This document shows positions 1 to 64,000 of a stretch of 64,000 bases of DNA, one piece after another. Where the stretch lies: the NCBI GenBank assembly GCA_036517195.1, contig DATDXU010000005.1, positions 4,975 to 68,974 of the forward strand, written 5' to 3'. The notes beneath the pieces were generated by a model that did no database searches, had not been told where the DNA came from, and saw nothing but the letters and a program-made list of their open reading frames with translations. The translations under genes were made by a program, and so were the position numbers. This DNA is from Minisyncoccota bacterium (GTDB lineage Bacteria; Patescibacteriota; Minisyncoccia; Phycocordibacterales; UBA2100). Numbering within the stretch: position 1 is the stretch's first letter; each line of letters opens with the position of its first letter.

Positions 1-203
1 AAGAGCGCGGCATGTCTCTCGGCGCATCTACGAAAATTGAGTGGGGAAGTCAAATTCGTTCCTACGTTCTGCATCCGTACACATTAGTGAAAGACCATCG
101 CACGGAGCATGAGAGGCGCGACGCGGACAGAGTTCTTGAGGGAGATATTCAATCGTTTATTGATGCAGAAAAAAATTTGGATAGCTATGGGGGCGAGGTA
201 TAA
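1..203 (+). CDS. prfB: Peptide chain release factor 2, C-terminal fragment; the gene starts upstream of the window
   Basis: The C-terminal motif [20 protein letters not shown] is typical of RF2 and differs from RF1. The ORF runs into the window edge. Confidence 0.65.
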
Positions 204-261
204 TGGTCAGGTGTTTCTTGGTTTTCTGAAAGCTGATAGCTAGAAGCCGAAACCTATTTTT

Positions 262-942
262 ATGATTTATTACGACAAAGTAACAAAAGCATACAATGGT
301 GGCACGCCTGCGGTGTCCGATGTCACGCTCAGTGTTGACCCAGGTGAATTTGTGTCCATCGTTGGTCACTCCGGGGCAGGAAAAACAACTCTCTTAAAGC
401 TTTTATTTGCGGAGATAAAGCCGACGACGGGGTCTGTGTATTTTGGTTCGCAAGAAGTGCACCTGATGTCTCAAGCAGAACTTTTGAATTTGCGACGCAA
501 TATCGGTACTGTGTTTCAGGATTTTCGCCTTTTGCCGACCAAAAACGTATTCGAAAACATCGCGTTTGCGATGGAGGTGGCGGGGCATTCTGACGAAGAT
601 ATTCAGGCGGATGTGCCGCACGTGCTTGAATTGGTGGGGTTGTCTGAAAAGATTTGGAATTTTCCGCGCGAACTCTCCGGCGGGGAACAGCAGAGAATAG
701 CGATCGCGCGCGCAATCGTGAATCAACCAGACGTGCTTATTGCGGATGAGCCGACGGGGAACCTTGACCCCATAAACACGCACGATGTTGTTGAAATTTT
801 GAAGAAAATTAACGACCTTGGTACGACCGTGCTTTTAACGACGCACAACAAGTCGGTCATTGAATCTGTCGGCAGACGCGTGGTCACGATGGATCAGGGT
901 CGGATTGTGAGAGACGATAAGAGCGGAAAATATACTCTCTGA
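262..942 (+). CDS. ftsE: Cell division ATP-binding protein FtsE (ABC ATPase)
   Basis: Has a Walker A motif (GHSGAGKTT), the ABC signature LSGGEQQR and a Walker B motif (LIADEP). It is followed directly by ftsX. Confidence 0.85.
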   Translation: MIYYDKVTKAYNGGTPAVSDVTLSVDPGEFVSIVGHSGAGKTTLLKLLFAEIKPTTGSVYFGSQEVHLMSQAELLNLRRNIGTVFQDFRLLPTKNVFENIAFAMEVAGHSDEDIQADVPHVLELVGLSEKIWNFPRELSGGEQQRIAIARAIVNQPDVLIADEPTGNLDPINTHDVVEILKKINDLGTTVLLTTHNKSVIESVGRRVVTMDQGRIVRDDKSGKYTL

Positions 943-1006
943 AATTGGAAAGATGTTGCATGCTATGATTAAAAAGCTAGAAGCTAAAAACTAGCACCTA
1001 CAAGCT

Positions 1007-1933
1007 ATGAACACATGGGTAAATGTAAAAAGGGTGGCTCGCTATGGGCTTATAGGATTCATTAGAAATGGTTTTGTGTCGCTTGCCGCAATTGTGATTA
1101 TGGCTATCACGCTTTTTGTGGTGGCGGGACTTTTGATGGCTGGTTCTGCTCTTGAAAGCACGCTCGTGTATCTCACAGAAAAGGTTGATGTGAATGTGTA
1201 TTTTGTGACGAATGCCGAAGAACAACACATACTTGAGATGAAACGTTCCTTAGAGAGTTTGCCTGAAGTCGCGTCAGTGACGTACACCAATCGGGAACAA
1301 GCGATTGCAGAGTTTCGTGAACGTCACAAAAATGACCAGTTGATATTACAAGGGCTGGATGAACTTGAAAATAACCCTCTCGGCGCGTCACTTTCTGTTC
1401 GCGCGAAGGAGACTTCTCAATATGAATCCATTGCAAAATTTTTAGAAAACACACAGGAGTCGGGGGGCGCGGGCACTCTTATCGAAAAAGTTAATTTTCA
1501 TCAAAATAAAACAGCGATTGACAGGCTGTCTGGCGTTATTGGCGCCTCGCGCCAGATCGGCATTGTTTCCGCAAGCGTTTTCATTATCGCGACTATTTTG
1601 ATTGCTTTCAATACCGTACGACTTGCCATTTATACCGCGCGTGAAGAGATCGGTGTTATGAATATTGTGGGTGCATCGCGTTGGTATGTGCGCGGTCCGT
1701 TTGTTATCGCGGGGGTTCTCTATGGAGTTATTTCTGCACTCATTGTTTTAGTGATTTTATATCCGTTGACATACTCTCTTAGCGGTCCATCTGCCGACTT
1801 TTTTCCTGCATTTGATGTATTCGAACACTTTACCAACTCGTTTCCGTTTTATTTTCTCGTACTCGTAGGGTTTGGCGTGTGTCTGGGCGCCATCTCCAGC
1901 ATCCTTGCGATTCGGAGATATTTGAGCACGTAA
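1007..1933 (+). CDS. ftsX: Cell division permease FtsX
   Basis: Sits immediately after ftsE and shows FtsX topology, with an N-terminal TM helix, a periplasmic loop and three C-terminal TM helices. Confidence 0.8.
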   Translation: MNTWVNVKRVARYGLIGFIRNGFVSLAAIVIMAITLFVVAGLLMAGSALESTLVYLTEKVDVNVYFVTNAEEQHILEMKRSLESLPEVASVTYTNREQAIAEFRERHKNDQLILQGLDELENNPLGASLSVRAKETSQYESIAKFLENTQESGGAGTLIEKVNFHQNKTAIDRLSGVIGASRQIGIVSASVFIIATILIAFNTVRLAIYTAREEIGVMNIVGASRWYVRGPFVIAGVLYGVISALIVLVILYPLTYSLSGPSADFFPAFDVFEHFTNSFPFYFLVLVGFGVCLGAISSILAIRRYLST

Positions 1934-1937
1934 CGCC

Positions 1938-3596
1938 ATGTCTACAAGCAAAGCAATGCGGGGACATAAGTATATTTTTGTTGTTGGGGGTGTTATGTCG
2001 GGGGTCGGGAAGGGGGTCGCGACCGCAACGATAGGGAAGTTACTCTCTGCTCGAGGGCTTTCTGTTAATCTCGTTAAAATTGACCCTTACCTCAATGTGG
2101 ACGCGGGAACGATGAACCCGACAGAGCACGGTGAGGTGTTCGTGCTTGATTCCGGACTTGAGTGCGACCAGGACATGGGCAACTACGAGCGTTTTTTGAA
2201 CCGTGATTTGGGACCGGAAGATTATATGACGAGCGGTATGGTGTACCGCACGGTGATTGAGCGCGAGCGCGCGCTGGGCTACGGCGGGAAATTTGTAGAA
2301 ACGATTCCGCATGTGCGCGATGAAATTGTGCGTCGCCTAGAGCACGCTGCACGCAAGAGCGGGTCTGATGTTTCGGTTGTTGAAATTGGGGGTACTATTG
2401 GGGATTTTCAAAATGCGCTCTATATTGATGCGGCACGCGTCATGCGCTTACAGAGTCCGTCGGATGTTCTTGTTGTTATGGTTTCGTACCTTCCCGTGCC
2501 CGGAACAATCGGGGAAATGAAAACAAAGCCGACACAGAATGCTGTACGTCAGCTTAATTCCTACGGCGTTCAGCCGGATATTATTGTTGCCAGAAGCGCG
2601 GTCGCGCTTGACCAGAGACGGAAAGAAAAACTTGCTGTGTGGTGTAACGTTGACGCGGAGCACATTATTTCTGCGCCCGATGTCGCATCCATTTACGATG
2701 TGCCGATTAACTTTGAACACGATCATCTTTCCGATATTGTATTGAAAGCGCTTGGAAAGAAGGGACGCGCGGATTCTGATTTGTCGGAATGGAAAAAATT
2801 TGTGAATCAGACTCATGGGAAAGGGGGTGGGGTGAAAATCGGTATTGTGGGGAAATATTTTGATACGGGGGATTTTGTTCTTTCCGACGCATACATTTCC
2901 GTGATTGAGGCGCTCAAATTTTCCGCGTATGCCGAAGGGTTAAAACCAGAGATACAGTGGCTAAACGCAAAGGAGTATGAGAAAAATCCTCCGAGCGTAA
3001 AAGAGTTGAAAGGGTATGACGGAATCGTGGTTCCTGGAGGATTTGGAGAAACGGGGGTGGAGGGGAAAATAAACGCAATCAAGTTTGTGCGTGAAAACAA
3101 AATTCCATACCTCGGTCTTTGTTACGGTCTCCAACTTGCGATTGTGGAGTACGCGCGAAGTGTTGCTGGATTGAAGGGGGCGCACACGACGGAAATAAAT
3201 TCTAAAACACCGCACCCCGTAATTGCTGTTTTGCCGGAGCAGGTGGAAAAATTAGCACGCCGTGAATATGGAGCAACAATGCGCCTTGGGGCGTATCCGT
3301 GCGTGTTGAAAGGGGGGACTATTGCTGGAGAGGCGTATGGGAAAAAACTTGTGTCCGAGCGTCACAGACATCGCTTTGAAGTGAATCCCGACTACATTGA
3401 ACAGCTCGAGAAAGCGGGAATGATATTTTCAGGGTCTTCTCCAGACAGACATCTTATGGAAATTGCGGAGCTTCCGAAGAGTGCGCATCCGTTTTTCCTC
3501 GGCACGCAATTTCATCCGGAATTCCGCGCGCGCCCCCTCTCTCCGCATCCACTATTCACCGCGTTCATCAAAGCCGCACACAAGAAGATCGCATAG
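1938..3596 (+). CDS. pyrG: CTP synthase
   Basis: The N-terminus KYIFVVGGVMSGVGKGV matches CTP synthase. A glutamine amidotransferase class-I domain (GLCYGLQ) is present. It lies 4 bp after ftsX. Confidence 0.9.
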   Translation: MSTSKAMRGHKYIFVVGGVMSGVGKGVATATIGKLLSARGLSVNLVKIDPYLNVDAGTMNPTEHGEVFVLDSGLECDQDMGNYERFLNRDLGPEDYMTSGMVYRTVIERERALGYGGKFVETIPHVRDEIVRRLEHAARKSGSDVSVVEIGGTIGDFQNALYIDAARVMRLQSPSDVLVVMVSYLPVPGTIGEMKTKPTQNAVRQLNSYGVQPDIIVARSAVALDQRRKEKLAVWCNVDAEHIISAPDVASIYDVPINFEHDHLSDIVLKALGKKGRADSDLSEWKKFVNQTHGKGGGVKIGIVGKYFDTGDFVLSDAYISVIEALKFSAYAEGLKPEIQWLNAKEYEKNPPSVKELKGYDGIVVPGGFGETGVEGKINAIKFVRENKIPYLGLCYGLQLAIVEYARSVAGLKGAHTTEINSKTPHPVIAVLPEQVEKLARREYGATMRLGAYPCVLKGGTIAGEAYGKKLVSERHRHRFEVNPDYIEQLEKAGMIFSGSSPDRHLMEIAELPKSAHPFFLGTQFHPEFRARPLSPHPLFTAFIKAAHKKIA

Positions 3597-3727
3597 TGTA
3601 AATAAAAAAACGCCCAGGTTGAATGTGCCTTGCGAACAGTTGACAGTGTGTATTGAATATGCTACAAGATGTTTTGCGTCCTTTGACATAGACATAACAA
3701 AATTTCCGTCATTGTGCTGGAGGCCCC

Positions 3728-4819
3728 ATGGAAGCCCAGTATCTTTTGTTAGTACTCCTATTGTTTCCCGTGCTATGGCCTTTCGTTGCAAAACGAATCT
3801 GGCACCAAGATATCTCGTGGACAGAGATGGGACTTAACATAGGTCTTGTTGGACTTCTCGTGGTCGCTATTTTCTATGCTGGTCATTATGCGCAAACAGC
3901 GGATACAGAAATATGGAATGGCGCGGTGACTGGGAAGGAGAAGGAGTGGACCTCTTGCGAGCACAGCTACAGCTGTAATTGCAGAGAATCGTGTTCTGGG
4001 TCTGGCAAAGATAGGTCGTGTAGCGAAGTATGCGACACGTGCTATGAACACAGCAACGATTGGAATTGGAAAGTGCGGACCACCATAGGCAACTTCAACA
4101 TATCCCGCATTGACTCTAGGGGTAGTAAAGAGCCACCTCGTTGGTCTAAAGTTGCTTCCGGTCAGCCGGTGGCGTTTGAAAAACCGTACGTGAATTATAT
4201 AAAGGCAGTGCCGGAGTCACTATTTCACTTCAACAGCAGTTTAAAAGAACAGCATGAAAAACTGCTCGTCCGGTATCCGCGAGTATTTGATTACCATTAC
4301 GCGAATCGGGTAATTCCGGTTGGCGTTACGCTTCCGGACATTGAAGCGTGGAACTATGAGCTCGCGCTCATGCTCCGAGAACTTGGCCCGAAGAAGCAAG
4401 CGAACATCGTTTTGATTGTGGTGAAAACGCCCGATCAGGGATACGCTCACGCCATCGAGGCGCACTGGCTTGGTGGCAAGAAGAACGATGTGGTCGTGGT
4501 GCTCGGTGTTCCCGAGTATCCGAATATCGGATGGGCATACATCATGAGCTGGACCGATAGTCAGATATTCAAAGTCCAACTGCGTGATGCACTGCTCGCG
4601 CTTGGCACTGTGGAAAAAGATGCGGTGTTGCGGACAATTCATCAGCACGTTGCAACAACATTTGTACGCAAACCCATGGCGGACTTTGCGTATTTAAAGG
4701 ATGAAATACGTCCTCCTACCTGGGTCATTGTGTTTGCGGCCATGTTCGGAATTTTGGGCAGCATAGGACTCAGCTTTCTGTTCCGCCAAAAAGATGTGAA
4801 CTTAACCCTTGGAAAATGA
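3728..4819 (+). CDS. Hypothetical membrane protein with a cysteine-rich region (about 10 Cys in 45 aa)
   Basis: Two N-terminal TM helices, the CEHSYSCNCRESCSGSGKDRSCSEVCDTCYEH cluster and a C-terminal TM helix. I recognised no known family. Confidence 0.4.
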   Translation: MEAQYLLLVLLLFPVLWPFVAKRIWHQDISWTEMGLNIGLVGLLVVAIFYAGHYAQTADTEIWNGAVTGKEKEWTSCEHSYSCNCRESCSGSGKDRSCSEVCDTCYEHSNDWNWKVRTTIGNFNISRIDSRGSKEPPRWSKVASGQPVAFEKPYVNYIKAVPESLFHFNSSLKEQHEKLLVRYPRVFDYHYANRVIPVGVTLPDIEAWNYELALMLRELGPKKQANIVLIVVKTPDQGYAHAIEAHWLGGKKNDVVVVLGVPEYPNIGWAYIMSWTDSQIFKVQLRDALLALGTVEKDAVLRTIHQHVATTFVRKPMADFAYLKDEIRPPTWVIVFAAMFGILGSIGLSFLFRQKDVNLTLGK

Positions 4820-4832
4820 AAGGAACGAAACA

Positions 4833-5429
4833 ATGAGCGCGGGTAAAGTAACAGCCATTCTTGTTGCTGGAGTCTTCGCCCTTGGAGCCCTGGCATGTGC
4901 CATAGGCTTTATTGGTGCCTGGAATCTTGGCAACAGGCTAGAACAGGGAGTCCATGCGTCCTGGGAAAACAACAAACAAATCCTAGGGCAGTATGGGCAA
5001 AAAATCCAAGAAATGGCGCAGGTGCCGGAAATACAGCGGGACGACTTGATCGCCGTTTTCACCAAAGCGAACGAGTCGCGGTATGGGAAAACGGGGTCAG
5101 CCGCGGTGGTGCAGTGGATCCAAGAACAAAATCCGAACTTGGACCCCTCTACGTACAAGGGAATTCAGCAGGCGATCGAGGCCGGTCGAAATGAATTTCA
5201 GGCGGCGCAACAGACAATAACCGACAAAAAGCGCGCCTATAGAACGGAACTCGGCTCGCTTTGGGGCGGGTTCTGGCTAAAGATGGCTGGATACCCAACT
5301 ATCAAGATTGGGTATCCGATCGGCACAGAGGATGCATATCCGGTTATCTCGACCTCGAGAGCCGATGATGCATTCAAGAAGGGTCGGGAGGATGCCCCCC
5401 TGAAGTTGCGCCCGCAAGAACCAAAGTAA
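4833..5429 (+). CDS. Hypothetical membrane-anchored protein, weakly LemA-like
   Basis: An N-terminal TM helix followed by a helical domain. The sequence AWN...SW loosely resembles the LemA paralog at 31490. Its start overlaps the stop of the upstream ORF. Confidence 0.35.
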   Translation: MSAGKVTAILVAGVFALGALACAIGFIGAWNLGNRLEQGVHASWENNKQILGQYGQKIQEMAQVPEIQRDDLIAVFTKANESRYGKTGSAAVVQWIQEQNPNLDPSTYKGIQQAIEAGRNEFQAAQQTITDKKRAYRTELGSLWGGFWLKMAGYPTIKIGYPIGTEDAYPVISTSRADDAFKKGREDAPLKLRPQEPK

Positions 5430-5446
5430 GCAACACATCGAATGTG

Positions 5447-5484
5447 GCGCCGCGGGCAACACCCCGCGGCGTTTTTATTTTTTG
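5447..5484 (+). terminator. Rho-independent terminator
   Basis: GC stem GCCGCGGG / CCCGCGGC followed by TTTTTATTTTTTG. Confidence 0.55.
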
Positions 5485-5544
5485 TCCTCGCAGGGAGTGA
5501 TGTTTTAGTGTATCCACGCACCAAAGGATCACCGCGTTATATAA

Positions 5545-5579
5545 GGCGGTATTAGATCCTTGGTGCGGGATTCCGCACC
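5545..5579. repeat. Copy A of a palindromic repeat family with core GGTGCGGGATTYCGCACC
   Basis: Related copies lie at 30800-30833 and 60629-60662. The internal inverted repeat is GGTGCGG/CCGCACC. Confidence 0.5.
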
Positions 5580-5653
5580 GCGAGCAAGCTTTTGGGCTTT
5601 GTTACAAACGTTTGGTATCATGAGCTTGCTCGCGGTGCTTCATTTTAATTCTT

Positions 5654-5704
5654 TGCGGGATCATCTAGTGGTAGGACTTCTCCCTCTGGAGGAGAGTATC
5701 TTGG
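5654..5704 (+). pseudogene. Truncated tRNA-Gln-like fragment (5' 51 nt, D-arm and anticodon arm only)
   Basis: Matches the first 51 nt of the intact tRNA-Gln at 5774 with 2 mismatches, then diverges. It has no T-arm and no acceptor 3' strand. Confidence 0.5.
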
Positions 5705-5773
5705 CCCGCCCCGTTAGATATTTTTGTAGAATACGCGGTTGATACTACAATACACACAGCTTGTTTCCATCGC

Positions 5774-5844
5774 TGCGGGATCGTCTAACGGTAGGACTTC
5801 TCCCTCTGGAGGAGAGTATCTTGGTTCGAGTCCAAGTCCCGCAG
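5774..5844 (+). tRNA. tRNA-Gln (anticodon CTG)
   Basis: Hand-folded cloverleaf with acceptor TGCGGGA/TCCCGCA, anticodon loop CTCTGGA and T-arm CTTGG-TTCGAGT-CCAAG. Confidence 0.75.
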
Positions 5845-5900
5845 CGATGGGCGTAAGCATGCAGATGCCAGTAGTATATGTATATCTAACGGGGTGAAAA

Positions 5901-5915
5901 TCCAAGTCCCGCAGC
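5901..5915 (+). repeat. 15-nt duplicate of the tRNA-Gln 3' end (TCCAAGTCCCGCAGC)
   Basis: Identical to 5831-5845. It abuts the left direct repeat of the islet. Confidence 0.6.
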
Positions 5916-5950
5916 CAGGTTTGAGATAGGTTCGGACTCCGAGGAGCATT
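5912..5950. repeat. Left direct repeat of the islet (CAGCCAGGTTTGAGATAGGTTCGGACTCCGAGGAGCATT)
   Basis: Repeated at 7574-7610 with a single 1-nt indel. Confidence 0.75.
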
Positions 5951-5957
5951 AAAAACT

Positions 5958-6341
5958 ATGAATAATCAAAACAAAGAACCTTGGCAAATAACAGCAGCTC
6001 GGTTTTGCGTAGAGAGAAAAGAGTTTACCTTAAGGGGGTTGGAGACTTTTTTGAAGGAAGAACCGTACAACATTCCTCACGAACACGTAAGAAATTTTTT
6101 CATAGAAAATATTCAAAATCCTCCAGGGCGACAATTCAACAGAGATTTTCGAAAGAGTGCCGAAGGAGAAGGTGGATTGTGGACTGCTCCTTCTGACCTT
6201 GTATCCATGGTGACAGATTATGATGAATTGAGAGAGGCAAGAGAGAGTAGTAGAAAGGCAATGTATATTGCAATCGGGTCTTTGATCGTTGCTACACTAG
6301 TTGGCATTGCTCAAATCATTGTACAGATTTATTACAAATAA
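5958..6341 (+). CDS. Hypothetical protein with a C-terminal TM anchor
   Basis: 127-aa ORF in the islet. The C-terminal hydrophobic helix is IAIGSLIVATLVGIAQIIV. Confidence 0.4.
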   Translation: MNNQNKEPWQITAARFCVERKEFTLRGLETFLKEEPYNIPHEHVRNFFIENIQNPPGRQFNRDFRKSAEGEGGLWTAPSDLVSMVTDYDELREARESSRKAMYIAIGSLIVATLVGIAQIIVQIYYK

Positions 6342-6345
6342 CTTT

Positions 6346-6783
6346 ATGAAGATAATTACTAAAAAGGAATCTGGCAATTCAGGAGAGCAAGAGATTGTAG
6401 ACCTTATCCCATGTCCGAATTGCGGGAAGAAATTGATGAAACTTCCATCAAACTATCCTTTATATGATGTCCAGTGCACTGGGTGTTCATTCCGTGCTCA
6501 AGTTAAAACAAATCAAAGTAAACCAAAATCAGTAGTTTTTGGAGCCGGGTGGCAAATTATGAACAAGGTATTGAAGTCTGGTTATATGACACCACCTCTT
6601 TTTCTAAACTTTAAATGGACAGAGAAAGATGATCAAAAACAAGAAGTCAGATTTTACCCCTTCGTGCCAAAGAAAAATCTCTCTAACTATCGTTTGTCTG
6701 CAACAGCACGTCGTGCAAATTATGAAATGTTTACCTATACGGGAATGGATAAGCTTCCGTATTTTCTAGTATATAAAAAATGA
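6346..6783 (+). CDS. Hypothetical zinc-ribbon protein
   Basis: CPNCGKK...x16...CTGCSF is a pair of CxxC motifs. It overlaps the next ORF by 4 bp (ATGA). Confidence 0.4.
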   Translation: MKIITKKESGNSGEQEIVDLIPCPNCGKKLMKLPSNYPLYDVQCTGCSFRAQVKTNQSKPKSVVFGAGWQIMNKVLKSGYMTPPLFLNFKWTEKDDQKQEVRFYPFVPKKNLSNYRLSATARRANYEMFTYTGMDKLPYFLVYKK

Positions 6784-7478
6784 ACAAGATTCAGGATGAC
6801 ATATTAAGTTATCGTGAGATGTGTGACGCAGAAAATATACAGACACTCCAGCGCGGTATGAATTTTCGAATGAAACCAACATACTCTGTTATTTTGATGT
6901 CTCAAAGATCAAACGCACCGTATCAAGATAGAATTCACGAAGACGGCATAACGATTGAATATGAGGGTCACGATGTTTCTAAAAGAGCTCACGACCATAA
7001 TCCAAAGGCCGAGGATCAGCCAGACAAGTTACCGAGTGGTCGATTAACTCAAAATGGATATTTCATAAAAGCCGCTAAAGACTATAAGGAAAGAGGAACT
7101 GCCCCAGAGTTGGTAAAAGTATATGAAAAGGTATTTCCCGGCGTGTGGTCTCTAAAGGGATTTTTTGATCTAATAGATTACAAAATATTTAATGATGGAA
7201 AACGTAATACGTTTCGTTATATTTTAAGACTTTCTGATCATGGAGAGACGGACACGAGGGTACCGACAAACATCGAACATACTCGCCTAATACCTTCAGA
7301 TGTAAAAAGAGAAGTTTGGAAACGGGATCAGGGTAAATGTGTAATCTGTGGAAATTCTAAGAATTTACACTTCGACCATGATTTACCATTTTCTAGGGGT
7401 GGAACCAGTTTATCAGCAAAGAATGTACGCCTGCTTTGTGTGACTCATAATCTTCAGAAATCAGATAAAATTGAATAG
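6780..7478 (+). CDS. Predicted modification-dependent (type IV-like) restriction endonuclease with an N-terminal SRA/YDG-like domain and a C-terminal HNH nuclease
   Basis: The C-terminus CVICGNSKNLHFDHDLPFSRGG...NVRLLCVTHN is an HNH His-Me finger. The N-terminal block YSVILMS...YQDRIHEDGITIEYEGHD plus VKVYEKVFPGVWSLKGFFDLIDYKI resembles the SRA motifs [26 protein letters not shown] and RYDGIYKVV. This comparison was made from memory, with no search. Confidence 0.55.
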   Translation: MNKIQDDILSYREMCDAENIQTLQRGMNFRMKPTYSVILMSQRSNAPYQDRIHEDGITIEYEGHDVSKRAHDHNPKAEDQPDKLPSGRLTQNGYFIKAAKDYKERGTAPELVKVYEKVFPGVWSLKGFFDLIDYKIFNDGKRNTFRYILRLSDHGETDTRVPTNIEHTRLIPSDVKREVWKRDQGKCVICGNSKNLHFDHDLPFSRGGTSLSAKNVRLLCVTHNLQKSDKIE

Positions 7479-7573
7479 TTGCTCGTTCCTGAAGAGCATC
7501 AAAATAGTAAACTTAAAAGCGTCAGAAAAGCTTTATGGGGTCTCACTTTGAAAAATACGAGACCGAAGGGGTC

Positions 7574-7610
7574 AGCCAGTTTGAGATAGGTTCGGACTCC
7601 GAGGAGCATT
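7574..7610. repeat. Right direct repeat of the islet
   Basis: CAGCCAG-TTTGAGATAGGTTCGGACTCCGAGGAGCATT matches 5912-5950. Confidence 0.75.
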
Positions 7611-7618
7611 GTATCTAT

Positions 7619-8212
7619 ATGCTAAAAATTAGTTTGAGCAAGTATCAACTGAACGAATGTTTAAATTCGTTTTGTTGGACTTTTAAGATTGGCGATAACA
7701 TTCTTTATAATTTAGATCTCATATTCCAACTTGTGGACGACCACAATAAGCTAGCGGGGCGCAAATATGCTAAGCCCATATCAATACTCTGTGTCTCAGT
7801 TATAGAGGGAGCACTTGTTGATTTTTTAGAACGTTTAGATTCTGCAACGCGACATTTCCCGAGTAAACTAGACTCGAAAAAAAAGGACATAAAGAAAGAA
7901 TTAGAGGGAAAAAAGAATGATTTTGAGATAATCTACAAAGGGAAGGTTTATAAGTATAAACGACTAAAAAATTTCGGGTACAAAGAATTGATAAAGTTTT
8001 ACGAGGATTTTAAGATTCTAGGTTCAAGGTCTGCCGATTATCAGATACTGCAAGAGCTGGGTCGTTTCCGCAATCGGGTCCATATTCAAAATTACTTTAG
8101 AAACTTTGAACAAAATGAGTCCTGTACATTCTCTGAAAACAGAAGCCAGAGAGCTATTGATTACATGGAAAGTGTATTTAAATACCTTAGTAAAAACTAT
8201 CCGCGCCCATAA
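7619..8212 (+). CDS. Hypothetical protein from AT-rich DNA, possibly HEPN/Abi-like
   Basis: K/E-rich protein of about 197 aa in low-GC DNA just outside the right direct repeat. ELGRFRNRVHIQ resembles the Rx4-6H motif of HEPN/Abi_2 proteins, but this is weak. Confidence 0.35.
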   Translation: MLKISLSKYQLNECLNSFCWTFKIGDNILYNLDLIFQLVDDHNKLAGRKYAKPISILCVSVIEGALVDFLERLDSATRHFPSKLDSKKKDIKKELEGKKNDFEIIYKGKVYKYKRLKNFGYKELIKFYEDFKILGSRSADYQILQELGRFRNRVHIQNYFRNFEQNESCTFSENRSQRAIDYMESVFKYLSKNYPRP

Positions 8213-8348
8213 TTCATTTTCATTGTTGTCTCAGCTTCGGCCCACTCAGCTGTTCCGAGAAGGGTCGAAATGGTAGAATAAAAGTAATCAAAAAAGTCTT
8301 ATAGAGCTTGATGGGTAAATTTACAAGATCGAGAGGGCCAGCAAAAAT

Positions 8349-8597
8349 ATGATAAAAAAGCTCGCCATTGGTACAGTACATAAACTGCCGGAGGATTTAC
8401 AAAAAGCACTCACATCTTCCGCTAAGGTGCAAAAACTATGGGAAGACATCACGCCGCTCGCGCGCAATGAGTGGATATGCTGGGTCATCTCCGGGAAACG
8501 TGCGGAGACGAGGGGAATTCGAGTTGAGAAGGCGCTCTCGAAACTTAAAGATGGAATGCGCAGGCCGTGTTGCTGGGCTGGTTGTCCTCACCGTTGA
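8349..8597 (+). CDS. YdeI/OmpD-associated family small protein (DUF-type)
   Basis: The 82-aa sequence LPEDLQKAL...AKVQKLWEDITPLARNEWICWVISGKRAETRGIRVEKALSKLKDG has the pattern of that family. Confidence 0.45.
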   Translation: MIKKLAIGTVHKLPEDLQKALTSSAKVQKLWEDITPLARNEWICWVISGKRAETRGIRVEKALSKLKDGMRRPCCWAGCPHR

Positions 8598-8820
8598 TGA
8601 ACGAAGGTAAGGAAATACTGAGCCGAGCGCGGCGAAGTGTTGAAAACATCCGAAGCGTTTTATGATTTCGAGAATACTGAGCACGATAGTGAGAATGTGC
8701 CAATAGAAATTTTTAATATTTCCGATGTTTTGTAATTTCTAAAACCCAAAACGCAACGAGCGTTGCAAAAAATCTTAAAAAATCCTTGCGTCTTTGTAAT
8801 GACTTGGTACACTATTTTAA

Positions 8821-10254
8821 ATGGCGAACAAACAAAATGGTGTGCATGCAAAATGCGAAGGCAAGTTAGTGATGATTGGTTTCGGCTCAATCGGGCAGGG
8901 AGTGCTTCCGCTCATACTTCGTCACATAGGTATTGATAAAAAAGACATCACAATCATTAGCGCCGACGGTAAGGGAAAATCAGTTGCAGAAAAAGAAGGC
9001 GTTGAACTTAAACTTTCTCCCCTCAACCCTCAAAATTTTAGAAAAGTACTCGACGAATATCTGGGGCCAGGCCCGGGTGGGTTCGTACTCAACCTTTCCG
9101 TTGACGTTTCATCGGTCAATCTCATTCAATACTGTCAAGAGCGCAAGGCCCTCTATTTAGACACCTGTATTGAGCCGTGGACTGGTGGATATGTAGACCC
9201 AACCCTCACATTTTCCCAGCGCTCCAATTACGGATTGCGCGAAACGGCCCTCGCGCTTCGGGAGAAATATATTGGTGGCTCCACTGCCGTTGTCGCTCAT
9301 GGCGCAAATCCGGGGATTGTGTCTCATTTTCTCAAGCGCGCACTTCTTCAAATTGCTAAAGACACGGAGTATGCGAAAGAGGAGCCGACGAAAAAAGCGG
9401 AGTGGGCGTCGTTGATGAAAGGTCTCGGTATAAAGAGTGTTCACATAGCGGAGTATGATTCGCAAGTTGCAAAAAATCCGAAAAAAATAGGGAGGTTTGA
9501 AAATACGTGGTCTGTCTACGGTTTTCACGCCGAAGGATTGTGCCAGCCGTCGGAATTGGGATGGGGAACGCATGAAAAAGAAATGCCGAAAGGTGCGAGC
9601 GCCCACGACTTCGGTTGTGGTGCTGGTATTTATTTAGACCGGCCAGGTGCCACGACATTGGTGCGCACGTGGACACCGAAGCACGGCAGTTTCAACGGGA
9701 GGGCGGTAACGCACAATGAATCAATTTCCATCGCTGATTTTTATACTATTCGCAGAGGAGATAAGGTTACGTATCGGCCGACGGTTCATTACGCGTATCG
9801 CCCATGTGACGCCGCAATGCTTTCTCTCGAAGAGGCGTTTGGCAACAATTTGAATCTCCAAAACGAACAACTTATTCTTTCGGATGAAATCCAAAGTGGA
9901 ATGGATGAACTCGGGGTACTTCTTATGGGGCACGCGAAAGGTGCATACTGGTACGGCTCACAGCTTACAATTGAAGAAGCAAGAAAACTCGCCCCTTATC
10001 AAAATGCCACGGGACTCCAAGTAACCGCGGGAGTCTTGGCTGGAATGGTGTGGGCGATAGAAAATCCGACTTCGGGAATTGTTGAAGCGGATGATGTTGA
10101 CTACAAACGCGCCATGGAAATCCTTGAGCCGTATATGGGAACGATGGTGGGGGAATATAGTGATTGGACTCCGCTTAAGGGGCGAAGCAGTCTCTTTCCG
10201 GAAGAAGCGGACAGGGAAGATGTGTGGCAGTTCAAAAATTTTCTTGTTGATTAG
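8821..10254 (+). CDS. hss: Homospermidine synthase
   Basis: The N-terminus MIGFGSIGQG is a Rossmann NAD-binding site, and the length and overall pattern match bacterial homospermidine synthase. Confidence 0.7.
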   Translation: MANKQNGVHAKCEGKLVMIGFGSIGQGVLPLILRHIGIDKKDITIISADGKGKSVAEKEGVELKLSPLNPQNFRKVLDEYLGPGPGGFVLNLSVDVSSVNLIQYCQERKALYLDTCIEPWTGGYVDPTLTFSQRSNYGLRETALALREKYIGGSTAVVAHGANPGIVSHFLKRALLQIAKDTEYAKEEPTKKAEWASLMKGLGIKSVHIAEYDSQVAKNPKKIGRFENTWSVYGFHAEGLCQPSELGWGTHEKEMPKGASAHDFGCGAGIYLDRPGATTLVRTWTPKHGSFNGRAVTHNESISIADFYTIRRGDKVTYRPTVHYAYRPCDAAMLSLEEAFGNNLNLQNEQLILSDEIQSGMDELGVLLMGHAKGAYWYGSQLTIEEARKLAPYQNATGLQVTAGVLAGMVWAIENPTSGIVEADDVDYKRAMEILEPYMGTMVGEYSDWTPLKGRSSLFPEEADREDVWQFKNFLVD

Positions 10255-10312
10255 AGTGGGGCGGTATGTTCCATGTCTCTGGATGAGTTTTGGAATGTGT
10301 GAACATACACCG

Positions 10313-10338
10313 TTCTAGCTTTTTGCAAAAAGCTAGAA
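10313..10338. promoter_or_regulatory. Perfect 12-2-12 palindrome TTCTAGCTTTTT-GC-AAAAAGCTAGAA (site 1), a putative ArsR-family operator upstream of the regulator gene
   Basis: Identical 26-mers occur at 10603-10628 and 58939-58964. A 12-2-12 dyad is the classic operator architecture for ArsR/SmtB regulators. Confidence 0.55.
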
Positions 10339-10355
10339 TATAATGACGTACACAT

Positions 10356-10631
10356 ATGGCGCAAGAAAAATATCGCGTGTTGGAACGGATTATAAAAGGT
10401 TTTGCGAACCATCGGCGGCTCGCAATTCTTGATTTGTTGAAAAAGAGGCCAGAGCAGACTCTCGACGATATTGTGGAGACACTCGGCATTGGGTACCAAA
10501 ACGCATCGGATCATGTGCGCAAACTTGCGATTGCGGGTCTCGTGGCAAAGCGTAGTGACGGCTTGAATGTGCGACACAAACTTACGCCACGCGCAGAAAC
10601 CATTCTAGCTTTTTGCAAAAAGCTAGAATAA
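10356..10631 (+). CDS. ArsR/SmtB-family HTH transcriptional regulator
   Basis: The 91-aa protein has an HRRLAILDLL...LDDIVETLGIGYQNASDHVRKL winged helix. Confidence 0.7.
   Translation: MAQEKYRVLERIIKGFANHRRLAILDLLKKRPEQTLDDIVETLGIGYQNASDHVRKLAIAGLVAKRSDGLNVRHKLTPRAETILAFCKKLE
10603..10628. promoter_or_regulatory. Palindrome site 2, overlapping the last codons and stop of the ArsR-like gene and upstream of a small Cys-rich ORF
   Basis: Identical 26-mer. The stop codon TAA lies at 10629-10631. Confidence 0.5.
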
Positions 10632-10750
10632 GAAACTTTGCATCTCTTTGTTCCGAGGCGTAAAGGATCATTTTTTGTAAGGATGCTTTGTTTCTCTTTC
10701 TCCAGTGATATGATTTTGAGAGGTGGAGTAATGCAAAAAAGAGGTGATCT

Positions 10751-10969
10751 GTGGGCGATACAGTTATGCGTAGAAAATGCGCGCGCAAGAAGTACGGCCG
10801 CGGACAGTGGCTATGCGAGTGCAACGGAAATATTCGGAAGGATAATCAATGCACTGGCATAGGGTGTCTGGAGTATTACGAGCGCATAGGTGGCACAGAT
10901 TCTCCCGCGTACAAGACATTGCTCGCTGCAATTGCGGAAGATGAAAGAGATGACAAGAAACAGTCCTGA
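10751..10969 (+). CDS. Small cysteine-rich protein (5 Cys in about 68 aa), possibly metal-binding
   Basis: KCARKKYGRGQWLCECNGNIRKDNQCTGIGC. It lies downstream of the ArsR-family gene and palindrome site 2 and is followed by a terminator. Confidence 0.3.
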   Translation: MGDTVMRRKCARKKYGRGQWLCECNGNIRKDNQCTGIGCLEYYERIGGTDSPAYKTLLAAIAEDERDDKKQS

Positions 10970-10978
10970 TGTGTAACA

Positions 10979-11005
10979 GCGACCCGCAGAGCGGGTCGCG
11001 TTTTG
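10979..11005 (+). terminator. Rho-independent terminator
   Basis: GCGACCCGC-AGA-GCGGGTCGC followed by GTTTTG. Confidence 0.55.
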
Positions 11006-11020
11006 TAATATAATTGAATT

Positions 11021-11710
11021 ATGGTGCCCTTTGAATACGTGTATATGGTTGGTGCGTCTATGCTCTTTATTCCGTGGGTTATTTTTTTCGTTGTAAGACC
11101 TGACGTGCGGAGAGAAATGCTTGTCATGAGTTTTTTGCTCGGTGTTTTGAGTGTTGTAACTGCGCAGTACTGGTGGACTGTGGATTGGTGGAAACCCGAA
11201 ACGATAACAGGCACGATTGTTGGCATTGAGGATTTTCTGATTGGTTTTGCGAGTGGTGGAATCATGACAGTTGCCTATGAGGTTTTGTTCAGGAAGCGTT
11301 TATACAAAAGTGTTTCTAGCGTACGAGCGCCAGGTCCGTTTACTCTACTGCTGTTACTCGCTTTTATAACCTCATGGTTATTTTGGGCAGCACACCTCAC
11401 TTCTTTTTGGGGAAGCACGCTGGCAATGGCGGCGGTTGCGAGCGTTCTTTTCTATTTTAGAAAGGACCTGTTTTTGAACGCAGTGTTAAGCGGTATTTTA
11501 ATGGCAGGCATCTCGTTACTTTTTTACTTCACAGTCATGTCCCTTTCTCCTGAGTGGATTCCAAAAACATATCAATTTGAAACATTAAGTGGAATTCTTG
11601 TACTCGGTGTTCCTGCGGAGGAGTTTGTATTTTGGTTTCTTGCGGGGCTCGTATTCGGGCCATTCTATGAATATTGGCAAGGTAAAAGAACAAGGAATAT
11701 CAGTACATAG
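11021..11710 (+). CDS. Polytopic membrane protein, possibly a lycopene-cyclase-domain family member
   Basis: Has 6-7 TM helices. The acidic motifs GIEDFLIGF and PAEEFVFWF recall the PxEE(F/L) motifs of CrtYcd-type domains. Confidence 0.35.
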   Translation: MVPFEYVYMVGASMLFIPWVIFFVVRPDVRREMLVMSFLLGVLSVVTAQYWWTVDWWKPETITGTIVGIEDFLIGFASGGIMTVAYEVLFRKRLYKSVSSVRAPGPFTLLLLLAFITSWLFWAAHLTSFWGSTLAMAAVASVLFYFRKDLFLNAVLSGILMAGISLLFYFTVMSLSPEWIPKTYQFETLSGILVLGVPAEEFVFWFLAGLVFGPFYEYWQGKRTRNIST

Positions 11711-11713
11711 CAT

Positions 11714-12145
11714 ATGAAAAAGACCATTTCAATACTGGTACTCGCGTGCGCAGTCTTCGCTCTGTGGTATTTTTTGTCTGACGCACCAGGCAATGACTCG
11801 CGGGTAGTGTATGTGAATAGTTCTGCCGATCTTATTCGTGTTGAGGGGCCCTTGCCCGACGATTCTCTTGGCAAGACATTTACAGTTGAGGGCGAAGCTC
11901 GAGGGTTCTGGTTTTTTGAAAATTCTTTTCCCGTTGAAGTTCTCGATGCAAACGGTGTTGTCATTGGACGGGGACTCGGCGCAAGTAGTGAGGAATGGAT
12001 GACGGAGAATTTCATACCGTTTACGGCTCCTGTGGAAATTGTCGGTGAATATACGGGACAGGCAACACTTGTGCTCAAAAAAGACAATCCTTCCGGTGAT
12101 CCTGATCGAGACGCGTCGGTGTCTTTTGTGGTGTCGATATATTAA
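11714..12145 (+). CDS. Hypothetical secreted protein
   Basis: N-terminal signal/TM helix MKKTISILVLACAVFALW followed by a beta-rich domain. Confidence 0.4.
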   Translation: MKKTISILVLACAVFALWYFLSDAPGNDSRVVYVNSSADLIRVEGPLPDDSLGKTFTVEGEARGFWFFENSFPVEVLDANGVVIGRGLGASSEEWMTENFIPFTAPVEIVGEYTGQATLVLKKDNPSGDPDRDASVSFVVSIY

Positions 12146-12183
12146 CCAAAACGAGGGCTACTTTTTGTTGTATACTGGACACT

Positions 12184-12504
12184 ATGACACTGGAAGATGG
12201 AATATCGAGGCAGGGGCGCGTGCGCCCTATTGAGCATGGGGAAGAGCGCATCGCATTTTCCGCACTTAGGTATAGGGGAGAAATCTTCACTGGCGCAAAT
12301 CACGGCGATGCACTCATTGATCTTGAGGAGACACACCCAGATTTTGTGGGACGGGAAGTTGATGATGGTTTTACTACTTCTAGTGGGAGGTTTGTGGACA
12401 GAGTTGAGGCGTATACAATTGCGCGCAGTCAAGGCCAGCTGAAGCAGCGGTTTATTAGCTACAAAGGGGAGGGTGATTTAGACAGCAATTACCTACTTTC
12501 CTAG
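12184..12504 (+). CDS. Hypothetical protein
   Basis: 106-aa ORF with no recognisable motif. Confidence 0.3.
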   Translation: MTLEDGISRQGRVRPIEHGEERIAFSALRYRGEIFTGANHGDALIDLEETHPDFVGREVDDGFTTSSGRFVDRVEAYTIARSQGQLKQRFISYKGEGDLDSNYLLS

Positions 12505-12539
12505 CTTATTGCGAAGTAGTGTTTTAAAATACAACATAT

Positions 12540-12998
12540 ATGCCACGAACATTAGTTGTGATAATTGGTCTTGTCTTGGTGGGAGGGGGTTTGTATATAT
12601 GGTCTTCTGGCTCTTGGGTGGGGAGCACGAAAGTAGATGATACAAAAATCGGTGGGGGTGTCGTTGTTTCTCAAGCGGCGGGGTTGTATGGCGCGTATGA
12701 AGCGTATGCGCCGGAGAAACTTATGCGCGCGAGCGCGGAGAGATCCGTCGTTTTGTTTTTTCGCGCCGACTGGTGTCCGACATGTCGAGCGCTTGACGCG
12801 GACATTCGTTCAAAACTTGAAACAATTCCACAAAACGTGAGCATTTTGTACCTCAATTACGACACAGAAACGGCTCTCAAACAGAAATATGGCGTCACCT
12901 ATCAGCACACGCTAGTGCAGGTTGATGCCGAGGGAAACCAGATTGTTAAGTGGAGCAAATCTCCAACACTTGAAGATGTGCTGCTGAACATCAAATAG
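12540..12998 (+). CDS. Membrane-anchored thioredoxin-family protein
   Basis: An N-terminal TM helix and the WCPTC active site. Confidence 0.6.
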   Translation: MPRTLVVIIGLVLVGGGLYIWSSGSWVGSTKVDDTKIGGGVVVSQAAGLYGAYEAYAPEKLMRASAERSVVLFFRADWCPTCRALDADIRSKLETIPQNVSILYLNYDTETALKQKYGVTYQHTLVQVDAEGNQIVKWSKSPTLEDVLLNIK

Positions 12999-13003
12999 GT
13001 AGC

Positions 13004-13729
13004 ATGGCGTTTCTTATCATTTCGTTCATCGCGGGTGTCTTGACGGTTCTTGCTCCCTGCATTCTTCCGCTTTTGCCTGTTGTTATCGGCTCTTCCGCCA
13101 CAGGCAGGAGCAAAACCACTCCGTATATTGTCGTCGGCTCGCTCTCTGTTTCAATAATTCTTTTCACCTATGTTCTTAAGGCATCAACGGTGTTCATTAT
13201 GGTGCCTCCATATGTGTGGACGTATCTTTCCGGAGGCATTCTCGTTGCGTTTGGACTTTTTCTTGCTTTTCCAGCCCTATGGGAGAGTATGCCGGGACTT
13301 TCGAAATTCGCCGGGGATTCAAACAAATTTGTCGGTGCTGGGTATCAGCGCAAAAGTTTTTGGGGCGACGTGTTAATTGGCGCGGGGTTGGGTCCCGTGT
13401 TCACGAGCTGTTCGCCGACATACTTTGTAATTCTTGCCTCGGTATTGCCTGCTAGCTTTGCGCTTGGCACGGCGTACTTGTTTGCTTACGTGCTTGGGCT
13501 TGGGCTCGTTCTTCTTCTCGTGGCACTTCTGGGCGAACGGTTTGCGAATCGGTTGAGTATTCTGTCTGACTCTCGCGGACTGTTGAAGCGAGGGGTCGGC
13601 GTTCTTTTCATTCTCATTGGTATTGCGATTGCGACAGGGTATGAGAAGAGGATAGAGGTTGCAATTCTGGATGCGGGCTGGTTTGATATCACAAAGGTTG
13701 AGCGTGCCTTATTAGAAAAAATTCAATAA
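13004..13729 (+). CDS. ccdA: Cytochrome c-type biogenesis / thiol-disulfide transporter CcdA (DsbD transmembrane domain)
   Basis: LTVLAPCILPLLP near the N-terminus, a second conserved Cys region (SCSPT) and 6 TM helices. Confidence 0.7.
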   Translation: MAFLIISFIAGVLTVLAPCILPLLPVVIGSSATGRSKTTPYIVVGSLSVSIILFTYVLKASTVFIMVPPYVWTYLSGGILVAFGLFLAFPALWESMPGLSKFAGDSNKFVGAGYQRKSFWGDVLIGAGLGPVFTSCSPTYFVILASVLPASFALGTAYLFAYVLGLGLVLLLVALLGERFANRLSILSDSRGLLKRGVGVLFILIGIAIATGYEKRIEVAILDAGWFDITKVERALLEKIQ

Positions 13730-13732
13730 TAT

Positions 13733-14800
13733 ATGCGCATGGAATACGCGATTGGTTTATTGGTATTGGTGGTGGCGGGTGTTGGGCTCGCGATTTTGTA
13801 CACCCCCGTGTCTCCTAAGGCATCTAAGGGTTCTCCCTCTAGTGTTGCCAAGCAACAAGGGGACCCTTACAGAGAAATAGCAAACCCTGCTGGATTTGTG
13901 AACACGGACGGCATAACGATAAAAGAGTTGGTCGGCACAAAAGTCATTATTGTTGATTTTATGACGTACAGCTGTATCAACTGCCAGCGCACATTTCCGT
14001 ATTTGAACGCGTGGTACAAAAAATACAAAGACCAGGGTCTTGAAATCGTTGGGATTCACACGCCAGAGTTTGCGTTTGAAAAAAACATAGACAATGTGCG
14101 CGATGCGATGAAACGATTTGGCATTATGCATCCGGTTGTTTTAGACAACGACTATGGGACATGGAACGCATATGGGAACAGGTACTGGCCAAATAAATAT
14201 GTAATCGATATACACGGAAATATTGTGTACAGTCATGCTGGTGAAGGTGCATACGAGGAAACAGAGATGAAAATTCAGGAACTTCTTCGTGAGCGGGCTG
14301 AAGTTCTCGGCAGCTCCGTTGCCTTCGCTGGCGAGCTTGCTTCGTCTGACATGCCGCCTTTAAAAAATTTCGCGCGCAGTCCGGAAACGTATTTCGGGGC
14401 GTGGCGCAATGAGTATTTTGCAAACGGGATGCCGGGGAGGGAGGGTGAGCAGACACATGCGCTTCCGGATACGCTTATGCGCAATGCTCTGTATTTGGAT
14501 GGCACATGGAATATTGAGGACCAGTTTGCGGAATCGGTCAGAGATTCCAGCGTATTCTATCGTTACAATGCGGGGGATGTATTTATTGTCGCTGATGCGG
14601 ACAATCCTATTTCTGTAGAAGTATTTCAAGACGGAAAGCGAATAGACGTTGCTGCGGGTGCAGATGTTAGGGACGGAATTGTCACTATGCAAGAGAGTCG
14701 ATTGTACAAGTTGATTCACAACCGAGAGCCAGGAGAACACACGCTCGAACTTCGTGTCGGAGGAAAAGGGTTGCGTTTCTATGCATTTACGTTCGGGTGA
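13733..14800 (+). CDS. TlpA/ResA-like thiol-disulfide oxidoreductase with a C-terminal extension
   Basis: An N-terminal TM helix and a redoxin fold with the CINC active site (DFMTYSCINCQRTFPYL). Confidence 0.6.
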   Translation: MRMEYAIGLLVLVVAGVGLAILYTPVSPKASKGSPSSVAKQQGDPYREIANPAGFVNTDGITIKELVGTKVIIVDFMTYSCINCQRTFPYLNAWYKKYKDQGLEIVGIHTPEFAFEKNIDNVRDAMKRFGIMHPVVLDNDYGTWNAYGNRYWPNKYVIDIHGNIVYSHAGEGAYEETEMKIQELLRERAEVLGSSVAFAGELASSDMPPLKNFARSPETYFGAWRNEYFANGMPGREGEQTHALPDTLMRNALYLDGTWNIEDQFAESVRDSSVFYRYNAGDVFIVADADNPISVEVFQDGKRIDVAAGADVRDGIVTMQESRLYKLIHNREPGEHTLELRVGGKGLRFYAFTFG

Positions 14801-14831
14801 TTTAAAGCACTCTCTGGTGTAGTATCAATAG

Positions 14832-16652
14832 ATGTGCGGCATATTTGCATATACGGGTTCAAAAGAAGCCGGAAAACTTCTCTTGAACGGTCTTTCTTCA
14901 CTCGAGTATCGTGGGTATGATTCGGCAGGAATTTTTATGCCGGAAAGCGGTTCTGTACGAGCGAAGGGCGCAGTAGCAGAACTTAAGAAAAAAATACCAA
15001 AAAATTTTCGTGGCACAAGCGGTATTGCACATTTACGTTGGGCAACACACGGGGCACCCACGGAAGGAAATGCGCATCCACACACGGATTGTCGCGGTGA
15101 GATTTGGATAGCGCACAATGGCATTGTTGAGAATTTTAAAGAACTCAAAGACAAGCTGATTCAAAACGGGCACAGCTTTACATCGGAGACGGACACGGAA
15201 GTCATTGCGCACTTGACTGAAGAATATCTTGCAAAAACACATGATTTTAAAAAGGCGCTTTTGGCGGCACTGGGACTCGTGCGCGGAACGTATGGCATTG
15301 TGGCGCAGTATAAGAAGGAGCCGGAGCGTATTATTGCGGCGCGCATGGGTTCTCCTGTTGTGTTGGGAGTCGGAACACGAGAACGTTTCATAGCATCCGA
15401 CCCATCGCCGATCATTCCTCACACAAAGAAAGTAATCTTTCTTGAAGATGGGGAGGCTGCTCTGATAACCCCACGTTCGCATTCTATCTTTAAGCTAGAC
15501 GCTACACGTGTGAAGCGTGCAACTACACGGATTGATTGGAGTGCAAAAAAAGTACAAAAGGGCGGTTTTGAGCATTTTATGTTGAAAGAAATTTTGGAAG
15601 GACCAGAGGTTTTGGAAAATACACTTCGCGGTCGACTCGTCGCGCACAAGGGAATGGCAAAATTGGGCGGGTTGGAGGCGGTTGCGAAAAAATTGAGAGC
15701 AATAGAGCGCATTATTATTGTTGCATGTGGCACCGCGTACTACGCGGGACTTGCGGGGGAGTATATGCTGGAAGAGCATGCTGGTATTCCTGTTGAAGTG
15801 GAACTGGGAAGTGAGTTTCGCTATCGCGCGCCCGTTTTGAATCAGCGCACTGCCGTTTTAGCAATTTCACAATCAGGTGAAACGGCCGACACCCTCGCCG
15901 CTATTCGCGAAGGGAAGAAACGCGGGGCACTAACGCTCGGTATCGTGAATGCGGTCGGCTCAACTATTGCGCGCGAAACAGACGCCGGTGTGTATAACCA
16001 CGCGGGGCCCGAAATGGGTGTTGCTTCTACCAAGGCGCTTGTTTCTCAACTTGCGGCGCTCGCGCTCTTCACTTTGTTTTTTGGTCGTGAGCGCGGCATG
16101 TCGTTAAAAACAGGGCGTGAGATTGCTAAGGAACTTATAGAGATTCCTAAAAAACTCGGGCACATTCTTTCCGATAGGGCGCATATTGAAAAACTCGCAA
16201 AAAAATACAAGTATGCGCGTGATTTTTTGTTCATTGGCCGCAGATACAATTACCCTGTAGCGCTCGAAGGAGCCATTAAGCTCAAAGAAATTTCATACAT
16301 ACACGCGGAAGGGTATGCGTCCGGTGAGATGAAGCATGGGCCACTCGCGATGATTGACGAAAAATTTCCCACATTTGCGCTCGCCCCGTCCGACAGTGTG
16401 TACGAAAAGAATCTTTCAAACATACACGAACTTCGGGCGCGTAAGGGGCCAGTCGTTGCACTTGCGACCGAAGGGAATAAAGACATTGCCGAAATTGCTG
16501 ACGATGTTATATATGTGCCGAAGACACTGGAAATGCTCTCACCGATTTTGAATGTCGTGCCACTGCAACTTTTTGCGTACTACTTTTCCAAACAAAAAGG
16601 ATACAATCCCGACCGTCCTCGCAATCTCGCGAAATCCGTTACCGTTGAGTAG
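14832..16652 (+). CDS. glmS: Glutamine--fructose-6-phosphate aminotransferase
   Basis: MCGIFAY N-terminal nucleophile, two SIS domains and about 606 aa. Confidence 0.9.
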   Translation: MCGIFAYTGSKEAGKLLLNGLSSLEYRGYDSAGIFMPESGSVRAKGAVAELKKKIPKNFRGTSGIAHLRWATHGAPTEGNAHPHTDCRGEIWIAHNGIVENFKELKDKLIQNGHSFTSETDTEVIAHLTEEYLAKTHDFKKALLAALGLVRGTYGIVAQYKKEPERIIAARMGSPVVLGVGTRERFIASDPSPIIPHTKKVIFLEDGEAALITPRSHSIFKLDATRVKRATTRIDWSAKKVQKGGFEHFMLKEILEGPEVLENTLRGRLVAHKGMAKLGGLEAVAKKLRAIERIIIVACGTAYYAGLAGEYMLEEHAGIPVEVELGSEFRYRAPVLNQRTAVLAISQSGETADTLAAIREGKKRGALTLGIVNAVGSTIARETDAGVYNHAGPEMGVASTKALVSQLAALALFTLFFGRERGMSLKTGREIAKELIEIPKKLGHILSDRAHIEKLAKKYKYARDFLFIGRRYNYPVALEGAIKLKEISYIHAEGYASGEMKHGPLAMIDEKFPTFALAPSDSVYEKNLSNIHELRARKGPVVALATEGNKDIAEIADDVIYVPKTLEMLSPILNVVPLQLFAYYFSKQKGYNPDRPRNLAKSVTVE

Positions 16653-16654
16653 CT

Positions 16655-17707
16655 CTAAATAGATTCAATCTTTTCCCACGATCTGTCCGTCACTCCGAAG
16701 TGTCCGTATGAGGCGGTGTTTTGGAATATGGGGCGCGTGAGTCCGAGGCGTTCAATGATTGCGCGTGGGCGGAAATCAAAATGTTTCTGCATTACATCTG
16801 AAAGATTTTTCCCGTCCTCATTATATGCTTCAAGCATGACTGGCTCGGAGCGTCCGATTGCGTAGGCGACTGCAACGAGCACTCGTTTTCCGTATTCGTT
16901 TGCCACTAAATTCTTTGCGGCAAAACGGGACATGTATGCGGCGGAACGGTCCACTTTTGTCGCATCTTTTCCAGAAAATGCTCCTCCGCCGTGAGGAAAG
17001 AGTCCACCATATGTATCAACCATAATTTTTCTTCCGGTCAGTCCGGCGTCTGCCGTGAATCCGCCGAGCACGAAGCGTCCTGTCGGATTTACCAAAATTT
17101 CAATATCATCTAACGAGCCAAGAATTGGCTCAAAAAGGTGCTTTTTTAGGGATGTTCGTATTTCTTCAAGAGAAACCTCTTCCGCATGTTGCGCGCTTGA
17201 GAGTGCAGTTGCGACACGTCCGTCTTCTATCGTTATCTGCGTTTTACCGTCAGGTTTAAGCCATGGCAAAGTACCATCTCGTCGGAGTGCTTCTAATCGT
17301 CTGGCAAGTCCGTGAGCGAGCACTGTACCCCTTGGCATGTATTCCGGTGTTTCATCGGTTGCATATCCATACATCATGCCTTGGTCGCCGGCGCCTCCAG
17401 TGTCTACCCCCATCGCAATGTCGCCCGATTGTTTTGCCACATGCACGAGTACTTTTAAATCGTTTGGGTAGCCGATTTTTTCATACACATCACGGGCGAT
17501 CGCTTCATAGTCAACCTCTGCGTTTGTGCGGAGTTCTCCTCCGATGACCAGCGTTCCGTGACTTCCAAATGTTTCAATTGCGACACGGCTCGCCGGGTCC
17601 TGTTCCAAACACGCGTCTAGAATCGCATCTGAAATTTGGTCGCACACTTTGTCTGGGTGTCCAGATGTTACGCTTTCCGTCGTGTACCTCTTAAATAAAT
17701 GAATCAT
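16655..17707 (-). CDS. metK: S-adenosylmethionine synthetase
   Basis: The N-terminus LFKRYTTESVTSGHPDKVCDQ and the GGGAFSGKD motif. Confidence 0.9.
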   Translation of the reverse strand: MIHLFKRYTTESVTSGHPDKVCDQISDAILDACLEQDPASRVAIETFGSHGTLVIGGELRTNAEVDYEAIARDVYEKIGYPNDLKVLVHVAKQSGDIAMGVDTGGAGDQGMMYGYATDETPEYMPRGTVLAHGLARRLEALRRDGTLPWLKPDGKTQITIEDGRVATALSSAQHAEEVSLEEIRTSLKKHLFEPILGSLDDIEILVNPTGRFVLGGFTADAGLTGRKIMVDTYGGLFPHGGGAFSGKDATKVDRSAAYMSRFAAKNLVANEYGKRVLVAVAYAIGRSEPVMLEAYNEDGKNLSDVMQKHFDFRPRAIIERLGLTRPIFQNTASYGHFGVTDRSWEKIESI

Positions 17708-17744
17708 GTGTGTATAGAACCGAATAATCTCCCCTCGGGGAGAT

Positions 17745-17868
17745 TATTAATAAAAATATCATTCCCTGTCGGGCTGGTTGTAGCACTTTATCCTGAGCTT
17801 ATCGAAGGACGAGCTTGAACAAGTTGCCGGTGGGTCGGAGCCAGTACTCTCACCACACTCTTGATACA
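17745..17868 (-). promoter_or_regulatory. SAM-I (S-box) riboswitch in the metK leader
   Basis: The minus strand reads UAUCAAGAGUGUGGUGAGAGUACUGGCUCCGACCCACCGGCAAC...AAAGUGCUACAACCAGCCCGACAGGGAAUUGAUAU, which matches SAM-I conserved blocks (P1 UAUCA/UGAUA, the GGNGAGGGACUGGCCCGA..CCGGCAACC block and the GNGCNANNNCCAGC block). A hairpin at 17723-17750 follows before the ATG. Confidence 0.7.
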
Positions 17869-17920
17869 GTATTCAGTTGTGTGTTCATCGTAGCAGTGTC
17901 ATTTCGAAAGTGCAAGTAAG

Positions 17921-17946
17921 GGGGGCGCTGATAACTGGCGCCCCCA
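17921..17946. terminator. GC-rich hairpin GGGGGCGC-tgataactg-GCGCCCCC between the GNAT gene and the riboswitch
   Basis: Perfect 8-9 bp GC stem. The flanking T-tract is weak on both strands. Confidence 0.35.
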
Positions 17947-17952
17947 TACTAC

Positions 17953-18516
17953 TCACTCACTTTTCGGCGGGGGGAGTGGGATTACTCCGAGGAGCATGTG
18001 CTCTTGCCTTCCATACTGCCGACGAGAACCTGACATTGTATGGAAAAACTTTCGATATATCTTGTTGACAGGATTATCTTCTGCCGTCCACACAATGATG
18101 GTCGCGTGATTGACATGTGCAGTCTCAACGGTATCAGGTTCAACACAGCAGTGTTTATTTGTGTTGCGCACCCATGTTCCGACGCTCGGAAGACTTTGTT
18201 CTACGAGAGTTGAGGCAACGCCCTGATTACGATACTGCGTGCCGACCGCAAGTTGCTCAAGTTCCACTACGGGCTTTTTTCGATTCCATCCACCCTTTAT
18301 TTCCCACACGATGTATCCAGCGACAGCCCCGTCAATTTCTGCGACGCGGATGTCGAACACTGGGTCGAGGAACCTTGCTTTCAACCACTCAAAAGCGGAT
18401 CCAATGTCAGCGTTACCGGCAAAGCATTCTTGATTTATGTATGCCAAAAAATCCAGATCTTTTATACACGCCGGTAGCACAAGGATTCTTTTTTTGTCGG
18501 TCATCGGTAACCTCAC
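17953..18516 (-). CDS. GNAT-family N-acetyltransferase (the start is probably at MTDKK, about 18504)
   Basis: The central motif QLAVGTQYRNQGVASTLV is an acetyl-CoA-binding (Q/RxxGxG/A)-like motif, inside a GNAT-like fold. Confidence 0.5.
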   Translation of the reverse strand: MRLPMTDKKRILVLPACIKDLDFLAYINQECFAGNADIGSAFEWLKARFLDPVFDIRVAEIDGAVAGYIVWEIKGGWNRKKPVVELEQLAVGTQYRNQGVASTLVEQSLPSVGTWVRNTNKHCCVEPDTVETAHVNHATIIVWTAEDNPVNKIYRKFFHTMSGSRRQYGRQEHMLLGVIPLPPPKSE

Positions 18517-18561
18517 TCTATGTGATTTCTATGATGCAGAATACATTTTTTATCTCCACAA

Positions 18562-19557
18562 TCAAGTGCGCTTGGTTGTGGGAATTCCTATTAATCGAGC
18601 TATGACGGAAGCAAGTTTTGCTGAGTTGTGACGAATGAGAGAGCGCGACAGCGGGTCACCACGTTTTATTTTTGGAATTGTTTCATTGATGAAGTCGCCG
18701 CCGATTGCGTGTTTGCCGTGAGGGAGATTTTCAAATTTCGTAAGCGCTTCTCCTTCGCGAGCATATCTTCGTATCAGTGTATTTGGTGGACGCACATTGT
18801 TGTACAGCACGGTGTCCACTGGGCTCTGTATATATTTTTCAATTTCGCGGGTGTAGTCGGTAACACTGAAGTCGTTCGTGTGATTTTTTCGAGACATTAA
18901 ATTACATATAAAGATTTTTCTTGCGCGACTGTTGCGAACACTTTCTGGAATTCCGCGCACGAGGAAATTTGGCACTAAACTTGAGTAAAAATCTCCCGGC
19001 CCTATGATAATTGCATCTGCTTTTTTGATTGCAAAGAGGGCTTTTGGGTTTGCTTCTACGGAAGGGGAAAGGGTAATGGAGCGTAACTTTTTATGTATAT
19101 TTGTATTGTGAATTGCATTTTGACCGCGCACAACTTTTCCCGTGAGACGTGCAACGAGTGTCGCTTTTTCAAGAGTTGCCGGAACAACATGTCCCTCAAT
19201 GCGCAAAATTTCTCCGGCTGCCTCTACCGCTTTGTCAAAATTTCCTGTTACTTTTTCAAGCGCAGAGAGTAGGAGGTTTCCAAAATTGTGTCCGCGCAGT
19301 TTTCCGCTCGTGAATCGGTAATTCATAAGCTGTCGCATGATGATGTCCGACGTGGATAGAGCAACGAGGCATTGCCGTACATCTCCAGGAGGCAACACCC
19401 CAAGTTCGTCGCGCAACATTCCAGTTGACCCACCATCGTCCGCCATAGCAACAATTGCAGTTAAATTACAGTCGTACTTTTTGAGTCCGGAAAGGACTGT
19501 AAATGTTCCAGTGCCTCCCCCCATAACGACGATGCTTTTTCTCTCGTGTTTCCGCAT
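18562..19557 (-). CDS. yvcK: Gluconeogenesis factor, YvcK/CofD (UPF0052) family
   Basis: IVVMGGGTGTFTVLSGLK...AIVAMADDGGSTG. Confidence 0.8.
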   Translation of the reverse strand: MRKHERKSIVVMGGGTGTFTVLSGLKKYDCNLTAIVAMADDGGSTGMLRDELGVLPPGDVRQCLVALSTSDIIMRQLMNYRFTSGKLRGHNFGNLLLSALEKVTGNFDKAVEAAGEILRIEGHVVPATLEKATLVARLTGKVVRGQNAIHNTNIHKKLRSITLSPSVEANPKALFAIKKADAIIIGPGDFYSSLVPNFLVRGIPESVRNSRARKIFICNLMSRKNHTNDFSVTDYTREIEKYIQSPVDTVLYNNVRPPNTLIRRYAREGEALTKFENLPHGKHAIGGDFINETIPKIKRGDPLSRSLIRHNSAKLASVIARLIGIPTTKRT

Positions 19558-19616
19558 ACAGGCATAGTAGCAAAAGAAGAGCCCGCCACCACGTGTGTGT
19601 GGGGCGGGACATGTTT

Positions 19617-20006
19617 TCAGACTTGTTCATCGATGTATATGGCGTACCTCCAGCCGGATATGACGCAAATACCACTGCCTGCCGGCACGCGATCTATGTG
19701 CCGAATCATGTCGCACACGAATACATTCCACGCGCCAGCACGCTCACACGCATGTCGCAATGATGCCTTGGGTGTCCTGCGTTCAGTTTCTTGTTGCAAA
19801 AGATGCAGAATATATACATGCCCGCGTAGCACATGCGGAATGTCTGCATGTTTGTACGTGCTATGTGGCGCCGACTGTTTGATTGGGCACTCGAGCGGTG
19901 CTTCTACACCCCTAAACACTCCGTGCGCTAGTTGTAACAGCGCTCGGGACGCAACGTTGTGTTCGTGAGGAAGAAGCACGTCGGTCGGCGCAGTTTCAAT
20001 AACCAT
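19617..20006 (-). CDS. Hypothetical protein with an HEH motif
   Basis: The 129-aa ORF is more protein-like than the Cys-rich ORF overlapping it on the plus strand. Confidence 0.25.
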   Translation of the reverse strand: MVIETAPTDVLLPHEHNVASRALLQLAHGVFRGVEAPLECPIKQSAPHSTYKHADIPHVLRGHVYILHLLQQETERRTPKASLRHACERAGAWNVFVCDMIRHIDRVPAGSGICVISGWRYAIYIDEQV

Positions 20007-20101
20007 GACTTTTTCCTTTATCGCAATGAAGTCTTTAGACCTTATACCACAAAAACATCGTTTGCGCTCTCACTATTGTTTCGTGCACGATTTGAAGTAC
20101 A

Positions 20102-20767
20102 GTGCTACTCATGGGGGAACGGGTGAGAAAACAGCGGGCGCAAAAATTAGTCTCATATCTGAAACGGGTATATCCGAAGCCAAAAAGTGAACTACAGTAT
20201 CACGCGCCATTTCAATTTCTTGTTGCGGTTGTTTTATCCGCACAGTGCACCGACAAAGTTGTAAATCGTACGACGGAAGCATTGTTCAAGAAATATAAAA
20301 CAACGGACGATTTTGCGCGCGCACAACCGCGGGTGCTCGAGCGTGAACTTTCTTCAATTCCGTTTTTTCGCAACAAAACGAAGGCGATTATTGCAACCGC
20401 AAAAAGTATTCGTGATGAATATGGTGGCAGGGTTCCAAAAACAGAAACGGAACTCATCTCACTTTCCGGTATTGGCTACAAAACAGCGCACGTTATTTTA
20501 GGGGAACTGTATGGCGTGTGGGAGGGCATCGCCACGGACACTCATGTAAAGCGTTTCGCGCGAAAATTTGGTTTAACCGAACACACCGACCTCAAAAAGA
20601 TTTCAAAAGATTTGGAACGATTGGTTCCAAAAAAAGATTGGAAGTATGTAAACAACGGGTTCGTATTGTATGGGCGGTATGCATGTCCTGCTCGTCTGCA
20701 CGAATGTGAGCAGCACCCTCTGACAAAACTGTGGCAACCTGCGGGGAAAAAATGGCCGAGAACCTAG
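20102..20767 (+). CDS. nth: Endonuclease III (HhH-GPD, with Fe-S cluster)
   Basis: Has an HhH motif (LPGVG-like LSGIGYKTAHVIL). The C-terminal C-x6-C-x2-C-x5-C cluster is partially visible (CPARLHECEQHP). Confidence 0.75.
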   Translation: MLLMGERVRKQRAQKLVSYLKRVYPKPKSELQYHAPFQFLVAVVLSAQCTDKVVNRTTEALFKKYKTTDDFARAQPRVLERELSSIPFFRNKTKAIIATAKSIRDEYGGRVPKTETELISLSGIGYKTAHVILGELYGVWEGIATDTHVKRFARKFGLTEHTDLKKISKDLERLVPKKDWKYVNNGFVLYGRYACPARLHECEQHPLTKLWQPAGKKWPRT

Positions 20768-20770
20768 CGG

Positions 20771-21877
20771 CTACAGGCTTGCCACGAGCCTCTGTTGTTT
20801 TTTGTGCCGCTGTAGTGCGAGCTGTATGAGGGTGTCAACAAGTTTCGCATAAGGGACTCCAGACGCTTCCCACAATTTTGGATACATGCTGATATTCGTG
20901 AATCCTGGAATCGTGTTGATTTCATTCACATATATCGCGCCTTTTTTTGTAACAAAAAAATCTACACGCCCCATACCCTCACATCCGAGCGTTTTGAATG
21001 TTTTGATTGCAAGATTTTGAATGCACTGTGTTGTCGCGCGCGAGAGTTTTGCCGGAATGTCCAGTGTCGCTCCCTCGGGGTCTATATATTTTGCCTCGTA
21101 AGAATAAAAATCGTGATGCACTACCACTTCCCCGAGGATGGAAGCTTTCGGATTTTCGTTTCCCAAGACGGCGCACTCAATTTCGCGCCCGTGAATACAC
21201 TCTTCCAGTATGATTTTCGTATCAAAACGAAACGCGTGGCGTGTCGCACGTTCAAATTCTTTTTTAGTTCGCACTTTTGAAATTCCGACTGAAGAGCCGA
21301 GGTTTGCCGGCTTCACAAACAGAGGGAGACCGAGTTTTTTAGTCGCAGACCTCCACGATACAGGGGACTCACGTGTTGCAATTAGAAATTGTGCACTCGG
21401 AATACCCGCGTCTCGCAAAAGACGCTTCATCACATCTTTGTCCATTCCGACTGCGCTTCCCAAAACTCCCGCTCCCACGAACGGCACGTCAAGTAGTCGC
21501 AAAAATCCCTGCACGGTTCCGTCTTCGCCGAACGGGCCATGAAGAACAGGGAACACCACGCCTATGTCTTTTTGCTTTGCGCCGATGTCTCCCAGCGGGG
21601 CACCTGTTTCTTTTTGTGTCACGGTGAGCGCCCGACTGATTTTCGATGCTGATGCGCCGAGCAAAATTTCAGATTGTTTTGGGGGAAGTAATTGTCCCGT
21701 TTTTGTCATTCCAACAAGAATCACCTCATATGTTCTTGGATCAAGAGAGGCGATGATATTTCGAGCAGAGATGAGAGATACCTCGTGTTCTGCCGATTTT
21801 CCGCCAAAAAGCACTGCAACGCGGAGTTTTTTCTTCATACCAATAGAGTACGAGTTGTCAGGCGCGCTCGCAACCAC
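20771..21877 (-). CDS. ddl: D-alanine--D-alanine ligase (the start is probably at MKKKLRV, about 21835)
   Basis: VLFGGKSAEHEVSLISA, an ATP-grasp fold and the C-terminal EINTIPG motif. Confidence 0.85.
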   Translation of the reverse strand: MVASAPDNSYSIGMKKKLRVAVLFGGKSAEHEVSLISARNIIASLDPRTYEVILVGMTKTGQLLPPKQSEILLGASASKISRALTVTQKETGAPLGDIGAKQKDIGVVFPVLHGPFGEDGTVQGFLRLLDVPFVGAGVLGSAVGMDKDVMKRLLRDAGIPSAQFLIATRESPVSWRSATKKLGLPLFVKPANLGSSVGISKVRTKKEFERATRHAFRFDTKIILEECIHGREIECAVLGNENPKASILGEVVVHHDFYSYEAKYIDPEGATLDIPAKLSRATTQCIQNLAIKTFKTLGCEGMGRVDFFVTKKGAIYVNEINTIPGFTNISMYPKLWEASGVPYAKLVDTLIQLALQRHKKQQRLVASL

Positions 21878-21901
21878 GTGTGTTTTATGTACTATAGAGC
21901 G

Positions 21902-22600
21902 ATGGGTCGTAGAAAAAAGAGGAGGGTTGCGGTGTTTGATGTGGACGGGACGATTTTTCGCTCCAGCTTACTTATACAAATTGTCACAGCATTGATTAAG
22001 AAGGGCATCTTTCCAAAAGACGCGGAAGCGATCTTCGAGCGCGACCAAAAGAAATGGCTTGACCGCGAGGGAGATTACACCGCATACGTAGAGGGTGCAG
22101 TACGTGCGTTCGCCAAACATATTCGCGGAGTTCATTACAGTATATTGGTGGATACGGCGGAAAAGCTCACGGAAGAGCAGTGGAAGCGCACGTATCGGTA
22201 CACGCGGGATCTTATTTATGAACTGAAGAAGAGGGATTATTTTTTACTTGCCGTATCACATTCGCCAAAAACGGTGCTCGACAAATTTTGTCCGCGCCTC
22301 GGGTTTGATAAAACGTATGGCACGCTGTATGAGATTGATACCAATGAGTGTTTTACGGGGTTGGTAACTGAAAGGCATGTTATCCAGAATAAAGCGGGCA
22401 TTCTGGAGCGCGCTGTTGAAAAAGAAAACCTGACACTCGCGGGTTCCGTGGGGGTGGGAGACACGGAGTCCGATATTTCATTTCTGCGCATGGTTTCAAA
22501 ACCCATTTGTTTTAATCCGAACGCGAAATTGTATGCGCACGCGAAGCGTGCAAAGTGGCGCGTGGTCGTGGAGCGCAAGGACGTTATTTATAAACTTTAA
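21902..22600 (+). CDS. HAD-family hydrolase (HAD-IB, phosphoserine-phosphatase-like)
   Basis: The DVDGT motif within VAVFDVDGTIFRS, and a later GDTESD motif. Confidence 0.6.
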   Translation: MGRRKKRRVAVFDVDGTIFRSSLLIQIVTALIKKGIFPKDAEAIFERDQKKWLDREGDYTAYVEGAVRAFAKHIRGVHYSILVDTAEKLTEEQWKRTYRYTRDLIYELKKRDYFLLAVSHSPKTVLDKFCPRLGFDKTYGTLYEIDTNECFTGLVTERHVIQNKAGILERAVEKENLTLAGSVGVGDTESDISFLRMVSKPICFNPNAKLYAHAKRAKWRVVVERKDVIYKL

Positions 22601-22602
22601 AC

Positions 22603-23394
22603 ATGAGGTTTCTTCGGAATGTTTTTGCGTATTACCGGGCGCATGGGCGGCACGATTTGCCGTGGAGGGCGACGAGAGACCCGTACAAGATTTTGGTTTC
22701 GGAAGTTATGCTTCAACAAACGCAAGCGGCGCGTGTTATTCCAAAATATAAAGAATTTCTGAAAGTTTTTCCGGATATTCGGATTCTTGCGCGCTCGCCT
22801 CTCTCCAGTGTTCTTACGGCATGGAGCGGGTTGGGATATAACAGACGCGCCAAATATCTGCACGATGCGGCAAAAATTGTGGTCAAGAAGTACCGTGGTC
22901 GTATTCCGCACGACGCGGCGACGTTAATCACTTTGCCGGGGGTTGGTGAATATACTGCCTCTGCAATACGCGCGTTTGCGTTCAATCAACCTGATGTTTT
23001 GATTGAAACAAATATTCGTACTGTATTTTTTCACTTGGGAGTACGTACGCGCAGAAAAATTAAGGATGAAGAATTGCGTCCGTTGGTTGAAGATGCCCTT
23101 AGGCGCTCACGCATGTCTCCGCGAGAATTTTATTCCGCGTTGATGGACTATGGCGCGTATCTAAAAGCATCTGGCGTACGATTGAACGCACGAAGTCGGC
23201 ACTACACAAAACAATCGCGATTTCAAGGTTCTTTGCGCGAAGTGCGTGGCGCAATTTTAAAAACCCTGACTGCGCGCATGTCAACTGATGCGACACGCAA
23301 GCGATACAAAAATACATTTGAAAAAGCGCTTGTGTCCCTCGTGCGAGAGGGCTTAGTGGAGCGTCGTGGGAGTATGGTGCATCTTGCGCGTTAA
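22603..23394 (+). CDS. HhH-GPD DNA glycosylase, MutY-like, lacking Fe-S cysteines
   Basis: LPWR...DPYKILVSEVMLQQTQ and the HhH motif LPGVGEYTASAI. There is no C-terminal Cys cluster. Confidence 0.55.
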   Translation: MRFLRNVFAYYRAHGRHDLPWRATRDPYKILVSEVMLQQTQAARVIPKYKEFLKVFPDIRILARSPLSSVLTAWSGLGYNRRAKYLHDAAKIVVKKYRGRIPHDAATLITLPGVGEYTASAIRAFAFNQPDVLIETNIRTVFFHLGVRTRRKIKDEELRPLVEDALRRSRMSPREFYSALMDYGAYLKASGVRLNARSRHYTKQSRFQGSLREVRGAILKTLTARMSTDATRKRYKNTFEKALVSLVREGLVERRGSMVHLAR

Positions 23395-23401
23395 TCTAGG
23401 G

Positions 23402-23450
23402 TGGTATACCCCGTGATATAGTGGCTTTGCCAATATCACAGGGTATACTT
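23402..23450. promoter_or_regulatory. Inverted repeat GGTATACCCCGTGATAT-N15-ATATCACAGGGTATAC, followed by TTTTTTG
   Basis: The 16/17 bp arms are too long-looped for a typical terminator. It sits between the MutY-like stop and the next ORF. Confidence 0.3.
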
Positions 23451-23452
23451 TT

Positions 23453-24103
23453 TTGATGGACAAAGAACGTACTCTTGAATCTTCAGTATCCACAAAATAT
23501 GTCCATCGGGAAGGCGGCGAGTGGTATATGCGACTTGATGAATCCTCACGCGGGGTCAAAATACCCAAAGATGTGGCGCGTGCCATTGTGTTCGCATTTC
23601 AATTACAAAAGCGCCGGCAATCAGAAAGCAATATGCGGACTCGCAGAATATATGCAGATATAAATTGTCATAAAACGGCACTCCATGCGATTGGGGTTAT
23701 AGACAGTGGGTACAATCCGAAGGATTCGTATAACATCAGTTTTTTTCCGAGTGAACAGTATGTGCCATATAGGTCTATTGAGAACTTAGAGGAACATTTG
23801 CGCACAGTAGGAGGGAAGGGGACATTGTTATTTGTGCAATGCAAAATGTCACCTGCCCCTTTCGCGGGGCCGTATCATTCGTTTCTCGCGGGTTTAGATG
23901 AGGGGGGGCGTTTCGTTTGCTTTGAAAAAGTTGGCGCAAATCTGTATCCATTTAGAATTACCTCACTCTCAACAATTTACAAGGAGTATAAAGAGGGTTG
24001 GTGGGCTTGGGGATCAGTTGAATCGATTCAAAATCATCCAATAACTCAAGTGATGAGGAAGCTAAAGGGTTCCCCTCCGCGAGATTTTAAATCGAAACAA
24101 TAA
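23453..24103 (+). CDS. Hypothetical protein with conserved-looking Cys and His (FVQCKMS...GPYHSF)
   Basis: 216 aa. A permuted papain-like thiol peptidase fold is only a guess. Confidence 0.3.
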   Translation: MMDKERTLESSVSTKYVHREGGEWYMRLDESSRGVKIPKDVARAIVFAFQLQKRRQSESNMRTRRIYADINCHKTALHAIGVIDSGYNPKDSYNISFFPSEQYVPYRSIENLEEHLRTVGGKGTLLFVQCKMSPAPFAGPYHSFLAGLDEGGRFVCFEKVGANLYPFRITSLSTIYKEYKEGWWAWGSVESIQNHPITQVMRKLKGSPPRDFKSKQ

Positions 24104-25991
24104 CGGGAATTACAATCGGACGTTTCATTGTTTTTTGCAATAAGAATCGGGAGACGGAGTCCGCGAGGTCTTCACGCGCGATGTCTAGGTCCGCGGCGCG
24201 CGGATTCCTGAACGACCCCTCAACACTTTTGCGGATAATGAGCCGTGTTTGGTCCATAAGTTCTTTGTTGTCTCGCAGGTACACGAACCCGCGCGATATG
24301 ATGTCTGGTGATTTGTGAAGTTTTCCACTTCGGCGTTCTACCGTTGCAACAACAACACAGAAGCCCTCTTGTCCAAGCGATTTTCTGTCGCGCATTAAAA
24401 CATCGGACAACTCTGAAACCACATGTCCCTCAACGACACGCAATTCAGATGGTGCTTTGTATGGGGTTTTCACGATTCGTTTTCCGCCGTCCTGTATTTC
24501 AATAACCATTCCATTGTCTGGTATGACGACATTTTCTTTTGGTGTTCCCAATTCTTCCGCGAGGTCGGCGTGTACACGGAGCATGTAGTGGTAGCCGTGT
24601 ACGGGGATAAAGAATTTTGAGTTGATTTGCTTATGCATCCACGCCGCCTCTTCGCGGTTTGCATGACCAGACGCATGAACGTCGGAGGCGTGGTAGGTAA
24701 TGATGTGCGCTCCCTGTCGTGATAGGTTGTCTTTCAATTTTTGTACTGGTCGTTCGTTGCCGGGAATAACTGAAGACGAGAGAACAATCGTATCTTTTGG
24801 TGTGAGGCGTATGTATTTGTGAGTTTTGTTTCCAATGCGCGCAAGGGATGCGAATTCGTCTCCCTGAGCGCCCGTTGCCAGTATCACAAGCTTTTCTGGA
24901 GGGTAATCCATCATGTGTTCAACAGCGACGACGGTGTCGTCTCTATATTTCACCAGTCCCAATTCACGGGCGATTTCTATGTTTGTGCGCATTGACCTGC
25001 CGTCAACGATTACTTTTTTTCCATATTTTTCCGCAAAGTGAACGACGCGCATTAATCGCTCTAAATGAGAAGCAAACATCGCAATAATGATGCGATCTTT
25101 TGCGTTCTGGACGATTTGTTCCAGTGTGTGGTACACATTTTGCTCGGGTATGGAAAACCCCGGTTGCCACACGTTTGTGGAATCCATAAGAAGACACAGC
25201 ACTTTTCTGTCTTTGAAGACGCTGAATTTTTCGAACTCTTCTGGAAGCGGTTTGCCGTCAATGTGGTTTAATTTTATGTCTCCCGTGAAGACGATGTCGC
25301 CCCAAGCGGTTTCTATGATGATACCCATGGACTCGGGGATGGTGTGTGTGACATCAAAGAAGCTGATTGTGTGGCTTCCGATTTGAATTGACTCTGCTTT
25401 TTCTACCTCACGAATGGTGACTGGGGATGTTCCGGCGAATTCTTCTTGGCGCCGCTGAATCATTTTTGAAGTTAGGCGGCGTGTGTAAATCGGCGGGTTC
25501 CCGATGCGGTCTAAGATATAGGGAATGCCTCCGATGTGATCAAGGTGTCCGTGTGAAATAAGAACGGCGCGTATTTTATCTCGGCGTTCTTCCAAGTATC
25601 GCGAGTTCGGCAGAATATAATCTATGCCCGGAGTCTCATCTTCTTTAAATTGGAATCCGCAGTCGAGTACGAAAATGTCGTCACCCACCTCAATTGCCGT
25701 CATGTTGCGACCAACTTCTTCAACTCCGCCAAGCGGAATAATACGCACGGTGTCATGTTTTGGCGGAGGGATTGGGCTGGCGTGGTCTCGTTTCTCACTT
25801 GATTTTTGGTGTGAAAGGTGCACTTTGCCCCGTCCTCGCGGGGGACGTTGTCCTCCGCCGAAGGAGCGTGTGTGTTTGCGTCGTGGTGCGTGCGAAGGAG
25901 CGTTGGTAGAACCCCATCTTCGCGGGTGGTTTTCTTTTACGGGCGAAGGGGCGCCTGTATTTTTTGTAGTATGTTGAATAGGTTCAATCAT
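24087..25991 (-). CDS. rnj: Ribonuclease J (metallo-beta-lactamase/beta-CASP family) with a basic N-terminal extension of about 85 aa
   Basis: The HGHLDHIG motif plus beta-CASP and C-terminal domains. The N-terminus is R/P/G/H-rich and low in complexity. Confidence 0.8.
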   Translation of the reverse strand: MIEPIQHTTKNTGAPSPVKENHPRRWGSTNAPSHAPRRKHTRSFGGGQRPPRGRGKVHLSHQKSSEKRDHASPIPPPKHDTVRIIPLGGVEEVGRNMTAIEVGDDIFVLDCGFQFKEDETPGIDYILPNSRYLEERRDKIRAVLISHGHLDHIGGIPYILDRIGNPPIYTRRLTSKMIQRRQEEFAGTSPVTIREVEKAESIQIGSHTISFFDVTHTIPESMGIIIETAWGDIVFTGDIKLNHIDGKPLPEEFEKFSVFKDRKVLCLLMDSTNVWQPGFSIPEQNVYHTLEQIVQNAKDRIIIAMFASHLERLMRVVHFAEKYGKKVIVDGRSMRTNIEIARELGLVKYRDDTVVAVEHMMDYPPEKLVILATGAQGDEFASLARIGNKTHKYIRLTPKDTIVLSSSVIPGNERPVQKLKDNLSRQGAHIITYHASDVHASGHANREEAAWMHKQINSKFFIPVHGYHYMLRVHADLAEELGTPKENVVIPDNGMVIEIQDGGKRIVKTPYKAPSELRVVEGHVVSELSDVLMRDRKSLGQEGFCVVVATVERRSGKLHKSPDIISRGFVYLRDNKELMDQTRLIIRKSVEGSFRNPRAADLDIAREDLADSVSRFLLQKTMKRPIVIPVIVSI

Positions 25992-26004
25992 GAGTGTCGT
26001 GTGT

Positions 26005-27834
26005 TTACTCTATGCGGGGCACATATGTTTCATGTACGAACATATTCCATACGCGTTCGGTGTCGACGTACCATGAGTGTGCTTCCGCGAACCTTTCTGA
26101 TGGGGTCGTGAGAGCACCTAGGGTGACACCTTTTAGCCACATCGGTGTAACGTATGTGAATTTCGGCGCATACAGGAATATGGCCGGCCGGTCTTTTTTA
26201 ATAATTTCAGCGAAAGATTTGTAGAGCGCCTCGCGTTCTTTTTTGTTGGTTGTTGCGCGCGCTTCCGCCAGCAGTGCGTCTGCTTTTGAGTTTGTGTACA
26301 GTGCCAAATTCAGACCCGGATCGTTGCGCTGGCTCGAATGCCAGAAGGAAAACAAATCGAGTGTCCTTCCTATAACTTCTCCAAACAGGAGCGCGTCGTA
26401 GGAGCGCGGACGCAACACTGCTGTGTTTAATTCGGGCAGTGTGTACACCTGTACGCGCACGTCAACCCCAATCGTTTGCCAACGCTGGGCGATATGTTCT
26501 GCCGTAGCGACCAATTCTGGCGCGTCCGAGGTTGCAAGAGTAAACGCGAGAGGTTTTTTCTTTTTGGCCCATATGCCAGTTGTCGTGTCCATGCTCCATC
26601 CACCCTTTTTTAGAAGTTCGTGAGCCTCATCTATCCATGCGGTACTGTTTTCTTCTGTCGCAGAGTTGATACTTTCTACTTTTTCCTCACCAGAGAGTAC
26701 CCCGGGCGGGATGGGGCTTTCGATAACCACCCCGCTTCCATGGAGGATGTCTCGCACGATTGATTCTTTGTCAATTGCACTTTCGAGGGCTGCGCGCACC
26801 GAGGGGTCTGCAAGAGATGGGGCGTGATTTTGATTAAAAAAGATTCCAAAAACGCGCGGTAGCGTGGTGGATATGTATGCTCGTTTTTTTTCTTGCAACG
26901 GGGGCGAGGTGCTTACAAATGTATCAATGCGACCAGTGCGAAACGCCGTTTTCAGTGCCTCCTCGTTAGAAAATATTTTTATCCATATGTGTTTAAGGTG
27001 TGGTTGTCCCAGTGCGTATTTTTTAAATGGTGTGAGAGTTATCTCTGTGATGGAGCCAGCCCGATCCGTGTTTTGATTTTTGATGGCAAAAGCACCGGAG
27101 CCTATCGGGTGTGTATTGAGGGGAGAAAAAGGAAATTCTGTTGCCGAAATATCTTGCCATGCGTGGCGGGGGAGAATGCCGAGTGTTGTATTTTCCAAAA
27201 ATGGCGCATATGGATGTGGCAGGGTGAAGATAATTGTTTTTTCGTCAGGACTTGCGACAGCTACTCCTTCCCAGTCCGCGCGTCGCGGACTTTTTATGTC
27301 TGGATGTTGTGCCATTTGAATTGTAAATACGATGTCATTTGCGCGCAGGGGCTCTCCATCGTGAAAGGTGAGATTGTCCTTGAGGGTGAATGTGTATACG
27401 GTGCCGTCTGGCGAAATTTCATACGAATGCGCTATGTCTGGCACGATAGTTCCATCTGGAAGTGCTTTTGTGAGCCCGGAAAACACTAACTCAGTGAGGT
27501 CGTTATCTGTTTGAGATACTGCGAGGATGGGATTTATAGAACGTACCGCACCCACGAGTCCTTCAGTTATGTTTCCTCCGCGGGAGGGTACAACAACAGA
27601 GGCCTCTCGACTGATTCCGACAACGAGGAGAAGAACGCTTGTGAGTAAGACAAGTGAAAGGACATATAACAGCAAACGTTCGCTCGGTCTCAACGAGACG
27701 AGCAAGCGCTCCAAAATGTGCATGTATGGTATGCGACGCCACCTGAACAGCGAGCGTACAAAAGAAGCCACGTCATGTTTTGGTGGCACGGGTTCAGGTT
27801 CCGATTCTTTCATTCTTGTTTTTTCTGGATACAT
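26005..27834 (-). CDS. ABC transporter substrate-binding protein (family 5, peptide/nickel type) with an N-terminal TM anchor
   Basis: About 609 aa with an OppA/DppA-like pattern and a hydrophobic N-terminal helix. Confidence 0.65.
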   Translation of the reverse strand: MYPEKTRMKESEPEPVPPKHDVASFVRSLFRWRRIPYMHILERLLVSLRPSERLLLYVLSLVLLTSVLLLVVGISREASVVVPSRGGNITEGLVGAVRSINPILAVSQTDNDLTELVFSGLTKALPDGTIVPDIAHSYEISPDGTVYTFTLKDNLTFHDGEPLRANDIVFTIQMAQHPDIKSPRRADWEGVAVASPDEKTIIFTLPHPYAPFLENTTLGILPRHAWQDISATEFPFSPLNTHPIGSGAFAIKNQNTDRAGSITEITLTPFKKYALGQPHLKHIWIKIFSNEEALKTAFRTGRIDTFVSTSPPLQEKKRAYISTTLPRVFGIFFNQNHAPSLADPSVRAALESAIDKESIVRDILHGSGVVIESPIPPGVLSGEEKVESINSATEENSTAWIDEAHELLKKGGWSMDTTTGIWAKKKKPLAFTLATSDAPELVATAEHIAQRWQTIGVDVRVQVYTLPELNTAVLRPRSYDALLFGEVIGRTLDLFSFWHSSQRNDPGLNLALYTNSKADALLAEARATTNKKEREALYKSFAEIIKKDRPAIFLYAPKFTYVTPMWLKGVTLGALTTPSERFAEAHSWYVDTERVWNMFVHETYVPRIE

Positions 27835-27903
27835 CGCGTGTGGGGGTGCACAACAAAGTGCATGTGTGTCTGACCCTCTACTCTAGAAGGTCGCACGGGG
27901 ATA

Positions 27904-28134
27904 TTATATGAGTAAAGTTATGAGTGCCGAGAGGGCGAAAAGAATACCAAGAATAATAGTAGCATAAAATAGTGTCTTTTCTAGGCCGCGACGCGTGTGA
28001 AATCCAGAACTAAAGTTGTCTGCCCCAAATGCGCCACCCAAAGAGGCGCCTGTTCTTTGAAGAACGACGGCCCCAATCAAAAGTACTGAGAGTATAATCT
28101 GCACATAGGGCAGAAAAGAGTTCAGGAGTTCCAT
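27904..28134 (-). CDS. secG: Preprotein translocase subunit SecG
   Basis: 76 aa with two TM helices and the glycine-rich loop GASLGGAFG. Confidence 0.65.
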   Translation of the reverse strand: MELLNSFLPYVQIILSVLLIGAVVLQRTGASLGGAFGADNFSSGFHTRRGLEKTLFYATIILGILFALSALITLLI

Positions 28135-28261
28135 ATCACTAAGTGCTCACAAGTATAGCATAGTGGGTTTTATATGCAAGCTTTGCGTTATATACCTGTT
28201 TTGTGCGGCGACAAGTATTTTTCGCACCAATGTTTTTTTTCGGTTTGTTTTGCGGGGCAAA

Positions 28262-28298
28262 AAAGTATGGCGCGCCAAGAGGCGCGCCAATTGTAGCG
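28262..28298 (-). terminator. Rho-independent terminator (minus strand)
   Basis: GGCGCGCC-tcttg-GGCGCGCC followed by ATACTTTTTTG on the minus strand. Confidence 0.55.
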
Positions 28299-28303
28299 AA
28301 GAA

Positions 28304-28582
28304 TCAGGGAGATTTGCGTAAGATTTTTCGTACTTCCCAGATGACACTCGCGTAAAGACCAACGCATATCGCGAAGAGTCCCCACACGGCCCATAGCGAT
28401 AGGTGCATGGTGGACGCGATGTGTTGTATGGCAATCACCCTCGACGTTTCAATCGAGAGTATGGTTCCTAGTATTCCCAACCCCCCCATGAGCACCGCAA
28501 TAAACGTGCCGACTGAAACGAGCTCCAATATTCTATTTCTATGCCAAGAGGATGGTTTATGGTTGTTGTTTGTAGGATTCAT
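28304..28582 (-). CDS. Hypothetical membrane protein
   Basis: 92 aa with two TM helices. Confidence 0.35.
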   Translation of the reverse strand: MNPTNNNHKPSSWHRNRILELVSVGTFIAVLMGGLGILGTILSIETSRVIAIQHIASTMHLSLWAVWGLFAICVGLYASVIWEVRKILRKSP

Positions 28583-28648
28583 TCCCCGGTCTCCCCGAAT
28601 ATGTTGCTATTTTTAGAATATCATGATATGGTCTTTCTGTCAAAACAT

Positions 28649-28677
28649 TTGACTCGAAATCGCAGTGCGTTTATAGT
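28649..28677 (+). promoter_or_regulatory. Sigma70-like promoter for groES-groEL; no CIRCE element seen
   Basis: TTGACT, a 17-bp spacer, then TATAGT, about 60 bp upstream of groES. Confidence 0.45.
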
Positions 28678-28740
28678 GTTCACGCTACGAGGTGTCGTAT
28701 TCAAGAGTAACCTTTTATTATTATTTTAAGCCAAAATAAC

Positions 28741-29052
28741 ATGGTAAAAACAACAGCAAAAGTTAATTTTCGTCCACTTGGAGATAGGGTTTTGGTTAAG
28801 CCGGAGGAAGCGAAAGACAAGAAGTCTCCGGGGGGCATTATTATTCCTGACACCGCGAAGGAAAAGCCAGAGCATGGAATTGTTGTTGCGGTGGGGATGG
28901 GTAAGCGAAGCGAGAACAACACACTTATTCCCATGTCGGTAAAGGTGGGTGATCGGGTGATGTTTTCTAAGTATGGATATGATGAAGTGAAAATCAACGA
29001 TGAAGAATATTATGTTGTGTCCGAATCAAACATTCTTGCTGTTATTAAGTAA
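28741..29052 (+). CDS. groES: Co-chaperonin GroES
   Basis: The 103-aa sequence LGDRVLVK...GGIIIPDTAKEKP is diagnostic. Confidence 0.9.
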   Translation: MVKTTAKVNFRPLGDRVLVKPEEAKDKKSPGGIIIPDTAKEKPEHGIVVAVGMGKRSENNTLIPMSVKVGDRVMFSKYGYDEVKINDEEYYVVSESNILAVIK

Positions 29053-29079
29053 TGCCCTTATCACTAACTAATTAAAATT

Positions 29080-30726
29080 ATGTCAGCAAAAAAAGTAATC
29101 TTTGACCAAGAGGCGCGCGGTGCCTTGAAGCGCGGTATTGATATTGTGGCGGGCGCCGTCAGAATCACACTTGGGCCCCGAGGAAGAAACGTCGCGCTCG
29201 ATCGCGCGTGGGGTTCTCCTGTCATTACGAATGACGGCGTTTCGATTGCAAAAGAAATCACACTTAAAGATAAGTTTGAAAACATGGGCGCCTCGATTGC
29301 AAAAGAGGTTGCCACAAAAACGAATGACAAGGTGGGGGATGGTACTACAACCGCAGTTGTATTGATGCAGGCAATTGTGCATGAGGGGCTAAAGCGCACA
29401 GCGCTTGGCGCAAACGCCATGCGCGTGCGCAAGGGCATTGAGGCGGCGGCGAAAGATGCCGTTGATGAGCTTCGAAAAATTTCCCGCGACGTGAAGGGCA
29501 AGAGTGACATACGCCAAGTTGCGACCATTGCCGCTGAATCAGAAGATTTGGGTCGTACGATTGCGGACACGGTGGAAAAAGTCGGCAAGGACGGAGTCGT
29601 GACCGTTGAGGAATCGCAGTCAATTGGCATTGAGTCCGATTTTGTGGAAGGTATGGAATTTGATAAGGGATATGTGAGTCCGTATATGGTGACTAACGCG
29701 GAACGCATGGAAGCTGAAATGAAAGATGCATCTGTTCTTATTACCGACAGAAAAATATCGATCATTAAAGACATCCTTCCGCTTCTTGAAAAAATGGCAG
29801 CTGTCGGAAAGAAAGATTTGTGCATTATTGCGGACGATGTGGATGGTGAGGCGCTCGCGACATTTGTTGTCAACAAATTACGCGGCACATTCTTTGTGCT
29901 TGCGGTGAAGGCGCCCGGGTATGGCGACCGCAAGAAAGAAATGCTCGCGGATATTGCGGCGACCGTCGGTGCTTCTGTCGTGTCCGAGGACATGGGGGTG
30001 AAGCTTGAAAAAGCCGATCTGTCCGTGTTGGGCCGCGCACAGCGTATTGTTGCCGGAAAAGATTCCACGGTCATTGTTGGCGGGAAGGGCAAGAAAGCGG
30101 ATATTGATGCGCGCATTTCACAATTGCGAAAACAAATTGAAAACACTGATTCAAAATTCGACAAAGAAAAACTTGAAGAGCGGGTCGCGAAACTTTCTGG
30201 CGGCGTTGCGGTGATTCGTGTTGGGGCGGCGACGGAAACAGAAATGAAATATCTGAAAGATAAAGTGGAGGATGCTGTGAACGCCACAAAGGCGGCGCTT
30301 GCCGAGGGTATCGTGCCTGGAGGGGGCGCGGCACTTGCCAAAGTTGCGGACAAACTTGCCAAAAGGGTAGACGAAAAAGCGCACGACGAATTTACTATCG
30401 GCTACAGGATTCTTGTGTCTGCATTGTCCGCGCCGCTTCTTCAGATTGCCCACAACGCGGGTAGGGAAGACGGGCCGGTGATTCTGCGTGACGTTGTTTC
30501 AAAAGGAAGTGGATGGGGGTTTGATGCGGCTGGCGAAGGGGTGGACGCTCATATAGTAGACATGTATGAAGCGGGTATCATTGACCCTGTGAAAGTTACC
30601 CGAAGCTGTGTTGAGCATGCGGCATCTGCGGCGGCAGTTCTGCTTACGACAGAGGCGGCAGTTGCGGAAGAGCCGGAAGAAAAAAAGCCGGCACTTCCAA
30701 TGCAGGGAGGGGAAGACATGATGTAA
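29080..30726 (+). CDS. groEL: Chaperonin GroEL
   Basis: AKKVIFDQEAR...GDGTTTA...GGGAALA, and a C-terminal GGEDMM tail. Confidence 0.95.
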   Translation: MSAKKVIFDQEARGALKRGIDIVAGAVRITLGPRGRNVALDRAWGSPVITNDGVSIAKEITLKDKFENMGASIAKEVATKTNDKVGDGTTTAVVLMQAIVHEGLKRTALGANAMRVRKGIEAAAKDAVDELRKISRDVKGKSDIRQVATIAAESEDLGRTIADTVEKVGKDGVVTVEESQSIGIESDFVEGMEFDKGYVSPYMVTNAERMEAEMKDASVLITDRKISIIKDILPLLEKMAAVGKKDLCIIADDVDGEALATFVVNKLRGTFFVLAVKAPGYGDRKKEMLADIAATVGASVVSEDMGVKLEKADLSVLGRAQRIVAGKDSTVIVGGKGKKADIDARISQLRKQIENTDSKFDKEKLEERVAKLSGGVAVIRVGAATETEMKYLKDKVEDAVNATKAALAEGIVPGGGAALAKVADKLAKRVDEKAHDEFTIGYRILVSALSAPLLQIAHNAGREDGPVILRDVVSKGSGWGFDAAGEGVDAHIVDMYEAGIIDPVKVTRSCVEHAASAAAVLLTTEAAVAEEPEEKKPALPMQGGEDMM

Positions 30727-30749
30727 ATAAGGGGTGATGAAAAATGAAG

Positions 30750-30776
30750 CACCACGGGCGAGTCCGTGGTGTTTTA
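30750..30776 (+). terminator. Rho-independent terminator after groEL
   Basis: CACCACGG-gcgagt-CCGTGGTG followed by TTTT. Confidence 0.6.
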
Positions 30777-30799
30777 GAGTTTACAGCAAAACCTAAATA

Positions 30800-30833
30800 C
30801 TTGTCCGTGGTGCGGAATCCCGCACCGAGGACC
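30800..30833. repeat. Palindromic repeat family copy B (reverse orientation of the copy at 60629)
   Basis: CTTGTCCGTGGTGCGGAATCCCGCACCGAGGACC is the reverse complement of 60629-60662 except for 1-2 nt. Confidence 0.55.
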
Positions 30834-30933
30834 AGTTCATTTGTGTGTACACTGGTGGTCCTCTGGTGCGTGGAAGAAGGCCGCCCTGTGAGATAGCGAG
30901 CTTTGTGAGCTCAATCTCATAGGACGGTTTTCG

Positions 30934-31380
30934 TTAGCATCCGCCGAACAGGAGGTCTTTCTCATGTTCCTCTGTTCCGAGTTCGTGCGTGGCGTCTTCT
31001 ATGAGTGGAATGCCAAGATTCGGATCCTCGGCGAGCCCTCCTAAAATTTGGTCATACATTGCGAGTCCGCCAGGTTCCTGAGCACGTATTTCTTTTGCGT
31101 GGAAGGCCACTTGTTCCAGCCACTCCAGTGGCGTTACAGAACCGTCGTCTCTTCCGATCCGCACACTTCGCATATCGGATTCCATGGCGTCCATGTCAGC
31201 AGGCGTCAATATGCGCTTGTCCCAGAATTGTGGCGGTACCACATCGTCCGACGGGATTACATTTGGTTCAATACCGAGATCTCGTAGACTTTCCAGTCGG
31301 CGAACAAGGTCACCTGCGCCCGGCATATTCAATTCGGCAAACTTCGCTCGAAGTGCCACCGTGTCTACAACATGAGTCAA
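30934..31380 (-). CDS. Hypothetical acidic protein
   Basis: The 148-aa ORF is more protein-like than the R/P-rich ORF overlapping it on the plus strand. Confidence 0.35.
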   Translation of the reverse strand: MTHVVDTVALRAKFAELNMPGAGDLVRRLESLRDLGIEPNVIPSDDVVPPQFWDKRILTPADMDAMESDMRSVRIGRDDGSVTPLEWLEQVAFHAKEIRAQEPGGLAMYDQILGGLAEDPNLGIPLIEDATHELGTEEHEKDLLFGGC

Positions 31381-31489
31381 TGGCGTTCTCCAGTAGTTGT
31401 TGGGTTCCTACCTCATTTATAACACGGAAATTTTCTTTTGCAAATACCGTAGACGAAACACAAGAATATGTGCTATACTCACTTTCATT

Positions 31490-32050
31490 ATGACTATTCT
31501 ATACAGTATTCTTGGGGTTTTGGTTTTTGCGTTTTTGTGGGCGGTGTGGGCGTACAACCGCTTTGTTACTTTGACGAACCGTGGAGAGGAAGCATGGTCT
31601 GATATTGATGTGCAGTTGAAACGCAGATATGACTTGATTCCGAACCTGATTGCGACCGTTAAGGGATACATGCAACACGAACAGGGGACATTTCAAAAGG
31701 TGACGGAGGCGAGAGTGAAGGCGATGGGTGCCTCGACTGTGGGTGAGCACACGCAAGCAGAAAATATGTTGACGGGTGCTCTGAAGTCACTTTTTGCGGT
31801 TGCGGAAAGTTATCCAGACCTAAAAGCAAACACAAATTTTATAGAGCTTCAGAGGGAACTGTCGGATACTGAAAACAAAATACAAGCCGCGCGCAGGTTC
31901 TATAACTCTGTTGTACAGGACTTACAAAATGCGCTGGAACAATTCCCATCCAATCTCATAGGAAACATATGTAAGTTCACATCGAGAGAATTTTTTCAAC
32001 TTGGAGAGGGTGAGGTGGCCGCAAAAGAACCAGTTGCAGTCAAGTTTTAA
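31490..32050 (+). CDS. lemA: LemA family protein
   Basis: An N-terminal TM helix followed by the conserved WNRFVTLTNRGEEAWSDIDVQLKRRYDLIPNL block. Confidence 0.7.
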   Translation: MTILYSILGVLVFAFLWAVWAYNRFVTLTNRGEEAWSDIDVQLKRRYDLIPNLIATVKGYMQHEQGTFQKVTEARVKAMGASTVGEHTQAENMLTGALKSLFAVAESYPDLKANTNFIELQRELSDTENKIQAARRFYNSVVQDLQNALEQFPSNLIGNICKFTSREFFQLGEGEVAAKEPVAVKF

Positions 32051-32972
32051 TTGTGTGGAGAAGAATAGAGACGTATTAGGAAGAGAAAACAAAAAGACGG
32101 GTATTTCTCGTCGCACACTTCTCATAGGAGTTTCTGCTGTGGCGGGAGCGACTCTCGGTGGCGTTATCGCACATAGGGCGTTTTCGCCAAAGGAAACCAA
32201 GACCGATTTTCCAAAAAAAACTCCGACGCTCAGTCCAGAGAAAATTCCTACGAGCATTGATCGGGTACATGCAGAGATAGAACATGCGCGCATCCTCCTG
32301 TCTTCAAAAGACCCACTCGATGTTCTCAAAAGCACACATCTTGTGTCTGCCCTGTATTATTCCGACAGATTCCTTGCGTCTATTTTAAAATCAAGTGATA
32401 CGCCTGATGAATCACATGAAATCGTGCGCGGCATTGTCCCCCATATCACCACAGATGTTCGGCGGCGCTATGTGGAAGCTCTTTCAAAAGAGGCGTATAG
32501 AGCATTTGGCGAGCGATCCGAAGAGAAGCGCTCGCTCCCATTTCCGAAGTTAGATTTTGGACGAGGGGACAATCATCCTGATGCAGTGGATATTTTTGCG
32601 CGAGAGGGAACTAAAATCGCCTCTGTTCGAAGGGGTGTCGTTGTTTTGGCGGAATCCGGTTGGACCGAAAAGAATCCGTATCTTGGAACTTCTCCAAGGG
32701 GTGGAAACACAGCTATCGTTTTTAATCAGGATTCCAAACAGTTTTATCGGTATGCTCATCTCGATAGGGTTTCTATACGTACCGGAGAGGTGATAGGGGC
32801 GGGGCATTCCATAGGAACCGTTGGGAGAACTGGCATCAACGCTTTTCAAAATCGTAGCGCCAGTCATGTGCATCTGGAAATTAATGCATATACTCCAGCA
32901 ACACAGGGTATGAGATCGCTCTCGTCTCATGAAGTTAAACAAGAGATTCAAAAAATTAATTCAAATTCGTAA
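32001..32972 (+). CDS. M23 family metallopeptidase (LytM-like); the start is uncertain
   Basis: The C-terminal HxxxD...HVHLEIN Zn-binding motifs (GAGHSIGTVGRTG...SHVHLE). Confidence 0.65.
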   Translation: MERVRWPQKNQLQSSFNCVEKNRDVLGRENKKTGISRRTLLIGVSAVAGATLGGVIAHRAFSPKETKTDFPKKTPTLSPEKIPTSIDRVHAEIEHARILLSSKDPLDVLKSTHLVSALYYSDRFLASILKSSDTPDESHEIVRGIVPHITTDVRRRYVEALSKEAYRAFGERSEEKRSLPFPKLDFGRGDNHPDAVDIFAREGTKIASVRRGVVVLAESGWTEKNPYLGTSPRGGNTAIVFNQDSKQFYRYAHLDRVSIRTGEVIGAGHSIGTVGRTGINAFQNRSASHVHLEINAYTPATQGMRSLSSHEVKQEIQKINSNS

Positions 32973-32977
32973 TTGTA

Positions 32978-33107
32978 TGAATCCCGTTAGAAGTCGCGGA
33001 CGCATGCGAGAGGGGGTGTATACACATAAGTTTTGTGTTATACACTAATCGAGTGGGGGTGTGGAAATTTAAGTTTTTCCGCGTCCTACTTCTAAACGGG
33101 ATGAATA
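32978..33107. repeat. MITE-like element copy E1 (about 130 bp, terminal inverted repeats TGAATCCCGTTAGAAGTCGCGGACGC / CCGCGTCCTACTTCTAAACGGGATGAAT)
   Basis: It is homologous, in inverted orientation, to the copy at 44831-44956. Its right end overlaps the htpX start codon. Confidence 0.55.
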
Positions 33108-33988
33108 TCTACAATGAACGGGGCAAGAATATTAGGAGAACATGGTTGCTCATGGTTGGATTTTTGGTGTTCATTATAGGGCTTGGATATTTTATTTCGT
33201 GGTATATGGGAGAGTCGTGGATTCTCTATATGGCCGTCATTTTTTCTTTCGGTATGAACATCACCGCGTATTGGTTTTCAGACAAAATCGCGCTTTCCGC
33301 AACGAGAGCACATGAGGCGGACGGGGTGAAGTATCTAGAGCTCCACCGCACAGTAGAAAATCTCGCAATTACCGCCGGACTTCCAAAGCCGAGGGTGTAT
33401 GTCATAGAGGACTCGGCGCCAAACGCATTCGCCGCTGGCCGTGATGCGAAGCATGCCGTTGTTGCGGTGACTACGGGACTCCTTGCGCGGCTTGAGAAAA
33501 GCGAACTTGAAGGAGTGATCGCGCACGAACTCTCGCATATCGGAAACAGGGATATTCTCGTTATGACCGTCGCCGTGGTACTTGCCGGATTCGTGGCGAT
33601 TATTGCAGACATATTTCTTCGCATGAGTTTTCATGGGGGAGGTGACAGGGAGATGAGGAATCCTGTCGTCCTCATTGCGGGGATTGTTGCAATTCTTTTG
33701 GCGCCATTTGCGGCAAAGCTGATTCAGCTTTCTATTTCACGCAAGCGAGAATTTCTTGCGGACGCGTCTGGCGCTCTTCTTACGCGGTATCCAGACGGGC
33801 TTGCGTCCGCTCTCAAGAAAATTGCTTCATACGAGGCACCCATGCGACACGCAAATCATGCAACGGCGCATCTATTCATTTCTAATCCGTTTGGCGCGCA
33901 TGAGGCGGGGCCCTTTTTTGCAAAATTATTCTCTACGCATCCACCTGTTGAAGAAAGAATTACAGCGCTCACGGGGATGCGGATGTAG
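33101..33988 (+). CDS. htpX: Zinc metalloprotease HtpX (M48)
   Basis: HELSHIGNRD is an HExxH motif. There are TM helices, and the second Zn-ligand Glu lies in REFLADASGA. Confidence 0.8.
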   Translation: MNIYNERGKNIRRTWLLMVGFLVFIIGLGYFISWYMGESWILYMAVIFSFGMNITAYWFSDKIALSATRAHEADGVKYLELHRTVENLAITAGLPKPRVYVIEDSAPNAFAAGRDAKHAVVAVTTGLLARLEKSELEGVIAHELSHIGNRDILVMTVAVVLAGFVAIIADIFLRMSFHGGGDREMRNPVVLIAGIVAILLAPFAAKLIQLSISRKREFLADASGALLTRYPDGLASALKKIASYEAPMRHANHATAHLFISNPFGAHEAGPFFAKLFSTHPPVEERITALTGMRM

Positions 33989-34016
33989 AGAAGTGCATGG
34001 TATAACAAGTCGATCT

Positions 34017-34104
34017 GGAGGGTTCGCATAGCGGTCTAGTGCGCACGCTTGGAAAGCGTGTGTGCCGAAAGGCACCGAGAGTTCGAATCTCTCACCCTCC
34101 GCCA
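34017..34104 (+). tRNA. tRNA-Ser (anticodon GGA), CCA encoded
   Basis: Type II tRNA with a long variable arm. Acceptor GGAGGGT/ACCCTCC, anticodon loop TTGGAAA and T-loop TTCGAAT. Confidence 0.85.
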
Positions 34105-34143
34105 GTGGAATAAGGCAAGAATAAGGTGTCAGGAACCTTTTCC

Positions 34144-34464
34144 CTATACGATTTTCAGTATATGAAGCAGAAAAAATCCAGCAATACTGCACACAGATAC
34201 AATAACAACGATTGCTTCGATTATGATACTTGTGGAAAGCTGTAACGCATCACGTTTCAATCGGAATGTTATGCCAACGATGGGGAATAATCCGAGTGCC
34301 AAAACACTTTTACCAAGCCAGTGGTGATAGAATGTTTCTTTGAGCCAACTTTTAAGAGCGGGAATTTCTTCTGCACTGATAATGAGTACGGCGAGCATAA
34401 TTGATGTGCTGGCTGTCGCAAGCGCGACTGAACGGACCCATGGCGCAAGTTTTTCGTACATCAT
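34144..34464 (-). CDS. Hypothetical small membrane protein (last gene of a 4-gene operon)
   Basis: Three TM helices. Its start overlaps the upstream stop as ATGA. Confidence 0.35.
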   Translation of the reverse strand: MMYEKLAPWVRSVALATASTSIMLAVLIISAEEIPALKSWLKETFYHHWLGKSVLALGLFPIVGITFRLKRDALQLSTSIIIEAIVVIVSVCSIAGFFLLHILKIV

Positions 34465-34907
34465 ATAGAGCCGGAAACAAGAATACCTGACGCTGCCACC
34501 GTTATACCGATTGTGAGTGCGATGAATGTTAAAAATGCCGTGCTTTTTCGGAGTCTGCCATCTGCGTTCGCGCGCAGGTATGTTGTAGCGAGCGCAATTG
34601 AGATGGCCACGAACGGCAGTAAAAGAAAAATGTGCTCCTTCGTCTCCATAAAAAACGTATGCGCGACAGGCGTAGCGCCCGCAAGAATGCGTGGTTTAAC
34701 CGCGGAGCCGTAATAAGTAACGTAATAGTAAGCTGAAGTGGTCCACGAGAGAAAGAACAGTGCTACGGCCGACCACGCAACGCGCGACACGAACACGTAA
34801 TTCGGAGCCTTCTTGAGAAGGTGCATAAGGACGACATTGTGCATGCCTATCGCAACAACGCCGCTCAAGACATGGATGATAAGTAGAGCGGCGAGAGTTG
34901 TTGTCAT
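34461..34907 (-). CDS. Hypothetical membrane protein
   Basis: Four TM helices. Translationally coupled on both sides. Confidence 0.35.
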   Translation of the reverse strand: MTTTLAALLIIHVLSGVVAIGMHNVVLMHLLKKAPNYVFVSRVAWSAVALFFLSWTTSAYYYVTYYGSAVKPRILAGATPVAHTFFMETKEHIFLLLPFVAISIALATTYLRANADGRLRKSTAFLTFIALTIGITVAASGILVSGSI

Positions 34908-35407
34908 ATCTTTTTTGGCGCGTGTATGCGGGCGCGGATGAATCGCAAAGAGAAGCCGACAAGTACAATAGCAATCACATAGTATACGAGTATTTCAACA
35001 TAGGTGGCACTGGTTGTACCAATGATGCCCAGAATGAGCGCGACGTACCATGATGTGAGCGACACTGCAGCTCCAATCGCAAACGGTAGTATGCGTGTCT
35101 GTAGAAGAAGTGCGTTTCCAACAAGAACCGCAACGACAGTCATTTTAGCCCAAAATGAAGGGCTGGTGAGAGTTTCCACATGTTCCGTAAGGCGGAAATA
35201 GAGCAAAAATGAAAAGCCAGAAATGACGAGGAGAAAGAGTCCCGTCCGCATGACAGTGTAGGTTATTGAGAGTACTTTTCGCTCATCATCGTTGACGATG
35301 TCGTCGCTGTTGAAGCGCGTGTAATATATTTCGGCGAATGTCGCCGCGCCGACGCCAAGGACAGTTCCAACGATATGCATGATTACTAGAAGCTCGTAGA
35401 AAGTCAT
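34904..35407 (-). CDS. Hypothetical membrane protein (the start is probably at MTFYELL)
   Basis: 4-5 TM helices. It lies directly downstream of the flavodoxin-like oxidoreductase. Confidence 0.35.
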   Translation of the reverse strand: MTFYELLVIMHIVGTVLGVGAATFAEIYYTRFNSDDIVNDDERKVLSITYTVMRTGLFLLVISGFSFLLYFRLTEHVETLTSPSFWAKMTVVAVLVGNALLLQTRILPFAIGAAVSLTSWYVALILGIIGTTSATYVEILVYYVIAIVLVGFSLRFIRARIHAPKKI

Positions 35408-35988
35408 ATGCCTTGGATTCCCAGTTCTCGTACCTGCGCTACCCACGCGTCATGTTGTGCCGTGTCTGGATGTTCGCACGGCCCCATTGTTGTTACGTGT
35501 ACTTTCATACCAGAAAATCCGAGTATGCCGCGTGATATCTCATTCGTATAGTCGCCATATTTCAATCGAGTCATGAAGGGACTGTGTGCGCCATCAACGA
35601 TAATGACGCGCGCCGTTTTTCCTTTCAACAGTTCTATGACAGCGTGAGTTTTTTTATCAAATGAAAAAGCAAAACCGGGGAGCCACATGCGATCAAACAT
35701 GCCCTTTAGAAGTGCGGGCATACTCGTCCACCAGTTAGGGTATAGAATCACCACATGGTCTGCAGAACGTATATTCTCCTGCACAGCGAGAAGGTCTGGC
35801 TCTAGGGGTTGGATTTCGTTGTATCCCTTGTGTAAGATCGGGTCGAATCGCAATTCGCTGAGGTTAAGGCGTTTGACGGTGTGAAGCGCGGCACGAGCCG
35901 CGGTTTCATATGCATCCGCAAGTTCCGCGGTGAATCCTTGGAGGTAAGAATGTCCGACCAGTATAAAAATTTTACGACTCGATGTCAC
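35404..35988 (-). CDS. Flavodoxin-like fold NAD(P)H oxidoreductase (NAD(P)H dehydrogenase (quinone)/KefG/MdaB-like family)
   Basis: IFILVGHS...DHVVILYPNWWTSMPALLKG is typical of the Flavodoxin_2 family. Confidence 0.55.
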   Translation of the reverse strand: MTSSRKIFILVGHSYLQGFTAELADAYETAARAALHTVKRLNLSELRFDPILHKGYNEIQPLEPDLLAVQENIRSADHVVILYPNWWTSMPALLKGMFDRMWLPGFAFSFDKKTHAVIELLKGKTARVIIVDGAHSPFMTRLKYGDYTNEISRGILGFSGMKVHVTTMGPCEHPDTAQHDAWVAQVRELGIQGI

Positions 35989-36062
35989 AAGAACAGTATA
36001 CTATACAATTTTGCGATTGATTTTCAAAAACATTTCCACGGAGGTGATACAATTTGTTGTCT

Positions 36063-36986
36063 ATGAAAAAAGAAACCGCCACGCATCTCACGACAAAAAA
36101 AGCACGCGCTGTTTCCGTCACTATTATTCCCATTCCATTTGGGGATGGCGTTGGGGAGACGGGGGGGGCGGTGGATACCCCGAAGTATCTTTTGAGACGC
36201 GGGTTTGCGCGCGAGTTCGCACGCGCTGGGTTTTCGGTAAAACAATGCCCAGCCATTACGACACAAAAAATGTCTCCCATGACATTGTCGGCGCGGGGGG
36301 CAGTGGCGCGCGAATTAAAGCTCGGCAGAAAGTGCGTTGCCCTTGGCGGTACGCACACCATCTCTCTTGGCACCATAGGTGGAGCGCTCGAAGTGTTTGG
36401 GGATGACCTTGGATTGATTTGGGTAGACGCACATGGGGACTTAAATACGCACGCGATTTCACTTACGAAAGATATGCGGGGAATGGTGTTTGCCTCGCTT
36501 CTTGGTTTGGACAAAAAAATTTCACATGCCCTTGTTCCGCGAAAACTCAACAAAAAGAACGCGCTTCACATCGGACTGAAGGATGCGGATGAGGCAGAAA
36601 TACAACTCATACAAAAAAACTCGCTTAGTGTGGTGACAATGGGGGATATGGTGACGCATGGAATGTCGTATGCCACTTCGCACGTCAAGCGTCTTGTCGG
36701 GCACACGAAATATCTGTGGGTAAGTATCGATGTGGACGCGATAGAAAAAAACGATGCGCCTGCGTCCGCCATGGCAAGCCATGGCGGGCTTACCTATCGG
36801 GAAATTGCGCACTTAGCAAAATACATCGGAGACTCGGGTAATGTTGTTGGCGTTGATATCGCAGAGATGACACCCAATAAAGATGTGCGAGGGAAAACAG
36901 CGGGTGTGTGCCTCGAGATCGCGTCCTCTCTTCTCGGCGCTCCGTCGAATTGGTATACGCGATACATGGATACGTACACAAAGTAG
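36063..36986 (+). CDS. Arginase-family ureohydrolase (arginase/agmatinase/formiminoglutamase)
   Basis: GGTHTIS...VDAHGDLNTH...SIDVDA are arginase-fold Mn-binding motifs. Confidence 0.65.
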   Translation: MKKETATHLTTKKARAVSVTIIPIPFGDGVGETGGAVDTPKYLLRRGFAREFARAGFSVKQCPAITTQKMSPMTLSARGAVARELKLGRKCVALGGTHTISLGTIGGALEVFGDDLGLIWVDAHGDLNTHAISLTKDMRGMVFASLLGLDKKISHALVPRKLNKKNALHIGLKDADEAEIQLIQKNSLSVVTMGDMVTHGMSYATSHVKRLVGHTKYLWVSIDVDAIEKNDAPASAMASHGGLTYREIAHLAKYIGDSGNVVGVDIAEMTPNKDVRGKTAGVCLEIASSLLGAPSNWYTRYMDTYTK

Positions 36987-37050
36987 TCGAGTGCCTGGTT
37001 TTCCCACGCGACAGGATTGCACGCCACGCTGTTACTTGTATTATTGAAGT

Positions 37051-37380
37051 ATGCGTTTCGTGGCTACACTCGTCGTTCTTTTTGCGCTTACTCCATCATT
37101 CACATGGGCAGAAATGTGTATAGAAAATGTTCCCGTATGTGGATTTAGGGAACTGTGTGTAGAAAATGTGTGCGAATTTTATCAGACATACGATAACACA
37201 TGCGACATGGAGGCGGATGGCGCAGAGCTCATGCACAGTGGCGCTTGTGAAAGTGGCGGCGGGTATGCGCTCTCAAGATTTTTATCTGATACGCGTCCGC
37301 TATTTCCGCGCGGTTTTTGGTCGTACGATTTTACCGCATTCATTACGGCGATAGCGTCTCGCCTGTTCTCATGGATATGA
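37051..37380 (+). CDS. Small secreted cysteine-rich protein
   Basis: A signal peptide (MRFVATLVVLFALTPSFTWA) and 8 Cys. Confidence 0.3.
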   Translation: MRFVATLVVLFALTPSFTWAEMCIENVPVCGFRELCVENVCEFYQTYDNTCDMEADGAELMHSGACESGGGYALSRFLSDTRPLFPRGFWSYDFTAFITAIASRLFSWI

Positions 37381-37784
37381 TTGATGTTTTTTTTGTTGTT
37401 AAAATTCTTGTCGCGAGTGTCGCGAACATGTGTATCGGATTTGCGTGGTATCACCCGCGCGTATTCGGGGCGTCCTGGATGCGAATGGCCGGAGTAACGC
37501 CGGAGATGGTGGAGCGGGGGAAGCGTCGCGTGCCGTATGCGCTTGCCGGAGGGCTTGTCGCGGGAATGGTCATGGCGTATGTGCTCAGCTATTTTGGCGG
37601 CGCGCTTGGCGTTATTACAATGGCGGATGCCGTGATGCTTAGCGTGTGGGTATGGATTGGGTTTGTAGCTCCCGTGTTACTCGGGGCTGTGCTGTGGGAA
37701 CAAAAATCGATGTATCTATATCTCATCAACGCGCTGTATTGGTTAGTGGCAATTATTGTTATGGCGTTCGTACTCTTCTTTTAA
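37377..37784 (+). CDS. Small membrane protein, DUF1761-like
   Basis: FAWYHPRVFG...W motif pattern and 3-4 TM helices. Confidence 0.35.
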   Translation: MIDVFFVVKILVASVANMCIGFAWYHPRVFGASWMRMAGVTPEMVERGKRRVPYALAGGLVAGMVMAYVLSYFGGALGVITMADAVMLSVWVWIGFVAPVLLGAVLWEQKSMYLYLINALYWLVAIIVMAFVLFF

Positions 37785-37790
37785 TTTTTC

Positions 37791-38255
37791 ATGCGTCGTT
37801 CGTGGACTAGGGTAGCGCTGATTGTAGGAATTGTGTTTCTTATTTCCTACGCGGTTGCGGGCAATTTTTCAGTATTTTTGTTCGGAGAGTGGTGGCGCAC
37901 GAAAACAACACTCACGCTTGGTGGAGAACACATTGTCGCAGAAGTACGGGATACTCCACGAGCGCGCGAGCGCGGGCTTTCTCTACGCGACAGTTTAGAA
38001 GAGGATACAGGAATGTTGTTTGTGTTTCCAAATGACGCTCGTCATTCATTTTGGATGAAGGACATGAAGTTTCCAATCGATATTGTGTGGATTTCAAAAG
38101 AGGGAAAGGTGGTTGATATTCAACATGAGGTTGCGCCGGAAACATATCCTGAATATTCATTTGCTCCGCAAGATATCGCGCGGTATGTGCTTGAACTGAG
38201 GGCGGGGTGGGCGAAGGAGCACGACGTTTCCGTTGGGGGTGTGGTGGAATTTTAA
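37791..38255 (+). CDS. DUF192 (COG1430) domain protein
   Basis: A TM/signal helix followed by the conserved MLFVFPNDARHSFWMKDMKFPIDIVWI block. Confidence 0.55.
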   Translation: MRRSWTRVALIVGIVFLISYAVAGNFSVFLFGEWWRTKTTLTLGGEHIVAEVRDTPRARERGLSLRDSLEEDTGMLFVFPNDARHSFWMKDMKFPIDIVWISKEGKVVDIQHEVAPETYPEYSFAPQDIARYVLELRAGWAKEHDVSVGGVVEF

Positions 38256-38277
38256 TGTATGTGTGGTATAATGTAAG

Positions 38278-38646
38278 TCTGCGCCGGGCAATTGATGGAT
38301 GTTGAAAAATGTCTATAGGAAAGTCCGGACATGTGTCCCGCCTTGGCGGGACAGCAGGGTAGCGGGTAACACCCGTCGTGCGCAAGCATAGGGATGCGAG
38401 CAGAAACGGTGCGAAGCGAGAGCTGAGTACCGCCCCTTGAAATCCTACATAAGTATTTCACTGGGGCGAATCCGATAGGTAACTATTGGAATGAAACGGC
38501 AAAATTCCTACCTACATGCAAGGTCGTGCTCGTCAACACCACGCGTGGTGGCGAGAGTGCCGCTTGAGGTTGTCGGTAACGACAATCCCAGATAAATGGT
38601 TGCCTCCCGCGATTGCGGGAACAGAATCCGGCTTACAGGCGCAGCG
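38278..38646 (+). ncRNA. rnpB: RNase P RNA (bacterial type A), with an upstream extended -10 (TGGTATAAT at 38263-38271)
   Basis: GGAAAGUCCGGAC, CAGGGUAGCGGGUAACACCCG and ACAGAAUCCGGCUUACAGG are conserved blocks. P1 pairs UCUGCGCC with GGCGCAG. Confidence 0.8.
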
Positions 38647-38651
38647 AAATG

Positions 38652-38797
38652 AGCGAAGCGAAAAAGCTTCGCTTTTTCGCTTCCGAATGAGCAAGTCTGA
38701 ACGAACGAAGTGAGTATAGGCGCAGTGCAGCGAGCAAAGCAAACAAGCTTTGCTCGTTTGCTTTTGAGCAAACAAACCTATGTGGTACTCCACATAG
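38652..38797. repeat. Array of four short perfect hairpins downstream of RNase P RNA, interspersed with three TAGGCGCAG(T/C)G repeats
   Basis: GAAGCGAAAAAGC/GCTTTTTCGCTTC, GAGCAAAGC/GCTTTGCTC, GTTTGC/GCAAAC and CCTATGTGG/CCACATAGG. AGGCGCAG copies the P1 3' strand. Confidence 0.4.
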
Positions 38798-38838
38798 GCG
38801 CAGTTGCTGGAGCGACCTGAAAAAGCTGGCGGTTTCGT

Positions 38839-41142
38839 TTGAAAATACACACCTGTGGTATACTTTTAAAGCATATGCAAAACTTGCACGCACTATGTTT
38901 CAAGGTTGGGAGGTGGGTATCGGTCATACTTCTTGCACTACTTCCAGTTGCAGTTATTCCTGTTGACTGGATAACCGTCACACAATCAAAGGGACTTCTG
39001 ATTGGTATCTCATTTGTTGTTTTGGTTATTGTGTGGGTGCTCGCTTCTGTCGCAGAGGGGTTTATTCGCATTCCCAAACACGCGCTACCGATTGCCGTTG
39101 CGCTTTTACCTATTGCATACGCAACATCAGCTTTTGTTTCTGGCGCTTCGTGGAATTCTTACGTCGGTAACGGCGCGAGCGTGGATACGGTTTCTTCCGT
39201 TGCTATTTTTTATGGAATATTTCTTATTGTTGCTTCTTTGTATAGTACACATTCCGTAGTTTCATTGCTTCGCGCGTTTCTTGTCGGCGGGAGTATATTG
39301 CTGTTCTTACAGGGCGCGCGACTGTTTGTATCTTCCGGATGGTTTGATTTTAATGGCGCACTGACGGGTGTTGCTACGAGTAGCGCTGGGAGTTGGCATG
39401 ATCTTGGCATAACACTGGCACTCCTCATGTTTCTTTCAATGCTTATCGCCCGGACTATAACGAAAGGACGTTCTATGTCCGTCATTTTATACGGATTGGC
39501 GTTTCTTGCAGGGGTATTGCTTATTGTCGTTAACTTGTCGGATGTGTGGTTTGGGGTAGCGGGATTATTTGCAGCGTATGCGGTGTATCTCGCGGTTTCC
39601 TATTGGAAGCAAGAGTCGTGGCGAGCTCTATGTCTTCGGACGTATGTGTATTTATGCATCGCACTCGTTGCGATTGGATTTGGTTATGCGGGGGGCTCGG
39701 TTCAAACATGGCTTCCGGAATCAGCGCGCGTTGTTCATGTCGAAGTGCGCCCGTCGTGGCAAGGGACATTCGCCGTCGGCGAGAAAGCATTGTCCGGGAA
39801 GGGATTATGGTTTGGTACTGGGCCGAACACATTTGTGCGCGAGTGGAGTTTATATAAACCAAAAGAAGTCAATATAACTAATTTTTGGGGTACTGATTTT
39901 TACGCGGGCATTGGCACCGTTCCCACATCCGTAGTAACCGTGGGATTGTTCGGCGCCCTTGCGTGGATTGTAATTATTTTTGCTCTGTGTGCTATTGCAT
40001 ATAGAGGTCGTTCTATACGAGAGGATCCGTTACTGGCGATTCTTTTCATTGGCACCCTGTTTCTTACCGTGTTTCAGATTTTGTATACGCCCGGCGTTGC
40101 GCTTTCACTGTTCACATTTTTACTGTATGCAATTCTTTTAGCGCATCACTCCCGTGACAGCTCTCCATGGCACCTCTCAATTGACGTGGTGTCTATTCGC
40201 GGTGGCATAACTCTAGCGGTGCTGTGCGTCGTTTCACTATCCGTTTTGTTTTTAAGCATCCAATCACTTCGCTTTCTTGTTTCCGACATACTTTTAAGCC
40301 GAGGTGAGCGCGCGCTCGCAAAAACCGGAGATACCGCTGTTGCCGCGTCGTACGTGCAGTGGGCAAGTGTACTATTTCCAAACAACGATAGGGCTCACCG
40401 TGCGGCCGTGGAGCTTGGTTTTATAGAATTACGCGCCTTGGCATCTCGCGGAGCAGAGACGGAAGAAAAGCAACAGCAATTACAGAATGTTCTTTCTCAA
40501 ACAATCGGGCGCGGTCTCTCTGCCGTGTCTGCGGAGAATAATAATTACCAGAATTGGCTTTTACTCGCTCGATTGTATGGGGAACTAGCTGGTTCAAAAA
40601 TTGAGGGAGCAGAAACACAGGCAAGGGAGGCGTACGCGCGTGCGCGTGCCGTGAACCCCACGAGTCCGCTCCCCATTGTCGGTCTGGCGCAACTGGAGAT
40701 TGTTCTTGGGAATATGGACGCTGCTCGAAAACTTCTCTTTGAGGCACTGTTGCTTAAGCCCAACCTCTCTGTGGCGTACTTTTTACTTTCGCGCATTGAT
40801 GCCGGAGAGGGAAATTTTGATACAGCACGTGAATCGGCTCTGGCCGTGGTTGAACTTACACCAGAAGACGCTCTCTCGTGGTATAACCTCGGGGCTGTTT
40901 TGTATGGAAACAAAGAGTGGGGGGGCGCGATTGAGGCACTCACACGAGCTCTCGCGCTACAGACCAATTATGCAGATGCCCTCTTTGTACTTGGGCTTTC
41001 CTACTTTGAGGCGGGGGAGAAGGAGAAGGCAATAACTGCTTTCACAGCACTTTCTTCGCTCGATCCGACACAAGAGGTTTCCTCGCAGGCGCTCAAGAAT
41101 ATACGGGACGGTTTCGACCCACTTCGGAAGCGCACGCGATAG
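38839..41142 (+). CDS. O-antigen ligase (Wzy_C)-family polytopic membrane protein with C-terminal TPR repeats
   Basis: About 12 TM helices in the first 450 aa. C-terminal TPR motifs include WYNLGAVLYGNKEWGGAIEAL and AYFLLS. Confidence 0.6.
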   Translation: MKIHTCGILLKHMQNLHALCFKVGRWVSVILLALLPVAVIPVDWITVTQSKGLLIGISFVVLVIVWVLASVAEGFIRIPKHALPIAVALLPIAYATSAFVSGASWNSYVGNGASVDTVSSVAIFYGIFLIVASLYSTHSVVSLLRAFLVGGSILLFLQGARLFVSSGWFDFNGALTGVATSSAGSWHDLGITLALLMFLSMLIARTITKGRSMSVILYGLAFLAGVLLIVVNLSDVWFGVAGLFAAYAVYLAVSYWKQESWRALCLRTYVYLCIALVAIGFGYAGGSVQTWLPESARVVHVEVRPSWQGTFAVGEKALSGKGLWFGTGPNTFVREWSLYKPKEVNITNFWGTDFYAGIGTVPTSVVTVGLFGALAWIVIIFALCAIAYRGRSIREDPLLAILFIGTLFLTVFQILYTPGVALSLFTFLLYAILLAHHSRDSSPWHLSIDVVSIRGGITLAVLCVVSLSVLFLSIQSLRFLVSDILLSRGERALAKTGDTAVAASYVQWASVLFPNNDRAHRAAVELGFIELRALASRGAETEEKQQQLQNVLSQTIGRGLSAVSAENNNYQNWLLLARLYGELAGSKIEGAETQAREAYARARAVNPTSPLPIVGLAQLEIVLGNMDAARKLLFEALLLKPNLSVAYFLLSRIDAGEGNFDTARESALAVVELTPEDALSWYNLGAVLYGNKEWGGAIEALTRALALQTNYADALFVLGLSYFEAGEKEKAITAFTALSSLDPTQEVSSQALKNIRDGFDPLRKRTR

Positions 41143-41149
41143 ATATCAT

Positions 41150-42826
41150 ATGATGCGTGCTTTGCGGATCTTCTCATCCGAAGTGCAAAATGTGCACAGG
41201 GCGGCATACATTCTTGCTCTTGCCGCGATCGTTTCTTCTCTCTTGGCGCTTTTGCGAGATCGTTTGTTTGCGCATACATTTGGAGCCGGAATTGAGCTTG
41301 ATATGTACTACGCCGCCTTTCGTATTCCAGATATTATTTTTGTTGCCACAACGGCGCTTGTTTCTGTGTATGTGATACTTCCGGAATTGACGCGGCGAGA
41401 AGAGCAGGCTCAACGCGCATACATTGATACCGTGTTTGTCGGTTTTTCCGTGCTGGCCGTGTGTGTTTCGATAGGCGCGGCATTTTTATCTCCATACGTA
41501 CTGACGGCGCTATTTCCACACTTTGTTCAGGGTGGATACATGGAAGAGACGATTCTGCTTACGCGGATTATTTTGTTACAACCGATTCTCCTCGGATTTT
41601 CAAACATTTTTGCCGCGGTCATTCAGCTTAAGCGGCGTTTCGCGCTCTACGCACTTTCTCCAATTGTATATAACGTCGGTATTATTGTTGGCGTTTTGGT
41701 TTTGTACCCACTATTCGGACTGTCGGGGCTTGCGTGGGGAGTAGTTCTTGGTGCATTCCTTCACGCCCTGATTCTTATGCCATCTGTATTTCAAGATGGA
41801 TTTTTCTCTTCGTACTCGTTTGTAAAGTGGCGAGAATTGTTTGAAACGGCACGCGCATCTCTTCCTCGCTCTCTTGCCCTCGCAATGAATCAATTTACCT
41901 TTTTGGGTCTTACGGTCATAGCCGGCACTCTCTCTGTCGGTTCGATTGCCTCTTTCATGTTTGCATACAATTTGTACAGTGTTCCGCTTGCAATAATCGG
42001 CGCGTCATATTCTGTTGCCACGTTTCCAACGCTTGCGTTAGCATTTTCACGCGGAGCACATGATGAATTTGTGCTTCAGATTGCAACTGCCATACGGCAT
42101 GTCTTGTTTTGGTCGCTTCCTGCCGTTGCGCTCCTTATCGTACTTCGTGCACACATTGTGCGCGCGGTTTTAGGAAGTGGCGCGTTTGATTGGACCGACA
42201 CGCGTATAACATCGGCTGTGCTCGCTCTTCTTTCTGTATCAGTAGCCGCACAGGGGATAATGCTTTTACTGGTACGCGGGTACTACGCGGCGGGGCGTAG
42301 CGTTGTGCCGCTTGTGTGCTATAGCGTGATGGCGGTTTCAACCATACTCGTATCGTACGTATTTGTATACGCGCTCGAAACTCCTCTCGTGCTTCGAATT
42401 GTAGAACACACGTTGCGTGTGTCAGACATCCCCGGGAGCTCTGTTGTAGCGCTTGCTTTCGCGTACTCACTCGTGTCTGTGTTCGGAGCGTTATTGTTAT
42501 CGATTGATTTTGACCACCGATTTTCAAGTTTGTTTTTCCATGTACGGAGAACGTTGTCTGAAGCTGCGTGCGCGGCTCTTGTCGCGGGGGCTGTAAGTTA
42601 TGGAATTCTTACGACTCTAGGGACACTCACGCAGGCAACGACATTTCTTGTGGTGTTAACACACGGGTTTACGGCAGGAATGGGGGGGATTGTGGGTGCC
42701 GGATGCGTCTATTATCTTCTTAGCACGAGAGAGTTTGCAGAAGTGGTGACAACATTTTTTGAACGTTTTACTGATCGAGGTTCTTCCCAGTCACAGGCGC
42801 GTGTTGTCGCTTCGGCGGAAGAGTGA
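41150..42826 (+). CDS. murJ: Lipid II flippase MurJ (MviN)
   Basis: 558 aa with about 14 TM helices and a MATE-like fold. The conserved N-terminal region is LRDRLFAHTFGAG...DMYYAAFRIPD. Confidence 0.75.
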   Translation: MMRALRIFSSEVQNVHRAAYILALAAIVSSLLALLRDRLFAHTFGAGIELDMYYAAFRIPDIIFVATTALVSVYVILPELTRREEQAQRAYIDTVFVGFSVLAVCVSIGAAFLSPYVLTALFPHFVQGGYMEETILLTRIILLQPILLGFSNIFAAVIQLKRRFALYALSPIVYNVGIIVGVLVLYPLFGLSGLAWGVVLGAFLHALILMPSVFQDGFFSSYSFVKWRELFETARASLPRSLALAMNQFTFLGLTVIAGTLSVGSIASFMFAYNLYSVPLAIIGASYSVATFPTLALAFSRGAHDEFVLQIATAIRHVLFWSLPAVALLIVLRAHIVRAVLGSGAFDWTDTRITSAVLALLSVSVAAQGIMLLLVRGYYAAGRSVVPLVCYSVMAVSTILVSYVFVYALETPLVLRIVEHTLRVSDIPGSSVVALAFAYSLVSVFGALLLSIDFDHRFSSLFFHVRRTLSEAACAALVAGAVSYGILTTLGTLTQATTFLVVLTHGFTAGMGGIVGAGCVYYLLSTREFAEVVTTFFERFTDRGSSQSQARVVASAEE

Positions 42827-42930
42827 TACACATTCTCGATGGGTACCATACGCACCTTCAGCACCTCAGTACCACAACGCTTCGCATTGGCTACGGGGCA
42901 GGTCATCGCACATGTGGGTAGAAATACTAT

Positions 42931-44712
42931 ATGAACATTCGTAACTTCAGTATCATTGCCCACGTAGATCATGGCAAATCGACGCTTGCTGACCGCATGT
43001 TGGAACTTACGGGGACCATTCCACCGCGTCGCATGCAAAGCCAGGTGCTTGACCATATGGAGCTTGAGCGTGAACGGGGCATTACCATCAAAATGACTCC
43101 AGTGCGTATGCGGTGGAATGTTCGGGGCGAGGCGTATACGTTGAATCTCATTGACACCCCGGGACATGTTGATTTTGCATATGAAGTGTCTCGCGCGCTC
43201 TCTGCTGTTGAGGGCGTTATTTTACTTGTGGACGCAACGCAGGGGGTTGAAGCGCAAACACTGTCTGTTCTTTCTGTCGCGCGAGATTTGAAGCGCGTCA
43301 TCATTCCCATTGTTTCAAAAATTGATGCTCCACATGCGCGCGTATCTGAAGTATCCGGCGAGCTCGCGGCTCTTCTTGGGTGCGACGAGAAAGATGTTCT
43401 TGCTGTTTCAGGCAAAACGGGTGAGGGGGTTTCCGCGCTATTAGATGCCATCGTCGCTCGAATTCCTCCGCCTACACCTCACGGGAAGGGTGTACAGGCG
43501 CTCATCTTTGATTTCGGGTATTCGGACCATCGGGGTGTCATCATATATATGCGTGTATTTAGTGGTTCGATTAAAAAAGGAGACATGCTGCGGTTTATCG
43601 CAGCTGATACGACATTTGTAGCGTCTGAGGTTGGTATTCTCGTTCCCGACGAGCAGGCGTGTATTGAACTTTTTGCGGGAGAGATTGGGTATGTTGTGAC
43701 AGGTGTCAAAAAGCCAGGCATTGCATCTGTTGGAGACACAGTTACCTCTGTGCGGAGTCCGGGAGAAGCGCTCTCCGGATACTTATTCCCATCTCCCGTC
43801 ATTTGGGCAAGTGTGTATCCAGAAAGTCAGGACGATTTACCTCTCTTAAGGCAATCATTAGAGCGTTTGCGTCTCACCGATTCATCACTTTCGTATGAAG
43901 AAGAGTCGTCGGGAGTTATGGGAAAGGGATTCCGGTGCGGATTTCTTGGGATGTTGCATCTCGAAATTATCATTGAGCGTCTACGGCGTGAATGTAATCT
44001 CGCGCTCGTTGTCACGCAACCGACCACGGTGTACGAAATAACCTATGGAGATGGCACGGTTGAAGAAATTTATACGCCGTCGCGCCTGCCGGATGACGGC
44101 TCGGTTTCCAACATACGCGAACTGTGGGCACATGTTTCGATTATCACACCGCCCGCGTATGTCGGTGGCATTTCACAATTGTTGTATGACCATGAAGCAG
44201 TGGTGGGGGACACGGAATCATTTTCGGACGGCAGATTGAATATACACGCCGAGATGCCCTTGAGAGAGCTTATGCGCGGGTTTTTTGACCGCCTGAAGAG
44301 TGTGTCATCTGGATTTGCGTCTCTATCATATGTTCTCTCCGGCATGAAGGATGCGGACGTTGTTCGTATGGATGTTCTGGTCGCAGAAGAAACTGTGCCT
44401 GCGTTTACGCGAATTGTGTCGCGCAGGCGCATACAACACGAAGCAGAATCAATGGTTGAAAAGCTTGAAAAACTCTTGCCACGCCAGATGTTCGAACTGA
44501 AGATACAGGCGAAGGCGCTCGGGCGTATTCTTGCATCGCGTCGCGTGTCTGCCATGCGGAAGGATGTGACGGGGTATCTCTACGGGGGAGATATTACGCG
44601 CAAAATGAAACTATTGGAAAAGCAAAAGCGCGGCAAGAAAAAGATGTTAGCTCGTGGCAAGGTAGATATACCTCACGAGGTGTTTCTGAAAGTGGTGCGC
44701 GGAGGGGATTAG
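42931..44712 (+). CDS. lepA: Elongation factor 4 (LepA)
   Basis: IRNFSIIAHVDHGKSTL, DTPGHVDF and a LepA-specific C-terminal domain. Confidence 0.9.
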   Translation: MNIRNFSIIAHVDHGKSTLADRMLELTGTIPPRRMQSQVLDHMELERERGITIKMTPVRMRWNVRGEAYTLNLIDTPGHVDFAYEVSRALSAVEGVILLVDATQGVEAQTLSVLSVARDLKRVIIPIVSKIDAPHARVSEVSGELAALLGCDEKDVLAVSGKTGEGVSALLDAIVARIPPPTPHGKGVQALIFDFGYSDHRGVIIYMRVFSGSIKKGDMLRFIAADTTFVASEVGILVPDEQACIELFAGEIGYVVTGVKKPGIASVGDTVTSVRSPGEALSGYLFPSPVIWASVYPESQDDLPLLRQSLERLRLTDSSLSYEEESSGVMGKGFRCGFLGMLHLEIIIERLRRECNLALVVTQPTTVYEITYGDGTVEEIYTPSRLPDDGSVSNIRELWAHVSIITPPAYVGGISQLLYDHEAVVGDTESFSDGRLNIHAEMPLRELMRGFFDRLKSVSSGFASLSYVLSGMKDADVVRMDVLVAEETVPAFTRIVSRRRIQHEAESMVEKLEKLLPRQMFELKIQAKALGRILASRRVSAMRKDVTGYLYGGDITRKMKLLEKQKRGKKKMLARGKVDIPHEVFLKVVRGGD

Positions 44713-44830
44713 GGCGACTCTCTAAATCAACCCGGGCGCGAAGAAGAGCACCATGCTGATGCTGATGAGAATTGCGAGTACCCCCCACACAATTTTCATT
44801 ATTTTTTTTGTTCGTTTTTCAAATAAGAAG

Positions 44831-44956
44831 CTCATCCCGTTTTAAGTAGGACGCGGAAACACACATCACTCCACATCCTCTCGGTTAGTGTTTGTAATTA
44901 TCGACTTGTTTCACATGTATCTGACGCATGCGTCCGCGACTTCTAACGGGACTCAT
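44831..44956. repeat. MITE-like element copy E3 (homologous to E1, opposite orientation)
   Basis: Right end CGCATGCGTCCGCGACTTCTAACGGGACTCAT is the reverse complement of the E1 left end at 30/31 nt. The left end CTCATCCCGTTTTAAGTAGGACGCGGA matches the E1 right end. The interior shares CACTAAYCGAG..GTGGA. Confidence 0.55.
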
Positions 44957-45199
44957 ACTATCGATGAGGTACACCCCGCAGTAGATGGTGGCGAATGAAT
45001 ACACTCGCGCTTGTGATGCCACACCAACCGCAGTGTACAGGAACAGTATAAGATAGTAATAATTAAATTTCCACTTCTCGCGTGTTCACATTTTGAACAA
45101 TTTCTGTACAAGAAAATCACAAACTGCTCTTGTACAATGATACACCGCCCGTGGTGAGAAGTATCGCCACCATTCACTGACGGGGTACAATTATACTGT

Positions 45200-45574
45200 A
45201 TGACATCGTTTCATGAAAGGAACAATCCCTTATATTTACTTGGGAAACGTCTCCTCCTTCTGTGCATTTTTGGAGCCATACTGCTCATGATTCCGGGAGT
45301 TTGGAAGGTGTATATGCAAGAGAGGGAATCGCGTACCCTTCGGAATGAGGCAGTGGGCGCGCTGTCTGATTTGGAGGCGCGTGAGAAACGTGTGCGGGAA
45401 CAGATTGACACCCTCAATACATCTCGCGGCCTTGAAACAGCGCTTCGTGAGCAGTTTTCGCTCGCCAAAGAGGGCGAGAATTTGATTATTGTTGTCGGCC
45501 GTCCGTCTTCTGAAATACTGTCAGAAAAAACAAAAGGACTGTTGGGGTGGTTTGGAAATTTGGTGGGGTGGTGA
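45200..45574 (+). CDS. Septum formation initiator (FtsB/DivIC)-like protein
   Basis: A TM helix, then a coiled coil (LSDLEAREKRVREQIDTL), then a ...KEGENLIIVVG tail typical of DivIC/FtsB. Confidence 0.4.
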   Translation: MTSFHERNNPLYLLGKRLLLLCIFGAILLMIPGVWKVYMQERESRTLRNEAVGALSDLEAREKRVREQIDTLNTSRGLETALREQFSLAKEGENLIIVVGRPSSEILSEKTKGLLGWFGNLVGW

Positions 45575-45596
45575 TGATGCTATGAAATGTTGAAAA

Positions 45597-45630
45597 AAGA
45601 AAAGCGGCCACTGCGGGTGGCCGCTCGAAA
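45597..45630 (-). terminator. Rho-independent terminator (minus strand)
   Basis: AGCGGCCAC-ccgc-AGTGGCCGCT followed by TTTCTTTTTT on the minus strand. Confidence 0.5.
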
Positions 45631-45646
45631 CGTGTGCGGAAAATAT

Positions 45647-46246
45647 CTACTTGAGTGCGATTTCTCCTTTGCGGAGTGCCTCTCCAAGAGCTTTCGCCAT
45701 GCCGTCCCGCACATGGATGGTATCTTGATAGATGATATCGTCCACCTTGAACTCAAGGTGCACGAGCGCTACGATCACGGTGAGTTTTATATCTTTTTCA
45801 CTGAATCTCTGTAAGGCGACCCTGCTGTTGCATGTTACGGGGGTGACAATCTCACAGGGCGAGACCTCAACGCTCACAATAAGCGAGTTGCTGATGAGCT
45901 GCATGAATTTTTCTTGCGGGTCGGTCGCCATGTCGAAGAGCCATTTCTTGAGTATCTCTCGATTTTCTGCAGAGAGATTTTTCCACTGTCTGCCTCCAGC
46001 GGTGGCGCCGAGCGCGGCGATGTGCTCGAGATAGAGATTCTCTTCGATCATTTTCGTCCAATAGGCAACACGCTTGGCTGTTGGTTGGGCATTGTCGAGC
46101 GCACCATTTGCAAGCGCCCTCACGTAGGAAGTCGCCATTTTGTCTTCTGTAGCTTTTGCTCCAATTGGAGTGAAAAACACGATCAAGAATAAGATTCCGG
46201 TCATCGCGTTCAAGAAGCCGGAACCGAGATTCGCGAGAGTGCGCAT
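45647..46246 (-). CDS. Hypothetical exported protein, possibly an MlaC/Ttg2D-like lipid-binding protein
   Basis: An N-terminal signal/TM helix. The overall helix-beta pattern resembles the Tol-Tol-Ttg2 family, but similarity is weak. Confidence 0.3.
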   Translation of the reverse strand: MRTLANLGSGFLNAMTGILFLIVFFTPIGAKATEDKMATSYVRALANGALDNAQPTAKRVAYWTKMIEENLYLEHIAALGATAGGRQWKNLSAENREILKKWLFDMATDPQEKFMQLISNSLIVSVEVSPCEIVTPVTCNSRVALQRFSEKDIKLTVIVALVHLEFKVDDIIYQDTIHVRDGMAKALGEALRKGEIALK

Positions 46247-46344
46247 GCCTTTTTCTCCTACATCCACAGGTTCAGTTCTAATCTTGATGCAGTATAAACC
46301 AAATTTTATTATTGTCAACTTTTGTGCGGGCACGGAGAATCCCT

Positions 46345-46363
46345 GCCTGCCGGCAGGCAGGGA
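46345..46363. repeat. Palindrome CCTGCCTGCCGGCAGGCAGG (copy 1), next to tRNA-Gly
   Basis: A second copy lies at 55689-55707 next to tRNA-Val. Confidence 0.5.
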
Positions 46364-46376
46364 ACTCATATTTTGA

Positions 46377-46447
46377 TGCGAGTGGGGGGAATCGAACCCC
46401 CATCTAATGCTTGGGAAGCATTCATTCTGCCACTAAACTACACTCGC
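46377..46447 (-). tRNA. tRNA-Gly (anticodon CCC)
   Basis: Minus-strand cloverleaf with acceptor GCGAGTG/CACTCGC, anticodon loop TTCCCAA and T-loop TTCGATT. Confidence 0.8.
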
Positions 46448-46493
46448 TTACATTTGGGAAGTTTACCCCGTAGGAAGTGCGAAGCAATTTCCT

Positions 46494-46528
46494 GCGGGGC
46501 ATTCATTCTGCCACTAAACTATGCCCGC
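46494..46528 (-). pseudogene. Partial copy of the tRNA-Gly 5' half (acceptor, D-arm and anticodon stem)
   Basis: GCGGGCATAGTTTAGTGGCAGAATGAATGC matches tRNA-Gly positions 1-30 with few changes and has no 3' half. Confidence 0.45.
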
Positions 46529-46589
46529 TTTTTGTTCTCGTATTGCAGTATGGTACACTATAGAAAAATTAATTGGTATATACATATAT

Positions 46590-46832
46590 ATGAATCAACA
46601 AAAAGAGGTCATTATATATTCAACTCCCACGTGTCATTTTTGCCACGCGGCGAAGGAATTTTTTAAAGAGAACTCCATTTCTTTTACTGACTACGATGTG
46701 TCAACTGATCTTGAGAAACGAAAAGAAATGATTGAGAAAAGTGGACAGATGGGAGTGCCTGTGATTTATATCGGGGGGGAACTTACCGTTGGTTTTGATG
46801 AGTCGCACATTCGCGGGCTTCTGAATCTTTGA
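46590..46832 (+). CDS. Glutaredoxin (NrdH/Grx-like)
   Basis: The CHFC active site within IYSTPTCHFCHAAKEFF, 80 aa. Confidence 0.65.
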   Translation: MNQQKEVIIYSTPTCHFCHAAKEFFKENSISFTDYDVSTDLEKRKEMIEKSGQMGVPVIYIGGELTVGFDESHIRGLLNL

Positions 46833-46857
46833 CGCTTTTGCTACAGTGAGCTCTGTA

Positions 46858-46929
46858 CCCCTCGTAGCTCAATGGATAGAGCAATCCCGTCCTAAGGGAG
46901 AGATATAGGTTCGATTCCTGTCGAGGGGA
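46858..46929 (+). tRNA. tRNA-Arg (anticodon CCT); unusual C1-G72 first pair
   Basis: Hand fold with acceptor CCCCTCG/CGAGGGG, anticodon loop GTCCTAA and T-loop TTCGATT. The anticodon stem has one A-G mismatch. Confidence 0.55.
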
Positions 46930-46991
46930 GCGAAGCGACACGAGAGCGCAACGCCTGAGCGTTGCGCGTGCAGGAATCGAACGCCGGAGCC

Positions 46992-47015
46992 CTGTCACGC
47001 AAGCTTGCGGGACAG
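46992..47015. repeat. Palindrome CTGTCACGCAAGCTTGCGGGACAG (core CCCGCAAGCTTGCGGG), copy 1
   Basis: The same core occurs at 58074-58093 next to tRNA-Glu. A further palindrome GTCCCGCTTGAGCGGGAC lies at 47036-47053. Confidence 0.45.
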
Positions 47016-47066
47016 CGAGGCGGTGCCCAACCCGAGTCCCGCTTGAGCGGGACGAGAGGTGAGGGG

Positions 47067-47084
47067 GATTCCTGTCGAGGGGAG
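47067..47084 (+). repeat. Duplicate of the tRNA-Arg 3' end (GATTCCTGTCGAGGGGA) about 140 bp downstream of the tRNA
   Basis: It matches 46913-46929, and the intervening 137 bp is GC-rich and full of palindromes. Confidence 0.45.
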
Positions 47085-47165
47085 TGAATTTGAGTTTTAC
47101 ACAGTCACCCATAGACACTGGAATGTCCGTAGTATCATTATGATATTACTAAGTAGCTACATTAT

Positions 47166-47354
47166 ATGGATAAAAAGACGTTCTTTTTGGTTTCTGCGGT
47201 TATTTTTGGGCTCGTAGCGCTTGTGCACCTTGCGCGAGTGTTTTGGGGCTGGGACGCCTCAATCGGAGGTTGGTATGTTCCGACATGGGCTTCATGGCTC
47301 GCGATTCTGGTGGGTGGCTTTATGAGTTGGCACGCATGGCAGTTTAGGGGCTAG
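47166..47354 (+). CDS. Hypothetical small membrane protein
   Basis: 62 aa with two TM helices. A terminator follows. Confidence 0.35.
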   Translation: MDKKTFFLVSAVIFGLVALVHLARVFWGWDASIGGWYVPTWASWLAILVGGFMSWHAWQFRG

Positions 47355-47373
47355 GTTTTGTTTTGTATGCAGA

Positions 47374-47404
47374 AAACGGCCGCCCTCATGGTGGCCGTTT
47401 TCAG
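47374..47404 (+). terminator. Rho-independent terminator
   Basis: AACGGCCGCC-ctcatg-GTGGCCGTT followed by TTCAGG. The stem has one mismatch. Confidence 0.45.
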
Positions 47405-47421
47405 GTGATAGTATTACCAGT

Positions 47422-47703
47422 ATGGAAGACAAGGACATTCAAGATATTTACAAAGTAGTAAGAGATAACAATCGCATGTTGCACGCCATGCGCAGGAATG
47501 CCTTCCTTGGAACCATAGTTAAATTTCTTCTGTACACCGGACTTCTAGTCGTATTGCCTTTCTGGCTCTACTCAACATACTTGGCACCCATCCTTGGAGA
47601 AGTTCTTGGCACATTGGGGCAGGTACAGGGGGTTGGCGCGAACGCACAAAATCAAATTGGCGAGTTGCAGAAACTTCTCCAGCAGTTTACCCTACCGAGG
47701 TAG
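47422..47703 (+). CDS. Hypothetical membrane protein
   Basis: 93 aa with a central TM helix. Confidence 0.35.
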   Translation: MEDKDIQDIYKVVRDNNRMLHAMRRNAFLGTIVKFLLYTGLLVVLPFWLYSTYLAPILGEVLGTLGQVQGVGANAQNQIGELQKLLQQFTLPR

Positions 47704-47708
47704 GGTAC

Positions 47709-47760
47709 AGTTGCCCAGATAGCCAAGGGGCAGGTAGATAGTTAGAGCATGCGATCGGTG
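47709..47760 (+). pseudogene. Degenerate partial copy of the tRNA-Phe 5' part
   Basis: TAGTTGCCCAGATAGC-CAAGGGGCAGGTAGATAGTTAGAGCAT against TAGTTGCCCAGATAGCTCAGGTAGTTAGAGCAT of the intact gene. Confidence 0.4.
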
Positions 47761-47768
47761 GTGTAGTT

Positions 47769-47842
47769 GCCCAGATAGCTCAGGTAGTTAGAGCATTCCC
47801 CTGAAGAGGGAAGGGTGGTCAGTGCAAGTCTGACTCTGGGCA
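47769..47842 (+). tRNA. tRNA-Phe (anticodon GAA); T-loop reads TGCAAGT, with G at position 55
   Basis: Acceptor GCCCAGA/TCTGGGC, D-arm GCTC..GAGC and anticodon loop CTGAAGA. The T-loop is non-canonical. Confidence 0.65.
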
Positions 47843-47855
47843 CAAAGCGAGGTGA

Positions 47856-47890
47856 TGTTGGGAGGTTGCACCTCCCAACATTTATTTATT
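47856..47890. terminator. Bidirectional terminator between tRNA-Phe and the peroxiredoxin gene
   Basis: GTTGGGAGGT-tgca-CCTCCCAAC followed by ATTTATTTATTTT. Confidence 0.55.
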
Positions 47891-48442
47891 TTGTTCTCGT
47901 AGATACGCAAGCATGGTGTTTGCATCGGACACCGAAAAAGGGTCTGTTCCGCAATTATCAGAGAATTCCGGTTCAATAAACATTTTTTCGATTGTTCCAT
48001 CGTTTACAAACATGCTGTAACGCCACGAACGATTCCCAAAACCAAGGTTTTCCTTTTTTACCAACATGCCCATGGCGCGCGTAAATTCAGCATTGCCGTC
48101 GGGTAACATGAATACTTTCTTCATCCCAAGATCCTCTTTCCAATGCTTCATGACGAATGCATCGTTTACAGAAAGACATATAACTTCGTCAATGCCGAGT
48201 TTTTTAAACTCATCGTACGCAGTTTCATATCCGGGAGCATGAGTTGAGGAGCAGGTGGGAGTGAATGCGCCAGGCAAGGCGAACAGGACAATTTTCTTGC
48301 CTCCAAAAATGTCTTTTGTCGTTTTATCTTCCCACCGGTACGGATTATCGCCACCGATCGATTCATCCCGAACGCGCGTTTTAAAAATAACATCCGGCAC
48401 CTTTTTATGTTCAAGTTTGTGAGCCATGTTTTTAGTATACAA
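47882..48442 (-). CDS. Peroxiredoxin (Prx5/AhpC-TSA family)
   Basis: The FTPTCS active site (GAFTPTCSSTHAPGY). Confidence 0.8.
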   Translation of the reverse strand: MYTKNMAHKLEHKKVPDVIFKTRVRDESIGGDNPYRWEDKTTKDIFGGKKIVLFALPGAFTPTCSSTHAPGYETAYDEFKKLGIDEVICLSVNDAFVMKHWKEDLGMKKVFMLPDGNAEFTRAMGMLVKKENLGFGNRSWRYSMFVNDGTIEKMFIEPEFSDNCGTDPFSVSDANTMLAYLREQNK

Positions 48443-48520
48443 AGTAAGACAGTTAGCACTTCTTGACGTGGTTGAATCAGCGTGATATATAAAGTTTGGT
48501 TAACAACGAACAAGGAGACG

Positions 48521-49012
48521 ATGGCCATGAAGAAACGGCTCATGTTGTCGGCAATGCTCATTGTCACTTTGATGGTGATGTCGTCACTTACCTCGGCACA
48601 AGAGGTGGAAGTCAAAATTGGAGAAGAGTTCAAGCTCTCCTTATTTGATGTTCTTACCGCTGGGTATACCTCAATATCACGACCGTTTCAATTTGAAGCT
48701 ACGGGTCGTAAGTATGACATGTCCTGCGATATTCATCTTGATGGTACAGTGAAAGTGGTTGGTTTCTTTGAAGATCCATCACTGCCGCGCAAACGCGCCA
48801 CCGTGGCTCTTATGCAATACATACATCCCGCCGTACGACCCACAAATCGCGAGCCCCTGCTCGGCCATGTCTTCCCGAAATGGTGCTCGGAAAACAAACA
48901 TTTCTACCCGATACACTTCTTGACTTCTCTTGAGGAGTTGGAGCGCATCAAAAAGAGGATTGCAGACGGTAAGACAGTAGACAATGAAATCAAAAAGTTG
49001 CTCACGAAGTAA
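48521..49012 (+). CDS. Hypothetical secreted protein
   Basis: A signal peptide (MAMKKRLMLSAMLIVTLMVMSSLTSAQE) and 163 aa. Confidence 0.4.
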   Translation: MAMKKRLMLSAMLIVTLMVMSSLTSAQEVEVKIGEEFKLSLFDVLTAGYTSISRPFQFEATGRKYDMSCDIHLDGTVKVVGFFEDPSLPRKRATVALMQYIHPAVRPTNREPLLGHVFPKWCSENKHFYPIHFLTSLEELERIKKRIADGKTVDNEIKKLLTK

Positions 49013-49070
49013 TTAGAGTAACAAAGGTTCATCCATGTGCGCTCCGCTAACCACGGGGCGTTTTTCTTTT

Positions 49071-49553
49071 CTACCGACTCCTGACTTTGAGTTTCGTTTG
49101 TTTTGCCTTATTTATTTTTGGAAGACGAATCATGAGAATGCCGTGTTTTTCAGATGCTTCTGCTGAATCCACATCCACTTCTTCGGGCAAGAGAATGGTG
49201 CGCGAGAATGAACCCCAGTAGAGTTCGCGTTGGAAGTAGTTTTCTTCTTCTACCTCTCGCTCGTCTTCGCGCACACCGGAGATGGTGACCATTTCGCGCG
49301 TGAGCGCGATGTCAACTGAGGTTGGCTGAATACCTGCAATAAGAGCTTTTACCACGAGCGCGTCCGGGGTTTGATAAATATCTACCGCAAGTTCTCCACC
49401 ACCGTCTTCAGGCACAGCTACATCTTGTGCCGCGATGTGTGCGTGAGAATGACGCTCTGCGCCCTTGCCCTCAAAGACAATGGGTGTTGTGTCCTCGGTC
49501 TCGTCATCAGACCCGAGTAGGCGAGTGAATAAAGATGGTTTGAGTAGCGACAT
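49071..49553 (-). CDS. Hsp20/alpha-crystallin family small heat shock protein
   Basis: Alpha-crystallin domain pattern AVDIYQT...VVKALIAGI...GILMIRLPK. Confidence 0.8.
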   Translation of the reverse strand: MSLLKPSLFTRLLGSDDETEDTTPIVFEGKGAERHSHAHIAAQDVAVPEDGGGELAVDIYQTPDALVVKALIAGIQPTSVDIALTREMVTISGVREDEREVEEENYFQRELYWGSFSRTILLPEEVDVDSAEASEKHGILMIRLPKINKAKQTKLKVRSR

Positions 49554-49580
49554 GGCGTTTATTTTTTTCGCAGTTTTGGG

Positions 49581-49710
49581 TGTATCCCGTTAGAAATAAG
49601 AAGCTTGCGCTCCTGGCCTGAGAGTTGCACCTTGCTGCTATTCGTTTCTTTTGACATATTTTTTATGTACTACCAGTCAAACTTCTGCGATTTCTAACGG
49701 GATGAATGCG
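49581..49710. repeat. MITE-like element copy E2 (divergent member, inverted repeats TATCCCGTTAGAAAT / ATTTCTAACGGGATGAATG)
   Basis: 14-16 bp terminal inverted repeats share the TCCCGTTAGAA core with E1 and E3. The interior differs. Confidence 0.45.
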
Positions 49711-50394
49711 TTTTACGTATTCAAGCACGGCGAGCAGTACAATGACCCCAATCCATACCAAAGAAAAGGTTCGCAATAGATGCTCTTCCGATACAGTAAG
49801 TATAAGGAAGTTGAAAGTACTGTGCAAAAGCGCGGCGAGGATAACTCCAATCCACGCGAAGTGTATACGTGCCCTTTCCCCCCTGTAGAATGAAAGTGCT
49901 ATGGCGACACCCACGACAGCAGAGGAAAGAACGTGGAGTAACGTGGCGCCCAAGAAGCGCAAGTTGCCCGTCATGACCGTTTCAACGAGGGTATTTCCCG
50001 CAAGTGGACTCAATAAAAAGAGCGTGTTTTCTATTGCCGCAAAACCAAGTGCCACAGTTACCATATAGATAACGGGATCAATCGGTTCATCATCTTCGCG
50101 TCTTCGCAATACAGTGAGTCGCGCTGCGAGATATTTGACAACTTCCTCGATAACAGACCACGCTGTAAAAATTATGACTGTTCCAGTCAAAAATCCCGCG
50201 GCGAATTTTTGGATCGGAATAACAACGGCAACGCTTATCATGCCCGCGAGGAATGCGAGCGCGATCAAGTATCGTGGTTCCGGATGTTCAGAATCTTCGC
50301 GGAGCCAAAACCACAACCAAGCAAGGGCAGGGAAGATGCCGCCCGCAATCGCTATCACGAAAGGAAAAATTTCAGTCATGGAGTAGTAGTCCAT
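49663..50394 (-). CDS. PrsW-family intramembrane metalloprotease (putative)
   Basis: A polytopic membrane protein with EEVVKYL (EExxK), FAAIENTLF (FxxxE) and a HVLSSAV (H) motif. Confidence 0.5.
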   Translation of the reverse strand: MDYYSMTEIFPFVIAIAGGIFPALAWLWFWLREDSEHPEPRYLIALAFLAGMISVAVVIPIQKFAAGFLTGTVIIFTAWSVIEEVVKYLAARLTVLRRREDDEPIDPVIYMVTVALGFAAIENTLFLLSPLAGNTLVETVMTGNLRFLGATLLHVLSSAVVGVAIALSFYRGERARIHFAWIGVILAALLHSTFNFLILTVSEEHLLRTFSLVWIGVIVLLAVLEYVKRIHPVRNRRSLTGST

Positions 50395-52555
50395 CTGGCG
50401 ACCATAAGAAGTTCAGAATCTTTTTTTGGTAATTTTTGCCAAATTGCTTCAGTAACGAATGGCATGAAGGGATGAAGCAGTCGGAGACATGTGATTAGTA
50501 TAGCGTACAGCGCGTGACTTCTTGATGTCGCATCTTCGCCACCGCGTGTGAATATTTTTTTCGATTCTTCTATGAGTTCATCTGCAAATCGATTCCATAT
50601 AAAATGGTATAAGGTGTCGGCAGCGAGGTCTAATCTAAAGTTTTCGATATGTGCTGTTGTGTCGCGTGTGAGTATTTCCACCTCTTCCAATATTTTTTTG
50701 TCTGCCTCTGTCGGCGGGATGTCATTTTTTAGAGTGTCTGCGCTCGTATGTTCAAGAACAAATCTAGCTATATTCCAAATTTTATTCGCAAAGTGTTTGT
50801 ATCCGCGGATTTTTTCTTCCGAGATGGTACTGTCGGTACCGGGTGCCATGCCTGCAATCAGCGACATACGTACCGCGTCCATGCCGTATTTTTCCGCCAT
50901 ATCGAGCGGGTCAATGTTATTACCGAGTGATTTTGAAATCTTGCGTCCCTCCTTGTCCCGCACGAGTCCGTGCAAATACACTTTTTTGAATGGAGTGTGC
51001 CCGAGATGAAATCCACTCATCAAAATCATGCGTGCTACCCAGAAGGGGAGAATGTCGTATCCGGTTTCAAGAATGGCGGTCGGGTGGTATGACCCCAAAT
51101 CTTTTGTTTTTTCTGGCCATCCGAGTGTTGAAAATGTCCACAGACTTGAAGAAAACCACGTGTCCAAGACGTCAGTGTCCTGTATCCACCCACCTCCTTT
51201 TGGGGCTTCAAAACCACAGTGTATTTCCTCTCCTCGGTACCACACGGGGATTCGATGGCCGAACCATATTTGTCTGGAAACGCACCAATCGCGAAGGTTT
51301 TCTATCCAGTGGAGGTATGTTTTTTCAAAATGTTCAGGAGTTATTTTTATTTCTCCGTTTTCTACGACAGCTTTCATCCACTGTTTTAGTGTCAGTGTGC
51401 CTTTCGGCGACTCAAACGGTATATTCACTCCAACGAACCACTGCTTCTTTATCTGTGGTTCAAGTATGCCACCACCCCGATAATTTGTTGCGACATTGTG
51501 TTTGTATTGTTCGTCTATTTTTGTCACGAGCCCCTTCGCCTTCAATTTTTCCACGATGCGAGCGCGTGCTTTCTTAATGTGCTCTCCCGCAAATTCTCCA
51601 GCGATGGGGAGCAAAAGTCCGCGGTCGTCAATGATGCGTTCCATTTCAAGTGTGTGTCGCTGCGCGATTTCAAAATCTATGCCAGAGTGCGCGGGTGTTA
51701 TGGTCATGACGCCGCTTCCAAACGACATATCCGCTGCCTCGTCTTTAATAACAGTCGCGACAACGGGACCGTTAATCCACTCCGCTTCAAATGTCTCTCC
51801 GTGCTTGTGTTTTTTGTATCGCTCATCGCTCGGATGCATCACCACATACTTATCGCCGAATTTTGTTTCTGGACGAACCGTGCTGATTGTAAATGGTCCG
51901 TACTGGAGGTGGTAGAGAGGGTCGGTTTGTTCTACATACTCTATCTCGTCATCGGACACCGTTGTCTGTGATTTTGGGTCCCAGTTGACGATACGCAAAC
52001 CTCGATAGATGAGTCCGGCTTCATACATGCGCACAAACGCTTCCGTGACCGCGCGCGAGCGCTTTTCATCCATTGTGTACGCGTAGCGACTCCAATCCAG
52101 TGACGCCCCCATTTTTTTGATCTGAGTTATGATAGTTGATCTATTTTCCGCAATGAATGTTTCAATGCGCTTCAAGAGGTTTTCTCTTCCGATATCGTGG
52201 CGTGTCTTTTTTTCTGCCTTATATATATCCGCCTCAACCTTCGCTTGTGTTGCAATTGCGGCAGAGTCTGTCCCCGGTATCCAGAGTGTGCGTTTGCCTT
52301 GCATGCGCGCCGCGCGGACGAGGATGTCTTCTATTGCAATCATGAGAGCGCTCCCCATGTGGAGAACCCCCGTTACATTTGGCGGCGGGAGAACTATGGA
52401 AAACGTTTCGGCATCCGGTTTCGTGATGCCTTTTTCAATGCAGACGTCTGGGTTAGCAAAGCCGCCCTTCTCCCACAGTTCCAGCATTTTTTGCTCCTGC
52501 TCTTGAGGGTTATATGGTTTGAGGAATTGCTCGGGAACGTCTCGTTGTAGCTTCA
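50376..52555 (-). CDS. valS: Valine--tRNA ligase (the start at MKLQRD is inferred; the ORF track extends to 52727)
   Basis: PPPNVTGVLHMGSA (HIGH-type) and KISKSLGN (KMSKS). Confidence 0.9.
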
Positions 52556-52600
52556 TTCGGCTTATTTTAGCAGATATGTCGTCTGTGTGCTGTGTGGGGT

Positions 52601-53776
52601 TTAGTACAAACGCAGGTTTCCTTGCGCTCCAAGCGTTTCGGGATTTGGAATATCTTTTTTTAACGCACGAAAATAGCCAGCAAGAGCAATCATAAGCGCG
52701 TTGTCGCCTGAAAACTCTGGCGGACACACAAGAAATGTACGGTGTACGGTTGACAGTTGACCATTCAATTCTTCACGAAGATGTTTGTTGGCAGACACGC
52801 CACCGCCGACAATGAGTGTTTTTGCATCACGCATTTCGAGAGCCCGCATAGTTTTTGCGACGAGGACGTCAGTAATTGCGTTCTCGCACTCAAGTGCGAT
52901 TTCACTTCGCATTTCATCCCCAAGAGGAGCGTGCGCTTCTATGAGTCTTCGGGCGGCGGTCTTGAGGCCGGAGAATGAAAAATCAAACGTATCGTCGCGG
53001 AGCATGGGACGAGGGAGCGCGACTGAGGGTGGGAGGTTTCTATTTCTAGCTATCTCAGCGAGGGTGCTTATTTCAGGTCCTCCGGGGTAGGGGAGTCCCA
53101 ACAGGCGGGCGATTTTATCAAATGCTTCTCCTGCAGCGTCGTCGCGCGTTTGTCCAAGTAATTCATACACTCCAAAGTCGCGCATCAGAAGTAATTCTGT
53201 ATGCCCCCCGGAAACTAAAAGAGCTATTGCTGGAAATTCATACGCACGCATTGTGAATGTGTCTGCGCTCCCTTTTTTCTCGACGAGGGACATGATGATG
53301 TGTCCTTCCATGTGGTTTACGGGGACGAGAGGAAGATTCCACGCCTTCCCCAGCGCGCGCGCAAAATTTATTCCGACCCACAGCGCGGGCTCTAGCCCGG
53401 GGCCGACAGTAACGGCGAGTGCGTCAATATCTGGTTTCGGGTGAGTTTTGAGAAAGGGGAGCAATTGGTCGTACAGCCCTGACTCTCGCGTGAGAAGTTT
53501 TTCCAAGTCATTTTCATGTGTCGATATGTCGGTGGGGTGCGGGGCTGCCATTTCCACTTGTTCTAAAACACTTCGCAGTAAGGGAACCACGTTTTTGCTG
53601 TGCTCTCGTCGTGCGACATTTGGAAATACACCTCCGTACGGGCGGTGGGTCTCTATCTGAGATAGGAGTGCCTGCCCCTCAACTGTGCAAGAAAAGTCGC
53701 TGCCAAATGTGCCGCGCGCTTCTATAAGACATAGGGCAGTTTCGTCGCACGATGTTTCAATGCCGAGGATACGCAT
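52601..53776 (-). CDS. tsaD: tRNA N6-adenosine threonylcarbamoyltransferase TsaD (Kae1/YgjD family)
   Basis: MRILGIETSCDETALCL and the HMEGH metal-binding motif. Confidence 0.85.
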   Translation of the reverse strand: MRILGIETSCDETALCLIEARGTFGSDFSCTVEGQALLSQIETHRPYGGVFPNVARREHSKNVVPLLRSVLEQVEMAAPHPTDISTHENDLEKLLTRESGLYDQLLPFLKTHPKPDIDALAVTVGPGLEPALWVGINFARALGKAWNLPLVPVNHMEGHIIMSLVEKKGSADTFTMRAYEFPAIALLVSGGHTELLLMRDFGVYELLGQTRDDAAGEAFDKIARLLGLPYPGGPEISTLAEIARNRNLPPSVALPRPMLRDDTFDFSFSGLKTAARRLIEAHAPLGDEMRSEIALECENAITDVLVAKTMRALEMRDAKTLIVGGGVSANKHLREELNGQLSTVHRTFLVCPPEFSGDNALMIALAGYFRALKKDIPNPETLGAQGNLRLY

Positions 53777-53872
53777 ATCGCCTTGATACTACACGCGCAC
53801 GTATTCGTTGCAAAGTTGCATGTATGTGGCAAGGTGGTGGAAGCACTATATGGGAAATAGGGAGAAGGCATA

Positions 53873-55012
53873 ATGGATGTCAAGACATTTCTTCTTCCAG
53901 ATTTGGGAGAAGGGTTACAAGAAGCGGAAATCGTATCATGGAAGGTTTCCGTGGGGGATTCGATCGTGATGGATCAATTGCTGATGGAAGTAAAAACCCA
54001 GAAAGCGATTGTTGAAATTCCTTCGCCCTATACGGGCACGGTCAAGGCACTTCATGGCAAAGTCGGGGACGTGCTGGGGGTCGGAGTTCTCTTGGTTGAA
54101 TTTGAGGTTGCGGAATCTTCTGATTGTGACGTGTCTGCTCCAGAAAAAAAGATGGAACCTGCTTATCTTCCCACGCCTGAGCTTGAACCAAAGAAGGTCG
54201 CAGAGGGAGGGAGTACACATGGGATTCTTGCGATGCCGATGGTTAGGAAGCGCGCGTGTGAGCTTGGGGTAGACCTTTCAAAGGTTGCTGGAACTGGTCC
54301 GAACGGGTCCATAACTCTTGCGGACATTGAGCCAACGACACAACTGCAGACAATGATTTTGGGGGAGACGCGCAAAGAGTACGAAGCGCCTCTTCCCGGT
54401 GTGCGAAAGTTGATGGCGCGCACAATGGAGCGCGCGCACCGTGAGGTGGTTGCGACAACTGTGTTTGACAGGGCGCAACTTCCTTACGAGAGCACGACAT
54501 CAGATATTACGTCGCGTCTCATATATGCAGTCATCGCCGGATGTCGGGCTTCGCCTTCGCTTAACGCGTGGTACAACAGCGAGCGTCAAACGGTTACACG
54601 GCACGTATCAATTGACCTTGGACTCGCGGTAGACACCAAGCACGGACTATTCGTTCCTGTTCTTGAACGAGTGGATACGCTTCTGTATTTTGAAATGCGC
54701 GAAGCGCTTGTTGGTGTAAAGAAAGCAGTGTTGGGGGGCAAGGCGCTATCAAGTGTTACTCCGACCATCACGCTTTCAAACGTGGGTGCTGTGGGCGGCG
54801 AATATGCGACGGCCATAGTTGTTCCACCTCAAGTTGCAATTGTCGTCGCGGGGCGCATCAGGGATTCCGTCTGTGTTATGGAGGGGGAAGTGCGGAGGTG
54901 TAAAATTCTTCCGCTCTCGCTCACTTTTGACCACAGGGTGGTAACGGGAGTTGAGGCGACGAGGTTTTTGGTAGCAATGATTGAGTCGCTTGAAAAGAAG
55001 GATAATTTTTAG
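53873..55012 (+). CDS. 2-oxoacid dehydrogenase E2 (dihydrolipoamide acyltransferase) with a lipoyl domain, a peripheral-subunit-binding domain and a catalytic domain
   Basis: Lipoyl domain (GDSIVMDQLLMEVKTQKAIVEIPSPYTGTV), a PSBD and a catalytic DHR motif (LSLTFDHRVVTG). Confidence 0.75.
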   Translation: MDVKTFLLPDLGEGLQEAEIVSWKVSVGDSIVMDQLLMEVKTQKAIVEIPSPYTGTVKALHGKVGDVLGVGVLLVEFEVAESSDCDVSAPEKKMEPAYLPTPELEPKKVAEGGSTHGILAMPMVRKRACELGVDLSKVAGTGPNGSITLADIEPTTQLQTMILGETRKEYEAPLPGVRKLMARTMERAHREVVATTVFDRAQLPYESTTSDITSRLIYAVIAGCRASPSLNAWYNSERQTVTRHVSIDLGLAVDTKHGLFVPVLERVDTLLYFEMREALVGVKKAVLGGKALSSVTPTITLSNVGAVGGEYATAIVVPPQVAIVVAGRIRDSVCVMEGEVRRCKILPLSLTFDHRVVTGVEATRFLVAMIESLEKKDNF

Positions 55013-55064
55013 CTCCGGTTTCATTCCCCCTGTTCGACAAACTAATGGTGGCATGCTTCACTAG

Positions 55065-55502
55065 TTGAAGTTTCTGGAGATGGAGGACTCTTTGTGGAAA
55101 TTTGGTAGCGACATAACTCGGAGTATCTCGCGAAAGGACATGTGGGCTCTCGCGGATAGGATTTGCGCACGAGCACAAGACCTATTCGAAAATCCCCTTG
55201 AGGTTAAGTTCTATGAGGATATTGAACAGACAGGGTTTCCAAAAGTTGACCCGTTCCTGTACATAGTAGAGTTCAAGAAATGTTACTTTCTTCGATGTAT
55301 TCCGTACAAAAAGAGAATCAAGACGCTATTCTCTATAAATGTTTTACTCTACGGAACCATGGATGGGAAAAGAGAGGTGCGGTGTCATGTGTTTGAACAG
55401 GTGCTGTACAGTATTGTGGAAGATGAGATGCGCGCATTCAAAGATGCGCATCATCTGACTCACATTGCTATGATGCTGGATTTTCCGCATCGTACTGACT
55501 AG
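55065..55502 (+). CDS. Hypothetical protein
   Basis: About 140 aa with no motif recognised. Confidence 0.3.
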   Translation: MKFLEMEDSLWKFGSDITRSISRKDMWALADRICARAQDLFENPLEVKFYEDIEQTGFPKVDPFLYIVEFKKCYFLRCIPYKKRIKTLFSINVLLYGTMDGKREVRCHVFEQVLYSIVEDEMRAFKDAHHLTHIAMMLDFPHRTD

Positions 55503-55510
55503 GTTTTTAT

Positions 55511-55545
55511 GGGCACATCCGAGCAGGGGATGTGCCTTTTGTTTT
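55511..55545 (+). terminator. Rho-independent terminator
   Basis: GGGCACATCC-gagcagg-GGATGTGCC followed by TTTTGTTTTG. Confidence 0.55.
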
Positions 55546-55552
55546 GTCTTTA

Positions 55553-55624
55553 TGCGCGCTGTAGGGATTGAACCTACGACCCTCGTCACGTCAAGACGAT
55601 GCTCTACCACTGAGCTAAGCGCGC
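55553..55624 (-). tRNA. tRNA-Val (anticodon GAC)
   Basis: Acceptor GCGCGCT/AGCGCGC, anticodon loop TTGACGT and T-loop TTCAATC. Confidence 0.8.
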
Positions 55625-55688
55625 ATGTGTCAATGAGGAATACTATATAGGCTACTGTGCGCTTGTAAATCGCATCATCCTGCTGGAG

Positions 55689-55707
55689 CCCTGCCTGCCG
55701 GCAGGCA
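55689..55707. repeat. Palindrome CTGCCTGCCGGCAGGCAGG (copy 2), about 65 bp upstream of tRNA-Val
   Basis: Matches 46345-46363. Confidence 0.5.
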
Positions 55708-55812
55708 GGTAAGCGCGCCATCGTACACCATTATACTTATTACTGTGAAAATGCTATAAAGCACGAGGTTCGTTGCTCGCTAGCAGGGCAATAATAGAGG
55801 AGAATACACACA

Positions 55813-57237
55813 ATGGCACACGCAACTGGAGATGCAAAAAAGCATGTTCCTGTCCACATTAAGGCGGACACGTCGCACCTCACACCGAGAGACAAGTTGG
55901 CTTTAGGGGAGCTTGTTGAGGCGGTTCGTCTCATCAATCCGATATACCTATTGCAGACTAAACAGGACTCTACGGTAACGGGAGCACTGTTCGACAAATC
56001 GAAAGGTACTAATTTTTACCCGAAGGGGATGACCCACAAGAAATTTACAACATATCTTGATCGGCATCCCGATGAACGAGACGCGCTTCTAAGTCCGTTC
56101 ACTGTGGTGGAAAAGGTGGGGAAAGTTCTTCGTGCCACTCCCTATTCGGAATATTACAAATTGTTTTTAGAGCCCATCAGTGAGATGCTCGTGCGAACGG
56201 CGGGATTCAGCGACAATGAAACGTTCAAAAAATTTCTTGTAAGCAAGGCGCGGGCGTTTCAGACGAATCAATATCGCGAGAGCGATATTGATTGGGTACG
56301 CGTTGATGGGTCTCCGCTCGAGCTTACCATCGGTCCGTATGAAAGCTATGAAGACAAACTCTTTGGCGTTAAGCGCGACGTTGAAGGTGTGCTCGGGGTC
56401 GTGCTTCCGCAGGAGACCGAAAGGACGTTGGTGTACCAAAAAGAAATTTGCAATTTCGATGCCCATCTCGGAGAGAAATATGGGTATAAGGCAAAGACGG
56501 CACTTACGCCAATGGTCGTCATGGATGAAGTTATCGCCGGCGGGCATCCGTGGTATGGCTACGTTCCCATGGCGTACAACCTTCCGAACGACCCTGATAT
56601 TCACCAGGAAGTTGGTTCAAAGAAGGTATTCATACGGAACGTGATGCGGGCAAAAGCGAATCTTCTTACGAAGCCAATCGCGGAGCGGGTGGTTTCCAAG
56701 GACACTGCCTCGTTGATTAATCCGGCGATTCTTATGAGTTTCGTCATTGGACACGAAGTCTCTCACGGGCTAAGTTTTCGGCTCAATGGTAGTGAGTTTC
56801 TTGCTCTCGGTTCACCACTTGAGGAATGTAAGGCAGATGTGTTCGGTCTTTTGTTCCTATACTACCTCATGGGCAAGAGTATAATGCTTCGGAATGTCGT
56901 TGAGCGCGCTGTAATTTCCCATTTCGTTGATGGTTTGAGACAGATTCGATTTGGGGTTGACGAAGCGCATGCAGTTGGTGTGCTCATCCAGTACAGCTGG
57001 TTTGTGAAAGAGGGGGCCATGCGTTTTGGTGGGAATGGTTTAGAGTTTAATCCGTCAGCGTTTAAGGCCACACTTGAGCGCCTTGGTGGTGAACTATATA
57101 CCTTGTCGCAAACGCGCTCTCCAGAACTTGCGCATGAATTTGTAAAAGCGTGGGGTAAGGTGCCAGACAGGATTCGTATTCTCATCGAAGCGTTAGACGG
57201 AATTCCAGTCGACATTGATCCTGTGTTTGAAGTCTAA
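55813..57237 (+). CDS. Zn-metallopeptidase, M49 (dipeptidyl-peptidase III)-like family (putative)
   Basis: HEVSHG (HExxH-like, compare DPP3 HELLGH) and EECKAD (compare DPP3 EECRAE) separated by about 50 aa. Confidence 0.45.
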   Translation: MAHATGDAKKHVPVHIKADTSHLTPRDKLALGELVEAVRLINPIYLLQTKQDSTVTGALFDKSKGTNFYPKGMTHKKFTTYLDRHPDERDALLSPFTVVEKVGKVLRATPYSEYYKLFLEPISEMLVRTAGFSDNETFKKFLVSKARAFQTNQYRESDIDWVRVDGSPLELTIGPYESYEDKLFGVKRDVEGVLGVVLPQETERTLVYQKEICNFDAHLGEKYGYKAKTALTPMVVMDEVIAGGHPWYGYVPMAYNLPNDPDIHQEVGSKKVFIRNVMRAKANLLTKPIAERVVSKDTASLINPAILMSFVIGHEVSHGLSFRLNGSEFLALGSPLEECKADVFGLLFLYYLMGKSIMLRNVVERAVISHFVDGLRQIRFGVDEAHAVGVLIQYSWFVKEGAMRFGGNGLEFNPSAFKATLERLGGELYTLSQTRSPELAHEFVKAWGKVPDRIRILIEALDGIPVDIDPVFEV

Positions 57238-57248
57238 TTGTAGACGCG

Positions 57249-57280
57249 CGGCTCCGAGATCGGAGCCGCTTTCTTTTTGG
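57249..57280 (+). terminator. Rho-independent terminator
   Basis: GCGGCTCCGA-gat-CGGAGCCGC followed by TTTCTTTTTGG. Confidence 0.6.
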
Positions 57281-57294
57281 TATACTTGTGCGGT

Positions 57295-57957
57295 ATGACT
57301 CATCATCCGATGCCGACTCTGAACGACACGGTTATGGAAATTGAGCTCGTGCTCATAAGCGTTGTTGAAGGTCTTGCTCTCGCGGTGCTTGCTGAAAATT
57401 CCTTGCCACTCTTTCACGGGGGAGAGTGGCAGTACATTCCCTACGTGCTCGGTGGACTGCTGTTCATTTTCGTATTTTGGTCTCAAGCAATTATTCATCT
57501 GCTCTCATTTATTCGTTGGCCCCTGTCGATCACACACACCCTCTTTTACTTTTTAGCGGGGTTCATACAGGTCATCGCGTTTGGTTCTTTAACAAATCCG
57601 CTCATGTGGTTTTTCTGGTGCACCGTTTTTTCGGTTATCGTGGCGGGGCTGTATATGCTTGACCTCAAACTTTTACGACAAGTGAAATTAGAACTTTTGA
57701 GTTTGCCTGGGGGTGAGGAGTTGTTTAAGGACTCGGAAAGTCGACACAGATCAGACATGTTCTCTCTTGTGCCCGTGGCGATTCTTTTCAATGGTGTATG
57801 TTTTGTTTTGTTATGGACGATGCCCGCCGTGTTTCTTGAAGGTGGGTACCATGTTGTGCTCGGTGTTCTTCAGACACTATTTTCGGCATGGGCGCTGTAT
57901 GATTCTGCTCGCAATTTCCGCACGCGCAGTGTGCTTATTTCACGGTCGCGGGAGTAA
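57295..57957 (+). CDS. Hypothetical polytopic membrane protein
   Basis: About 6 TM helices. Confidence 0.35.
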   Translation: MTHHPMPTLNDTVMEIELVLISVVEGLALAVLAENSLPLFHGGEWQYIPYVLGGLLFIFVFWSQAIIHLLSFIRWPLSITHTLFYFLAGFIQVIAFGSLTNPLMWFFWCTVFSVIVAGLYMLDLKLLRQVKLELLSLPGGEELFKDSESRHRSDMFSLVPVAILFNGVCFVLLWTMPAVFLEGGYHVVLGVLQTLFSAWALYDSARNFRTRSVLISRSRE

Positions 57958-58073
57958 GCTTTTATTTCTGGATTTGATTAAGGTCTTGTTTTGGCTTCGG
58001 ACCGAACCTTCTTTTTTGGTCACGGATAATTTAATCGCCGTCGCGATTAAATTTTCGCGACCCCGACTCGCCC

Positions 58074-58093
58074 GTCCCGCAAGCTTGCGGGAC
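58074..58093. repeat. Palindrome GTCCCGCAAGCTTGCGGGAC (copy 2), next to tRNA-Glu
   Basis: Shares the CCCGCAAGCTTGCGGG core with 46992-47015. A second inverted repeat GTCGCGA-N9-TCGCGAC lies at 58040-58066. Confidence 0.45.
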
Positions 58094-58153
58094 ATGGCTC
58101 TGTCCGTCACAAAAGAGCAAAACGCCCCGCAGGGGGCGTCTTTGCATCTTTTG

Positions 58154-58228
58154 TGACCTCGACGGGATTTGAACCCGTGTTCCCAGACTGAAAACCTGGT
58201 GTCCTAGACCAGACTAGACGACGAGGCC
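58154..58228 (-). tRNA. tRNA-Glu (anticodon TTC)
   Basis: Acceptor GGCCTCG/CGAGGTC with one G-U pair, anticodon loop TTTTCAG and T-loop TTCAAAT. Confidence 0.75.
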
Positions 58229-58339
58229 GTTTTCCTATTGCTTGAAACCAATAGGTACAGGAATAGTAAGCTTTTTTGATGAAATGCGCAAAAATGGTAC
58301 TGTTTTTATATTGTGGTATCAAAAAGTCGGAAATGGCGC

Positions 58340-58424
58340 GGAGGGGTCGCATAGTGGTCTAGTGCAGCGGTTTCGAAAACCGCCATGCCGAAAGGCATCG
58401 TGAGTTCAAATCTCACCCCCTCCG
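58340..58424 (+). tRNA. tRNA-Ser (anticodon CGA)
   Basis: Type II tRNA with acceptor GGAGGGG/CCCCTCC, anticodon loop TTCGAAA, a long variable arm and T-loop TTCAAAT. Confidence 0.85.
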
Positions 58425-58536
58425 CCCTGAATCTGGACTCGTTTTTCCAAACATTGACCAAAACAGGTTACAGTGTTACTGTTGTTTCGGAGTTATCGGT
58501 CATGTCATGTGATTGATGTTCAGTAAGGAGGGCGTG

Positions 58537-58815
58537 ATGGCATACAAACAGTTTGGGATGCGTGAGTATCCGACATTCAACGCGCTTCTCAAAGGCGAGG
58601 AGATCAACTTCGAGGGCGTCAAGCTAAAAATGGACGGTGATGGGAAGGTTAGGCAAGGGGACCTCTACGTGGCCGAACGCAACACGGGACCTAAGTTGCT
58701 GACGGCTCGCGAAATTGTCATGTCCGAATGTGGGTGTTGCATCAGCTACATCATCCCAACCTCGAGCGATTATTGCTTCGACGGCACCGAGTGCGTGAAG
58801 GTGTGCGAGGCGTGA
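58537..58815 (+). CDS. Small cysteine-rich protein (6 Cys in the C-terminal 40 aa)
   Basis: ECGCCISYIIPTSSDYCFDGTECVKVCEA. The third ArsR-type palindrome lies downstream. Confidence 0.3.
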   Translation: MAYKQFGMREYPTFNALLKGEEINFEGVKLKMDGDGKVRQGDLYVAERNTGPKLLTAREIVMSECGCCISYIIPTSSDYCFDGTECVKVCEA

Positions 58816-58938
58816 TGTGTTGTGAGTATGGGGCGTGTGCGGGAGGAATCTCGCCACGCTCCATTTTTTATGGAATGTACTTTTCTTGAAATGGCCATAC
58901 ACTATATATAGTTTTGAAAAGGTATGAAAATTACACCA

Positions 58939-58964
58939 TTCTAGCTTTTTGCAAAAAGCTAGAA
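58939..58964. promoter_or_regulatory. Palindrome site 3, identical to the 26-mer at 10313, upstream of a secreted-protein gene
   Basis: Exact match to TTCTAGCTTTTTGCAAAAAGCTAGAA. Confidence 0.5.
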
Positions 58965-58981
58965 TGTAATAGTGTGAGTGC

Positions 58982-59275
58982 ATGTCACAGCACAGGAGAA
59001 TGGGTGCAATGAGAATGACCAAAAGTGATCTAGCGATGGTTACTGTGGCAGTCGTTTTTGGCGGATTTTTTCTTTTTTCAGTTACCACGGAGGCGACGTG
59101 TTCACGGATTGTGAATGTTACGACACCCGAAACATTCGGGGTCTACGGTATTCCTTTCTCGATGAGATATGGATACGAACTTGAATTGGAAGACGGAAGG
59201 CGGATTGCGAGAGACAGCAGGTCTATAGATAGGCCGGAAGGGGAGTATTGCGAACATCGCTTCGCCATCAAGTAA
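58982..59275 (+). CDS. Hypothetical secreted protein
   Basis: A TM/signal helix (LAMVTVAVVFGGFFLFSVT) and 97 aa. Confidence 0.35.
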   Translation: MSQHRRMGAMRMTKSDLAMVTVAVVFGGFFLFSVTTEATCSRIVNVTTPETFGVYGIPFSMRYGYELELEDGRRIARDSRSIDRPEGEYCEHRFAIK

Positions 59276-59296
59276 TTACGTGGGACCAAAAGAAAA

Positions 59297-59330
59297 TCGC
59301 CCCCGCTACGCGGGGGCAATTCTTTTTGCA
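59297..59330. terminator. Bidirectional terminator
   Basis: ATCGCCCCCGC-tac-GCGGGGGCAAT followed by TCTTTTTG. Confidence 0.5.
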
Positions 59331-59339
59331 TCTTTGGGT

Positions 59340-59945
59340 TCACACTGTCCCACTTCCGATTGAGTGTGAGAGTGATGAACGAAAGAATTTTTGTCCTATC
59401 TTTCTCCTGGTCGGTTCATCAACGGATTGTCCGTAAAACAAAATCTTTTTTGGTTCGGCGTGCCTATCGCATGAAATGCTAATCATGAACGCCTCTGGGT
59501 CGTGTGGGTCTATCAGGCGCATTGTAACGGCGAGTGATTTGTTCCACTCATGTTGTGTGATTGTATCGGGCGAATAGGGTCGTTTGTAGGCAAGCACTCT
59601 CTTATCAAACTCTAAGAGACATGTGACCTTTCCGAGAGTGTACGTTACATTATTTGTGTCACACATGAACTCAAGATATGCGCCTGTTCTCGTGCCCCTG
59701 ACAATGTCAAAGAGTACTTTCGTTATACTCATGAACTCTTCGTAGGACACTTTCGTGAACCTTCTATCGCGACTGAAGCGGAAATCTCCTATCTCCAATG
59801 TAAGCTGTTCCATGACAGTTCTCCCGATTCCGTATTTCCCAATTACAATAATACAACTTTTTAACAATGTGTCAAATCGAAAACAGGGCGACCTGTTGTA
59901 CCATAATGAACAGAGAATTGTCGTATTTTTTGGAAACACGAACAT
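59340..59945 (-). CDS. Hypothetical protein
   Basis: About 200 aa. The start is uncertain. Confidence 0.3.
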   Translation of the reverse strand: MFVFPKNTTILCSLWYNRSPCFRFDTLLKSCIIVIGKYGIGRTVMEQLTLEIGDFRFSRDRRFTKVSYEEFMSITKVLFDIVRGTRTGAYLEFMCDTNNVTYTLGKVTCLLEFDKRVLAYKRPYSPDTITQHEWNKSLAVTMRLIDPHDPEAFMISISCDRHAEPKKILFYGQSVDEPTRRKIGQKFFRSSLSHSIGSGTV

Positions 59946-60540
59946 GAAATGTCTGAGCGTGCGTCAGCCGTGGGCCGACCTCATCGTGTCTGGACGGCGA
60001 GGAGTAGAAATCAGAGGTCGAAATCTTTCTTATCGCGGGCCGTTGCTCATACATGCGAGCTTGCGTGTCGATGATGAAGAATGTAGGTGGCTATCTGTAT
60101 ATCCGTCTGAAGTCGGGGCGATTCTTGGCCAAGTAACCCTTTCTAGCGTGCGTTCAATATCAAAAAGGGAATGGGAACGTTTACGTCCAATTCACCTAGG
60201 GAGTGGTCCTCGTCCATACGGCGACAAAACATTCGGTTGGTTTTTGGAAAATCCAAAACGATTTTCAAAGCCGATTCCATACAAGGGCGCCCTCAATTTG
60301 TTCAATGTCAGAGACCAATTGCTTCCGAAGCGCACATATGCGATTCTTAAGCCGAATGGTGTGATTCAAAGCACGAAGGCGGGGACATTTGCAGGACACA
60401 GACCAGGAAAAATCTTTGGCCGATTGGACTGCAAAACAGGCATGCGCATGCTAAAAGGGAATCGGGTGTTCTTTCATTCGTATGCGGATGCTGTCGCGTG
60501 CGGATACCGTCCGTGTAAGTTGTGTAAACCACAACCCTAG
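59944..60540 (+). CDS. Fusion protein with an N-terminal ASCH domain and a C-terminal Ada-type zinc-binding domain (variant)
   Basis: MKCLSVRQPWADLIVSGRRGVEIR is the ASCH RQPWA motif. The C-terminus KIFGRLDC...VFFHSYADAVACGYRPCKLCKP aligns with the E. coli Ada N-terminus GIFCRPSC...SFYANASEALAAGFRPCKRCQP, but the position of Ada Cys38 is Gly here. Confidence 0.5.
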   Translation: MKCLSVRQPWADLIVSGRRGVEIRGRNLSYRGPLLIHASLRVDDEECRWLSVYPSEVGAILGQVTLSSVRSISKREWERLRPIHLGSGPRPYGDKTFGWFLENPKRFSKPIPYKGALNLFNVRDQLLPKRTYAILKPNGVIQSTKAGTFAGHRPGKIFGRLDCKTGMRMLKGNRVFFHSYADAVACGYRPCKLCKPQP

Positions 60541-60628
60541 GAACACATGCGCTCCCCAAAAGGGGAGCGTTCTTCCACGCACCAGAGGACCAGGGGTTTA
60601 CTTACGGGGTTTACTTACGGACGAATGG

Positions 60629-60710
60629 GTCCTCGGTGCGGGATTTCGCACCACGGACAAGCTTTCGTATTTTGTCGTATGTCCAAATGGTATGAGCTTG
60701 TCCGTGGTGC
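60629..60710. repeat. Palindromic repeat family copy C plus a flanking inverted half-copy
   Basis: GGTCCTCGGTGCGGGATTTCGCACCACGGACAAGC, then 33 bp, then GCTTGTCCGTGGTGC. The tandem repeat GGGGTTTACTTAC x2 lies at 60593-60618. Confidence 0.5.
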
Positions 60711-60759
60711 TTCATTTTTACTGTGATAGAATCACACAATTATATAATCTAAAAAAGGT

Positions 60760-61218
60760 ATGAATACTACATGGATATGGTTAGGGGCTGTCGCCGTTTT
60801 AATTCTTGGTGGGGCGTGGTTTTTATTTATGGGGGATACTCCGAAATCAACGGACTTGGATGTTGCCGGAGTTTTGGGGGACACTGAAGGGGTGTCGGCA
60901 GAAGAGGTACTACCAAACACTGCGGCGGTTTCGTATGATGGTGTTTCTTTTACACCAGCAACTGTCACTATTAAAAAAGGGGGAACGGTAACATGGAATG
61001 GGACTTCCGCTATGTGGGTTGCGTCTGATGAACATCCGACACACGCGGTGTATGACGGAACAGCGCGCTCCGAACATTGTCCAAATACAACAAACGCAGC
61101 GTTTGACCAGTGCGCACGTGGCGCCTCATACAGCTTCACGTTTACTAAAGTCGGCGAATGGGATTATCACGACCATGCGAACGCGAGCGCTGGAGGTTTT
61201 GTTGTAGTGACCGAATGA
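60760..61218 (+). CDS. Cupredoxin-like domain protein, membrane-anchored (putative)
   Basis: An N-terminal TM helix. VTIKKGGTVTWNG...HPTHAVYD..HC...DYHDH is a possible Cu-site His/Cys pattern. Confidence 0.4.
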   Translation: MNTTWIWLGAVAVLILGGAWFLFMGDTPKSTDLDVAGVLGDTEGVSAEEVLPNTAAVSYDGVSFTPATVTIKKGGTVTWNGTSAMWVASDEHPTHAVYDGTARSEHCPNTTNAAFDQCARGASYSFTFTKVGEWDYHDHANASAGGFVVVTE

Positions 61219-61589
61219 GTATGCGCGACCTCGAGCGTTTCGGTGTGCCACTGTTACGCGGGGGATTGGCGTTTTCTTTTCTCTATCCGCCCATCGCCGC
61301 CCTCATTGACCCCATGTCGTGGGTAGGATACTTACCGTATTTCGTTCGTGGGATAGCGCCGGACGAGGTGCTCCTTCATGCGTTCGGCGTTGTTGAAATT
61401 GTTCTCGCGCTTTGGCTCTTGTCTGGAGTTCGTGTCTACATTCCAGCATTTCTCATGGCCATCATTCTTATCGCGATTGTCTTTTTGAATCCAGGCAATT
61501 TTGCCGTTCTGTTTCGCGACCTCTCAATTGCTGCAATGGCTCTCGCTGTTTTTGTGCGGGACTTCAAAAAGAGCCAATCGGAATCTTAG
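61215..61589 (+). CDS. DoxX-family membrane protein
   Basis: VPLLRGGLAFSFLY... and 4 TM helices typical of DoxX. It overlaps the upstream stop. Confidence 0.45.
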   Translation: MSMRDLERFGVPLLRGGLAFSFLYPPIAALIDPMSWVGYLPYFVRGIAPDEVLLHAFGVVEIVLALWLLSGVRVYIPAFLMAIILIAIVFLNPGNFAVLFRDLSIAAMALAVFVRDFKKSQSES

Positions 61590-62518
61590 TTGCTCCTTGT
61601 TTTGTGGATATGGTAGTAGATGTCTTCTAGTGCCTTAACACCGTCGCCGGACGCGATGTTATTTTGGTGGTAGAGCTCGTTGCTGGCGTCTCCCGCGCAC
61701 CATATTCCAGATTTTGATGTGCGTTGGTTTTTTGCATCTGTTACAATGCGCCCCCACTGGTCGAGTTCCACAAGATTTTTCACAAAGTCGGTATTTGGCA
61801 CCATACCAACTTCAACAAAGATACCCCCTGTTTGGATTTCTTGCGTGACGTTCGTTTTCACGTTTTTTACGACAACACTTGTTACAAACGCGTTGCCTTT
61901 TACCTCCATTGGTTCGGTATCTGTGAGCGTGCGCATGTTTTTATGTTGTAGTACTGCCTCCACGGTGGTAGCGTCTGCTTTTGTAAATTCGGACCCACGA
62001 TGAATGAGTGTTACTGATTTTGCGTAGGCAAGTAATTGGGCTGCTGTTTCAAAACCCGCATTTCCGCCACCGACCACAACAACATCTTGCCCCTCAAAGA
62101 GGGGGCCGTCGCACGAGGCGCAGTAGGTAACTCCCTTGTGTTCGAAGGTGTCTGCCCCCGGAATGTTTAGTTTTCGACGCTCGCCACCGCTTGCTATGAG
62201 CACTGTTTTTGTTTCATAGGTATCTTCTTTTGTTGCAACAGTAAATCCGCCCGTACTCTCTTTTACATTCACCACTCGTTTTCCGAGGTGGATAGTAACG
62301 AACACGCCGGCGTACGCACGCAGGTGTTTTTCTAAAGACCGGGCAAGTTCAGGGCCGCTTATTTTTGGAATCCCAATCCAGTTTTGAATTTCTGTGGAGG
62401 CAGTGCTTTGTCCGCCGACCGTTTCCGCTATGAACAAGGTTTTCAGACGTTTCCGCGCGGCATAGACGCCTGCGGAAACTCCCGCCGGTCCGCCTCCGAT
62501 GATTACTAAGTCGTACAT
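61586..62518 (-). CDS. trxB: Thioredoxin-disulfide reductase
   Basis: YDLVIIGGGPAG, the CASCDG redox-active disulfide and GGGNAG (NADPH binding). Confidence 0.85.
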   Translation of the reverse strand: MYDLVIIGGGPAGVSAGVYAARKRLKTLFIAETVGGQSTASTEIQNWIGIPKISGPELARSLEKHLRAYAGVFVTIHLGKRVVNVKESTGGFTVATKEDTYETKTVLIASGGERRKLNIPGADTFEHKGVTYCASCDGPLFEGQDVVVVGGGNAGFETAAQLLAYAKSVTLIHRGSEFTKADATTVEAVLQHKNMRTLTDTEPMEVKGNAFVTSVVVKNVKTNVTQEIQTGGIFVEVGMVPNTDFVKNLVELDQWGRIVTDAKNQRTSKSGIWCAGDASNELYHQNNIASGDGVKALEDIYYHIHKTRSN

Positions 62519-62598
62519 ACAAAGAAGTTTACAGTGTACAGTTTACAGTAAACAGCGCACTGCATAAAGCAGGCGAGATGGCGCTGTCAACTGTTTTC

Positions 62599-63786
62599 TC
62601 ACTTTCGTCTTAAAAATGAAGGGAGTCCTCCCCACACCTCATCATCCTCTTTTACGTCTGGTTTTCCGTTCACCGCACGGGAGGGTTCTTTCGGAGCCTT
62701 GTTTTTTTCCTCAAGTTTTTCTTCATACTTTTTGCCATTTTCTCGAACGCGCGCGATGTGTTCCGTCTCTTGTTCCTTTCGCGCCGCTAGACGCTGTGAT
62801 GTGGCGAAGAGGGTAGAGCGCATGCTGGTTTCTGGGAATCCCGTCGCGATAACCGTAATGCGCATCTCTCCCTTTTTCAAAGAATCGTCCGTTACTGCAC
62901 CAAATATAACTTTTGCTTCCGGGTCGATTGCTTCTGTAATGATGTTTGCCGCATCTTGTACCTCGAGCATACCGAGGTCTTCGCCACCGGCAATTGAGAA
63001 GAGAACACCTTTGGCGCCGTGAATAGATACTTCGAGCAGGGGTGAGCTGATAGCGGCTTTCGCGGCGATTTCGGCGCGCTTGTCTCCTGTTGCGACCCCT
63101 ATGCCCATGAGTGCGCTTCCTGCGTTTTGCATGACCGCGCGCACGTCCGCGAAGTCAACATTGATGATTCCGGTTGTTGTGATGAGGTCCGAAATGCCCT
63201 CAACGGCTTGTTTCAGAATGTCATCGCACATTGCGAAAGCGTTTCTGATGCCCGTTTCTCTCGAAACAATGGTAAGCAACTTGTCGTTTGGAATAATAAT
63301 GAGCGCATCTACCGCTTTGCGCAATTCGGCGAGTCCTTGTTCTGCGAGGCGCAGACGCTGTTGACCCTCAAAGCTGAATGGTTTGGTGACAACGCCCACG
63401 GTGAGTGCTCCTAAGTCGCGTGCGATTTTTGCAACAACGGGGGCCGCCCCTGTTCCTGTGCCACCGCCCATGCCACAGGTAACGAATACCATGTCGCTCC
63501 CTCGGAGCGCGTCCTGTATTTCTTCTCGAGTTTCTTCTGCCGCCTGTTTTCCGAGCTCAGGATTCATTCCCGTACCGAGCCCGCGCGTCAATGTTTTTCC
63601 GATGTGAATTTTCTTTTTTGCTTTTGATTTATGCAAATCTTGCGCGTCCGTATTGACCGCCATAAAATCCACTCCCTGCAAACTTGACGCGACCATGTGA
63701 TTGATTGCGTTTCCGCCCGAGCCACCAACGCCGACAACTCGTATGCGCGCGAACGATTCAACATCAGGTCGTATCTGTTTTGTCAT
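62599..63786 (-). CDS. ftsZ: Cell division protein FtsZ (the start at MTKQIRP is inferred; the ORF track extends to 63939)
   Basis: The GGGTGTG tubulin signature, NTD and a C-terminal tail. Confidence 0.9.
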   Translation of the reverse strand: MTKQIRPDVESFARIRVVGVGGSGGNAINHMVASSLQGVDFMAVNTDAQDLHKSKAKKKIHIGKTLTRGLGTGMNPELGKQAAEETREEIQDALRGSDMVFVTCGMGGGTGTGAAPVVAKIARDLGALTVGVVTKPFSFEGQQRLRLAEQGLAELRKAVDALIIIPNDKLLTIVSRETGIRNAFAMCDDILKQAVEGISDLITTTGIINVDFADVRAVMQNAGSALMGIGVATGDKRAEIAAKAAISSPLLEVSIHGAKGVLFSIAGGEDLGMLEVQDAANIITEAIDPEAKVIFGAVTDDSLKKGEMRITVIATGFPETSMRSTLFATSQRLAARKEQETEHIARVRENGKKYEEKLEEKNKAPKEPSRAVNGKPDVKEDDEVWGGLPSFLRRK

Positions 63787-63914
63787 AAGAATTAAGAGAG
63801 ATATAGCGAGCGTATAGCACTTTTCTGTGTGTGGCAATCTTGACTCCTCTTTAACAAAGTTGTACTGTCTTCCTAGGTATATAGTTGAAACTTCACTAAC
63901 AACAGCCGAGGAGA

Positions 63915-64000
63915 TGGCAATGGAAATCGTATTTGGCACCTTTCAGCTTTCGCTTAGCGCGTGGTTACTTGTGCTTTTCGGTTTTTGCGTGTTCTCGTGG
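63915..64000 (+). CDS. Start of a hypothetical membrane protein (truncated by the window end)
   Basis: ATG followed by the hydrophobic MAMEIVFGTFQLSLSAWLLVLFGFCVFSW, running off the window. Confidence 0.2.

Follow-up and report, generated by a model that had tools for sequence, protein, structure and literature searches.

The window, by which we mean the whole 64-kb stretch of DNA analyzed here, contains three exact copies of the 26-mer palindrome TTCTAGCTTTTTGCAAAAAGCTAGAA, at positions 10313-10338, 10603-10628, and 58939-58964. The chance expectation is zero, as no match occurred in 100 dinucleotide-preserving shuffles. The first two copies bracket a gene on the + strand (10356..10631) for a 91-residue protein with an ArsR/SmtB-like winged helix-turn-helix, identified through Pfam matches, an AF2 model, and Foldseek. 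The initial annotation had reported the 26-mer ahead of this gene and over its last codons and stop; these copies are exact, starting at 10313 and 10603, while the copy at 58939 had been missed. The regulator gene is followed on the same strand by a small open reading frame (ORF) of 72 codons with five cysteines (10751..10969) and by the first intrinsic terminator after the regulator, GCGACCCGC-AGA-GCGGGTCGC with a T-run (10979..11006, + strand; stem 10979-10999). The gene-end dyad was itself considered as an intrinsic terminator and rejected: its stem is AT-rich, its purine-rich flank carries no T-run on the + strand, and the canonical terminator stands separately at 10979.

The three copies differ in extent and setting. 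Copies 2 and 3 widen to perfect 28-bp palindromes, ATTCTAGCTTTTTGCAAAAAGCTAGAAT, at 10602-10629 and 58938-58965, and copy 1 widens to GTTCTAGCTTTTTGCAAAAAGCTAGAAT (10312..10339), in which 13 of 14 positions pair. Copies 1 and 3 share the flanks TACACC ... T[A/G]TAAT. All three are putative operators with no strand assigned. The first overlaps the regulator promoter: it ends 17 nt before the regulator ATG, with 30 nt from dyad centre to ATG, and is abutted by the -10-like hexamer TATAAT (10339..10344, + strand). Since only 11 nt separate this hexamer from the ATG, there is little or no leader. The second copy supplies the codons for residues 83-91 (ILAFCKKLE), and its final T begins the TAA stop. 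The third lies before a putative second target, a 97-aa protein (58982..59275, + strand) that has a single hydrophobic helix and falls into no known family. The centre of this dyad is also 30 nt from the ATG at 58982, and TGTAAT and TAGTGT lie between, the latter 6 nt before the ATG.

The regulator and its family

The regulator exceeds the Pfam cut-offs for HTH_20 (31.6 bits against 27) and HTH_5/ArsR (25.0 bits against 22) as well as for MarR_2. Its AF2 model (pLDDT 82) has helices at residues 2-30, 36-43, 47-59, and 78-90 and strands at 63-68 and 71-76, which places the recognition helix at about 47-59, the wing at about 63-76, and the C-terminal helix at about 78-90. The best Foldseek matches to the model are CadC, SqrR, Rv0081, HlyU, and SmtB. 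Sequence matches in the PDB have E-values of 5e-5 to 8e-3, and CadC, SmtB, and CmtR are matched distantly by sequence. The winged-helix fold and the family-model matches bear out the initial assignment to the ArsR/SmtB type.

The family to which the protein belongs comprises more than 2,000 sequence clusters, all of them from Paceibacteria, and is 65-76% identical across orders. Genomes often encode two or three paralogues, each with its own operator variant. Given this number of clusters and paralogues, the family may be among the main transcription factors of the Paceibacteria. These bacteria belong to the Candidate Phyla Radiation, are almost all uncultured with tiny genomes, and have a gene regulation that is nearly undescribed; a full-text literature search found nothing on the regulator family or its motif.

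A putative operator on the regulator promoter

To compare loci, we assembled a set of 81, consisting of the window and 80 loci with regulator homologues from other genomes. A palindrome is present within 200 nt upstream of the regulator in 74 of the 81. The window and related loci share the same arrangement, in which a 13-2-13 dyad lies on the regulator's own promoter at the same position and is followed by a -10-like hexamer. In 33 loci the first in-frame start lies 29-31 nt from the dyad, and a TAnnnT hexamer precedes the start by 6 nt in 30 of these 33. On this geometry, with 30 nt between dyad and start codon, the regulator promoter is usually predicted to be leaderless. The window's own regulator promoter is atypical, having TGACGT at the usual hexamer position and a good TATAAT 5 nt further upstream.

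Inverted repeats of the 12-2-12 type are known operators of ArsR/SmtB repressors, and the dyads had been predicted to be operators of the adjacent regulator. Three observations agree with this: the promoter position across the 74 loci, operator variants that differ by lineage in step with protein variants, and wing residues 70/71 that covary with operator positions 5-9 in a test that ignores kinship. Each family member, as a dimer, would accordingly be expected to bind a 28-34 bp palindrome of the form (YYY)ATTCTAG-NN-TTTTGCAAAA-NN-CTAGAAT(RRR). One copy lies over the -35 element and spacer of the regulator's own promoter, so the regulator would repress itself. Further copies would bring a few other genes under its control, which in the window would be the ORF at 58982.

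A putative operator embedded in the end of the gene

The gene end matches the motif in one fixed register, formed by the last nine codons and the first stop base, in 77 of the 81 loci, and at least 10 of 14 positions pair there in 73 of the 81. Codon choice in this tail departs strongly from that of the gene body. Leucine is encoded by CTA at 5.7% of positions in the body and 69% in the tail, phenylalanine by TTT at 51% and 99%, glutamate by GAA at 46% and 100%, and lysine by AAA at 50% and 92%. Normalized synonymous-codon entropy falls from 0.89 in the body to 0.29 in the tail (p=3.5e-5). When scored with an operator matrix trained on intergenic sites only, with gene ends excluded, the gene ends reach 41.5 bits, compared with a mean of 40.5 for the training sites and 10.8 for synonymous recodings of the same peptides. 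The real gene end outscores at least 999 of 1000 recodings in 74 of 77 cases. An operator-grade site is therefore found at the end of the regulator's own transcribed region.

The gene end also follows the operator of its own locus. Its two halves differ from the upstream operator by 1.1 and 1.5 mismatches, as against 2.2 and 2.6 when permuted, a comparison in which kinship is ignored. Matched variants occur within lineages and include compensations that change the amino acid, namely TTC/AGA in locus L076, TTA/AAA in L031, and ATA/GTA in L027. Both halves are exact known half-sites in 64 of the 77 gene ends, even in hybrids whose halves do not pair (e.g. ATACTAGTG...GACTGCAAT). In one subfamily, where the C-terminus is no longer palindromic, a separate operator is centred 17-69 nt past the stop in 7/7 loci; in one of these, L121, the next gene is convergent. 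Gene ends with weak palindromes are not more often accompanied by an additional site in the next 260 nt (3/34 vs 2/43, p=0.65), so a clear sign of compensation is confined to the subfamily in which the embedded site has gone completely. On these sequence grounds, the DNA of the gene end is itself selected and serves both as coding sequence and as a putative operator. The initial annotation was right to call it unusual for a palindrome to encode the C-terminus of its own putative binding protein; the feature is kept family-wide and turns out to be the main point. As a separate observation, palindromy at many intergenic sites reaches past the conserved motif, which simple operator recognition does not explain.

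Two explanations of the gene-end palindrome dispense with protein binding. In one, it acts in RNA as a hairpin, whether as a 3' stabilizer, as a terminator lacking a U-tract, or as an element acting on translation at the stop. A perfect palindrome would indeed give a stem of about 12 bp, and the extended palindromy of many intergenic sites has a structural look. However, it is sequence rather than pairing alone that is conserved across the class, and the half-sites are retained in the non-pairing hybrids. The mismatches are mostly A-A, C-C, G-G, and A-C, not G-U, and no U-run follows the dyad. In addition, the promoter copies precede the probable start, and RNA made from the promoter in question would not contain them. 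Rfam searches of the locus and the whole window returned tRNAs, RNase P, and one chance match only, none of them at the palindrome. A role as an RNA hairpin is thus most improbable.

In the other, the palindrome is a functionless by-product, either a mobile or self-propagating repeat of the REP or MITE kind or a quasi-palindrome perfected by template switching or gene conversion. The exact copies, the flanks common to copies 1 and 3, and the site-specific extension of palindromy, which template-switch correction is expected to produce, are all compatible with such an origin. The distribution of the sites argues against it. Copy number is low, at three per 64 kb; the site has a fixed position relative to the -10 hexamer and start codon; and the coding-frame register is the same across very divergent lineages. 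Hybrid sites preserve the half-site logic, and where the C-terminus has diverged the site is relocated, not lost. No match to CTAGNNTTTTGCAAAANNCTAG was found in 2.9 million viral contigs. A dispersed repeat of the REP or MITE kind was rejected on the copy number, the promoter copy in 74/81 loci, the fixed register in 77/81, and the absence from viral contigs. Separately, a metagenome scan with a 20-mer retrieved other Paceibacteria and, from the source organism, only short fragments (L091, L111). The possibility that the palindrome is a common repeat unrelated to the regulator, raised at the outset, does not agree with sites that are few and tied to the regulator gene. We regard the by-product explanation as very unlikely.

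The downstream ORF and metal sensing

The initial annotation proposed that the regulator controls the cysteine-rich ORF as its metal-binding target, in the way that SmtB-type regulators control a metallothionein or efflux gene. In the corresponding model, an SmtB-type metal sensor represses the adjacent metal-binding protein until metal frees the DNA. The ArsR/SmtB-like fold with distant matches to CadC, SmtB, and CmtR, the likeness of the 13-2-13 dyad to the family's 12-2-12 operators, and the five conserved cysteines of the neighbouring ORF speak for this model. The regulator itself does not. Inspection of its sequence for metal sites found no CXC in alpha3 or alpha3N and no alpha5 set of the form Asp/His-x-His...His-x2-Glu/His; alpha3 reads LDDIVETLG, the C-terminal helix, PRAETILAFCKKLE, contains neither His nor Asp, and the only cysteine is C87, which lies in the C-terminal helix and stays invariant even in members that have lost the dyad. 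Its score against the NCBIfam metalloregulator model NF033788 (HTH_metalloreg) is 46.1 bits, below the cut-off of 55. The sequence thus gives no sign of metal sensing, and nothing points to metal as the signal.

Nor does the neighbourhood point to metals. In the window the regulator is accompanied by a saccharopine-dehydrogenase-like gene, the 72-aa ORF, and a gene for a lycopene-cyclase-domain protein; no metal efflux, metallothionein, or reductase gene adjoins it, and none is a conserved neighbour in the 80 related loci. The ORF is real, so that part of the proposal stands, but it appears to be an orphan rather than a conserved partner. It has no Pfam or NCBIfam family and a single full-length homologue among 1.84 billion representatives, and it is absent beside the regulator in 80/80 related loci and in a relative with a 91%-identical regulator. 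Metallothioneins are very rich in cysteine, arranged in CXC/CXXC clusters; the cysteine content of the ORF (5/72 residues, 7%) and the absence of a family match do not qualify it as one. A weak similarity of residues 35-60 to FG-GAP repeat proteins was judged uninformative. The metallothionein or efflux reading is left unsupported by the lack of a metal-binding motif in the regulator and the orphan status of the ORF, and the genes beside operator sites elsewhere are miscellaneous (ScpA, TsaD, cupin, MscL, and an FAD protein). This list is crude and noisy, as no gene caller was used, and only the clear cases are quoted. Metal sensing of the SmtB type is accordingly a highly improbable account of the locus.

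Possible roles of the putative gene-end operator

The gene-end dyad might instead be chiefly the operator of a promoter belonging to the downstream gene, which is the mechanistic core of the initial proposal. Downstream neighbours are co-directional in 59 of 71 cases. Some start at the leaderless distance from a post-stop or gene-end site, such as the TsaD gene in L123 at 31 nt from the dyad; genes for a cupin, ScpA, and an FAD protein also lie close to such sites. However, no -10-like hexamer occurs at a fixed offset after the gene-end sites, and 12 of the 71 neighbours are convergent. Seven overlap the regulator stop in the form ATGA, a sign of an operon rather than of a promoter of their own. 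In the window, the dyad overlaps no recognizable promoter of the cysteine-rich ORF; the sole -10-like element before that ORF is TATGAT at about 10708, some 93 nt from the dyad. Nor are the downstream genes conserved. An all-against-all comparison of ORFs within 3 kb in the 81 loci found no conserved neighbours beyond small clusters of a TspO-like protein (10 loci), a DUF1905-like protein (11), and an FAD protein (4). Control of a downstream promoter is therefore improbable as the main role of the site.

The two bracketing operators could also act jointly, by forming a loop of about 300 bp or by nucleating the regulator at both sites and letting it spread in the manner of AspA, thereby silencing the gene. 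The operator-gene-operator bracket is kept both where the second site is embedded in coding sequence and where it is not, and the site between convergent genes in L121 fits a function centred on the regulator gene. Foldseek also places the model near the AspA-DNA complexes 4rs8 and 5k5q (TM 0.65-0.77, rmsd 1.5-2.1 A), alongside ArsR proteins. Against this, no helical periodicity is seen in the centre-to-centre distances of 283-360 bp (Rayleigh p of about 0.3-0.4 for periods of 10-11.3 bp), which disfavours a rigid loop, in a test that is weak at such lengths and silent on spreading. In addition, no ParA/ParB genes adjoin the regulator in the window, and oligomerization is not known for its family. 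We consider looping or spreading unlikely, though less so than control of a downstream promoter.

The explanation we favour, with a probability of roughly 0.55 for the statement as a whole, is that the regulator acts as an autorepressor on a gene bracketed by two operators and, when bound to the downstream one, blocks RNA polymerase. Its core, an autoregulator with two selected operators, is very probable; we infer binding and repression from the features of the sites. The second operator would always close the gene, mostly within the last nine codons and first stop base and, in one subfamily, just past the stop. Bound there, the repressor would most likely block elongating polymerase, adding a second layer of self-repression and gating read-through into the downstream gene. 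In the window this would be the cysteine-rich ORF, which is probably co-transcribed with the regulator by read-through. The bound operator would also keep convergent transcription out of the gene. By analogy with lacI-O3, the downstream operator is probably a roadblock or insulator, while the roadblock step taken singly is tentative. We know of no ArsR-type dimer that acts as a roadblock. A LacI block at O3 reportedly yields truncated messages that are SsrA-tagged (PMC3711431, with the work of Abo et al. 2000 cited in it). A design for stop-less messages would not be consistent here, because polymerase would stall past the stop in some non-embedded loci.

A stronger form of the bracketed-autorepressor explanation has close to even odds in our estimation. 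The operator would be hard-wired into the codons of the C-terminal (dimerization) helix and functional there throughout the class, making operator-gene-operator an obligatory self-limiting cassette that works by roadblock or spreading. The same 28-34 bases would then be read twice, once as S-I-L-x-F-C-K-x-L-E-stop and once as a binding site. On these terms, a change in operator specificity would entail amino-acid changes (K/R/T/I at 89, E/Q/K/V at 91), and conversely. If true, genomes with very few transcription factors could rely on the cassette as one of their main regulatory devices.

The system is of wider interest in two respects. Operator variants that track protein variants, combined with a fixed leaderless geometry, form a readable code from which regulons could be predicted in metagenomes. 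In addition, the embedded operator provides a clean natural case of one stretch of DNA constrained both as protein-coding sequence and as a protein-binding site.

Comparison with known systems

AspA of the archaeal plasmid pNOB8 is a centromere-binding protein whose gene forms part of a ParA/ParB partition cassette and which spreads along DNA from a palindrome. Like the regulator, it is a winged-helix protein of about 90 aa with a very similar fold and a palindrome next to its own gene. The regulator differs in having sites at promoter geometry before assorted genes. No ParA/ParB genes flank it in the window or in contigs of the same organism, so the similarity to an AspA-type partition cassette is confined to the fold.

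The regulator also resembles the ArsR/SmtB autorepressors, both metal-sensing (SmtB, CzrA, CadC) and non-metal (Rv0081, NolR, HlyU, SqrR/BigR). These are likewise small dimeric winged-helix proteins, with a beta-hairpin wing and a C-terminal helix, and have a long AT-rich dyad on their own promoter; negative autoregulation is expected here as it is there. Unlike them, the regulator has no metal site of a described type and lacks the paired cysteines of SqrR/BigR. Its family is also restricted to Paceibacteria and unusually conserved, and a second operator always closes the gene, usually within the codons of the C-terminal helix.

For the blocking step, the controller C.Kpn2I of a restriction-modification system provides a precedent for a repressor block inside its own gene, at a site that the abstract places within the coding region (PMC6237814). 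Its protein family is a different one, as is its restriction-modification setting, and the abstract describes no bracketing pair of sites. Another parallel is lacI, where LacI blocks transcription of its own gene at O3 near the lacI 3' end (PMC3711431), a tested precedent for roadblock self-repression by a repressor whose operator lies at the 3' end of its own gene. In the lac system, O3 is a weak auxiliary site that forms a tetramer loop with O1 and serves the neighbouring lacZ promoter. The regulator's gene-end site, in contrast, is as strong as the promoter site by the matrix, encodes nine conserved residues, and occurs class-wide beside unrelated neighbours. The bracketed regulator would thereby take self-repression of the lacI-O3 type from a lone curiosity to a conserved design.

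Palindromic sites and promoter geometry

The window has three exact copies of the 26-mer TTCTAGCTTTTTGCAAAAAGCTAGAA, at 10313-10338, 10603-10628 and 58939-58964; 100 dinucleotide-preserving shuffles gave none. The initial annotation correctly described two exact 26-mers with an ArsR-like open reading frame (ORF) between them and a five-Cys ORF after them; the copy at 58939-58964 is a third site that it overlooked. A perfect 28-bp palindrome (ATTCTAGCTTTTTGCAAAAAGCTAGAAT) is present at copies 2 and 3; copy 1 departs from it by a G in place of the first A. Copy 2 is read as the codons ATT CTA GCT TTT TGC AAA AAG CTA GAA T(AA), or I-L-A-F-C-K-K-L-E-stop, at the end of the regulator gene.

Homologous loci share this arrangement. 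We fetched 80 loci with homologues from species-representative genomes, giving 81 with the window. A matching palindrome lies at most 200 nt upstream of the regulator in 74 of the 81. In 33 of these 74, the distance from the dyad centre to the first in-frame start is 29-31 nt, and in 27 it is exactly 30 nt. In 30 of the 33, a TAnnnT hexamer (TAGAAT, TAAAAT, TACAAT, TATAAT and others) occupies nt 4-9 after the palindrome, with 6 nt then remaining to the start. Given these distances, the palindrome would span approximately -44 to -17, with its central TTTGCA at the -35 position and the message probably leaderless. In a second promoter class the -10 element is set 17-22 nt beyond the palindrome. 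Copies 1 and 3 show the 30-nt spacing, to ATG 10356 and ATG 58982 respectively. At the usual -10 place, copy 3 has TAGTGT and copy 1 has TGACGT, the latter with a perfect TATAAT 5 nt upstream. Repression by promoter occlusion is the natural inference, and the earlier proposal that the palindromes are operators is supported.

The regulator and its putative signal

The regulator (91 aa, 10356-10631) lies between copies 1 and 2 and matches HTH_20, MarR_2 and HTH_5/ArsR above Pfam cut-offs. An identical protein in public data is annotated solely as a winged-helix protein, from a 'Candidatus Paceibacterota' metagenome-assembled genome (MAG). The regulator has more than 660 matching clusters, and a divergent family member has more than 2,056 (E<=1e-10). 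Wherever their names or titles place the organism, the clusters carry a Patescibacteria/Paceibacteria lineage or a generic label, and some MAG titles read 'Candidatus Saccharibacteria'. Family members are typically 65-76% identical, and full-text searches found no paper describing the family or its motif. Two or three paralogous regulators occur together in several genomes, each bracketed by its own variant of the operator (e.g. L033:16414-16747), including one genome represented by L003, L033 and L051 and another by L028, L067 and L072; this suggests a small set of orthogonal regulators in one cell.

In an AlphaFold model (pLDDT 82), three helices (residues 2-30, 36-43 and 47-59) precede a beta-hairpin wing (63-76) and a C-terminal helix (78-90). 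Its closest structural neighbours are CadC, SqrR, Rv0081, HlyU and SmtB, together with AspA; at the sequence level the regulator matches solved ArsR-family proteins weakly yet consistently. The protein scores 46 bits against the NCBIfam ArsR/SmtB metalloregulator model, below the cut-off of 55. Inspection of the sequence shows a single Cys, no alpha3 CXC and, in the last helix, no Asp/His/Glu set. The regulator is therefore ArsR-like in fold, with no feature that identifies it as a metal sensor. C87 does not vary, even across the subfamily lacking the embedded dyad, and is thus conserved at the amino-acid level; a signal based on thiol chemistry is possible, if hypothetical.

The Cys ORF (10751-10969; 72 aa, five Cys) matches no family in Pfam or NCBIfam. 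Among 1.84 billion representatives it has one full-length homologue, which is 79% identical and retains each of the five Cys; the ORF is probably a real but orphan gene. None of its homologues occurs within 3 kb of the regulator in the 80 related loci. A relative with a 91%-identical regulator keeps both 28-mers, 290 bp apart, and there a GIY-YIG protein and an unrelated 74-aa ORF follow. We reject the Cys ORF as a conserved partner, given its absence beside these regulators, and also as a metallothionein. The earlier suggestion of metal-responsive control is thus not supported, as the regulator shows no metal site on inspection, falls below the metalloregulator cut-off and has no conserved partner in the Cys ORF.

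Two other features of the window involve cysteine or thiols. A second small Cys-rich ORF (58513-58815; 100 aa, ...CGCCISYIIPTSSDYCFDGTECVKVCEA), of no known family, lies between tRNA-Ser and copy 3. A thiol-redox cluster (12185-14800; thioredoxin, DsbD_2 and AhpC/redoxin, annotated from L113) is found on the regulator's strand, 1.5-4 kb further downstream, with no operator site before it.

Selection on the gene-end DNA

In 77 of 81 loci the gene-end motif ATTCTAG-NN-TTTTGCAAAA-NN-CTAGAAT occupies the last nine codons and the first stop base in identical register, and at least 10 of 14 positions pair in 73 of 81. Codon choice changes sharply from the gene body to the last nine codons: CTA rises from 5.7% to 69% of Leu codons, TTT from 51% to 99% of Phe, GAA from 46% to 100% of Glu and AAA from 50% to 92% of Lys. 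Normalised synonymous-codon entropy is 0.89 in the body (61 conserved positions) versus 0.29 in the tail (p=3.5e-5, kinship ignored). The Ser82 codon is TCT in 48 of 49 cases, in agreement with the pyrimidine flank of intergenic sites.

A weight matrix trained solely on non-gene-end sites gives gene ends a mean of 41.5 bits, compared with 40.5 for the training sites and 10.8 for synonymous recodings of the same peptides; for 74 of the 77 gene ends, the real sequence outscores no fewer than 999 of its 1000 recodings. Gene-end halves differ from their own upstream operator by means of 1.1 and 1.5 mismatches, versus 2.2 and 2.6 from those of other loci, a level reached in 0 of 2000 permutations (kinship ignored). 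These patterns point to selection on the gene-end DNA beyond that on the peptide alone.

Operator variants are lineage-specific and common to the sites of one locus: GC..GC three times in the window, TC..GA four times in L030, TT..AA in L029, ATAC..GTAT in L027 and TTCTGCAGAA three times in L076. At gene ends some of them entail compensating protein changes, for example TTT->TTC paired with AAA->AGA (K->R), CTA->TTA with GAA->AAA (E->K) and ATT->ATA with GAA->GTA (E->V). Wing-tip residues 70 and 71 carry the most information on operator positions 5-9; for example, wing GRD pairs with operator CAAACG, and EGS/DGP with CTAGTG. This covariation fits direct recognition.

A conserved RNA hairpin would also place a dyad at the gene end. 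The two halves are mutually unpaired in about one third of genes (e.g. those ending KRLQ), and in 64 of 77 genes both are exact half-sites also present intergenically. Mismatches are mostly A-A, C-C, G-G or A-C rather than G-U, no U-run follows the dyad and no Rfam match was found. For these reasons the hairpin is disfavoured, and the pattern appears to follow the logic of a dimer on two half-sites.

Other sites and features of the window

Extra sites in related loci precede genes for ScpA/ScpB, TsaD, cupin, MscL, an FAD protein, an ECF-type sigma factor and small proteins without known role; no metal theme appears among them. ScpA/ScpB (chromosome condensation) and TsaD (tRNA modification) recur just 3' of operator sites in different lineages (L119:1802-1886; L120:1804-1884; L123:1710-1755; L098:5213-5264; L092:13913-13940).

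At perfect non-gene-end sites, palindromy extends 3-12 bp past the conserved 28-mer in site-specific sequence (e.g. L057:2139-2166; L040:9923-9950; L033:16413-16440). Perfect intergenic sites average 3.5 extra pairs, versus 0.9 when partners are shuffled; at least five extra pairs are present at 22 of 73 sites, versus 1.5 expected. The left flanks are rich in pyrimidines and the right flanks in purines, and type-specific flank preferences account for the first 2-3 extra positions. Operator recognition in its simple form does not account for the extension; the remaining positions could be due to mirror-image -10 boxes of divergent promoters, to a structural role or to template-switch 'perfection' of palindromes.

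Elsewhere in the window, 51 nt from the 5' part of tRNA-Gln are duplicated at 5654-5704, 120 nt before the corresponding stretch (5774-5824) of the intact gene. Beside it, an exact 32-nt direct repeat (5919-5950 / 7579-7610) bounds about 1.66 kb containing a DpnI-like gene (~6346-6783, mapped from L113); this segment looks like a small integrated island. Partial tRNA-Gly and tRNA-Phe duplicates adjoining intact genes (46418-46449 versus 46499-46530; 47704-47728 versus 47760-47784) may be further integration remnants. An inverted-repeat pair (32972-33091 / 44844-44961; 37 nt at 95%, 35 nt at 77%) bounds an 11.9-kb segment that could be invertible or mobile. A repeat family of ~90-170 nt (5557-5646, 30740-30898, 60550-60719; 76-91% identity) holds the hairpin GTGCGGGATTCCGCAC and has no Rfam match at the gathering threshold. 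The G+C-rich palindrome CCCTGCCTGCCGGCAGGCAGGG, at 46341-46364 by tRNA-Gly and 55689-55712 by tRNA-Val, probably represents shared terminators.

Proposed role of the downstream operator

No recurring -10 element follows the gene-end site, and the downstream operator does not generally appear to be a promoter. Genes downstream of the regulator vary between loci. Of 71 neighbours scored by a crude ORF call, 59 run in the regulator's direction, 7 of these with an ATGA overlap at the stop, and the other 12 are convergent. The two sites lie 283-360 bp apart, and this spacing shows no helical periodicity. In a subfamily with diverged C-termini (FCRSLK, FCRTLS, FCKNLF and others), gene-end pairing falls to 2-7 of 14 positions. 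All seven loci examined from it (L073, L118-L123) have a separate operator 17-69 nt after the stop that matches the upstream one, in one case between convergent genes. The bracketing of the gene by two operators is therefore conserved whether or not the second is inside coding sequence. The comparisons argue that the downstream site's function is tied to the regulator gene itself. We put the probability that the protein is an autoregulator with two selected operators at roughly 85%.

By analogy, regulator bound at the gene end might halt polymerase that had escaped the promoter block, gate read-through into the downstream gene and shield the regulator gene against convergent transcription. In the window, gated read-through would reach the Cys ORF, since the first terminator 3' of the regulator is the canonical one at 10979, after that ORF. 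Bridging or AspA-like spreading between the two operators is a serious alternative; AspA, a plasmid centromere-binding protein, is structurally close to the regulator model. A roadblock step at the gene-end operator is a tentative proposal, to which we give slightly under even odds. Tested precedents exist for a repressor blocking its own gene: PMC3711431 describes LacI stalling polymerase at O3 to yield truncated, SsrA-tagged lacI products, and PMC6237814 describes C.Kpn2I as an elongation roadblock that binds inside its own coding region.

Follow-up and report, generated by a model that had tools for sequence, protein, structure and literature searches.

Short inverted-repeat elements in a Minisyncoccota contig belong to a mobile family of CPR genomes that has longer, nuclease-encoding relatives

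Inverted-repeat elements in a 64-kb window

The 64-kb stretch of Minisyncoccota DNA analyzed here (the window) holds four copies of a small inverted-repeat element, E1 to E4. E1 (32982 to 33101, plus strand) is a 120-nt non-autonomous element in gene orientation that lies between an M23 peptidase gene, which ends at 32972, and its host gene htpX (M48 peptidase; 33101 to 33988, plus strand), whose start codon it adjoins. Its left arm, TCCCGTTAGAAGT-CGC-GGACGC, and right arm, GCGTCC-T-ACTTCTAAACGGGA, are flanked by a target duplication, TGAA, at 32978 to 32981 and again at 33102 to 33105 (plus strand). The last base of E1, A33101, is the first base of the htpX ATG (33101 to 33103), which is completed by the TG of the right duplication; the gene now begins with an A that E1 contributed and lies behind a 120-nt hairpin. 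The same start is given by an identical 295-aa NCBI protein model and by 296-aa homologues at 100% query coverage. Upstream of E1, A32977 and the left TGAA copy form a relic ATG (32977 to 32979) that opens a 23-codon upstream ORF (uORF), MNPVRSRGRMREGVYTHKFCVIH, closed by a stop codon. The initial annotation had suggested that E1 might supply either the start context or the promoter of htpX; the former proved correct to the base, while a promoter role found no support.

A homologous copy had been noted in inverted orientation at 44831 to 44956, and this is E2 (44835 to 44951, minus strand), a 117-nt member of the E1 subfamily that runs opposite to E1 in the genome. The arms of E1 and E2 are near-identical (37-nt arm, 95% complementary), whereas their interiors are much more diverged. 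E2 is flanked by CTCA at 44831 to 44834 and 44952 to 44955, that is, by TGAG/TGAG duplications when read on the minus (gene) strand, and occupies an ATGA stop/start overlap: a 74-aa ORF (44953 to 45177, minus strand) stops in the left duplication copy, and a 37-codon hydrophobic ORF (44722 to 44835, minus strand) starts with the last base of E2. The divergent copy described at 49581 to 49710 is E3 (49585 to 49702, minus strand), a 118-nt element of a different subfamily with arms ATCCCGTTAGAAAT and ATTTCTAACGGGAT, which pair perfectly over 14 nt. Differences between E3 and E1/E2 are compensatory, and the asymmetric bulge of CGC versus 1 nt is kept. E3 is inserted in the last codons of prsW (49663 to 50394, minus strand), 31 nt upstream of the hsp20 ATG (49553), and its flanks, TGTA and TGAA (TTCA/TACA on the plus strand), are decayed.

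In comparisons with shuffled sequences, E1, E2, and E3 folded with z scores of −5.2, −3.7, and −4.2, respectively, and none of 200 shuffles was as stable. The 12-mer core, exact or with one mismatch, occurred within the window at paired positions only. The element sequences quoted in the initial annotation are all present where it placed them, and its terminal inverted repeats of about 27 nt hold for the E1/E2 subfamily, although the terminus conserved across the family is 13 nt long. Elements were present in the window at about one per 10 to 16 kb.

A supposed solo end at 5882 turned out to be the right arm of a complete fourth copy, the 186-nt E4 (5709 to 5894, plus strand), whose left arm (5709 to 5721, CCCCGTTAGATAT) and right arm (5882 to 5894, ATATCTAACGGGG) are complementary at 13 of 13 positions and whose right flank is TGAA (5895 to 5898). 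E4 carries an intact tRNA-Gln(CTG) gene (5774 to 5845, plus strand) and itself interrupts the T-loop of an outer, older tRNA-Gln, of which the 5′ 51 nt lie at 5654 to 5704 (plus strand; 94% identical to the inner copy) and the 3′ end with CCA (TCCAAGTCCCGCAGCCA) at 5900 to 5916 (plus strand). Run with its intron options, ARAGORN found no spliceable gene in the outer, interrupted tRNAs, which we treat as relics. Carriage of tRNA genes was seen in E4 and at loci L001, L057, and L149. A reading of the arms as tRNA-flanking processing stems was rejected because a tRNA is enclosed in only 3 (E4, L001, and L057) of about 145 short copies.

No GIY-YIG gene was found in the window, and no transposase or integrase Pfam domain was found in the genes called across it, so that a partner in the source genome is only putative. 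The search for a cognate transposase that the initial annotation had called for came up empty within the window; longer relatives of the elements contain a GIY-YIG nuclease ORF, to which a mobilizing role may be ascribed.

A mobile family across CPR genomes

A scan of 185,579 species genomes for the two-arm pattern returned at least 119 loci, compared with an estimated 8 or so by chance, and the hosts among the matches listed are mostly CPR/Patescibacteria of many classes. The family is therefore CPR-wide rather than specific to one genome. A search of viral contigs gave no match. All loci listed have in common 13-nt inverted termini, YCCCGTTAGAART and AYTTCTAACGGGR, and with TGAA flanks the arms read TGAA-YCCCGTTAGAGAT...ATCTCTAACGGGR-TGAA. 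Several copies per 8-kb locus are common (two to three in many genomes), some of them nested and some in tandem. The short-element scan and the metagenome scan described below both required perfect arms and sampled MAGs and metagenome contigs; since proportions could be taken only among the matches listed, they derive from a biased sample throughout.

Among the matches listed, the terminal bases of 147 copies are complementary in 96%, and flank positions 2 to 5 agree between the two sides in 69 to 76%, compared with 44 to 54% for the outermost positions. The target duplication is thus 4 bp long, of the form T-K-M-A (TKMA) and mostly TGAA, and rare duplications (TGGA, TGAG, TCAA, TAAA, and TGCG) co-vary across the flanks. 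A minority class carries a constant ACTTGT or GCTTGY on one flank and is without a duplication, which counts against the explanation favored below.

Orthologous sites with and without an element were found at the prsW-hsp20 junction, which is filled in the window and at loci L124 and L004 and empty at L001. At L001, where hsp20 is 82% identical, the prsW stop and the hsp20 ATG are 2 nt apart and ATTCAC is present once. At L004 (85% identical), a 99-nt element with a different interior occupies the E3 site, with a perfect ATTCAT repeat on either side. Likewise, relatives' htpX genes (78 to 81% identity) have no element upstream, unlike the E1 site. The view of the initial annotation that these are MITE-like mobile elements is upheld by such empty and filled sites, by the co-varying duplication, by hundreds of further copies in other genomes, some nested or in tandem, and by longer protein-coding elements with the same termini. 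E1 to E3 are short (117 to 120 nt) and non-coding save for short, incidental uORFs, with inverted arms of 13 to 27 nt; four copies lie within 64 kb; and coding elements of ~277 nt with a GIY-YIG gene share both termini and duplication. The four copies belong to one family of very small DNA elements with mobility across the CPR, E1 to E3 as non-autonomous members (MITEs) and E4 as a member with a tRNA gene aboard; the window itself derives from a Kaiserbacteria-like CPR bacterium. CPR/Patescibacteria genomes are otherwise poor in mobile DNA, and a major repeat family of theirs is thereby identified.

Insertion at start codons

The arrangement at htpX recurs across the family, the preferred surviving site being A|TGAA in the first two codons of a host gene. 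After insertion, the old ATG remains upstream as a relic, while the terminal A or G of the element and the duplicated TG make a new ATG or GTG; in copies of the C...G type, the left side accordingly reads ATGAAC and the right side GTGAA. Among the matches listed, an ORF of at least 50 codons begins from the RTG directly after ...CGGG in 76 of 142 copies, or in 85 with a looser pattern. Polarity is also visible in the element itself: of 30 asymmetric copies, 27 turn the end that reads (T/C)CC(T/G)A-AYWTCTAACGGG (e.g., TCCTA) toward the RTG side, 24 of them with a called gene. Of the ORFs that begin at this RTG, 73 match 118 Pfam families, including DnaA, MreB, aminoacyl-tRNA synthetases, ATP synthase, and ClpP. 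The arrangement shows an unusual route by which start-codon insertions can be tolerated, even in essential genes such as dnaA.

Many target genes look leaderless, and often their −10 box stands where that of a leaderless mRNA would. In 21 of 59 copies the relic ATG is preceded, at the peak distance of 6 to 7 nt, by a TANNNT box (12 with a TGn extension); this provides indirect evidence that leaderless genes are common in CPR. In 19 of the 59 copies, the uORF opened by the relic ATG spans the entire element, closing at the TAA of the arm, which lies 4 nt ahead of the start, or at the TGA within ATGA.

Longer elements encode a small GIY-YIG nuclease

At locus L075, an element at 3889 to 4164 contains an 84-aa GIY-YIG ORF (PF01541, E = 3.6e-16). 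A metagenome scan for arms separated by a gap of 238 to 268 nt returned at least 120 loci, where an estimated 10 or so were expected. Lengths peak at 277 nt, and the nuclease-bearing elements consist almost entirely of a single ORF; an ORF of 80 aa or more is present in 101 of 121 long elements among the matches listed, and the GIY-YIG pattern in 98. Termini, kind of duplication, and polarity are as in the short copies, although a perfect 4/4 duplication was found in only 43 of the 98 nuclease-bearing copies among the matches listed. Similarity between short and nuclease-bearing elements is limited to the terminal 13 to 25 nt, the polarity, and the target. Short copies were also present on 22 of 120 nuclease-bearing contigs among the matches listed, and a host ORF follows the nuclease-bearing element in 41 of 98.

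The ORF is closely fitted to the element. The C terminus of the nuclease (..FLSLTG) is encoded by the right terminus of the element, and in most copies the target duplication provides the stop as its TGA or TAA; among the matches listed, the stop ends 4 nt past the element in 60 of 98 copies and lies inside the arm in 22. In many copies the ORF starts at the relic host ATG and reads through the left terminus (M-N-P-V-R-D), and this MNPVRD extension is part of the called protein in about half of the best 120 of at least 5,687 database clusters that match the nuclease. Clusters with an organism name are almost all from CPR lineages.

The encoded protein, with the consensus MYYTYVI...KNRLKRFLSLTG, is a single-domain GIY-YIG nuclease of ~86 aa (range, 84 to 96 aa), with a mean identity of 62% and conserved catalytic positions. 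An AlphaFold model (pLDDT, 89.6) predicts one GIY-YIG domain and a C-terminal helix, with UPF0213, I-TevI, and UvrC GIY-YIG domains as best matches. The nearest solved protein is UPF0213 BH0048 (E = 1.7e-5), NCBIfam gave only a weak, sub-threshold match, and UPF0213-type genes (YazA) were all that tblastn recovered from plasmids with the nuclease as query.

Relation to known systems

The closest described system is Ssn/NTS, reported in 2025. Ssn GIY-YIG nucleases cut single-stranded DNA (ssDNA) beside hairpin repeats that flank their own genes and occur in hundreds of copies (PMC11893778), and the IS-like NTS-ssnA-NTS layout was pointed out by its authors (Chenal et al., Nat Commun 2025, PMC11893778). 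In both systems a single-domain GIY-YIG protein (86 to 95 aa) is encoded by a gene bracketed on both sides by a hairpin-forming repeat, as in our long elements; the repeat is also found at many further places that lack the gene, mostly in intergenic positions adjoining genes, and its core starts ..CAT(T)CCCG... The repeats themselves differ, those of Ssn being two self-contained 20- to 50-nt hairpins and those of the CPR family being the two halves of one long-range inverted repeat with 13-nt termini. The published SRM motif HGTCWYN(0-2)YYVSBRHN(0-5)WNVSBRGN(0-2)RNCYNB had no match in the window (0.32 expected in shuffles) or within 100 nt of 121 nuclease-bearing elements. The 4-bp duplications, empty sites, MITE derivatives, and start-codon targeting of the CPR family are unreported for Ssn, and the CPR ORF is fused into the termini, with the target providing the stop and often the start as well. 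In Neisseria, Ssn modulates transformation, and it is not known to transpose. The hosts also differ, those of the present family being CPR bacteria, which are not mentioned in PMC11893778.

In gross form, our short copies recall Correia elements and other bacterial MITEs (ERIC, RUP, and RPE), which are 100- to 160-nt, non-coding, intergenic elements with terminal inverted repeats (TIRs) and a target duplication, co-transcribed with their neighbors and forming long hairpins. Correia elements (NEMIS/CREE) are genus-specific, uniform copies of about 105 or 155 bp in Neisseria, with a TA duplication and a 26-bp TIR, for which we know of no classical transposase. The CPR family instead has a TKMA duplication, unrelated, conserved 13-nt termini, and highly variable interiors; it is spread over a superphylum, sits on start codons, and has a coding full-length form. 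A resemblance to the PATEs of IS200/IS605 and to REP/RAYT (REPINs) lies in recognition of a hairpin, probably in single-stranded DNA, in tiny non-autonomous derivatives, in a tetranucleotide target, and in one small gene between structured ends. However, those systems use a Y1 (HUH) transposase with covalent strand transfer and have subterminal hairpins without target duplication, whereas the protein of the CPR family is a GIY-YIG nuclease and its elements have true TIRs and a duplication. IS1380 and piggyBac elements have ends in CC(C), a 4-bp (TTAA, piggyBac) or 4- to 5-bp duplication, and a DDE transposase of more than 400 aa, and the piggyBac TIR, CCCTAGAAAG, resembles CCCGTTAGAAAT; no DDE gene was found with CPR termini in ~0.9 Mb of CPR loci, a sampling that is not exhaustive, or in the window.

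GIY-YIG-encoding, non-intron insertions are found in CPR rRNA genes (PMC11270868). Like these and like free-standing and intron-less GIY-YIG homing endonucleases, the longer elements have a small GIY-YIG ORF as the sole gene of a selfish insertion, and as in the rRNA insertions, structured RNA genes are hit, in this family tRNA genes. Homing, however, copies into a homologous empty allele and leaves neither target duplication nor inverted termini, while the sites of the CPR family are unrelated genes with TKMA alone in common.

Alternative explanations

The explanation that we consider probable combines a CPR-wide mobile family, a preference for start codons, and a GIY-YIG nuclease acting in trans. 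Weighing against it are the negative search for a GIY-YIG gene in the window, the restriction of short-to-long similarity to termini, polarity, and target, the minority of nuclease-bearing copies with a perfect duplication, the hydrolytic chemistry of GIY-YIG enzymes, and the unmatched SRM motif. It is unlikely, in our estimate, that these are instead ordinary MITEs moved by an unsampled DDE transposase (e.g., IS1380/piggyBac-like), with the GIY-YIG gene as cargo or as a nested selfish gene. Termini that start with CCC, a 4-bp duplication, and a pattern-palindromic TKMA target are typical of DDE transposition, other cargo is known in the tRNA genes of E4, L001, L057, and L149, and GIY-YIG enzymes are hydrolytic, with no strand-transfer activity in the superfamily to our knowledge. 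Yet nothing convincing emerged from a search of ~0.9 Mb of CPR loci for arm pairs 0.4 to 3.5 kb apart with matching flanks and a long ORF, nor does the window region hold a transposase domain. The nuclease ORF is also no loose cargo, given that in 60 of 98 copies it ends on codons of the right arm and a stop taken from the duplication, that it often starts from the left arm and the relic ATG, and that it is present in about 81 to 83% of ~277-nt elements among the matches listed. We attach next to no weight to integron attC-like or other site-specific recombination sites or to chance inverted repeats. The outer stem, asymmetric bulge, inner stem, and variable loop between co-oriented genes are reminiscent of attC, as are the GTTAGAA and TTCTAAC in the arms, but the core order, 5′-GTTAGAA...TTCTAAC-3′, is the reverse of RYYYAAC...GTTRRRY in attC. 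This reversed order and the target duplications rule out an attC site, and an integrase is absent from the window; chance is excluded by the shuffle folding, the placement of the 12-mer core, and the family scan.

Could the repeats serve the host instead? A host-level system like Neisseria NTS/SsnA, in which a domesticated nuclease and its repeats steer transformation or recombination and copies no longer transpose, has the Ssn precedent, the dependence of CPR bacteria on DNA uptake, and arms conserved over a superphylum while interiors diverge in its favor. In a 96%-identical relative, moreover, E3 with ~70 nt of each flank has one difference in ~200 nt, none of them inside E3, compared with 24 differences in ~440 nt of the adjacent hsp20 region, and a family 10-mer agrees at 7 of 10 positions with the Neisseria DUS, GCCGTCTGAA. 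We nevertheless hold such a system to be quite improbable: the copies are arm pairs with target duplications rather than scattered single motifs, filled and empty sites differ between close relatives, insertions lie within tRNA genes and the coding end of prsW, and a density of ~1 per 10 to 16 kb is far below that of uptake sequences. That the elements are cis-regulatory RNA hairpins repeated for their function (heat-shock control of htpX and hsp20, RNase III sites, or terminators) strikes us as very improbable. It is true that htpX lies behind E1 and hsp20 behind E3, that the hairpins are very stable, that orientation relative to the downstream gene is biased 27 to 3, and that the sense strand gives the slightly more stable fold in 50 of 84 cases. 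The strand asymmetry (z-score difference) is not significant after control for composition, however, stems of −38 to −53 kcal/mol are unlike thermometers, and target duplications are left unexplained. Covariance models of Rfam 15 gave no match at the gathering threshold and none at E ≤ 1 on E1, and with sense and antisense folds not differing significantly against shuffles, an RNA thermometer or structured noncoding RNA was set aside. A heat-shock regulatory element was likewise rejected because relatives' orthologous hsp20 and htpX genes are without the element and the genes behind 73 copies have housekeeping roles unrelated to one another and show no excess of stress functions. The adjacency of htpX and hsp20 to elements is coincidental, with no sign of heat-shock-specific regulation.

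A possible mechanism and its implications

Returning to the nuclease-based explanation, we infer that the GIY-YIG protein acts in trans on the short copies and, by analogy with Ssn, that its target is probably the hairpin of the two arms in single-stranded DNA; host repair or ligation would then finish the reaction. Expression of the host gene might be preserved by the rebuilt start codon, by the hairpin joining both ends, and by the placement of ORF stops. Where the uORF or nuclease ORF stops 4 nt before the host start, or overlaps it, translational coupling would be favored.

We see about even chances for a bolder proposal, namely, that the ~277-bp elements are autonomous transposons of an unrecognized class, among the smallest known, whose sole protein is an Ssn-like nuclease of ~86 aa; E1 to E3 would be their deletion derivatives, and the family would be parasites of the 5′ ends of genes, often leaderless ones, and account for a share of CPR tRNA and rRNA insertions. 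If so, such a transposon would take the promoter and start codon of its host for its own ORF, draw its stop codon from the 4-bp target duplication, and leave the host gene with a new ATG or GTG whose translation is coupled to the transposon's stop. Some of the short insertions in CPR tRNA and rRNA genes that have lacked an explanation would then be accounted for. For Ssn-type GIY-YIG nucleases a natural function would emerge, that of driving a transposon-like element, and with ends, target, and footprint defined, the IS-like layout pointed out by the Ssn authors could be put directly to the test. A nuclease that cuts ssDNA sequence-specifically, with a 13-nt arm as its recognition sequence, might also find practical applications. 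For annotation, elements at gene starts account for mis-called N termini, and the ~277-nt elements explain why proteins of 86 to 95 aa are mis-annotated as "excinuclease ABC subunit C."

Insertion at the htpX start codon

E1 (32982-33101, plus strand), E2 (44835-44951, minus) and E3 (49585-49702, minus), the three inverted-repeat copies proposed in the initial annotation, are all present in the sequence. Read in gene orientation, they share a plan of (A/G)TCCCGTTAGAA(G/A)T, CGC and an inner stem, followed by ~70 variable nucleotides, the inner stem again, 1 nt, and A(C/T)TTCTAA(A)CGGGA. The arms of E1 and E2 are almost identical, while their interiors have diverged. In E3, compensatory changes in the outer stem (G:C to A:T) and inner stem (GGACGC/GCGTCC to AGAAG/CTTCT) keep the architecture. 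The long hairpins of all three are much stabler than shuffled controls (z = −3.7 to −5.2), and exact copies of the 12-mer core in the window are confined to their paired arm positions. A putative solo end at 5882 proved not to be solo; it pairs perfectly with a left arm at 5709-5721, forming a 186-nt fourth element, E4 (5709-5894, plus). E1 had no Rfam family match even at an E value of ≤1. The source is a Kaiserbacteria-like bacterium of the CPR (Patescibacteria), whose population also occurs in ENA, JGI, and Logan assemblies at 99.9 to 100% identity.

E1 separates the M23 peptidase gene from htpX. E2 adjoins lepA, where the stop of one small ORF overlaps the start of another, and E3 falls within the final codons of prsW, a short way upstream of hsp20. 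An old, non-autonomous copy, E1 has inserted at the start codon of htpX, which bears out the earlier suggestion that it supplies the start context there. We rejected a role as a stress-gene regulator, since prsW and hsp20 lie 2 nt apart without an element in L001 (a locus from a relative), htpX orthologues (78 to 81% identity) lack the element, and genes downstream across the family are unrelated housekeeping genes. There is no evidence for a heat-shock role of E1.

Mobility and target duplication

The elements are mobile, with defined termini and a 4-bp duplication. The prsW-hsp20 site is empty in L001 (a single ATTCAC), holds a 99-nt element of unrelated interior between perfect ATTCAT repeats in L004, and carries E3 in the window and in a 96%-identical relative, L124. 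The flanks are ATGAAT/ATGAAT for E1 and ATGAGT/ATGAGC for E2. Among the matches listed (147 copies), the two sides agree in 69 to 76% at the four inner flank positions and far less often at the outer two, and the bases adjoining CCCG/CGGG are complementary in 96%. Given this flank matching and terminal complementarity, the element runs from YCCCGTTAGAART to AYTTCTAACGGGR, and the four matching positions define the duplication as T-K-M-A, usually TGAA or its complement TTCA. Together with the insertions and the copies across the CPR, the duplication supports the initial reading of a MITE-like mobile family.

L124 (1-200) differs from the window (49553-49752) at 1 position in ~200 nt spanning E3 and ~70 nt of flank per side, with 0 differences inside E3; the hsp20 region has 24 differences in ~440 positions. 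This near-identity suggests that selection acts on the element as a whole, or that the stretch is a recombination tract. A minority of elements (L006, L016, L025, L049, L057, L063, L094, L095, L099, L104, L111, L148, L149, and L157) lack a target duplication; a constant ACTTGT/GCTTGY directly adjoins one arm on its outer side, and a normal RTGAA stands beside the other. The constant flank may represent a longer version of the end, or may have arisen by inter-copy recombination.

A rebuilt host start

The elements occupy the start codon position and rebuild the host start, their last base being the R of the host RTG. In copies with C...G termini, ATGAAC stands on the left and GTGAA on the right, and the host start is now GTG because that R is the element's last base. 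Among the matches listed, 76 of 142 copies (85 under a looser pattern) have an ORF of ≥50 codons starting at the RTG directly after ...AACGGG. Seventy-three of these ORFs match 118 Pfam families, and matches downstream of elements include DnaA, MreB, aminoacyl-tRNA synthetases, ATP synthase, and ClpP. The asymmetric end ((T/C)CC(T/G)A-AYWTCTAACGGG, e.g., TCCTA) faces the RTG side in 27 of 30 asymmetric elements, and in 24 of these 27 that side is a called gene.

Upstream of the relic ATG, the old host start, a TANNNT box shows a sharp peak at 6- to 7-nt spacing (21/59 copies), 12 of the 21 having a TGn extension; judged from sequence, a leaderless mRNA has this spacing. At the relic ATG begins a uORF (MNPVR(N/S)...) that in 19/59 copies spans the entire element, its stop being either the right-arm TAA, 4 nt ahead of the host start, or the TGA in ATGA. 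The strand asymmetry of RNA folding was weak and not significant after composition control.

Range and coding relatives across the CPR

The initial annotation had proposed a genome-wide search for the arms. A two-arm pattern run against 185,579 species genomes returned at least 119 loci, against an estimated chance expectation of ~8. Hosts among the matches listed include Saccharibacteria, Kaiser-, Nomura-, Moran-, Doudna-, Falkow-, Jorgensen-, Taylor-, Yanofsky-, and Komeilibacteria, Kazan, and others, with a non-CPR label on a few MAGs. These short copies measure ~45 to 140 nt, have highly variable interiors, often reach 2 to 3 per 8 kb, and are sometimes nested or in tandem.

An element of 276 nt in L075 (3889-4164) has the same arms and carries an 84-aa GIY-YIG ORF. 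A metagenome scan for arms 238 to 268 nt apart recovered at least 120 such loci (~10 expected by estimate). Among the matches listed, lengths peak at 277 nt, and 101 of 121 long elements have an ORF of ≥80 aa, 98 with the GIY-YIG pattern. The proteins have a mean identity of 62%, and their consensus is MyYtYVLqSkKDgkwYTGxTnDLRKRF..HN.Gk..STKgRGPFeLIYYEACLNEqDAraREKYLKSGMGKRYLKNRLKRFLSLTG. The ORF is fused into both termini and target: the right arm itself encodes the C-terminal residues (..F L S L T G), and about half of the best 120 database homologues are called as 94- to 99-aa proteins, those examined beginning M(N/S/I)PVRD, as translated from the relic host ATG on through the left arm. Among the matches listed, the stop ends 4 nt beyond the element in 60/98, where the duplication therefore supplies it as TGA or TAA; in 22/98 the TAA within the arm serves as stop, and a host ORF follows in 41/98. 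Short and nuclease-bearing copies co-reside on 22 of 120 contigs among the matches listed, their likeness limited to the terminal 13 to 25 nt, target, and polarity.

At least 5,687 protein clusters belong with this nuclease, annotated as "GIY-YIG nuclease family protein" or, wrongly, "excinuclease ABC subunit C"; those with an organism name are almost all from CPR lineages. An AlphaFold model (pLDDT 89.6) has a single GIY-YIG domain and a long basic C-terminal helix, best matching UPF0213 BH0048, the I-TevI catalytic domain, and UvrC-N.

Possible mechanism and known systems

The GIY-YIG nuclease may mobilize both short and long forms. Most plausibly, it would recognize the arm hairpin in single-stranded DNA and cut at the arm/target boundary, with host enzymes completing the reaction. 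The rebuilt RTG, together with translational coupling to the uORF or nuclease ORF that precedes it, would keep host genes expressed. The principal alternative is that an unsampled DDE transposase moves the elements and that the nuclease is cargo; piggyBac/IS1380 elements have similar ends and likewise duplicate 4 bp. Against this alternative speaks how tightly the nuclease ORF is integrated with both termini. A search for a cognate transposase, also proposed initially, found no DDE gene with these termini in ~0.9 Mb of CPR loci or in the window region; the coding relatives bear the GIY-YIG ORF.

The closest described system to these nuclease-bearing elements is the Ssn family of 94-aa single-domain GIY-YIG nucleases, which cleave only ssDNA beside NTS/SRM hairpin repeats; these repeats number in the hundreds and flank the nucleases' own genes, and the NTS-ssnA-NTS layout was likened to an insertion sequence (PMC11893778). 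That study reports no duplications, empty sites, or CPR members. Because the published SRM motif had no match in CPR elements, we treat the proteins as Ssn-like, not as proven Ssn members. Head-to-head junctions (right arm, 3 to 4 nt, left arm; L075 3871-3901, L020 7778-7808, and L119 about 7680-7700) form 13-bp hairpins with a 3- to 4-nt loop; they resemble the NTS-type hairpins that the Ssn system has in Neisseria, which are likewise self-contained, and may link the two architectures. Correia elements and other MITEs are similar in overall form but differ in duplication, termini, and host range; IS200/IS605 and REP/RAYT share the hairpin logic but use a Y1 enzyme and lack duplications. Our literature search found no description of the arm motif or of CPR MITEs. 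The family, which spans the superphylum and bears transposon hallmarks, is a previously undescribed variation on the GIY-YIG/hairpin-repeat theme. Insertions in CPR rRNA genes include non-intron ones with GIY-YIG ORFs and many short ORF-less ones (PMC11270868), and may belong to the same family.

tRNA genes and other repeats

E4 encloses an intact tRNA-Gln gene and interrupts the T-loop of an older tRNA-Gln, whose 5′ 51 nt (5654-5704) and 3′ end with CCA (5900-5916) lie outside it. Nesting of the same kind occurs where an intact tRNA-Gly(CCC) (46377-46447) sits in the relic of a different tRNA-Gly (46318-46530, minus), comprising its 5′ 30 nt (46501-46530, minus) and 3′ TGCCCGCA (near 46318-46325, minus). 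The outer acceptor halves pair with each other and not with the inner gene; a 33-nt hairpin, CCCGCAGGAA..TTCCTACGGGG, lies at 46466-46498. Elements with the same arms enclose whole tRNA genes (Gly, Val, Ala) in related loci (L001 13660-13890, L057 1230-1560, L149 3626-3896, and L005 4300-4700) and themselves interrupt further tRNA-like sequences; the one in L057 splits the anticodon loop of a tRNA that is otherwise complete. L005 has a GIY-YIG gene beside a tRNA whose 22-nt 5′ end is duplicated. tRNA genes seem to be recurrent targets and cargo.

Adjoining tRNA-Gln, a low-GC (~37.5%) island (5919-8250) encodes a DpnI-like protein and an HNH-motif protein; it is probably of restriction type and gained by horizontal transfer. 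A perfect 32-nt direct repeat occurs at 5919-5950 and, farther into the island, at 7579-7610. A second repeat family of ~170 nt (76 to 80% identity; 5513-5646, 30740-30898, and 60550-60719), one copy of which follows groEL, contains a perfect 16-nt inverted repeat (GCACCGCGAGCAAGCT / AGCTTGCTCGCGGTGC); its sole Rfam match was weak and sub-threshold (ncS54, E = 0.004). A perfect 27-nt palindrome, TTCTAGCTTTTTGCAAAAAGCTAGAA(T), occurs at 10313-10339, 10602-10628, and 58938-58964. Two copies bracket a small ArsR/HTH_5-type regulator gene (10356-10631), and the palindrome is possibly its operator or a terminator. GC-rich perfect palindromes, CCCTGCCTGCCGGCAGGCAGGG (46341-46364 and 55689-55712) and GTCCCGCAAGCTTGCGGGAC (46992-47015 and 58074-58093), recur beside tRNA genes and are likely terminators or another small repeat family.

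Follow-up and report, generated by a model that had tools for sequence, protein, structure and literature searches.

A MITE-like element inserted at a start codon in Patescibacteria, and its relatives that carry a minimal GIY-YIG nuclease

Bacterial MITEs such as Correia/NEMIS of Neisseria, RUP and MITEAba12 are elements of about 100-130 bp with terminal inverted repeats and a short duplication. They have no coding capacity, are found in several copies per genome, and fold into long hairpins that are co-transcribed with neighbouring genes. The elements described here resemble them in all these respects. They also share with the IS200/IS605-derived PATEs and the REP/RAYT systems the form of small hairpin-forming repeats and a sequence-specific insertion beside a short motif. 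PATE and REP/RAYT sequences have no whole-element terminal inverted repeats and no target duplication, they depend on an HUH/Y1 transposase, and the substrate of their mobilisation is presumably single-stranded DNA in folded form. A further point of comparison is provided by free-standing and intron-borne GIY-YIG homing endonucleases (I-TevI, Seg proteins), which are GIY-YIG catalytic domains encoded on selfish inserts. Enzymes of this type have a long DNA-binding domain and a single conserved homing site of 30-40 bp, and their inserts show neither inverted ends nor duplications. Stand-alone Slx1-like and UPF0213 proteins are minimal single-domain GIY-YIG proteins without auxiliary domains; Dunin-Horkawicz et al. 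(2006, PMC1564403) interpreted them as repair nucleases passed on by vertical inheritance. For rRNA genes of CPR bacteria, passages in Tsurumaki et al. 2024 (PMC11270868) describe GIY-YIG-encoding insertions that are not introns as well as ORF-less insertions of <200 bp, mostly at the tops or bases of stem-loops. Our family occurs in the same host group and has units, apparently of the same kind, in RNase P RNA and in a tRNA. The terms "inverted repeat" and "hairpin" were not found in the main text of that paper, and the passages cited here do not mention duplications, ORF-less derivatives or start-codon insertion. Literature searches on the terminal sequence, on GIY-YIG nucleases with inverted repeats, duplications or MITEs, and on leaderless CPR translation returned no description of the family, with PMC11270868 as the only partly relevant paper.

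The window analysed here, 64 kb in its whole length, contains the element E3 on the minus strand at 44831-44956, coordinates that correspond exactly to duplication, element and duplication. E3 with both flanking duplications is a palindromic, gene-less sequence of 126 bp; from CCCG to CGGG it measures 115 nt, with inverted ends of 12-13 nt. Read in the direction of the minus strand, it begins with the 5' duplication copy ATGAG (44952-44956), followed by an extra T (44951) that separates the duplication from the CCCG terminus and is constant on the gene-distal side throughout the family. The 5' terminal inverted repeat (44939-44950) is CCCGTTAGAAGT. A subterminal hairpin, AGGATGTGGAG..TTTCCGCGTCCT, occupies the gene-proximal side (44848-44879) with a folding energy of -14.8 kcal/mol; its 3' strand could alternatively pair with GGACGC of the 5' arm. 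The 3' terminal inverted repeat (44836-44847) is slightly degenerate, reading ACTTAAAACGGG instead of ACTTCTAACGGG, and because of this degenerate gene-proximal end E3 is possibly no longer mobile. The second duplication copy, ATGAG at 44831-44835, is the start codon plus two nucleotides of a gene for a 37-aa membrane protein (44722-44835, minus strand; MSFLFEKRTKKIMKIVWGVLAILISISMVLFFAPGLI).

This host gene is unannotated and its product belongs to no Pfam family, yet it is conserved: 52 tblastn hits with 57-80% identity were obtained, always between lepA and a DivIC/FtsB-like gene. About 45 distinct relatives have the 37-aa gene with a single ATGAG(C/T)TT and no element. The opening five bases of this conserved gene, ATGAG, are the insertion point of E3 and now stand on both sides of it. 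The location given in the original prediction, between lepA and the ftsB-like gene, was true but incomplete, as E3 directly adjoins the start codon of the 37-aa gene on the minus strand. Several features expected of a MITE are present: terminal inverted repeats (CCCGTTAGAAGT / ACTT(AA)AACGGG, extended by GGACGC / GCGTCC), a target-site duplication (ATGAG on both sides) with an uninterrupted site in relatives, small size, and absence of a transposase gene. The sole ORF is a uORF of 23 codons (MSPVRSRGRMRQIHVKQVDNYKH*) that starts at the 5' ATGAG and ends at 44885. The label "MITE-like" given to E3 was accordingly appropriate, there being no conserved coding capacity, and E3 is a non-autonomous, ORF-less copy of a large family in Patescibacteria. 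The lepA-ftsB spacer was identical in three metagenomes containing the source organism, so no population polymorphism was seen.

A sister copy, E1, lies on the plus strand at 32977-33105 with the structure ATGAA-T-CCCGTTAGAAGT...ACTTCTAAACGGG-ATGAA, and occupies the start codon (33101) of htpX, a peptidase M48 gene. Six relatives have htpX without the element, but the upstream gene and the second codon differ in those relatives, which makes this empty-site evidence weak. E1 and E3 had been described as homologous copies in inverted orientation. The repeat is real and was correctly placed: arms at 32972-33008 and 44925-44961 are complementary over 37 nt (95%), and the left end of E3 matches the right end of E1 as claimed (33057-33091 and 44844-44878; 35 nt, 77%). 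The window has exactly two occurrences of the 21-mer CCCGTTAGAAGTCGCGGACGC, where shuffles predict 0, and TTCCGCGTCCTACTT and AACGGGATGA are identical in the two copies. Between E1 and the reverse complement of E3 the common arms extend over 31 nt, identical through GCATGCG at the 5' end of E3, and over 27 nt. The two elements are inverted on the chromosome, as had been noted; relative to the respective downstream gene, however, their orientation is identical.

The degree of similarity had been overestimated. Roughly 75% had been stated; identity over the whole element in a global alignment is 95/135 = 70%. Between the arms, identity is 39/72 = 54%, compared with 48 ± 3% for shuffled interiors. 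The original prediction had set interior identity below 60% as the point at which homology should be abandoned, and this threshold is formally crossed. Homology of E1 and E3 still holds, since family interiors are hypervariable (median identity 50% over all pairs, 95th percentile 61%), E1 and E3 reach 65% once only the 12-nt termini are removed, and the two copies agree in their subfamily arms and insertion signature. An interior block common to both, ACACTAA(T/C)CGAG..GG(G/A)TGTGGA, is present.

The window contains four family members in all: E3, E1 and copies at 49586-49701 and 5710-5893. The copy at 49586-49701 (minus strand), the third without an ORF, is located between a membrane-protease-like gene and hsp20, and has covarying termini TCCCGTTAGAAAT / ATTTCTAACGGG and flanks ATTCA / ATACA. 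The member at 5710-5893 (plus strand; termini CCCGTTAGATAT / ATATCTAACGGG) contains an intact tRNA-Gln(CTG) and splits an older tRNA-Gln copy in the T arm. A further candidate pair at 11929-12387 was a chance match within coding sequence, and no nuclease-bearing unit was found inside the window. Rfam 15 at gathering score matched only tRNAs and RNase P in the window; around E3 and E1 there were zero matches at E ≤ 1.

Across many candidate phyla of Patescibacteria we identified at least 119 loci with the layout [ATGNN]-T-CCCGTTAGA..(variable)..TCTAACGGG-[ATGNN]; the search pattern required the termini, and those of the first 119 loci look invariant partly for that reason. Conservation covers the core ends CCCGTTAGA / TCTAACGGG; the adjoining 3 nt differ between subfamilies in a compensatory manner. 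ATG was present on both flanks in 81 of 124 copies, and about 87 of the 124 had an exact direct repeat of 4-6 nt in one register ([5 nt]-T-CCCG...CGGG-[5 nt]). The duplicated 5 bp are nearly always ATGNN at a real gene start, and the 3' ATG of copies opens long ORFs that are real genes; matching of second codons between the flanks is explained by the duplication. In a minority the duplication is not ATG-based (CTTCG, TTTAA, ATAAG, GTACA), and two of them are compatible with a slightly different register. The elements have a fixed orientation with respect to the gene, and the extra base on the gene-distal side is usually T. The interiors often contain a hairpin beside the gene-proximal end: hairpins of -6 kcal/mol or stronger were found on this side in 43/81 oriented copies and on the mirror side in 10/81. 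This subterminal hairpin shows covariation from one subfamily to another. Leaderless genes make up about half of the hosts, a -10 box lying 6-7 nt before their ATG; the motif TAnnnT has its maximum at -13/-12 relative to the 5' ATG (29/71 copies, against a background of about 1.5 per position), and a Shine-Dalgarno-like motif was seen in only 4/80 copies. Genomes have several copies each, with at least 8 in one MAG (JAUYLR01). Insertion at the start codon itself with an ATGNN duplication, the fixed gene orientation and the spread over many candidate phyla distinguish this family from the bacterial MITEs listed above, as does the minimal GIY-YIG nuclease that its only ORF-bearing relatives found have in place of a DDE transposase. 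Full-length terminal inverted repeats together with a copy-specific 5-bp duplication set it apart from PATE and REP sequences, and no HUH gene was seen between family ends.

Several observations are evidence of mobility. The start of MurJ is filled in L124, L156 and L142, and empty in L123, L134, L169, L188, L174, L171, L148 and the window. The MurJ genes of L124 and L142 are 95% identical, whereas their elements are only 62% identical; for L124 and L156 the values are 63% for the genes and 74% for the elements. Elements of different subfamilies turn over at a single start codon between closely related genomes. Within a genome, copies located at different genes are 85-91% identical and have different duplications, a nested copy was found in L105, and tandem copies were found in L065. 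Structured RNA genes are also invaded, at the P3 position of RNase P (L169/L174/L187) and in the T arm of tRNA-Gln (the window); tRNA cargo is also found in a member at 11398-11511 of L120. In viral contigs, neither the ORF-less nor the nuclease-bearing pattern had a match, so a phage vector is not supported.

Larger units of about 275-280 bp agree with the family in core ends and in ATGNN signature. Their single ORF encodes a minimal, Slx1/UPF0213-type GIY-YIG nuclease of 80-86 aa. Such units were found in L065, L053, L169/L174/L187, L200, L203, L207, L208, L210 and L213, and constitute a kind of mobile element of which we found no description in the literature. ORF-less and nuclease-bearing copies have a common right end, TTTCCTA(CT/TC)TCTAACGGG; AGAAGT, the end sequence of E1 and E3, does not occur in exactly that form among the nuclease units found (which have AGAGAT, AGAGTT, AGAAAC or GTGAGAT). 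The nuclease matches Pfam PF01541 (GIY-YIG) with E values of 1e-12 to 1e-17, the domain covering residues 1-70, and the closest match in the PDB is 1ZG2 (E 2e-8), which is a UPF0213 / Slx1-like protein. The right inverted repeat supplies the final seven codons of the nuclease ORF (RFLSLTG), whose stop codon TGA shares bases with the regenerated host ATG (ATGA). There are more than 3100 homologues. A repeat-encoded C-terminal motif (..FLSLTG or a close variant) was present in all 32 sequences fetched from the best 120; it forms the protein end in 29, and the remaining 3 continue beyond it. The nuclease ORF is in many copies in frame with the duplicated host ATG and the left repeat (M-x-P-V-R-D), and an N-terminal extension such as MxPVRD is found in about 40% of the best 120 homologues.

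These units differ from homing endonuclease genes of the I-TevI/Seg kind. A GIY-YIG domain is encoded by the larger relatives only, E3 having no such ORF. There it is a bare catalytic domain closest to UPF0213 / Slx1-like proteins: at 80-86 aa there is no extra DNA-binding domain, and with unrelated host genes there is no long shared homing site. The insertion sites have only ATGNN in common, and the insert has inverted ends and a 5-bp duplication. The NCBIfam model for group I intron endonucleases scored 22 bits against a cut-off of 56 bits. Vertical inheritance as a repair nuclease, the interpretation of stand-alone Slx1-like and UPF0213 proteins, contrasts with a gene that, in the members found here, sits at start codons, bounded by inverted repeats that encode its C-terminus.

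We hypothesize that E3 is an ORF-less copy of a family of small mobile elements in Patescibacteria whose members are mobilised by the nuclease, borrow the start codon of the host gene and rely on re-initiation, and we consider this explanation probable. The GIY-YIG nuclease would mobilise the units that encode it as well as copies that lack an ORF, E3 among them, and its target would probably be the hairpin or cruciform formed by the ends and not a long sequence. By landing on a start codon the element would borrow the host promoter and start codon, and the host gene could, judging from the sequence, be kept translated by re-initiation at the duplicated ATG, with the ORF or uORF of the element ending at or just before it. 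The uORF of E3 ends 49 nt before the host ATG, and expression of the 37-aa gene may therefore be reduced or hairpin-dependent; the folded E3 hairpin may bring the two ATGs together. GIY-YIG enzymes are hydrolytic nucleases with no known strand-transfer activity, so that integration and the 5-bp duplication are unexplained by the nuclease alone, and a host ligase or repair step would have to be assumed beside it.

More tentatively, the family could represent an unrecognised class of bacterial DNA transposon, a possibility that we take seriously while leaning somewhat against it. Its autonomous form would be about 280 bp long, consisting of two inverted ends of 12-14 nt around a single gene for an 86-aa Slx1-like GIY-YIG protein. 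Integration would take place specifically at start codons, often those of leaderless genes, and would duplicate 5 bp (ATGNN); the nuclease would be expressed from the host promoter and start codon, and the ATGA stop/start overlap would restore host translation. E1 and E3 would be ORF-less derivatives of the kind spawned across Patescibacteria, and the same units would also enter genes for RNase P RNA, for tRNA and probably for rRNA.

An alternative is that these are classical IS-derived MITEs moved in trans by a DDE transposase of the IS1380, IS3 or Tn3 type, with the GIY-YIG ORF as a passenger or secondary invader. Inverted ends with a 5-bp duplication are the standard DDE signature, and GIY-YIG nucleases are not known as catalysts of transposition, which counts in favour of this alternative. 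Given that family members can carry tRNA cargo (5710-5893 in the window and the L120 member), the GIY-YIG ORF could be cargo too. However, the only ORFs enclosed by family ends in about 1.9 Mb of Patescibacteria DNA were those of GIY-YIG nucleases: besides these units, no long-range pair of termini enclosed a larger gene. The repeat-built C-terminus and stop codon of the nuclease, present in each of the 32 homologues inspected out of more than 3100, favour long co-evolution over occasional capture. We regard a DDE origin as unlikely.

We also considered an IVS-like hairpin that is cut or trimmed at the RNA level (e.g. by RNase III), as are the hairpin insertions of rRNA genes. Processing at the stem base would yield a near-leaderless mRNA beginning at the second AUG; the idea is compatible with a mobile origin and concerns how the host copes. 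The stem base does adjoin the host AUG, members are located in loops of structured RNAs (RNase P P3, tRNA-Gln T arm), and the GIY-YIG-encoding non-intron and short ORF-less insertions described in passages of PMC11270868 provide a parallel. The geometry of the ORFs and uORFs, with a stop in or overlapping the right end and an in-frame 5' ATG, points instead to translation through the element and not to its removal, and the insert itself contains a replacement for the tRNA-Gln that it splits, suggesting that processing does not rescue the disrupted gene. Removal at the RNA level is, in our assessment, quite improbable.

A cis-acting RNA element (5' leader hairpin, attenuator, thermometer or processing site), the repeats forming a regulon, would fit the position at the 5' end of genes in fixed orientation, the location of E1 before htpX and of the 49586-49701 copy upstream of hsp20, the covariation of the subterminal hairpin, and the folding of the E1 and E3 sense strands, which is 7-10 kcal/mol better than that of the antisense strands. 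As a primary explanation it is largely refuted and now very improbable, since the genes downstream have unrelated functions (91 of them contain 117 Pfam families), which rejects the regulon idea, the orthologous site lacks the element in about 45 relatives, copy-specific direct duplications flank each copy, nested and tandem copies exist, different subfamilies occupy one site in near-identical genomes, folding shows no family-wide sense/antisense asymmetry (p = 0.15), and Rfam gave no match even at E ≤ 1.

If mobilisation by the nuclease holds, few known self-contained mobile elements would be as small as the ORF-bearing units, and these would be the first with a bare GIY-YIG nuclease in the place of the transposase. 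The family would exemplify a parasite strategy for extremely compact genomes, namely to land on a start codon, duplicate it, borrow host starts and return the ribosome. The same mechanism would provide a common explanation for the non-intron GIY-YIG and short ORF-less inserts in CPR rRNA genes, and thousands of annotations as "GIY-YIG nuclease" or "excinuclease ABC subunit C" would be flagged as mobile-element genes. Gene calling in Patescibacteria is affected by false N-terminal extensions such as MNPVRS/D and by the overlooking of small genes such as the 37-aa one. Presence or absence of elements provides strain-level markers.

Further readings were considered. A conserved leader peptide was dismissed because uORF lengths vary from 6 to 40 codons and only MxPVRS is fixed by the repeat. 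In-frame insertion with translational bypass is not favoured, element lengths not being multiples of 3. Similarity to integron attC sites (GTTAGAA / TTCTAAC) was rejected, the polarity of the GTT/AAC boxes in the hairpin being reversed. An outward -10 box inside the right end is not indicated, ACTTCTAACGGG being unlike one.

A 77-nt variant inside MurJ of L163/L164/L168/L150 provides an internal promoter and a new ATG, and was seen only there. Adjacent to E3, an element of a related type, 211 nt long (44974-45184, plus strand), has the ends C-CCCGCAGTAG.. / ..CACTGACGGG and a 5-bp duplication, GTACA, at 44969-44973 and 45185-45189; its insertion point lies in the divergent promoter region that separates the 37-aa gene from the ftsB-like gene.

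E3, the MITE-like element at 44831-44956 on the minus strand (both duplications included), and its sister copy E1 (around 32977-33107, plus strand) share both ends, as the original prediction had claimed. The 5′ arm (A)TGA(A/G)TCCCGTTAGAAGTCGCGGACGCATGCG is identical in E1 and the reverse complement of E3, the 3′ arm is near-identical (TTCCGCGTCCTACTT(CT/A)AAACGGGATGA), and the window holds exactly two instances of the 21-mer CCCGTTAGAAGTCGCGGACGC, with none in 100 shuffles. A repeat finder scored the E1/E3 arms as complementary over 37 nt at 95% and 35 nt at 77%. The overall identity of roughly 75% had been put too generously: global alignment gave 95/135 (70%) over the whole length, and between the arms 39/72 (54%), below the 60% interior identity proposed as a check, with shuffled interiors at 48 ± 3%. 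The common interior block is real (ACACTAA(T/C)CGAG..GG(G/A)TGTGGA); in both copies its first part holds the stop codon of a 23-codon uORF, the short ORF opened by the duplicated 5′ ATG, and its last part forms a hairpin's 5′ strand. Interiors are hypervariable among the small Patescibacteria elements with such ends (pairwise identity median 50%, 95th percentile 61%), and a 60% threshold is therefore ill-suited to this family, in which E1 and E3, 65% identical between the 12-nt termini, are one of the most similar pairs.

On the minus strand E3 reads ..GATAGT-ATGAG-T-CCCGTTAGAAGT...ACTTAAAACGGG-ATGAG-CTTCTTATTTGAA.., and its second ATG starts a hydrophobic 37-aa ORF (44835 to 44722, minus strand). 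This ORF is a genuine gene, with tblastn matches of 57-80% identity in 52 relatives' loci, always between lepA and the DivIC/FtsB-like gene and divergent from the latter. In about 45 distinct relatives it starts at a single ATGAG(C/T)TT, preceded by 12-75 nt that contain both divergent promoters. These orthologous empty sites identify E3 as an insertion that duplicated 5 bp, namely the start codon and the next two bases; it meets the descriptive definition of a MITE, in agreement with its initial naming. E1, on the plus strand, is arranged likewise on the start codon of htpX (duplication ATGAA); its empty sites tell less, since relatives vary in synteny and in the second codon.

The family as a whole inserts with a 5-bp duplication, prefers ATGNN at real gene starts, keeps a fixed orientation and turns over. 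Species-representative genomes were scanned with a pattern made from both element ends, yielding at least 119 loci. Among the matches listed, all were Patescibacteria/CPR MAGs (among them Kaiser-, Nomura-, Zambryski-, Yanofsky-, Jorgensen-, Kerfeld-, Falkow-, Sung-, Harrison- and Yonathbacteria, and Minisyncoccia), and several of the loci share a genome. The oriented layout of 124 copies is [..ATGNN]-T-CCCGTTAGAAGT-(75-105 variable nt)-ACTTCTAACGGG-[ATGNN..]. ATG stands at both flanks in 81 of the 124, about 87 have an exact 4-6-nt direct repeat in a single common register, and in nearly all the 3′ ATG opens a long ORF. This signature is unbiased since the flanks lay outside the search pattern; the 13-nt ends look invariant partly through ascertainment, the pattern having been built from them. 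In the common register the single extra base (T) lies on the gene-distal side only; two copies (L093 and L091) fit a register in which each side has an extra base. A relaxed search of 80 independently chosen loci, relatives found via MurJ, recovered end variants that retain the core CCCGTTAGA / TCTAACGGG, while the three bases beyond it covary between the ends (AGT/ACT, AAT/ATT, GAT/ATC, GTT/AAC, GCG/CGC, TAT/ATA); a further variant was GTGAGAT / ATCTCAC. A hairpin adjoins the gene-proximal end in 43 of 81 copies versus 10 of 81 on the mirror side, so the interior is asymmetric and co-oriented with the gene. The hairpin stem shows covariation among subfamilies (GGAAGC-GCAA-GCTTCC, GGAAATC-TAAA-GATTTCC, GATAATC-TAAA-GATTATC).

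Several lines of evidence mark the copies as mobile DNA; a regulatory motif shared by a regulon was considered and rejected. E1 and E3 individually fold better on the sense than on the antisense strand; family-wide, folding energies of the two strands did not differ (p = 0.15), and Rfam gave no match for E1 or E3. The 91 downstream genes encode 117 different Pfam families, including aminoacyl-tRNA synthetases, SSB, H+-PPase, MurA, topoisomerase and DnaB, a functional diversity that indicates no regulon. Copies are also nested (an ATGAA-flanked copy within an ATGAG-flanked one, L105) or in tandem on one start codon (two units, L065). Copies within a single MAG can be 85-91% identical although their genes and duplications differ (L035/L080, L036/L046, L057/L112, L070/L092). 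The MurJ start codon is filled in L124, L156 and L142 and empty in many relatives and in the window. Between L124 and L142, MurJ is 95% identical in nucleotides, yet their elements belong to different subfamilies (62% identity); the distant L124 and L156 (MurJ 63%) carry similar elements (74%).

Two shorter forms were observed. A 77-nt variant (CCCGTTAGAGCG..CGCTCTAACGGG) lies in MurJ codon 4 with duplication CGGGC (L163 7202-7278, L164 2815-2891, L168 9923-9999, L150 2878-2954) and supplies an in-frame ATG after TAAAAT-N6, giving the N-terminus MFALTGRALQL; promoter and start codon of MurJ are donated by the variant in these four loci. A 50-nt mini-version, CCCCGTTAGAACTAACGGTCGCCAAGAGCGACCTACTTCTAACGGGG, lies within a YchF-like ORF beside a DPVR motif (L064, ~1905-1950) and may be an in-frame insertion.

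Shine-Dalgarno-like motifs precede the 5′ ATG in only 4 of 80 copies, and a TAnnnT box, often with TGn in front, begins at -13/-12 from it in 29 of 71 (background about 1.5 per position). Together these suggest that about half of the host genes, those whose start codon carries an element, are leaderless, with the element at transcript position +6. Across the window, many long ORFs (gene starts such as 11018, 13730, 22594, 23417, 36048 and 37785) have a TATAAT-like box 5-9 nt before the first ATG and no Shine-Dalgarno motif, and others do carry one; the source genome thus appears to mix leaderless and leadered genes.

Searching for terminus pairs at wider spacing revealed units of 274-278 bp whose sole ORF encodes an 80-86-aa GIY-YIG nuclease (Pfam PF01541, E 1e-12 to 1e-17). 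The L065 unit reads ATGAA-T-CCCGTTAGAGAT-N9-ATG...ATCTCTAACGGG-ATGAA and that of L053 CCCCGTTAGAAACC...GGGTTCTAACGGGG; in L053 the start codon of the nuclease itself carries a nested ordinary copy of 123 nt, and a 31-nt ends-only hairpin follows. Three GIY-YIG units with ends CCCGTGAGAT / ATCTCACGGG (L169 3872-4145, L174 3263-3536, L187 173-448) sit at position P3 of RNase P RNA, immediately 5′ of GAGGAAAGTCCGG. RNase P went undetected by Rfam at gathering score in these three loci, and the window's uninterrupted RNase P (38276-38650) scored 124 bits. A protein search found more than 3100 nuclease homologues at E ≤ 1e-8; the best 120 of these are mostly 86 aa long, about 40% being longer, mainly 95 aa. 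From the best 120, 32 sequences were fetched, and every one contains the C-terminal motif ..KNRLKRFLSLTG or a close variant, terminal in 29; the other three continue beyond it, and the flank there is not ATGA. The ORF geometry of the units was established, the right repeat encoding this motif (CGT TTC CTA TCT CTA ACG GGA TGA) and the 95-aa forms beginning M-(N/S/D)-P-V-R-D, that is, host ATG plus left repeat read in frame. Exact protein look-up added six nuclease contexts: five (L200, L207, L208, L210, L213) have ATGNN on both sides with the next gene beginning at an ATGA overlap, and in L203 the unit follows a stop codon and precedes the next ATG. Among solved structures the closest is 1ZG2, a UPF0213 protein belonging to the prokaryotic Slx1-like group; members of this group have been interpreted as minimal repair nucleases that are inherited vertically (PMC1564403). 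ORF-less elements and nuclease units have homologous right subtermini (TTTCC-T-ACTTCTAACGGG and TTTCC-T-ATCTCTAACGGG, respectively).

Slx1-type enzymes cut branched DNA, and a bare GIY-YIG domain leaves no space for a module that reads sequence; for these reasons we infer that the nuclease would recognise a hairpin or cruciform formed by the ends. It would cut element and target, and host repair or ligation would finish the move and fill the 5-nt stagger. By landing on a start codon in fixed orientation, the element would gain the host's promoter and a duplicate ATG ahead of its ORF, whose stop lies at the regenerated ATG or overlaps it (ATGA). Among ORF-less elements, those of the 118-, 115-, 112- and 109-nt classes have a uORF that stops 4 nt short of the host ATG, at a TAA within the right end. 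With stops at or near the regenerated ATG, ribosomes could re-initiate on the host gene. In E3 the uORF stops 49 nt upstream of the host ATG, and the gene-proximal end is degenerate; E3 may therefore be immobile and may lower expression of the 37-aa gene.

Start-codon insertion sets the family apart from described bacterial MITEs, as does the kind of its only ORF-bearing relatives, the GIY-YIG units. Unlike GIY-YIG homing endonuclease genes, it has inverted ends and a duplication and lacks a DNA-binding domain and a common homing site. The closest published case, non-intron inserts (neither group I nor group II) with GIY-YIG ORFs in CPR rRNA genes, is in PMC11270868, the main text of which does not use the terms "inverted repeat" and "hairpin". 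Our literature search, of incomplete coverage, found no published description of the family, and an earlier one may exist elsewhere. We propose tentatively that it could be a new class of nuclease-driven transposon.

The spacer 5′ of the 37-aa gene is a hotspot for small insertions. A second inverted-repeat element of 211 nt (44974-45184; ends C-CCCGCAGTAG.. / ..CACTGACGGG, arms of 21 nt, 81% complementary) is inserted in the divergent promoter region of the 37-aa and ftsB-like genes with a 5-bp duplication, GTACA (whole span 44969-45189). It shares CCCG...CGGG ends and the one-extra-base asymmetry with E3 and is otherwise unlike it. Several relatives (L173, L137, L157, L188, L168, L156) have a different GC-rich palindromic insert of about 100-150 nt in this spacer, ..GGAGCGAAGTGGAAATG...CGAGCGAAGTC.

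Two more family members lie in the window. An ORF-less one (49586-49701, minus strand; ends AGAAAT / ATTTCT, flanks ATTCA / ATACA) is located between a membrane-protease-like gene and hsp20, which starts 32 nt downstream; the upstream membrane-protease-like ORF (49663-50394) now stops within it (..IHPVRNRRSLTGST*). The other, of 184 nt (5710-5893), interrupts an older tRNA-Gln(CTG) gene in its T arm, leaving gene halves at 5654-5708 and 5896-5918. It carries an intact tRNA-Gln(CTG) (5774-5845) with a TACAAT box in front, and amounts to a self-replacing insertion in a tRNA gene. In the minus-strand stretch 46377-46535, a partial copy of the 5′ half of tRNA-Gly(CCC) (~46504-46535) and, after it, an ends-only hairpin of 34 nt (CCCCGCAGGAAAT..ACTTCCTACGGGG) stand upstream of this tRNA gene; in a relative (L120 11398-11511) the orthologous tRNA-Gly is enclosed by a pair of family termini. 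Further repeats in the window are a perfect 27-nt palindrome, TTCTAGCTTTTTGCAAAAAGCTAGAAT, in three copies with conserved flanks (10306-10344, 10596-10634, 58932-58970), a family of about 70-130 nt (TCCTTGGTGCGGGATTCCGCACCG..) in three direct and inverted copies (5513-5646, 30740-30898, 60550-60719), and a perfect 21-nt palindrome, CCCTGCCTGCCGGCAGGCAGG, in two copies that each adjoin a tRNA gene (46341-46364, 55689-55712).
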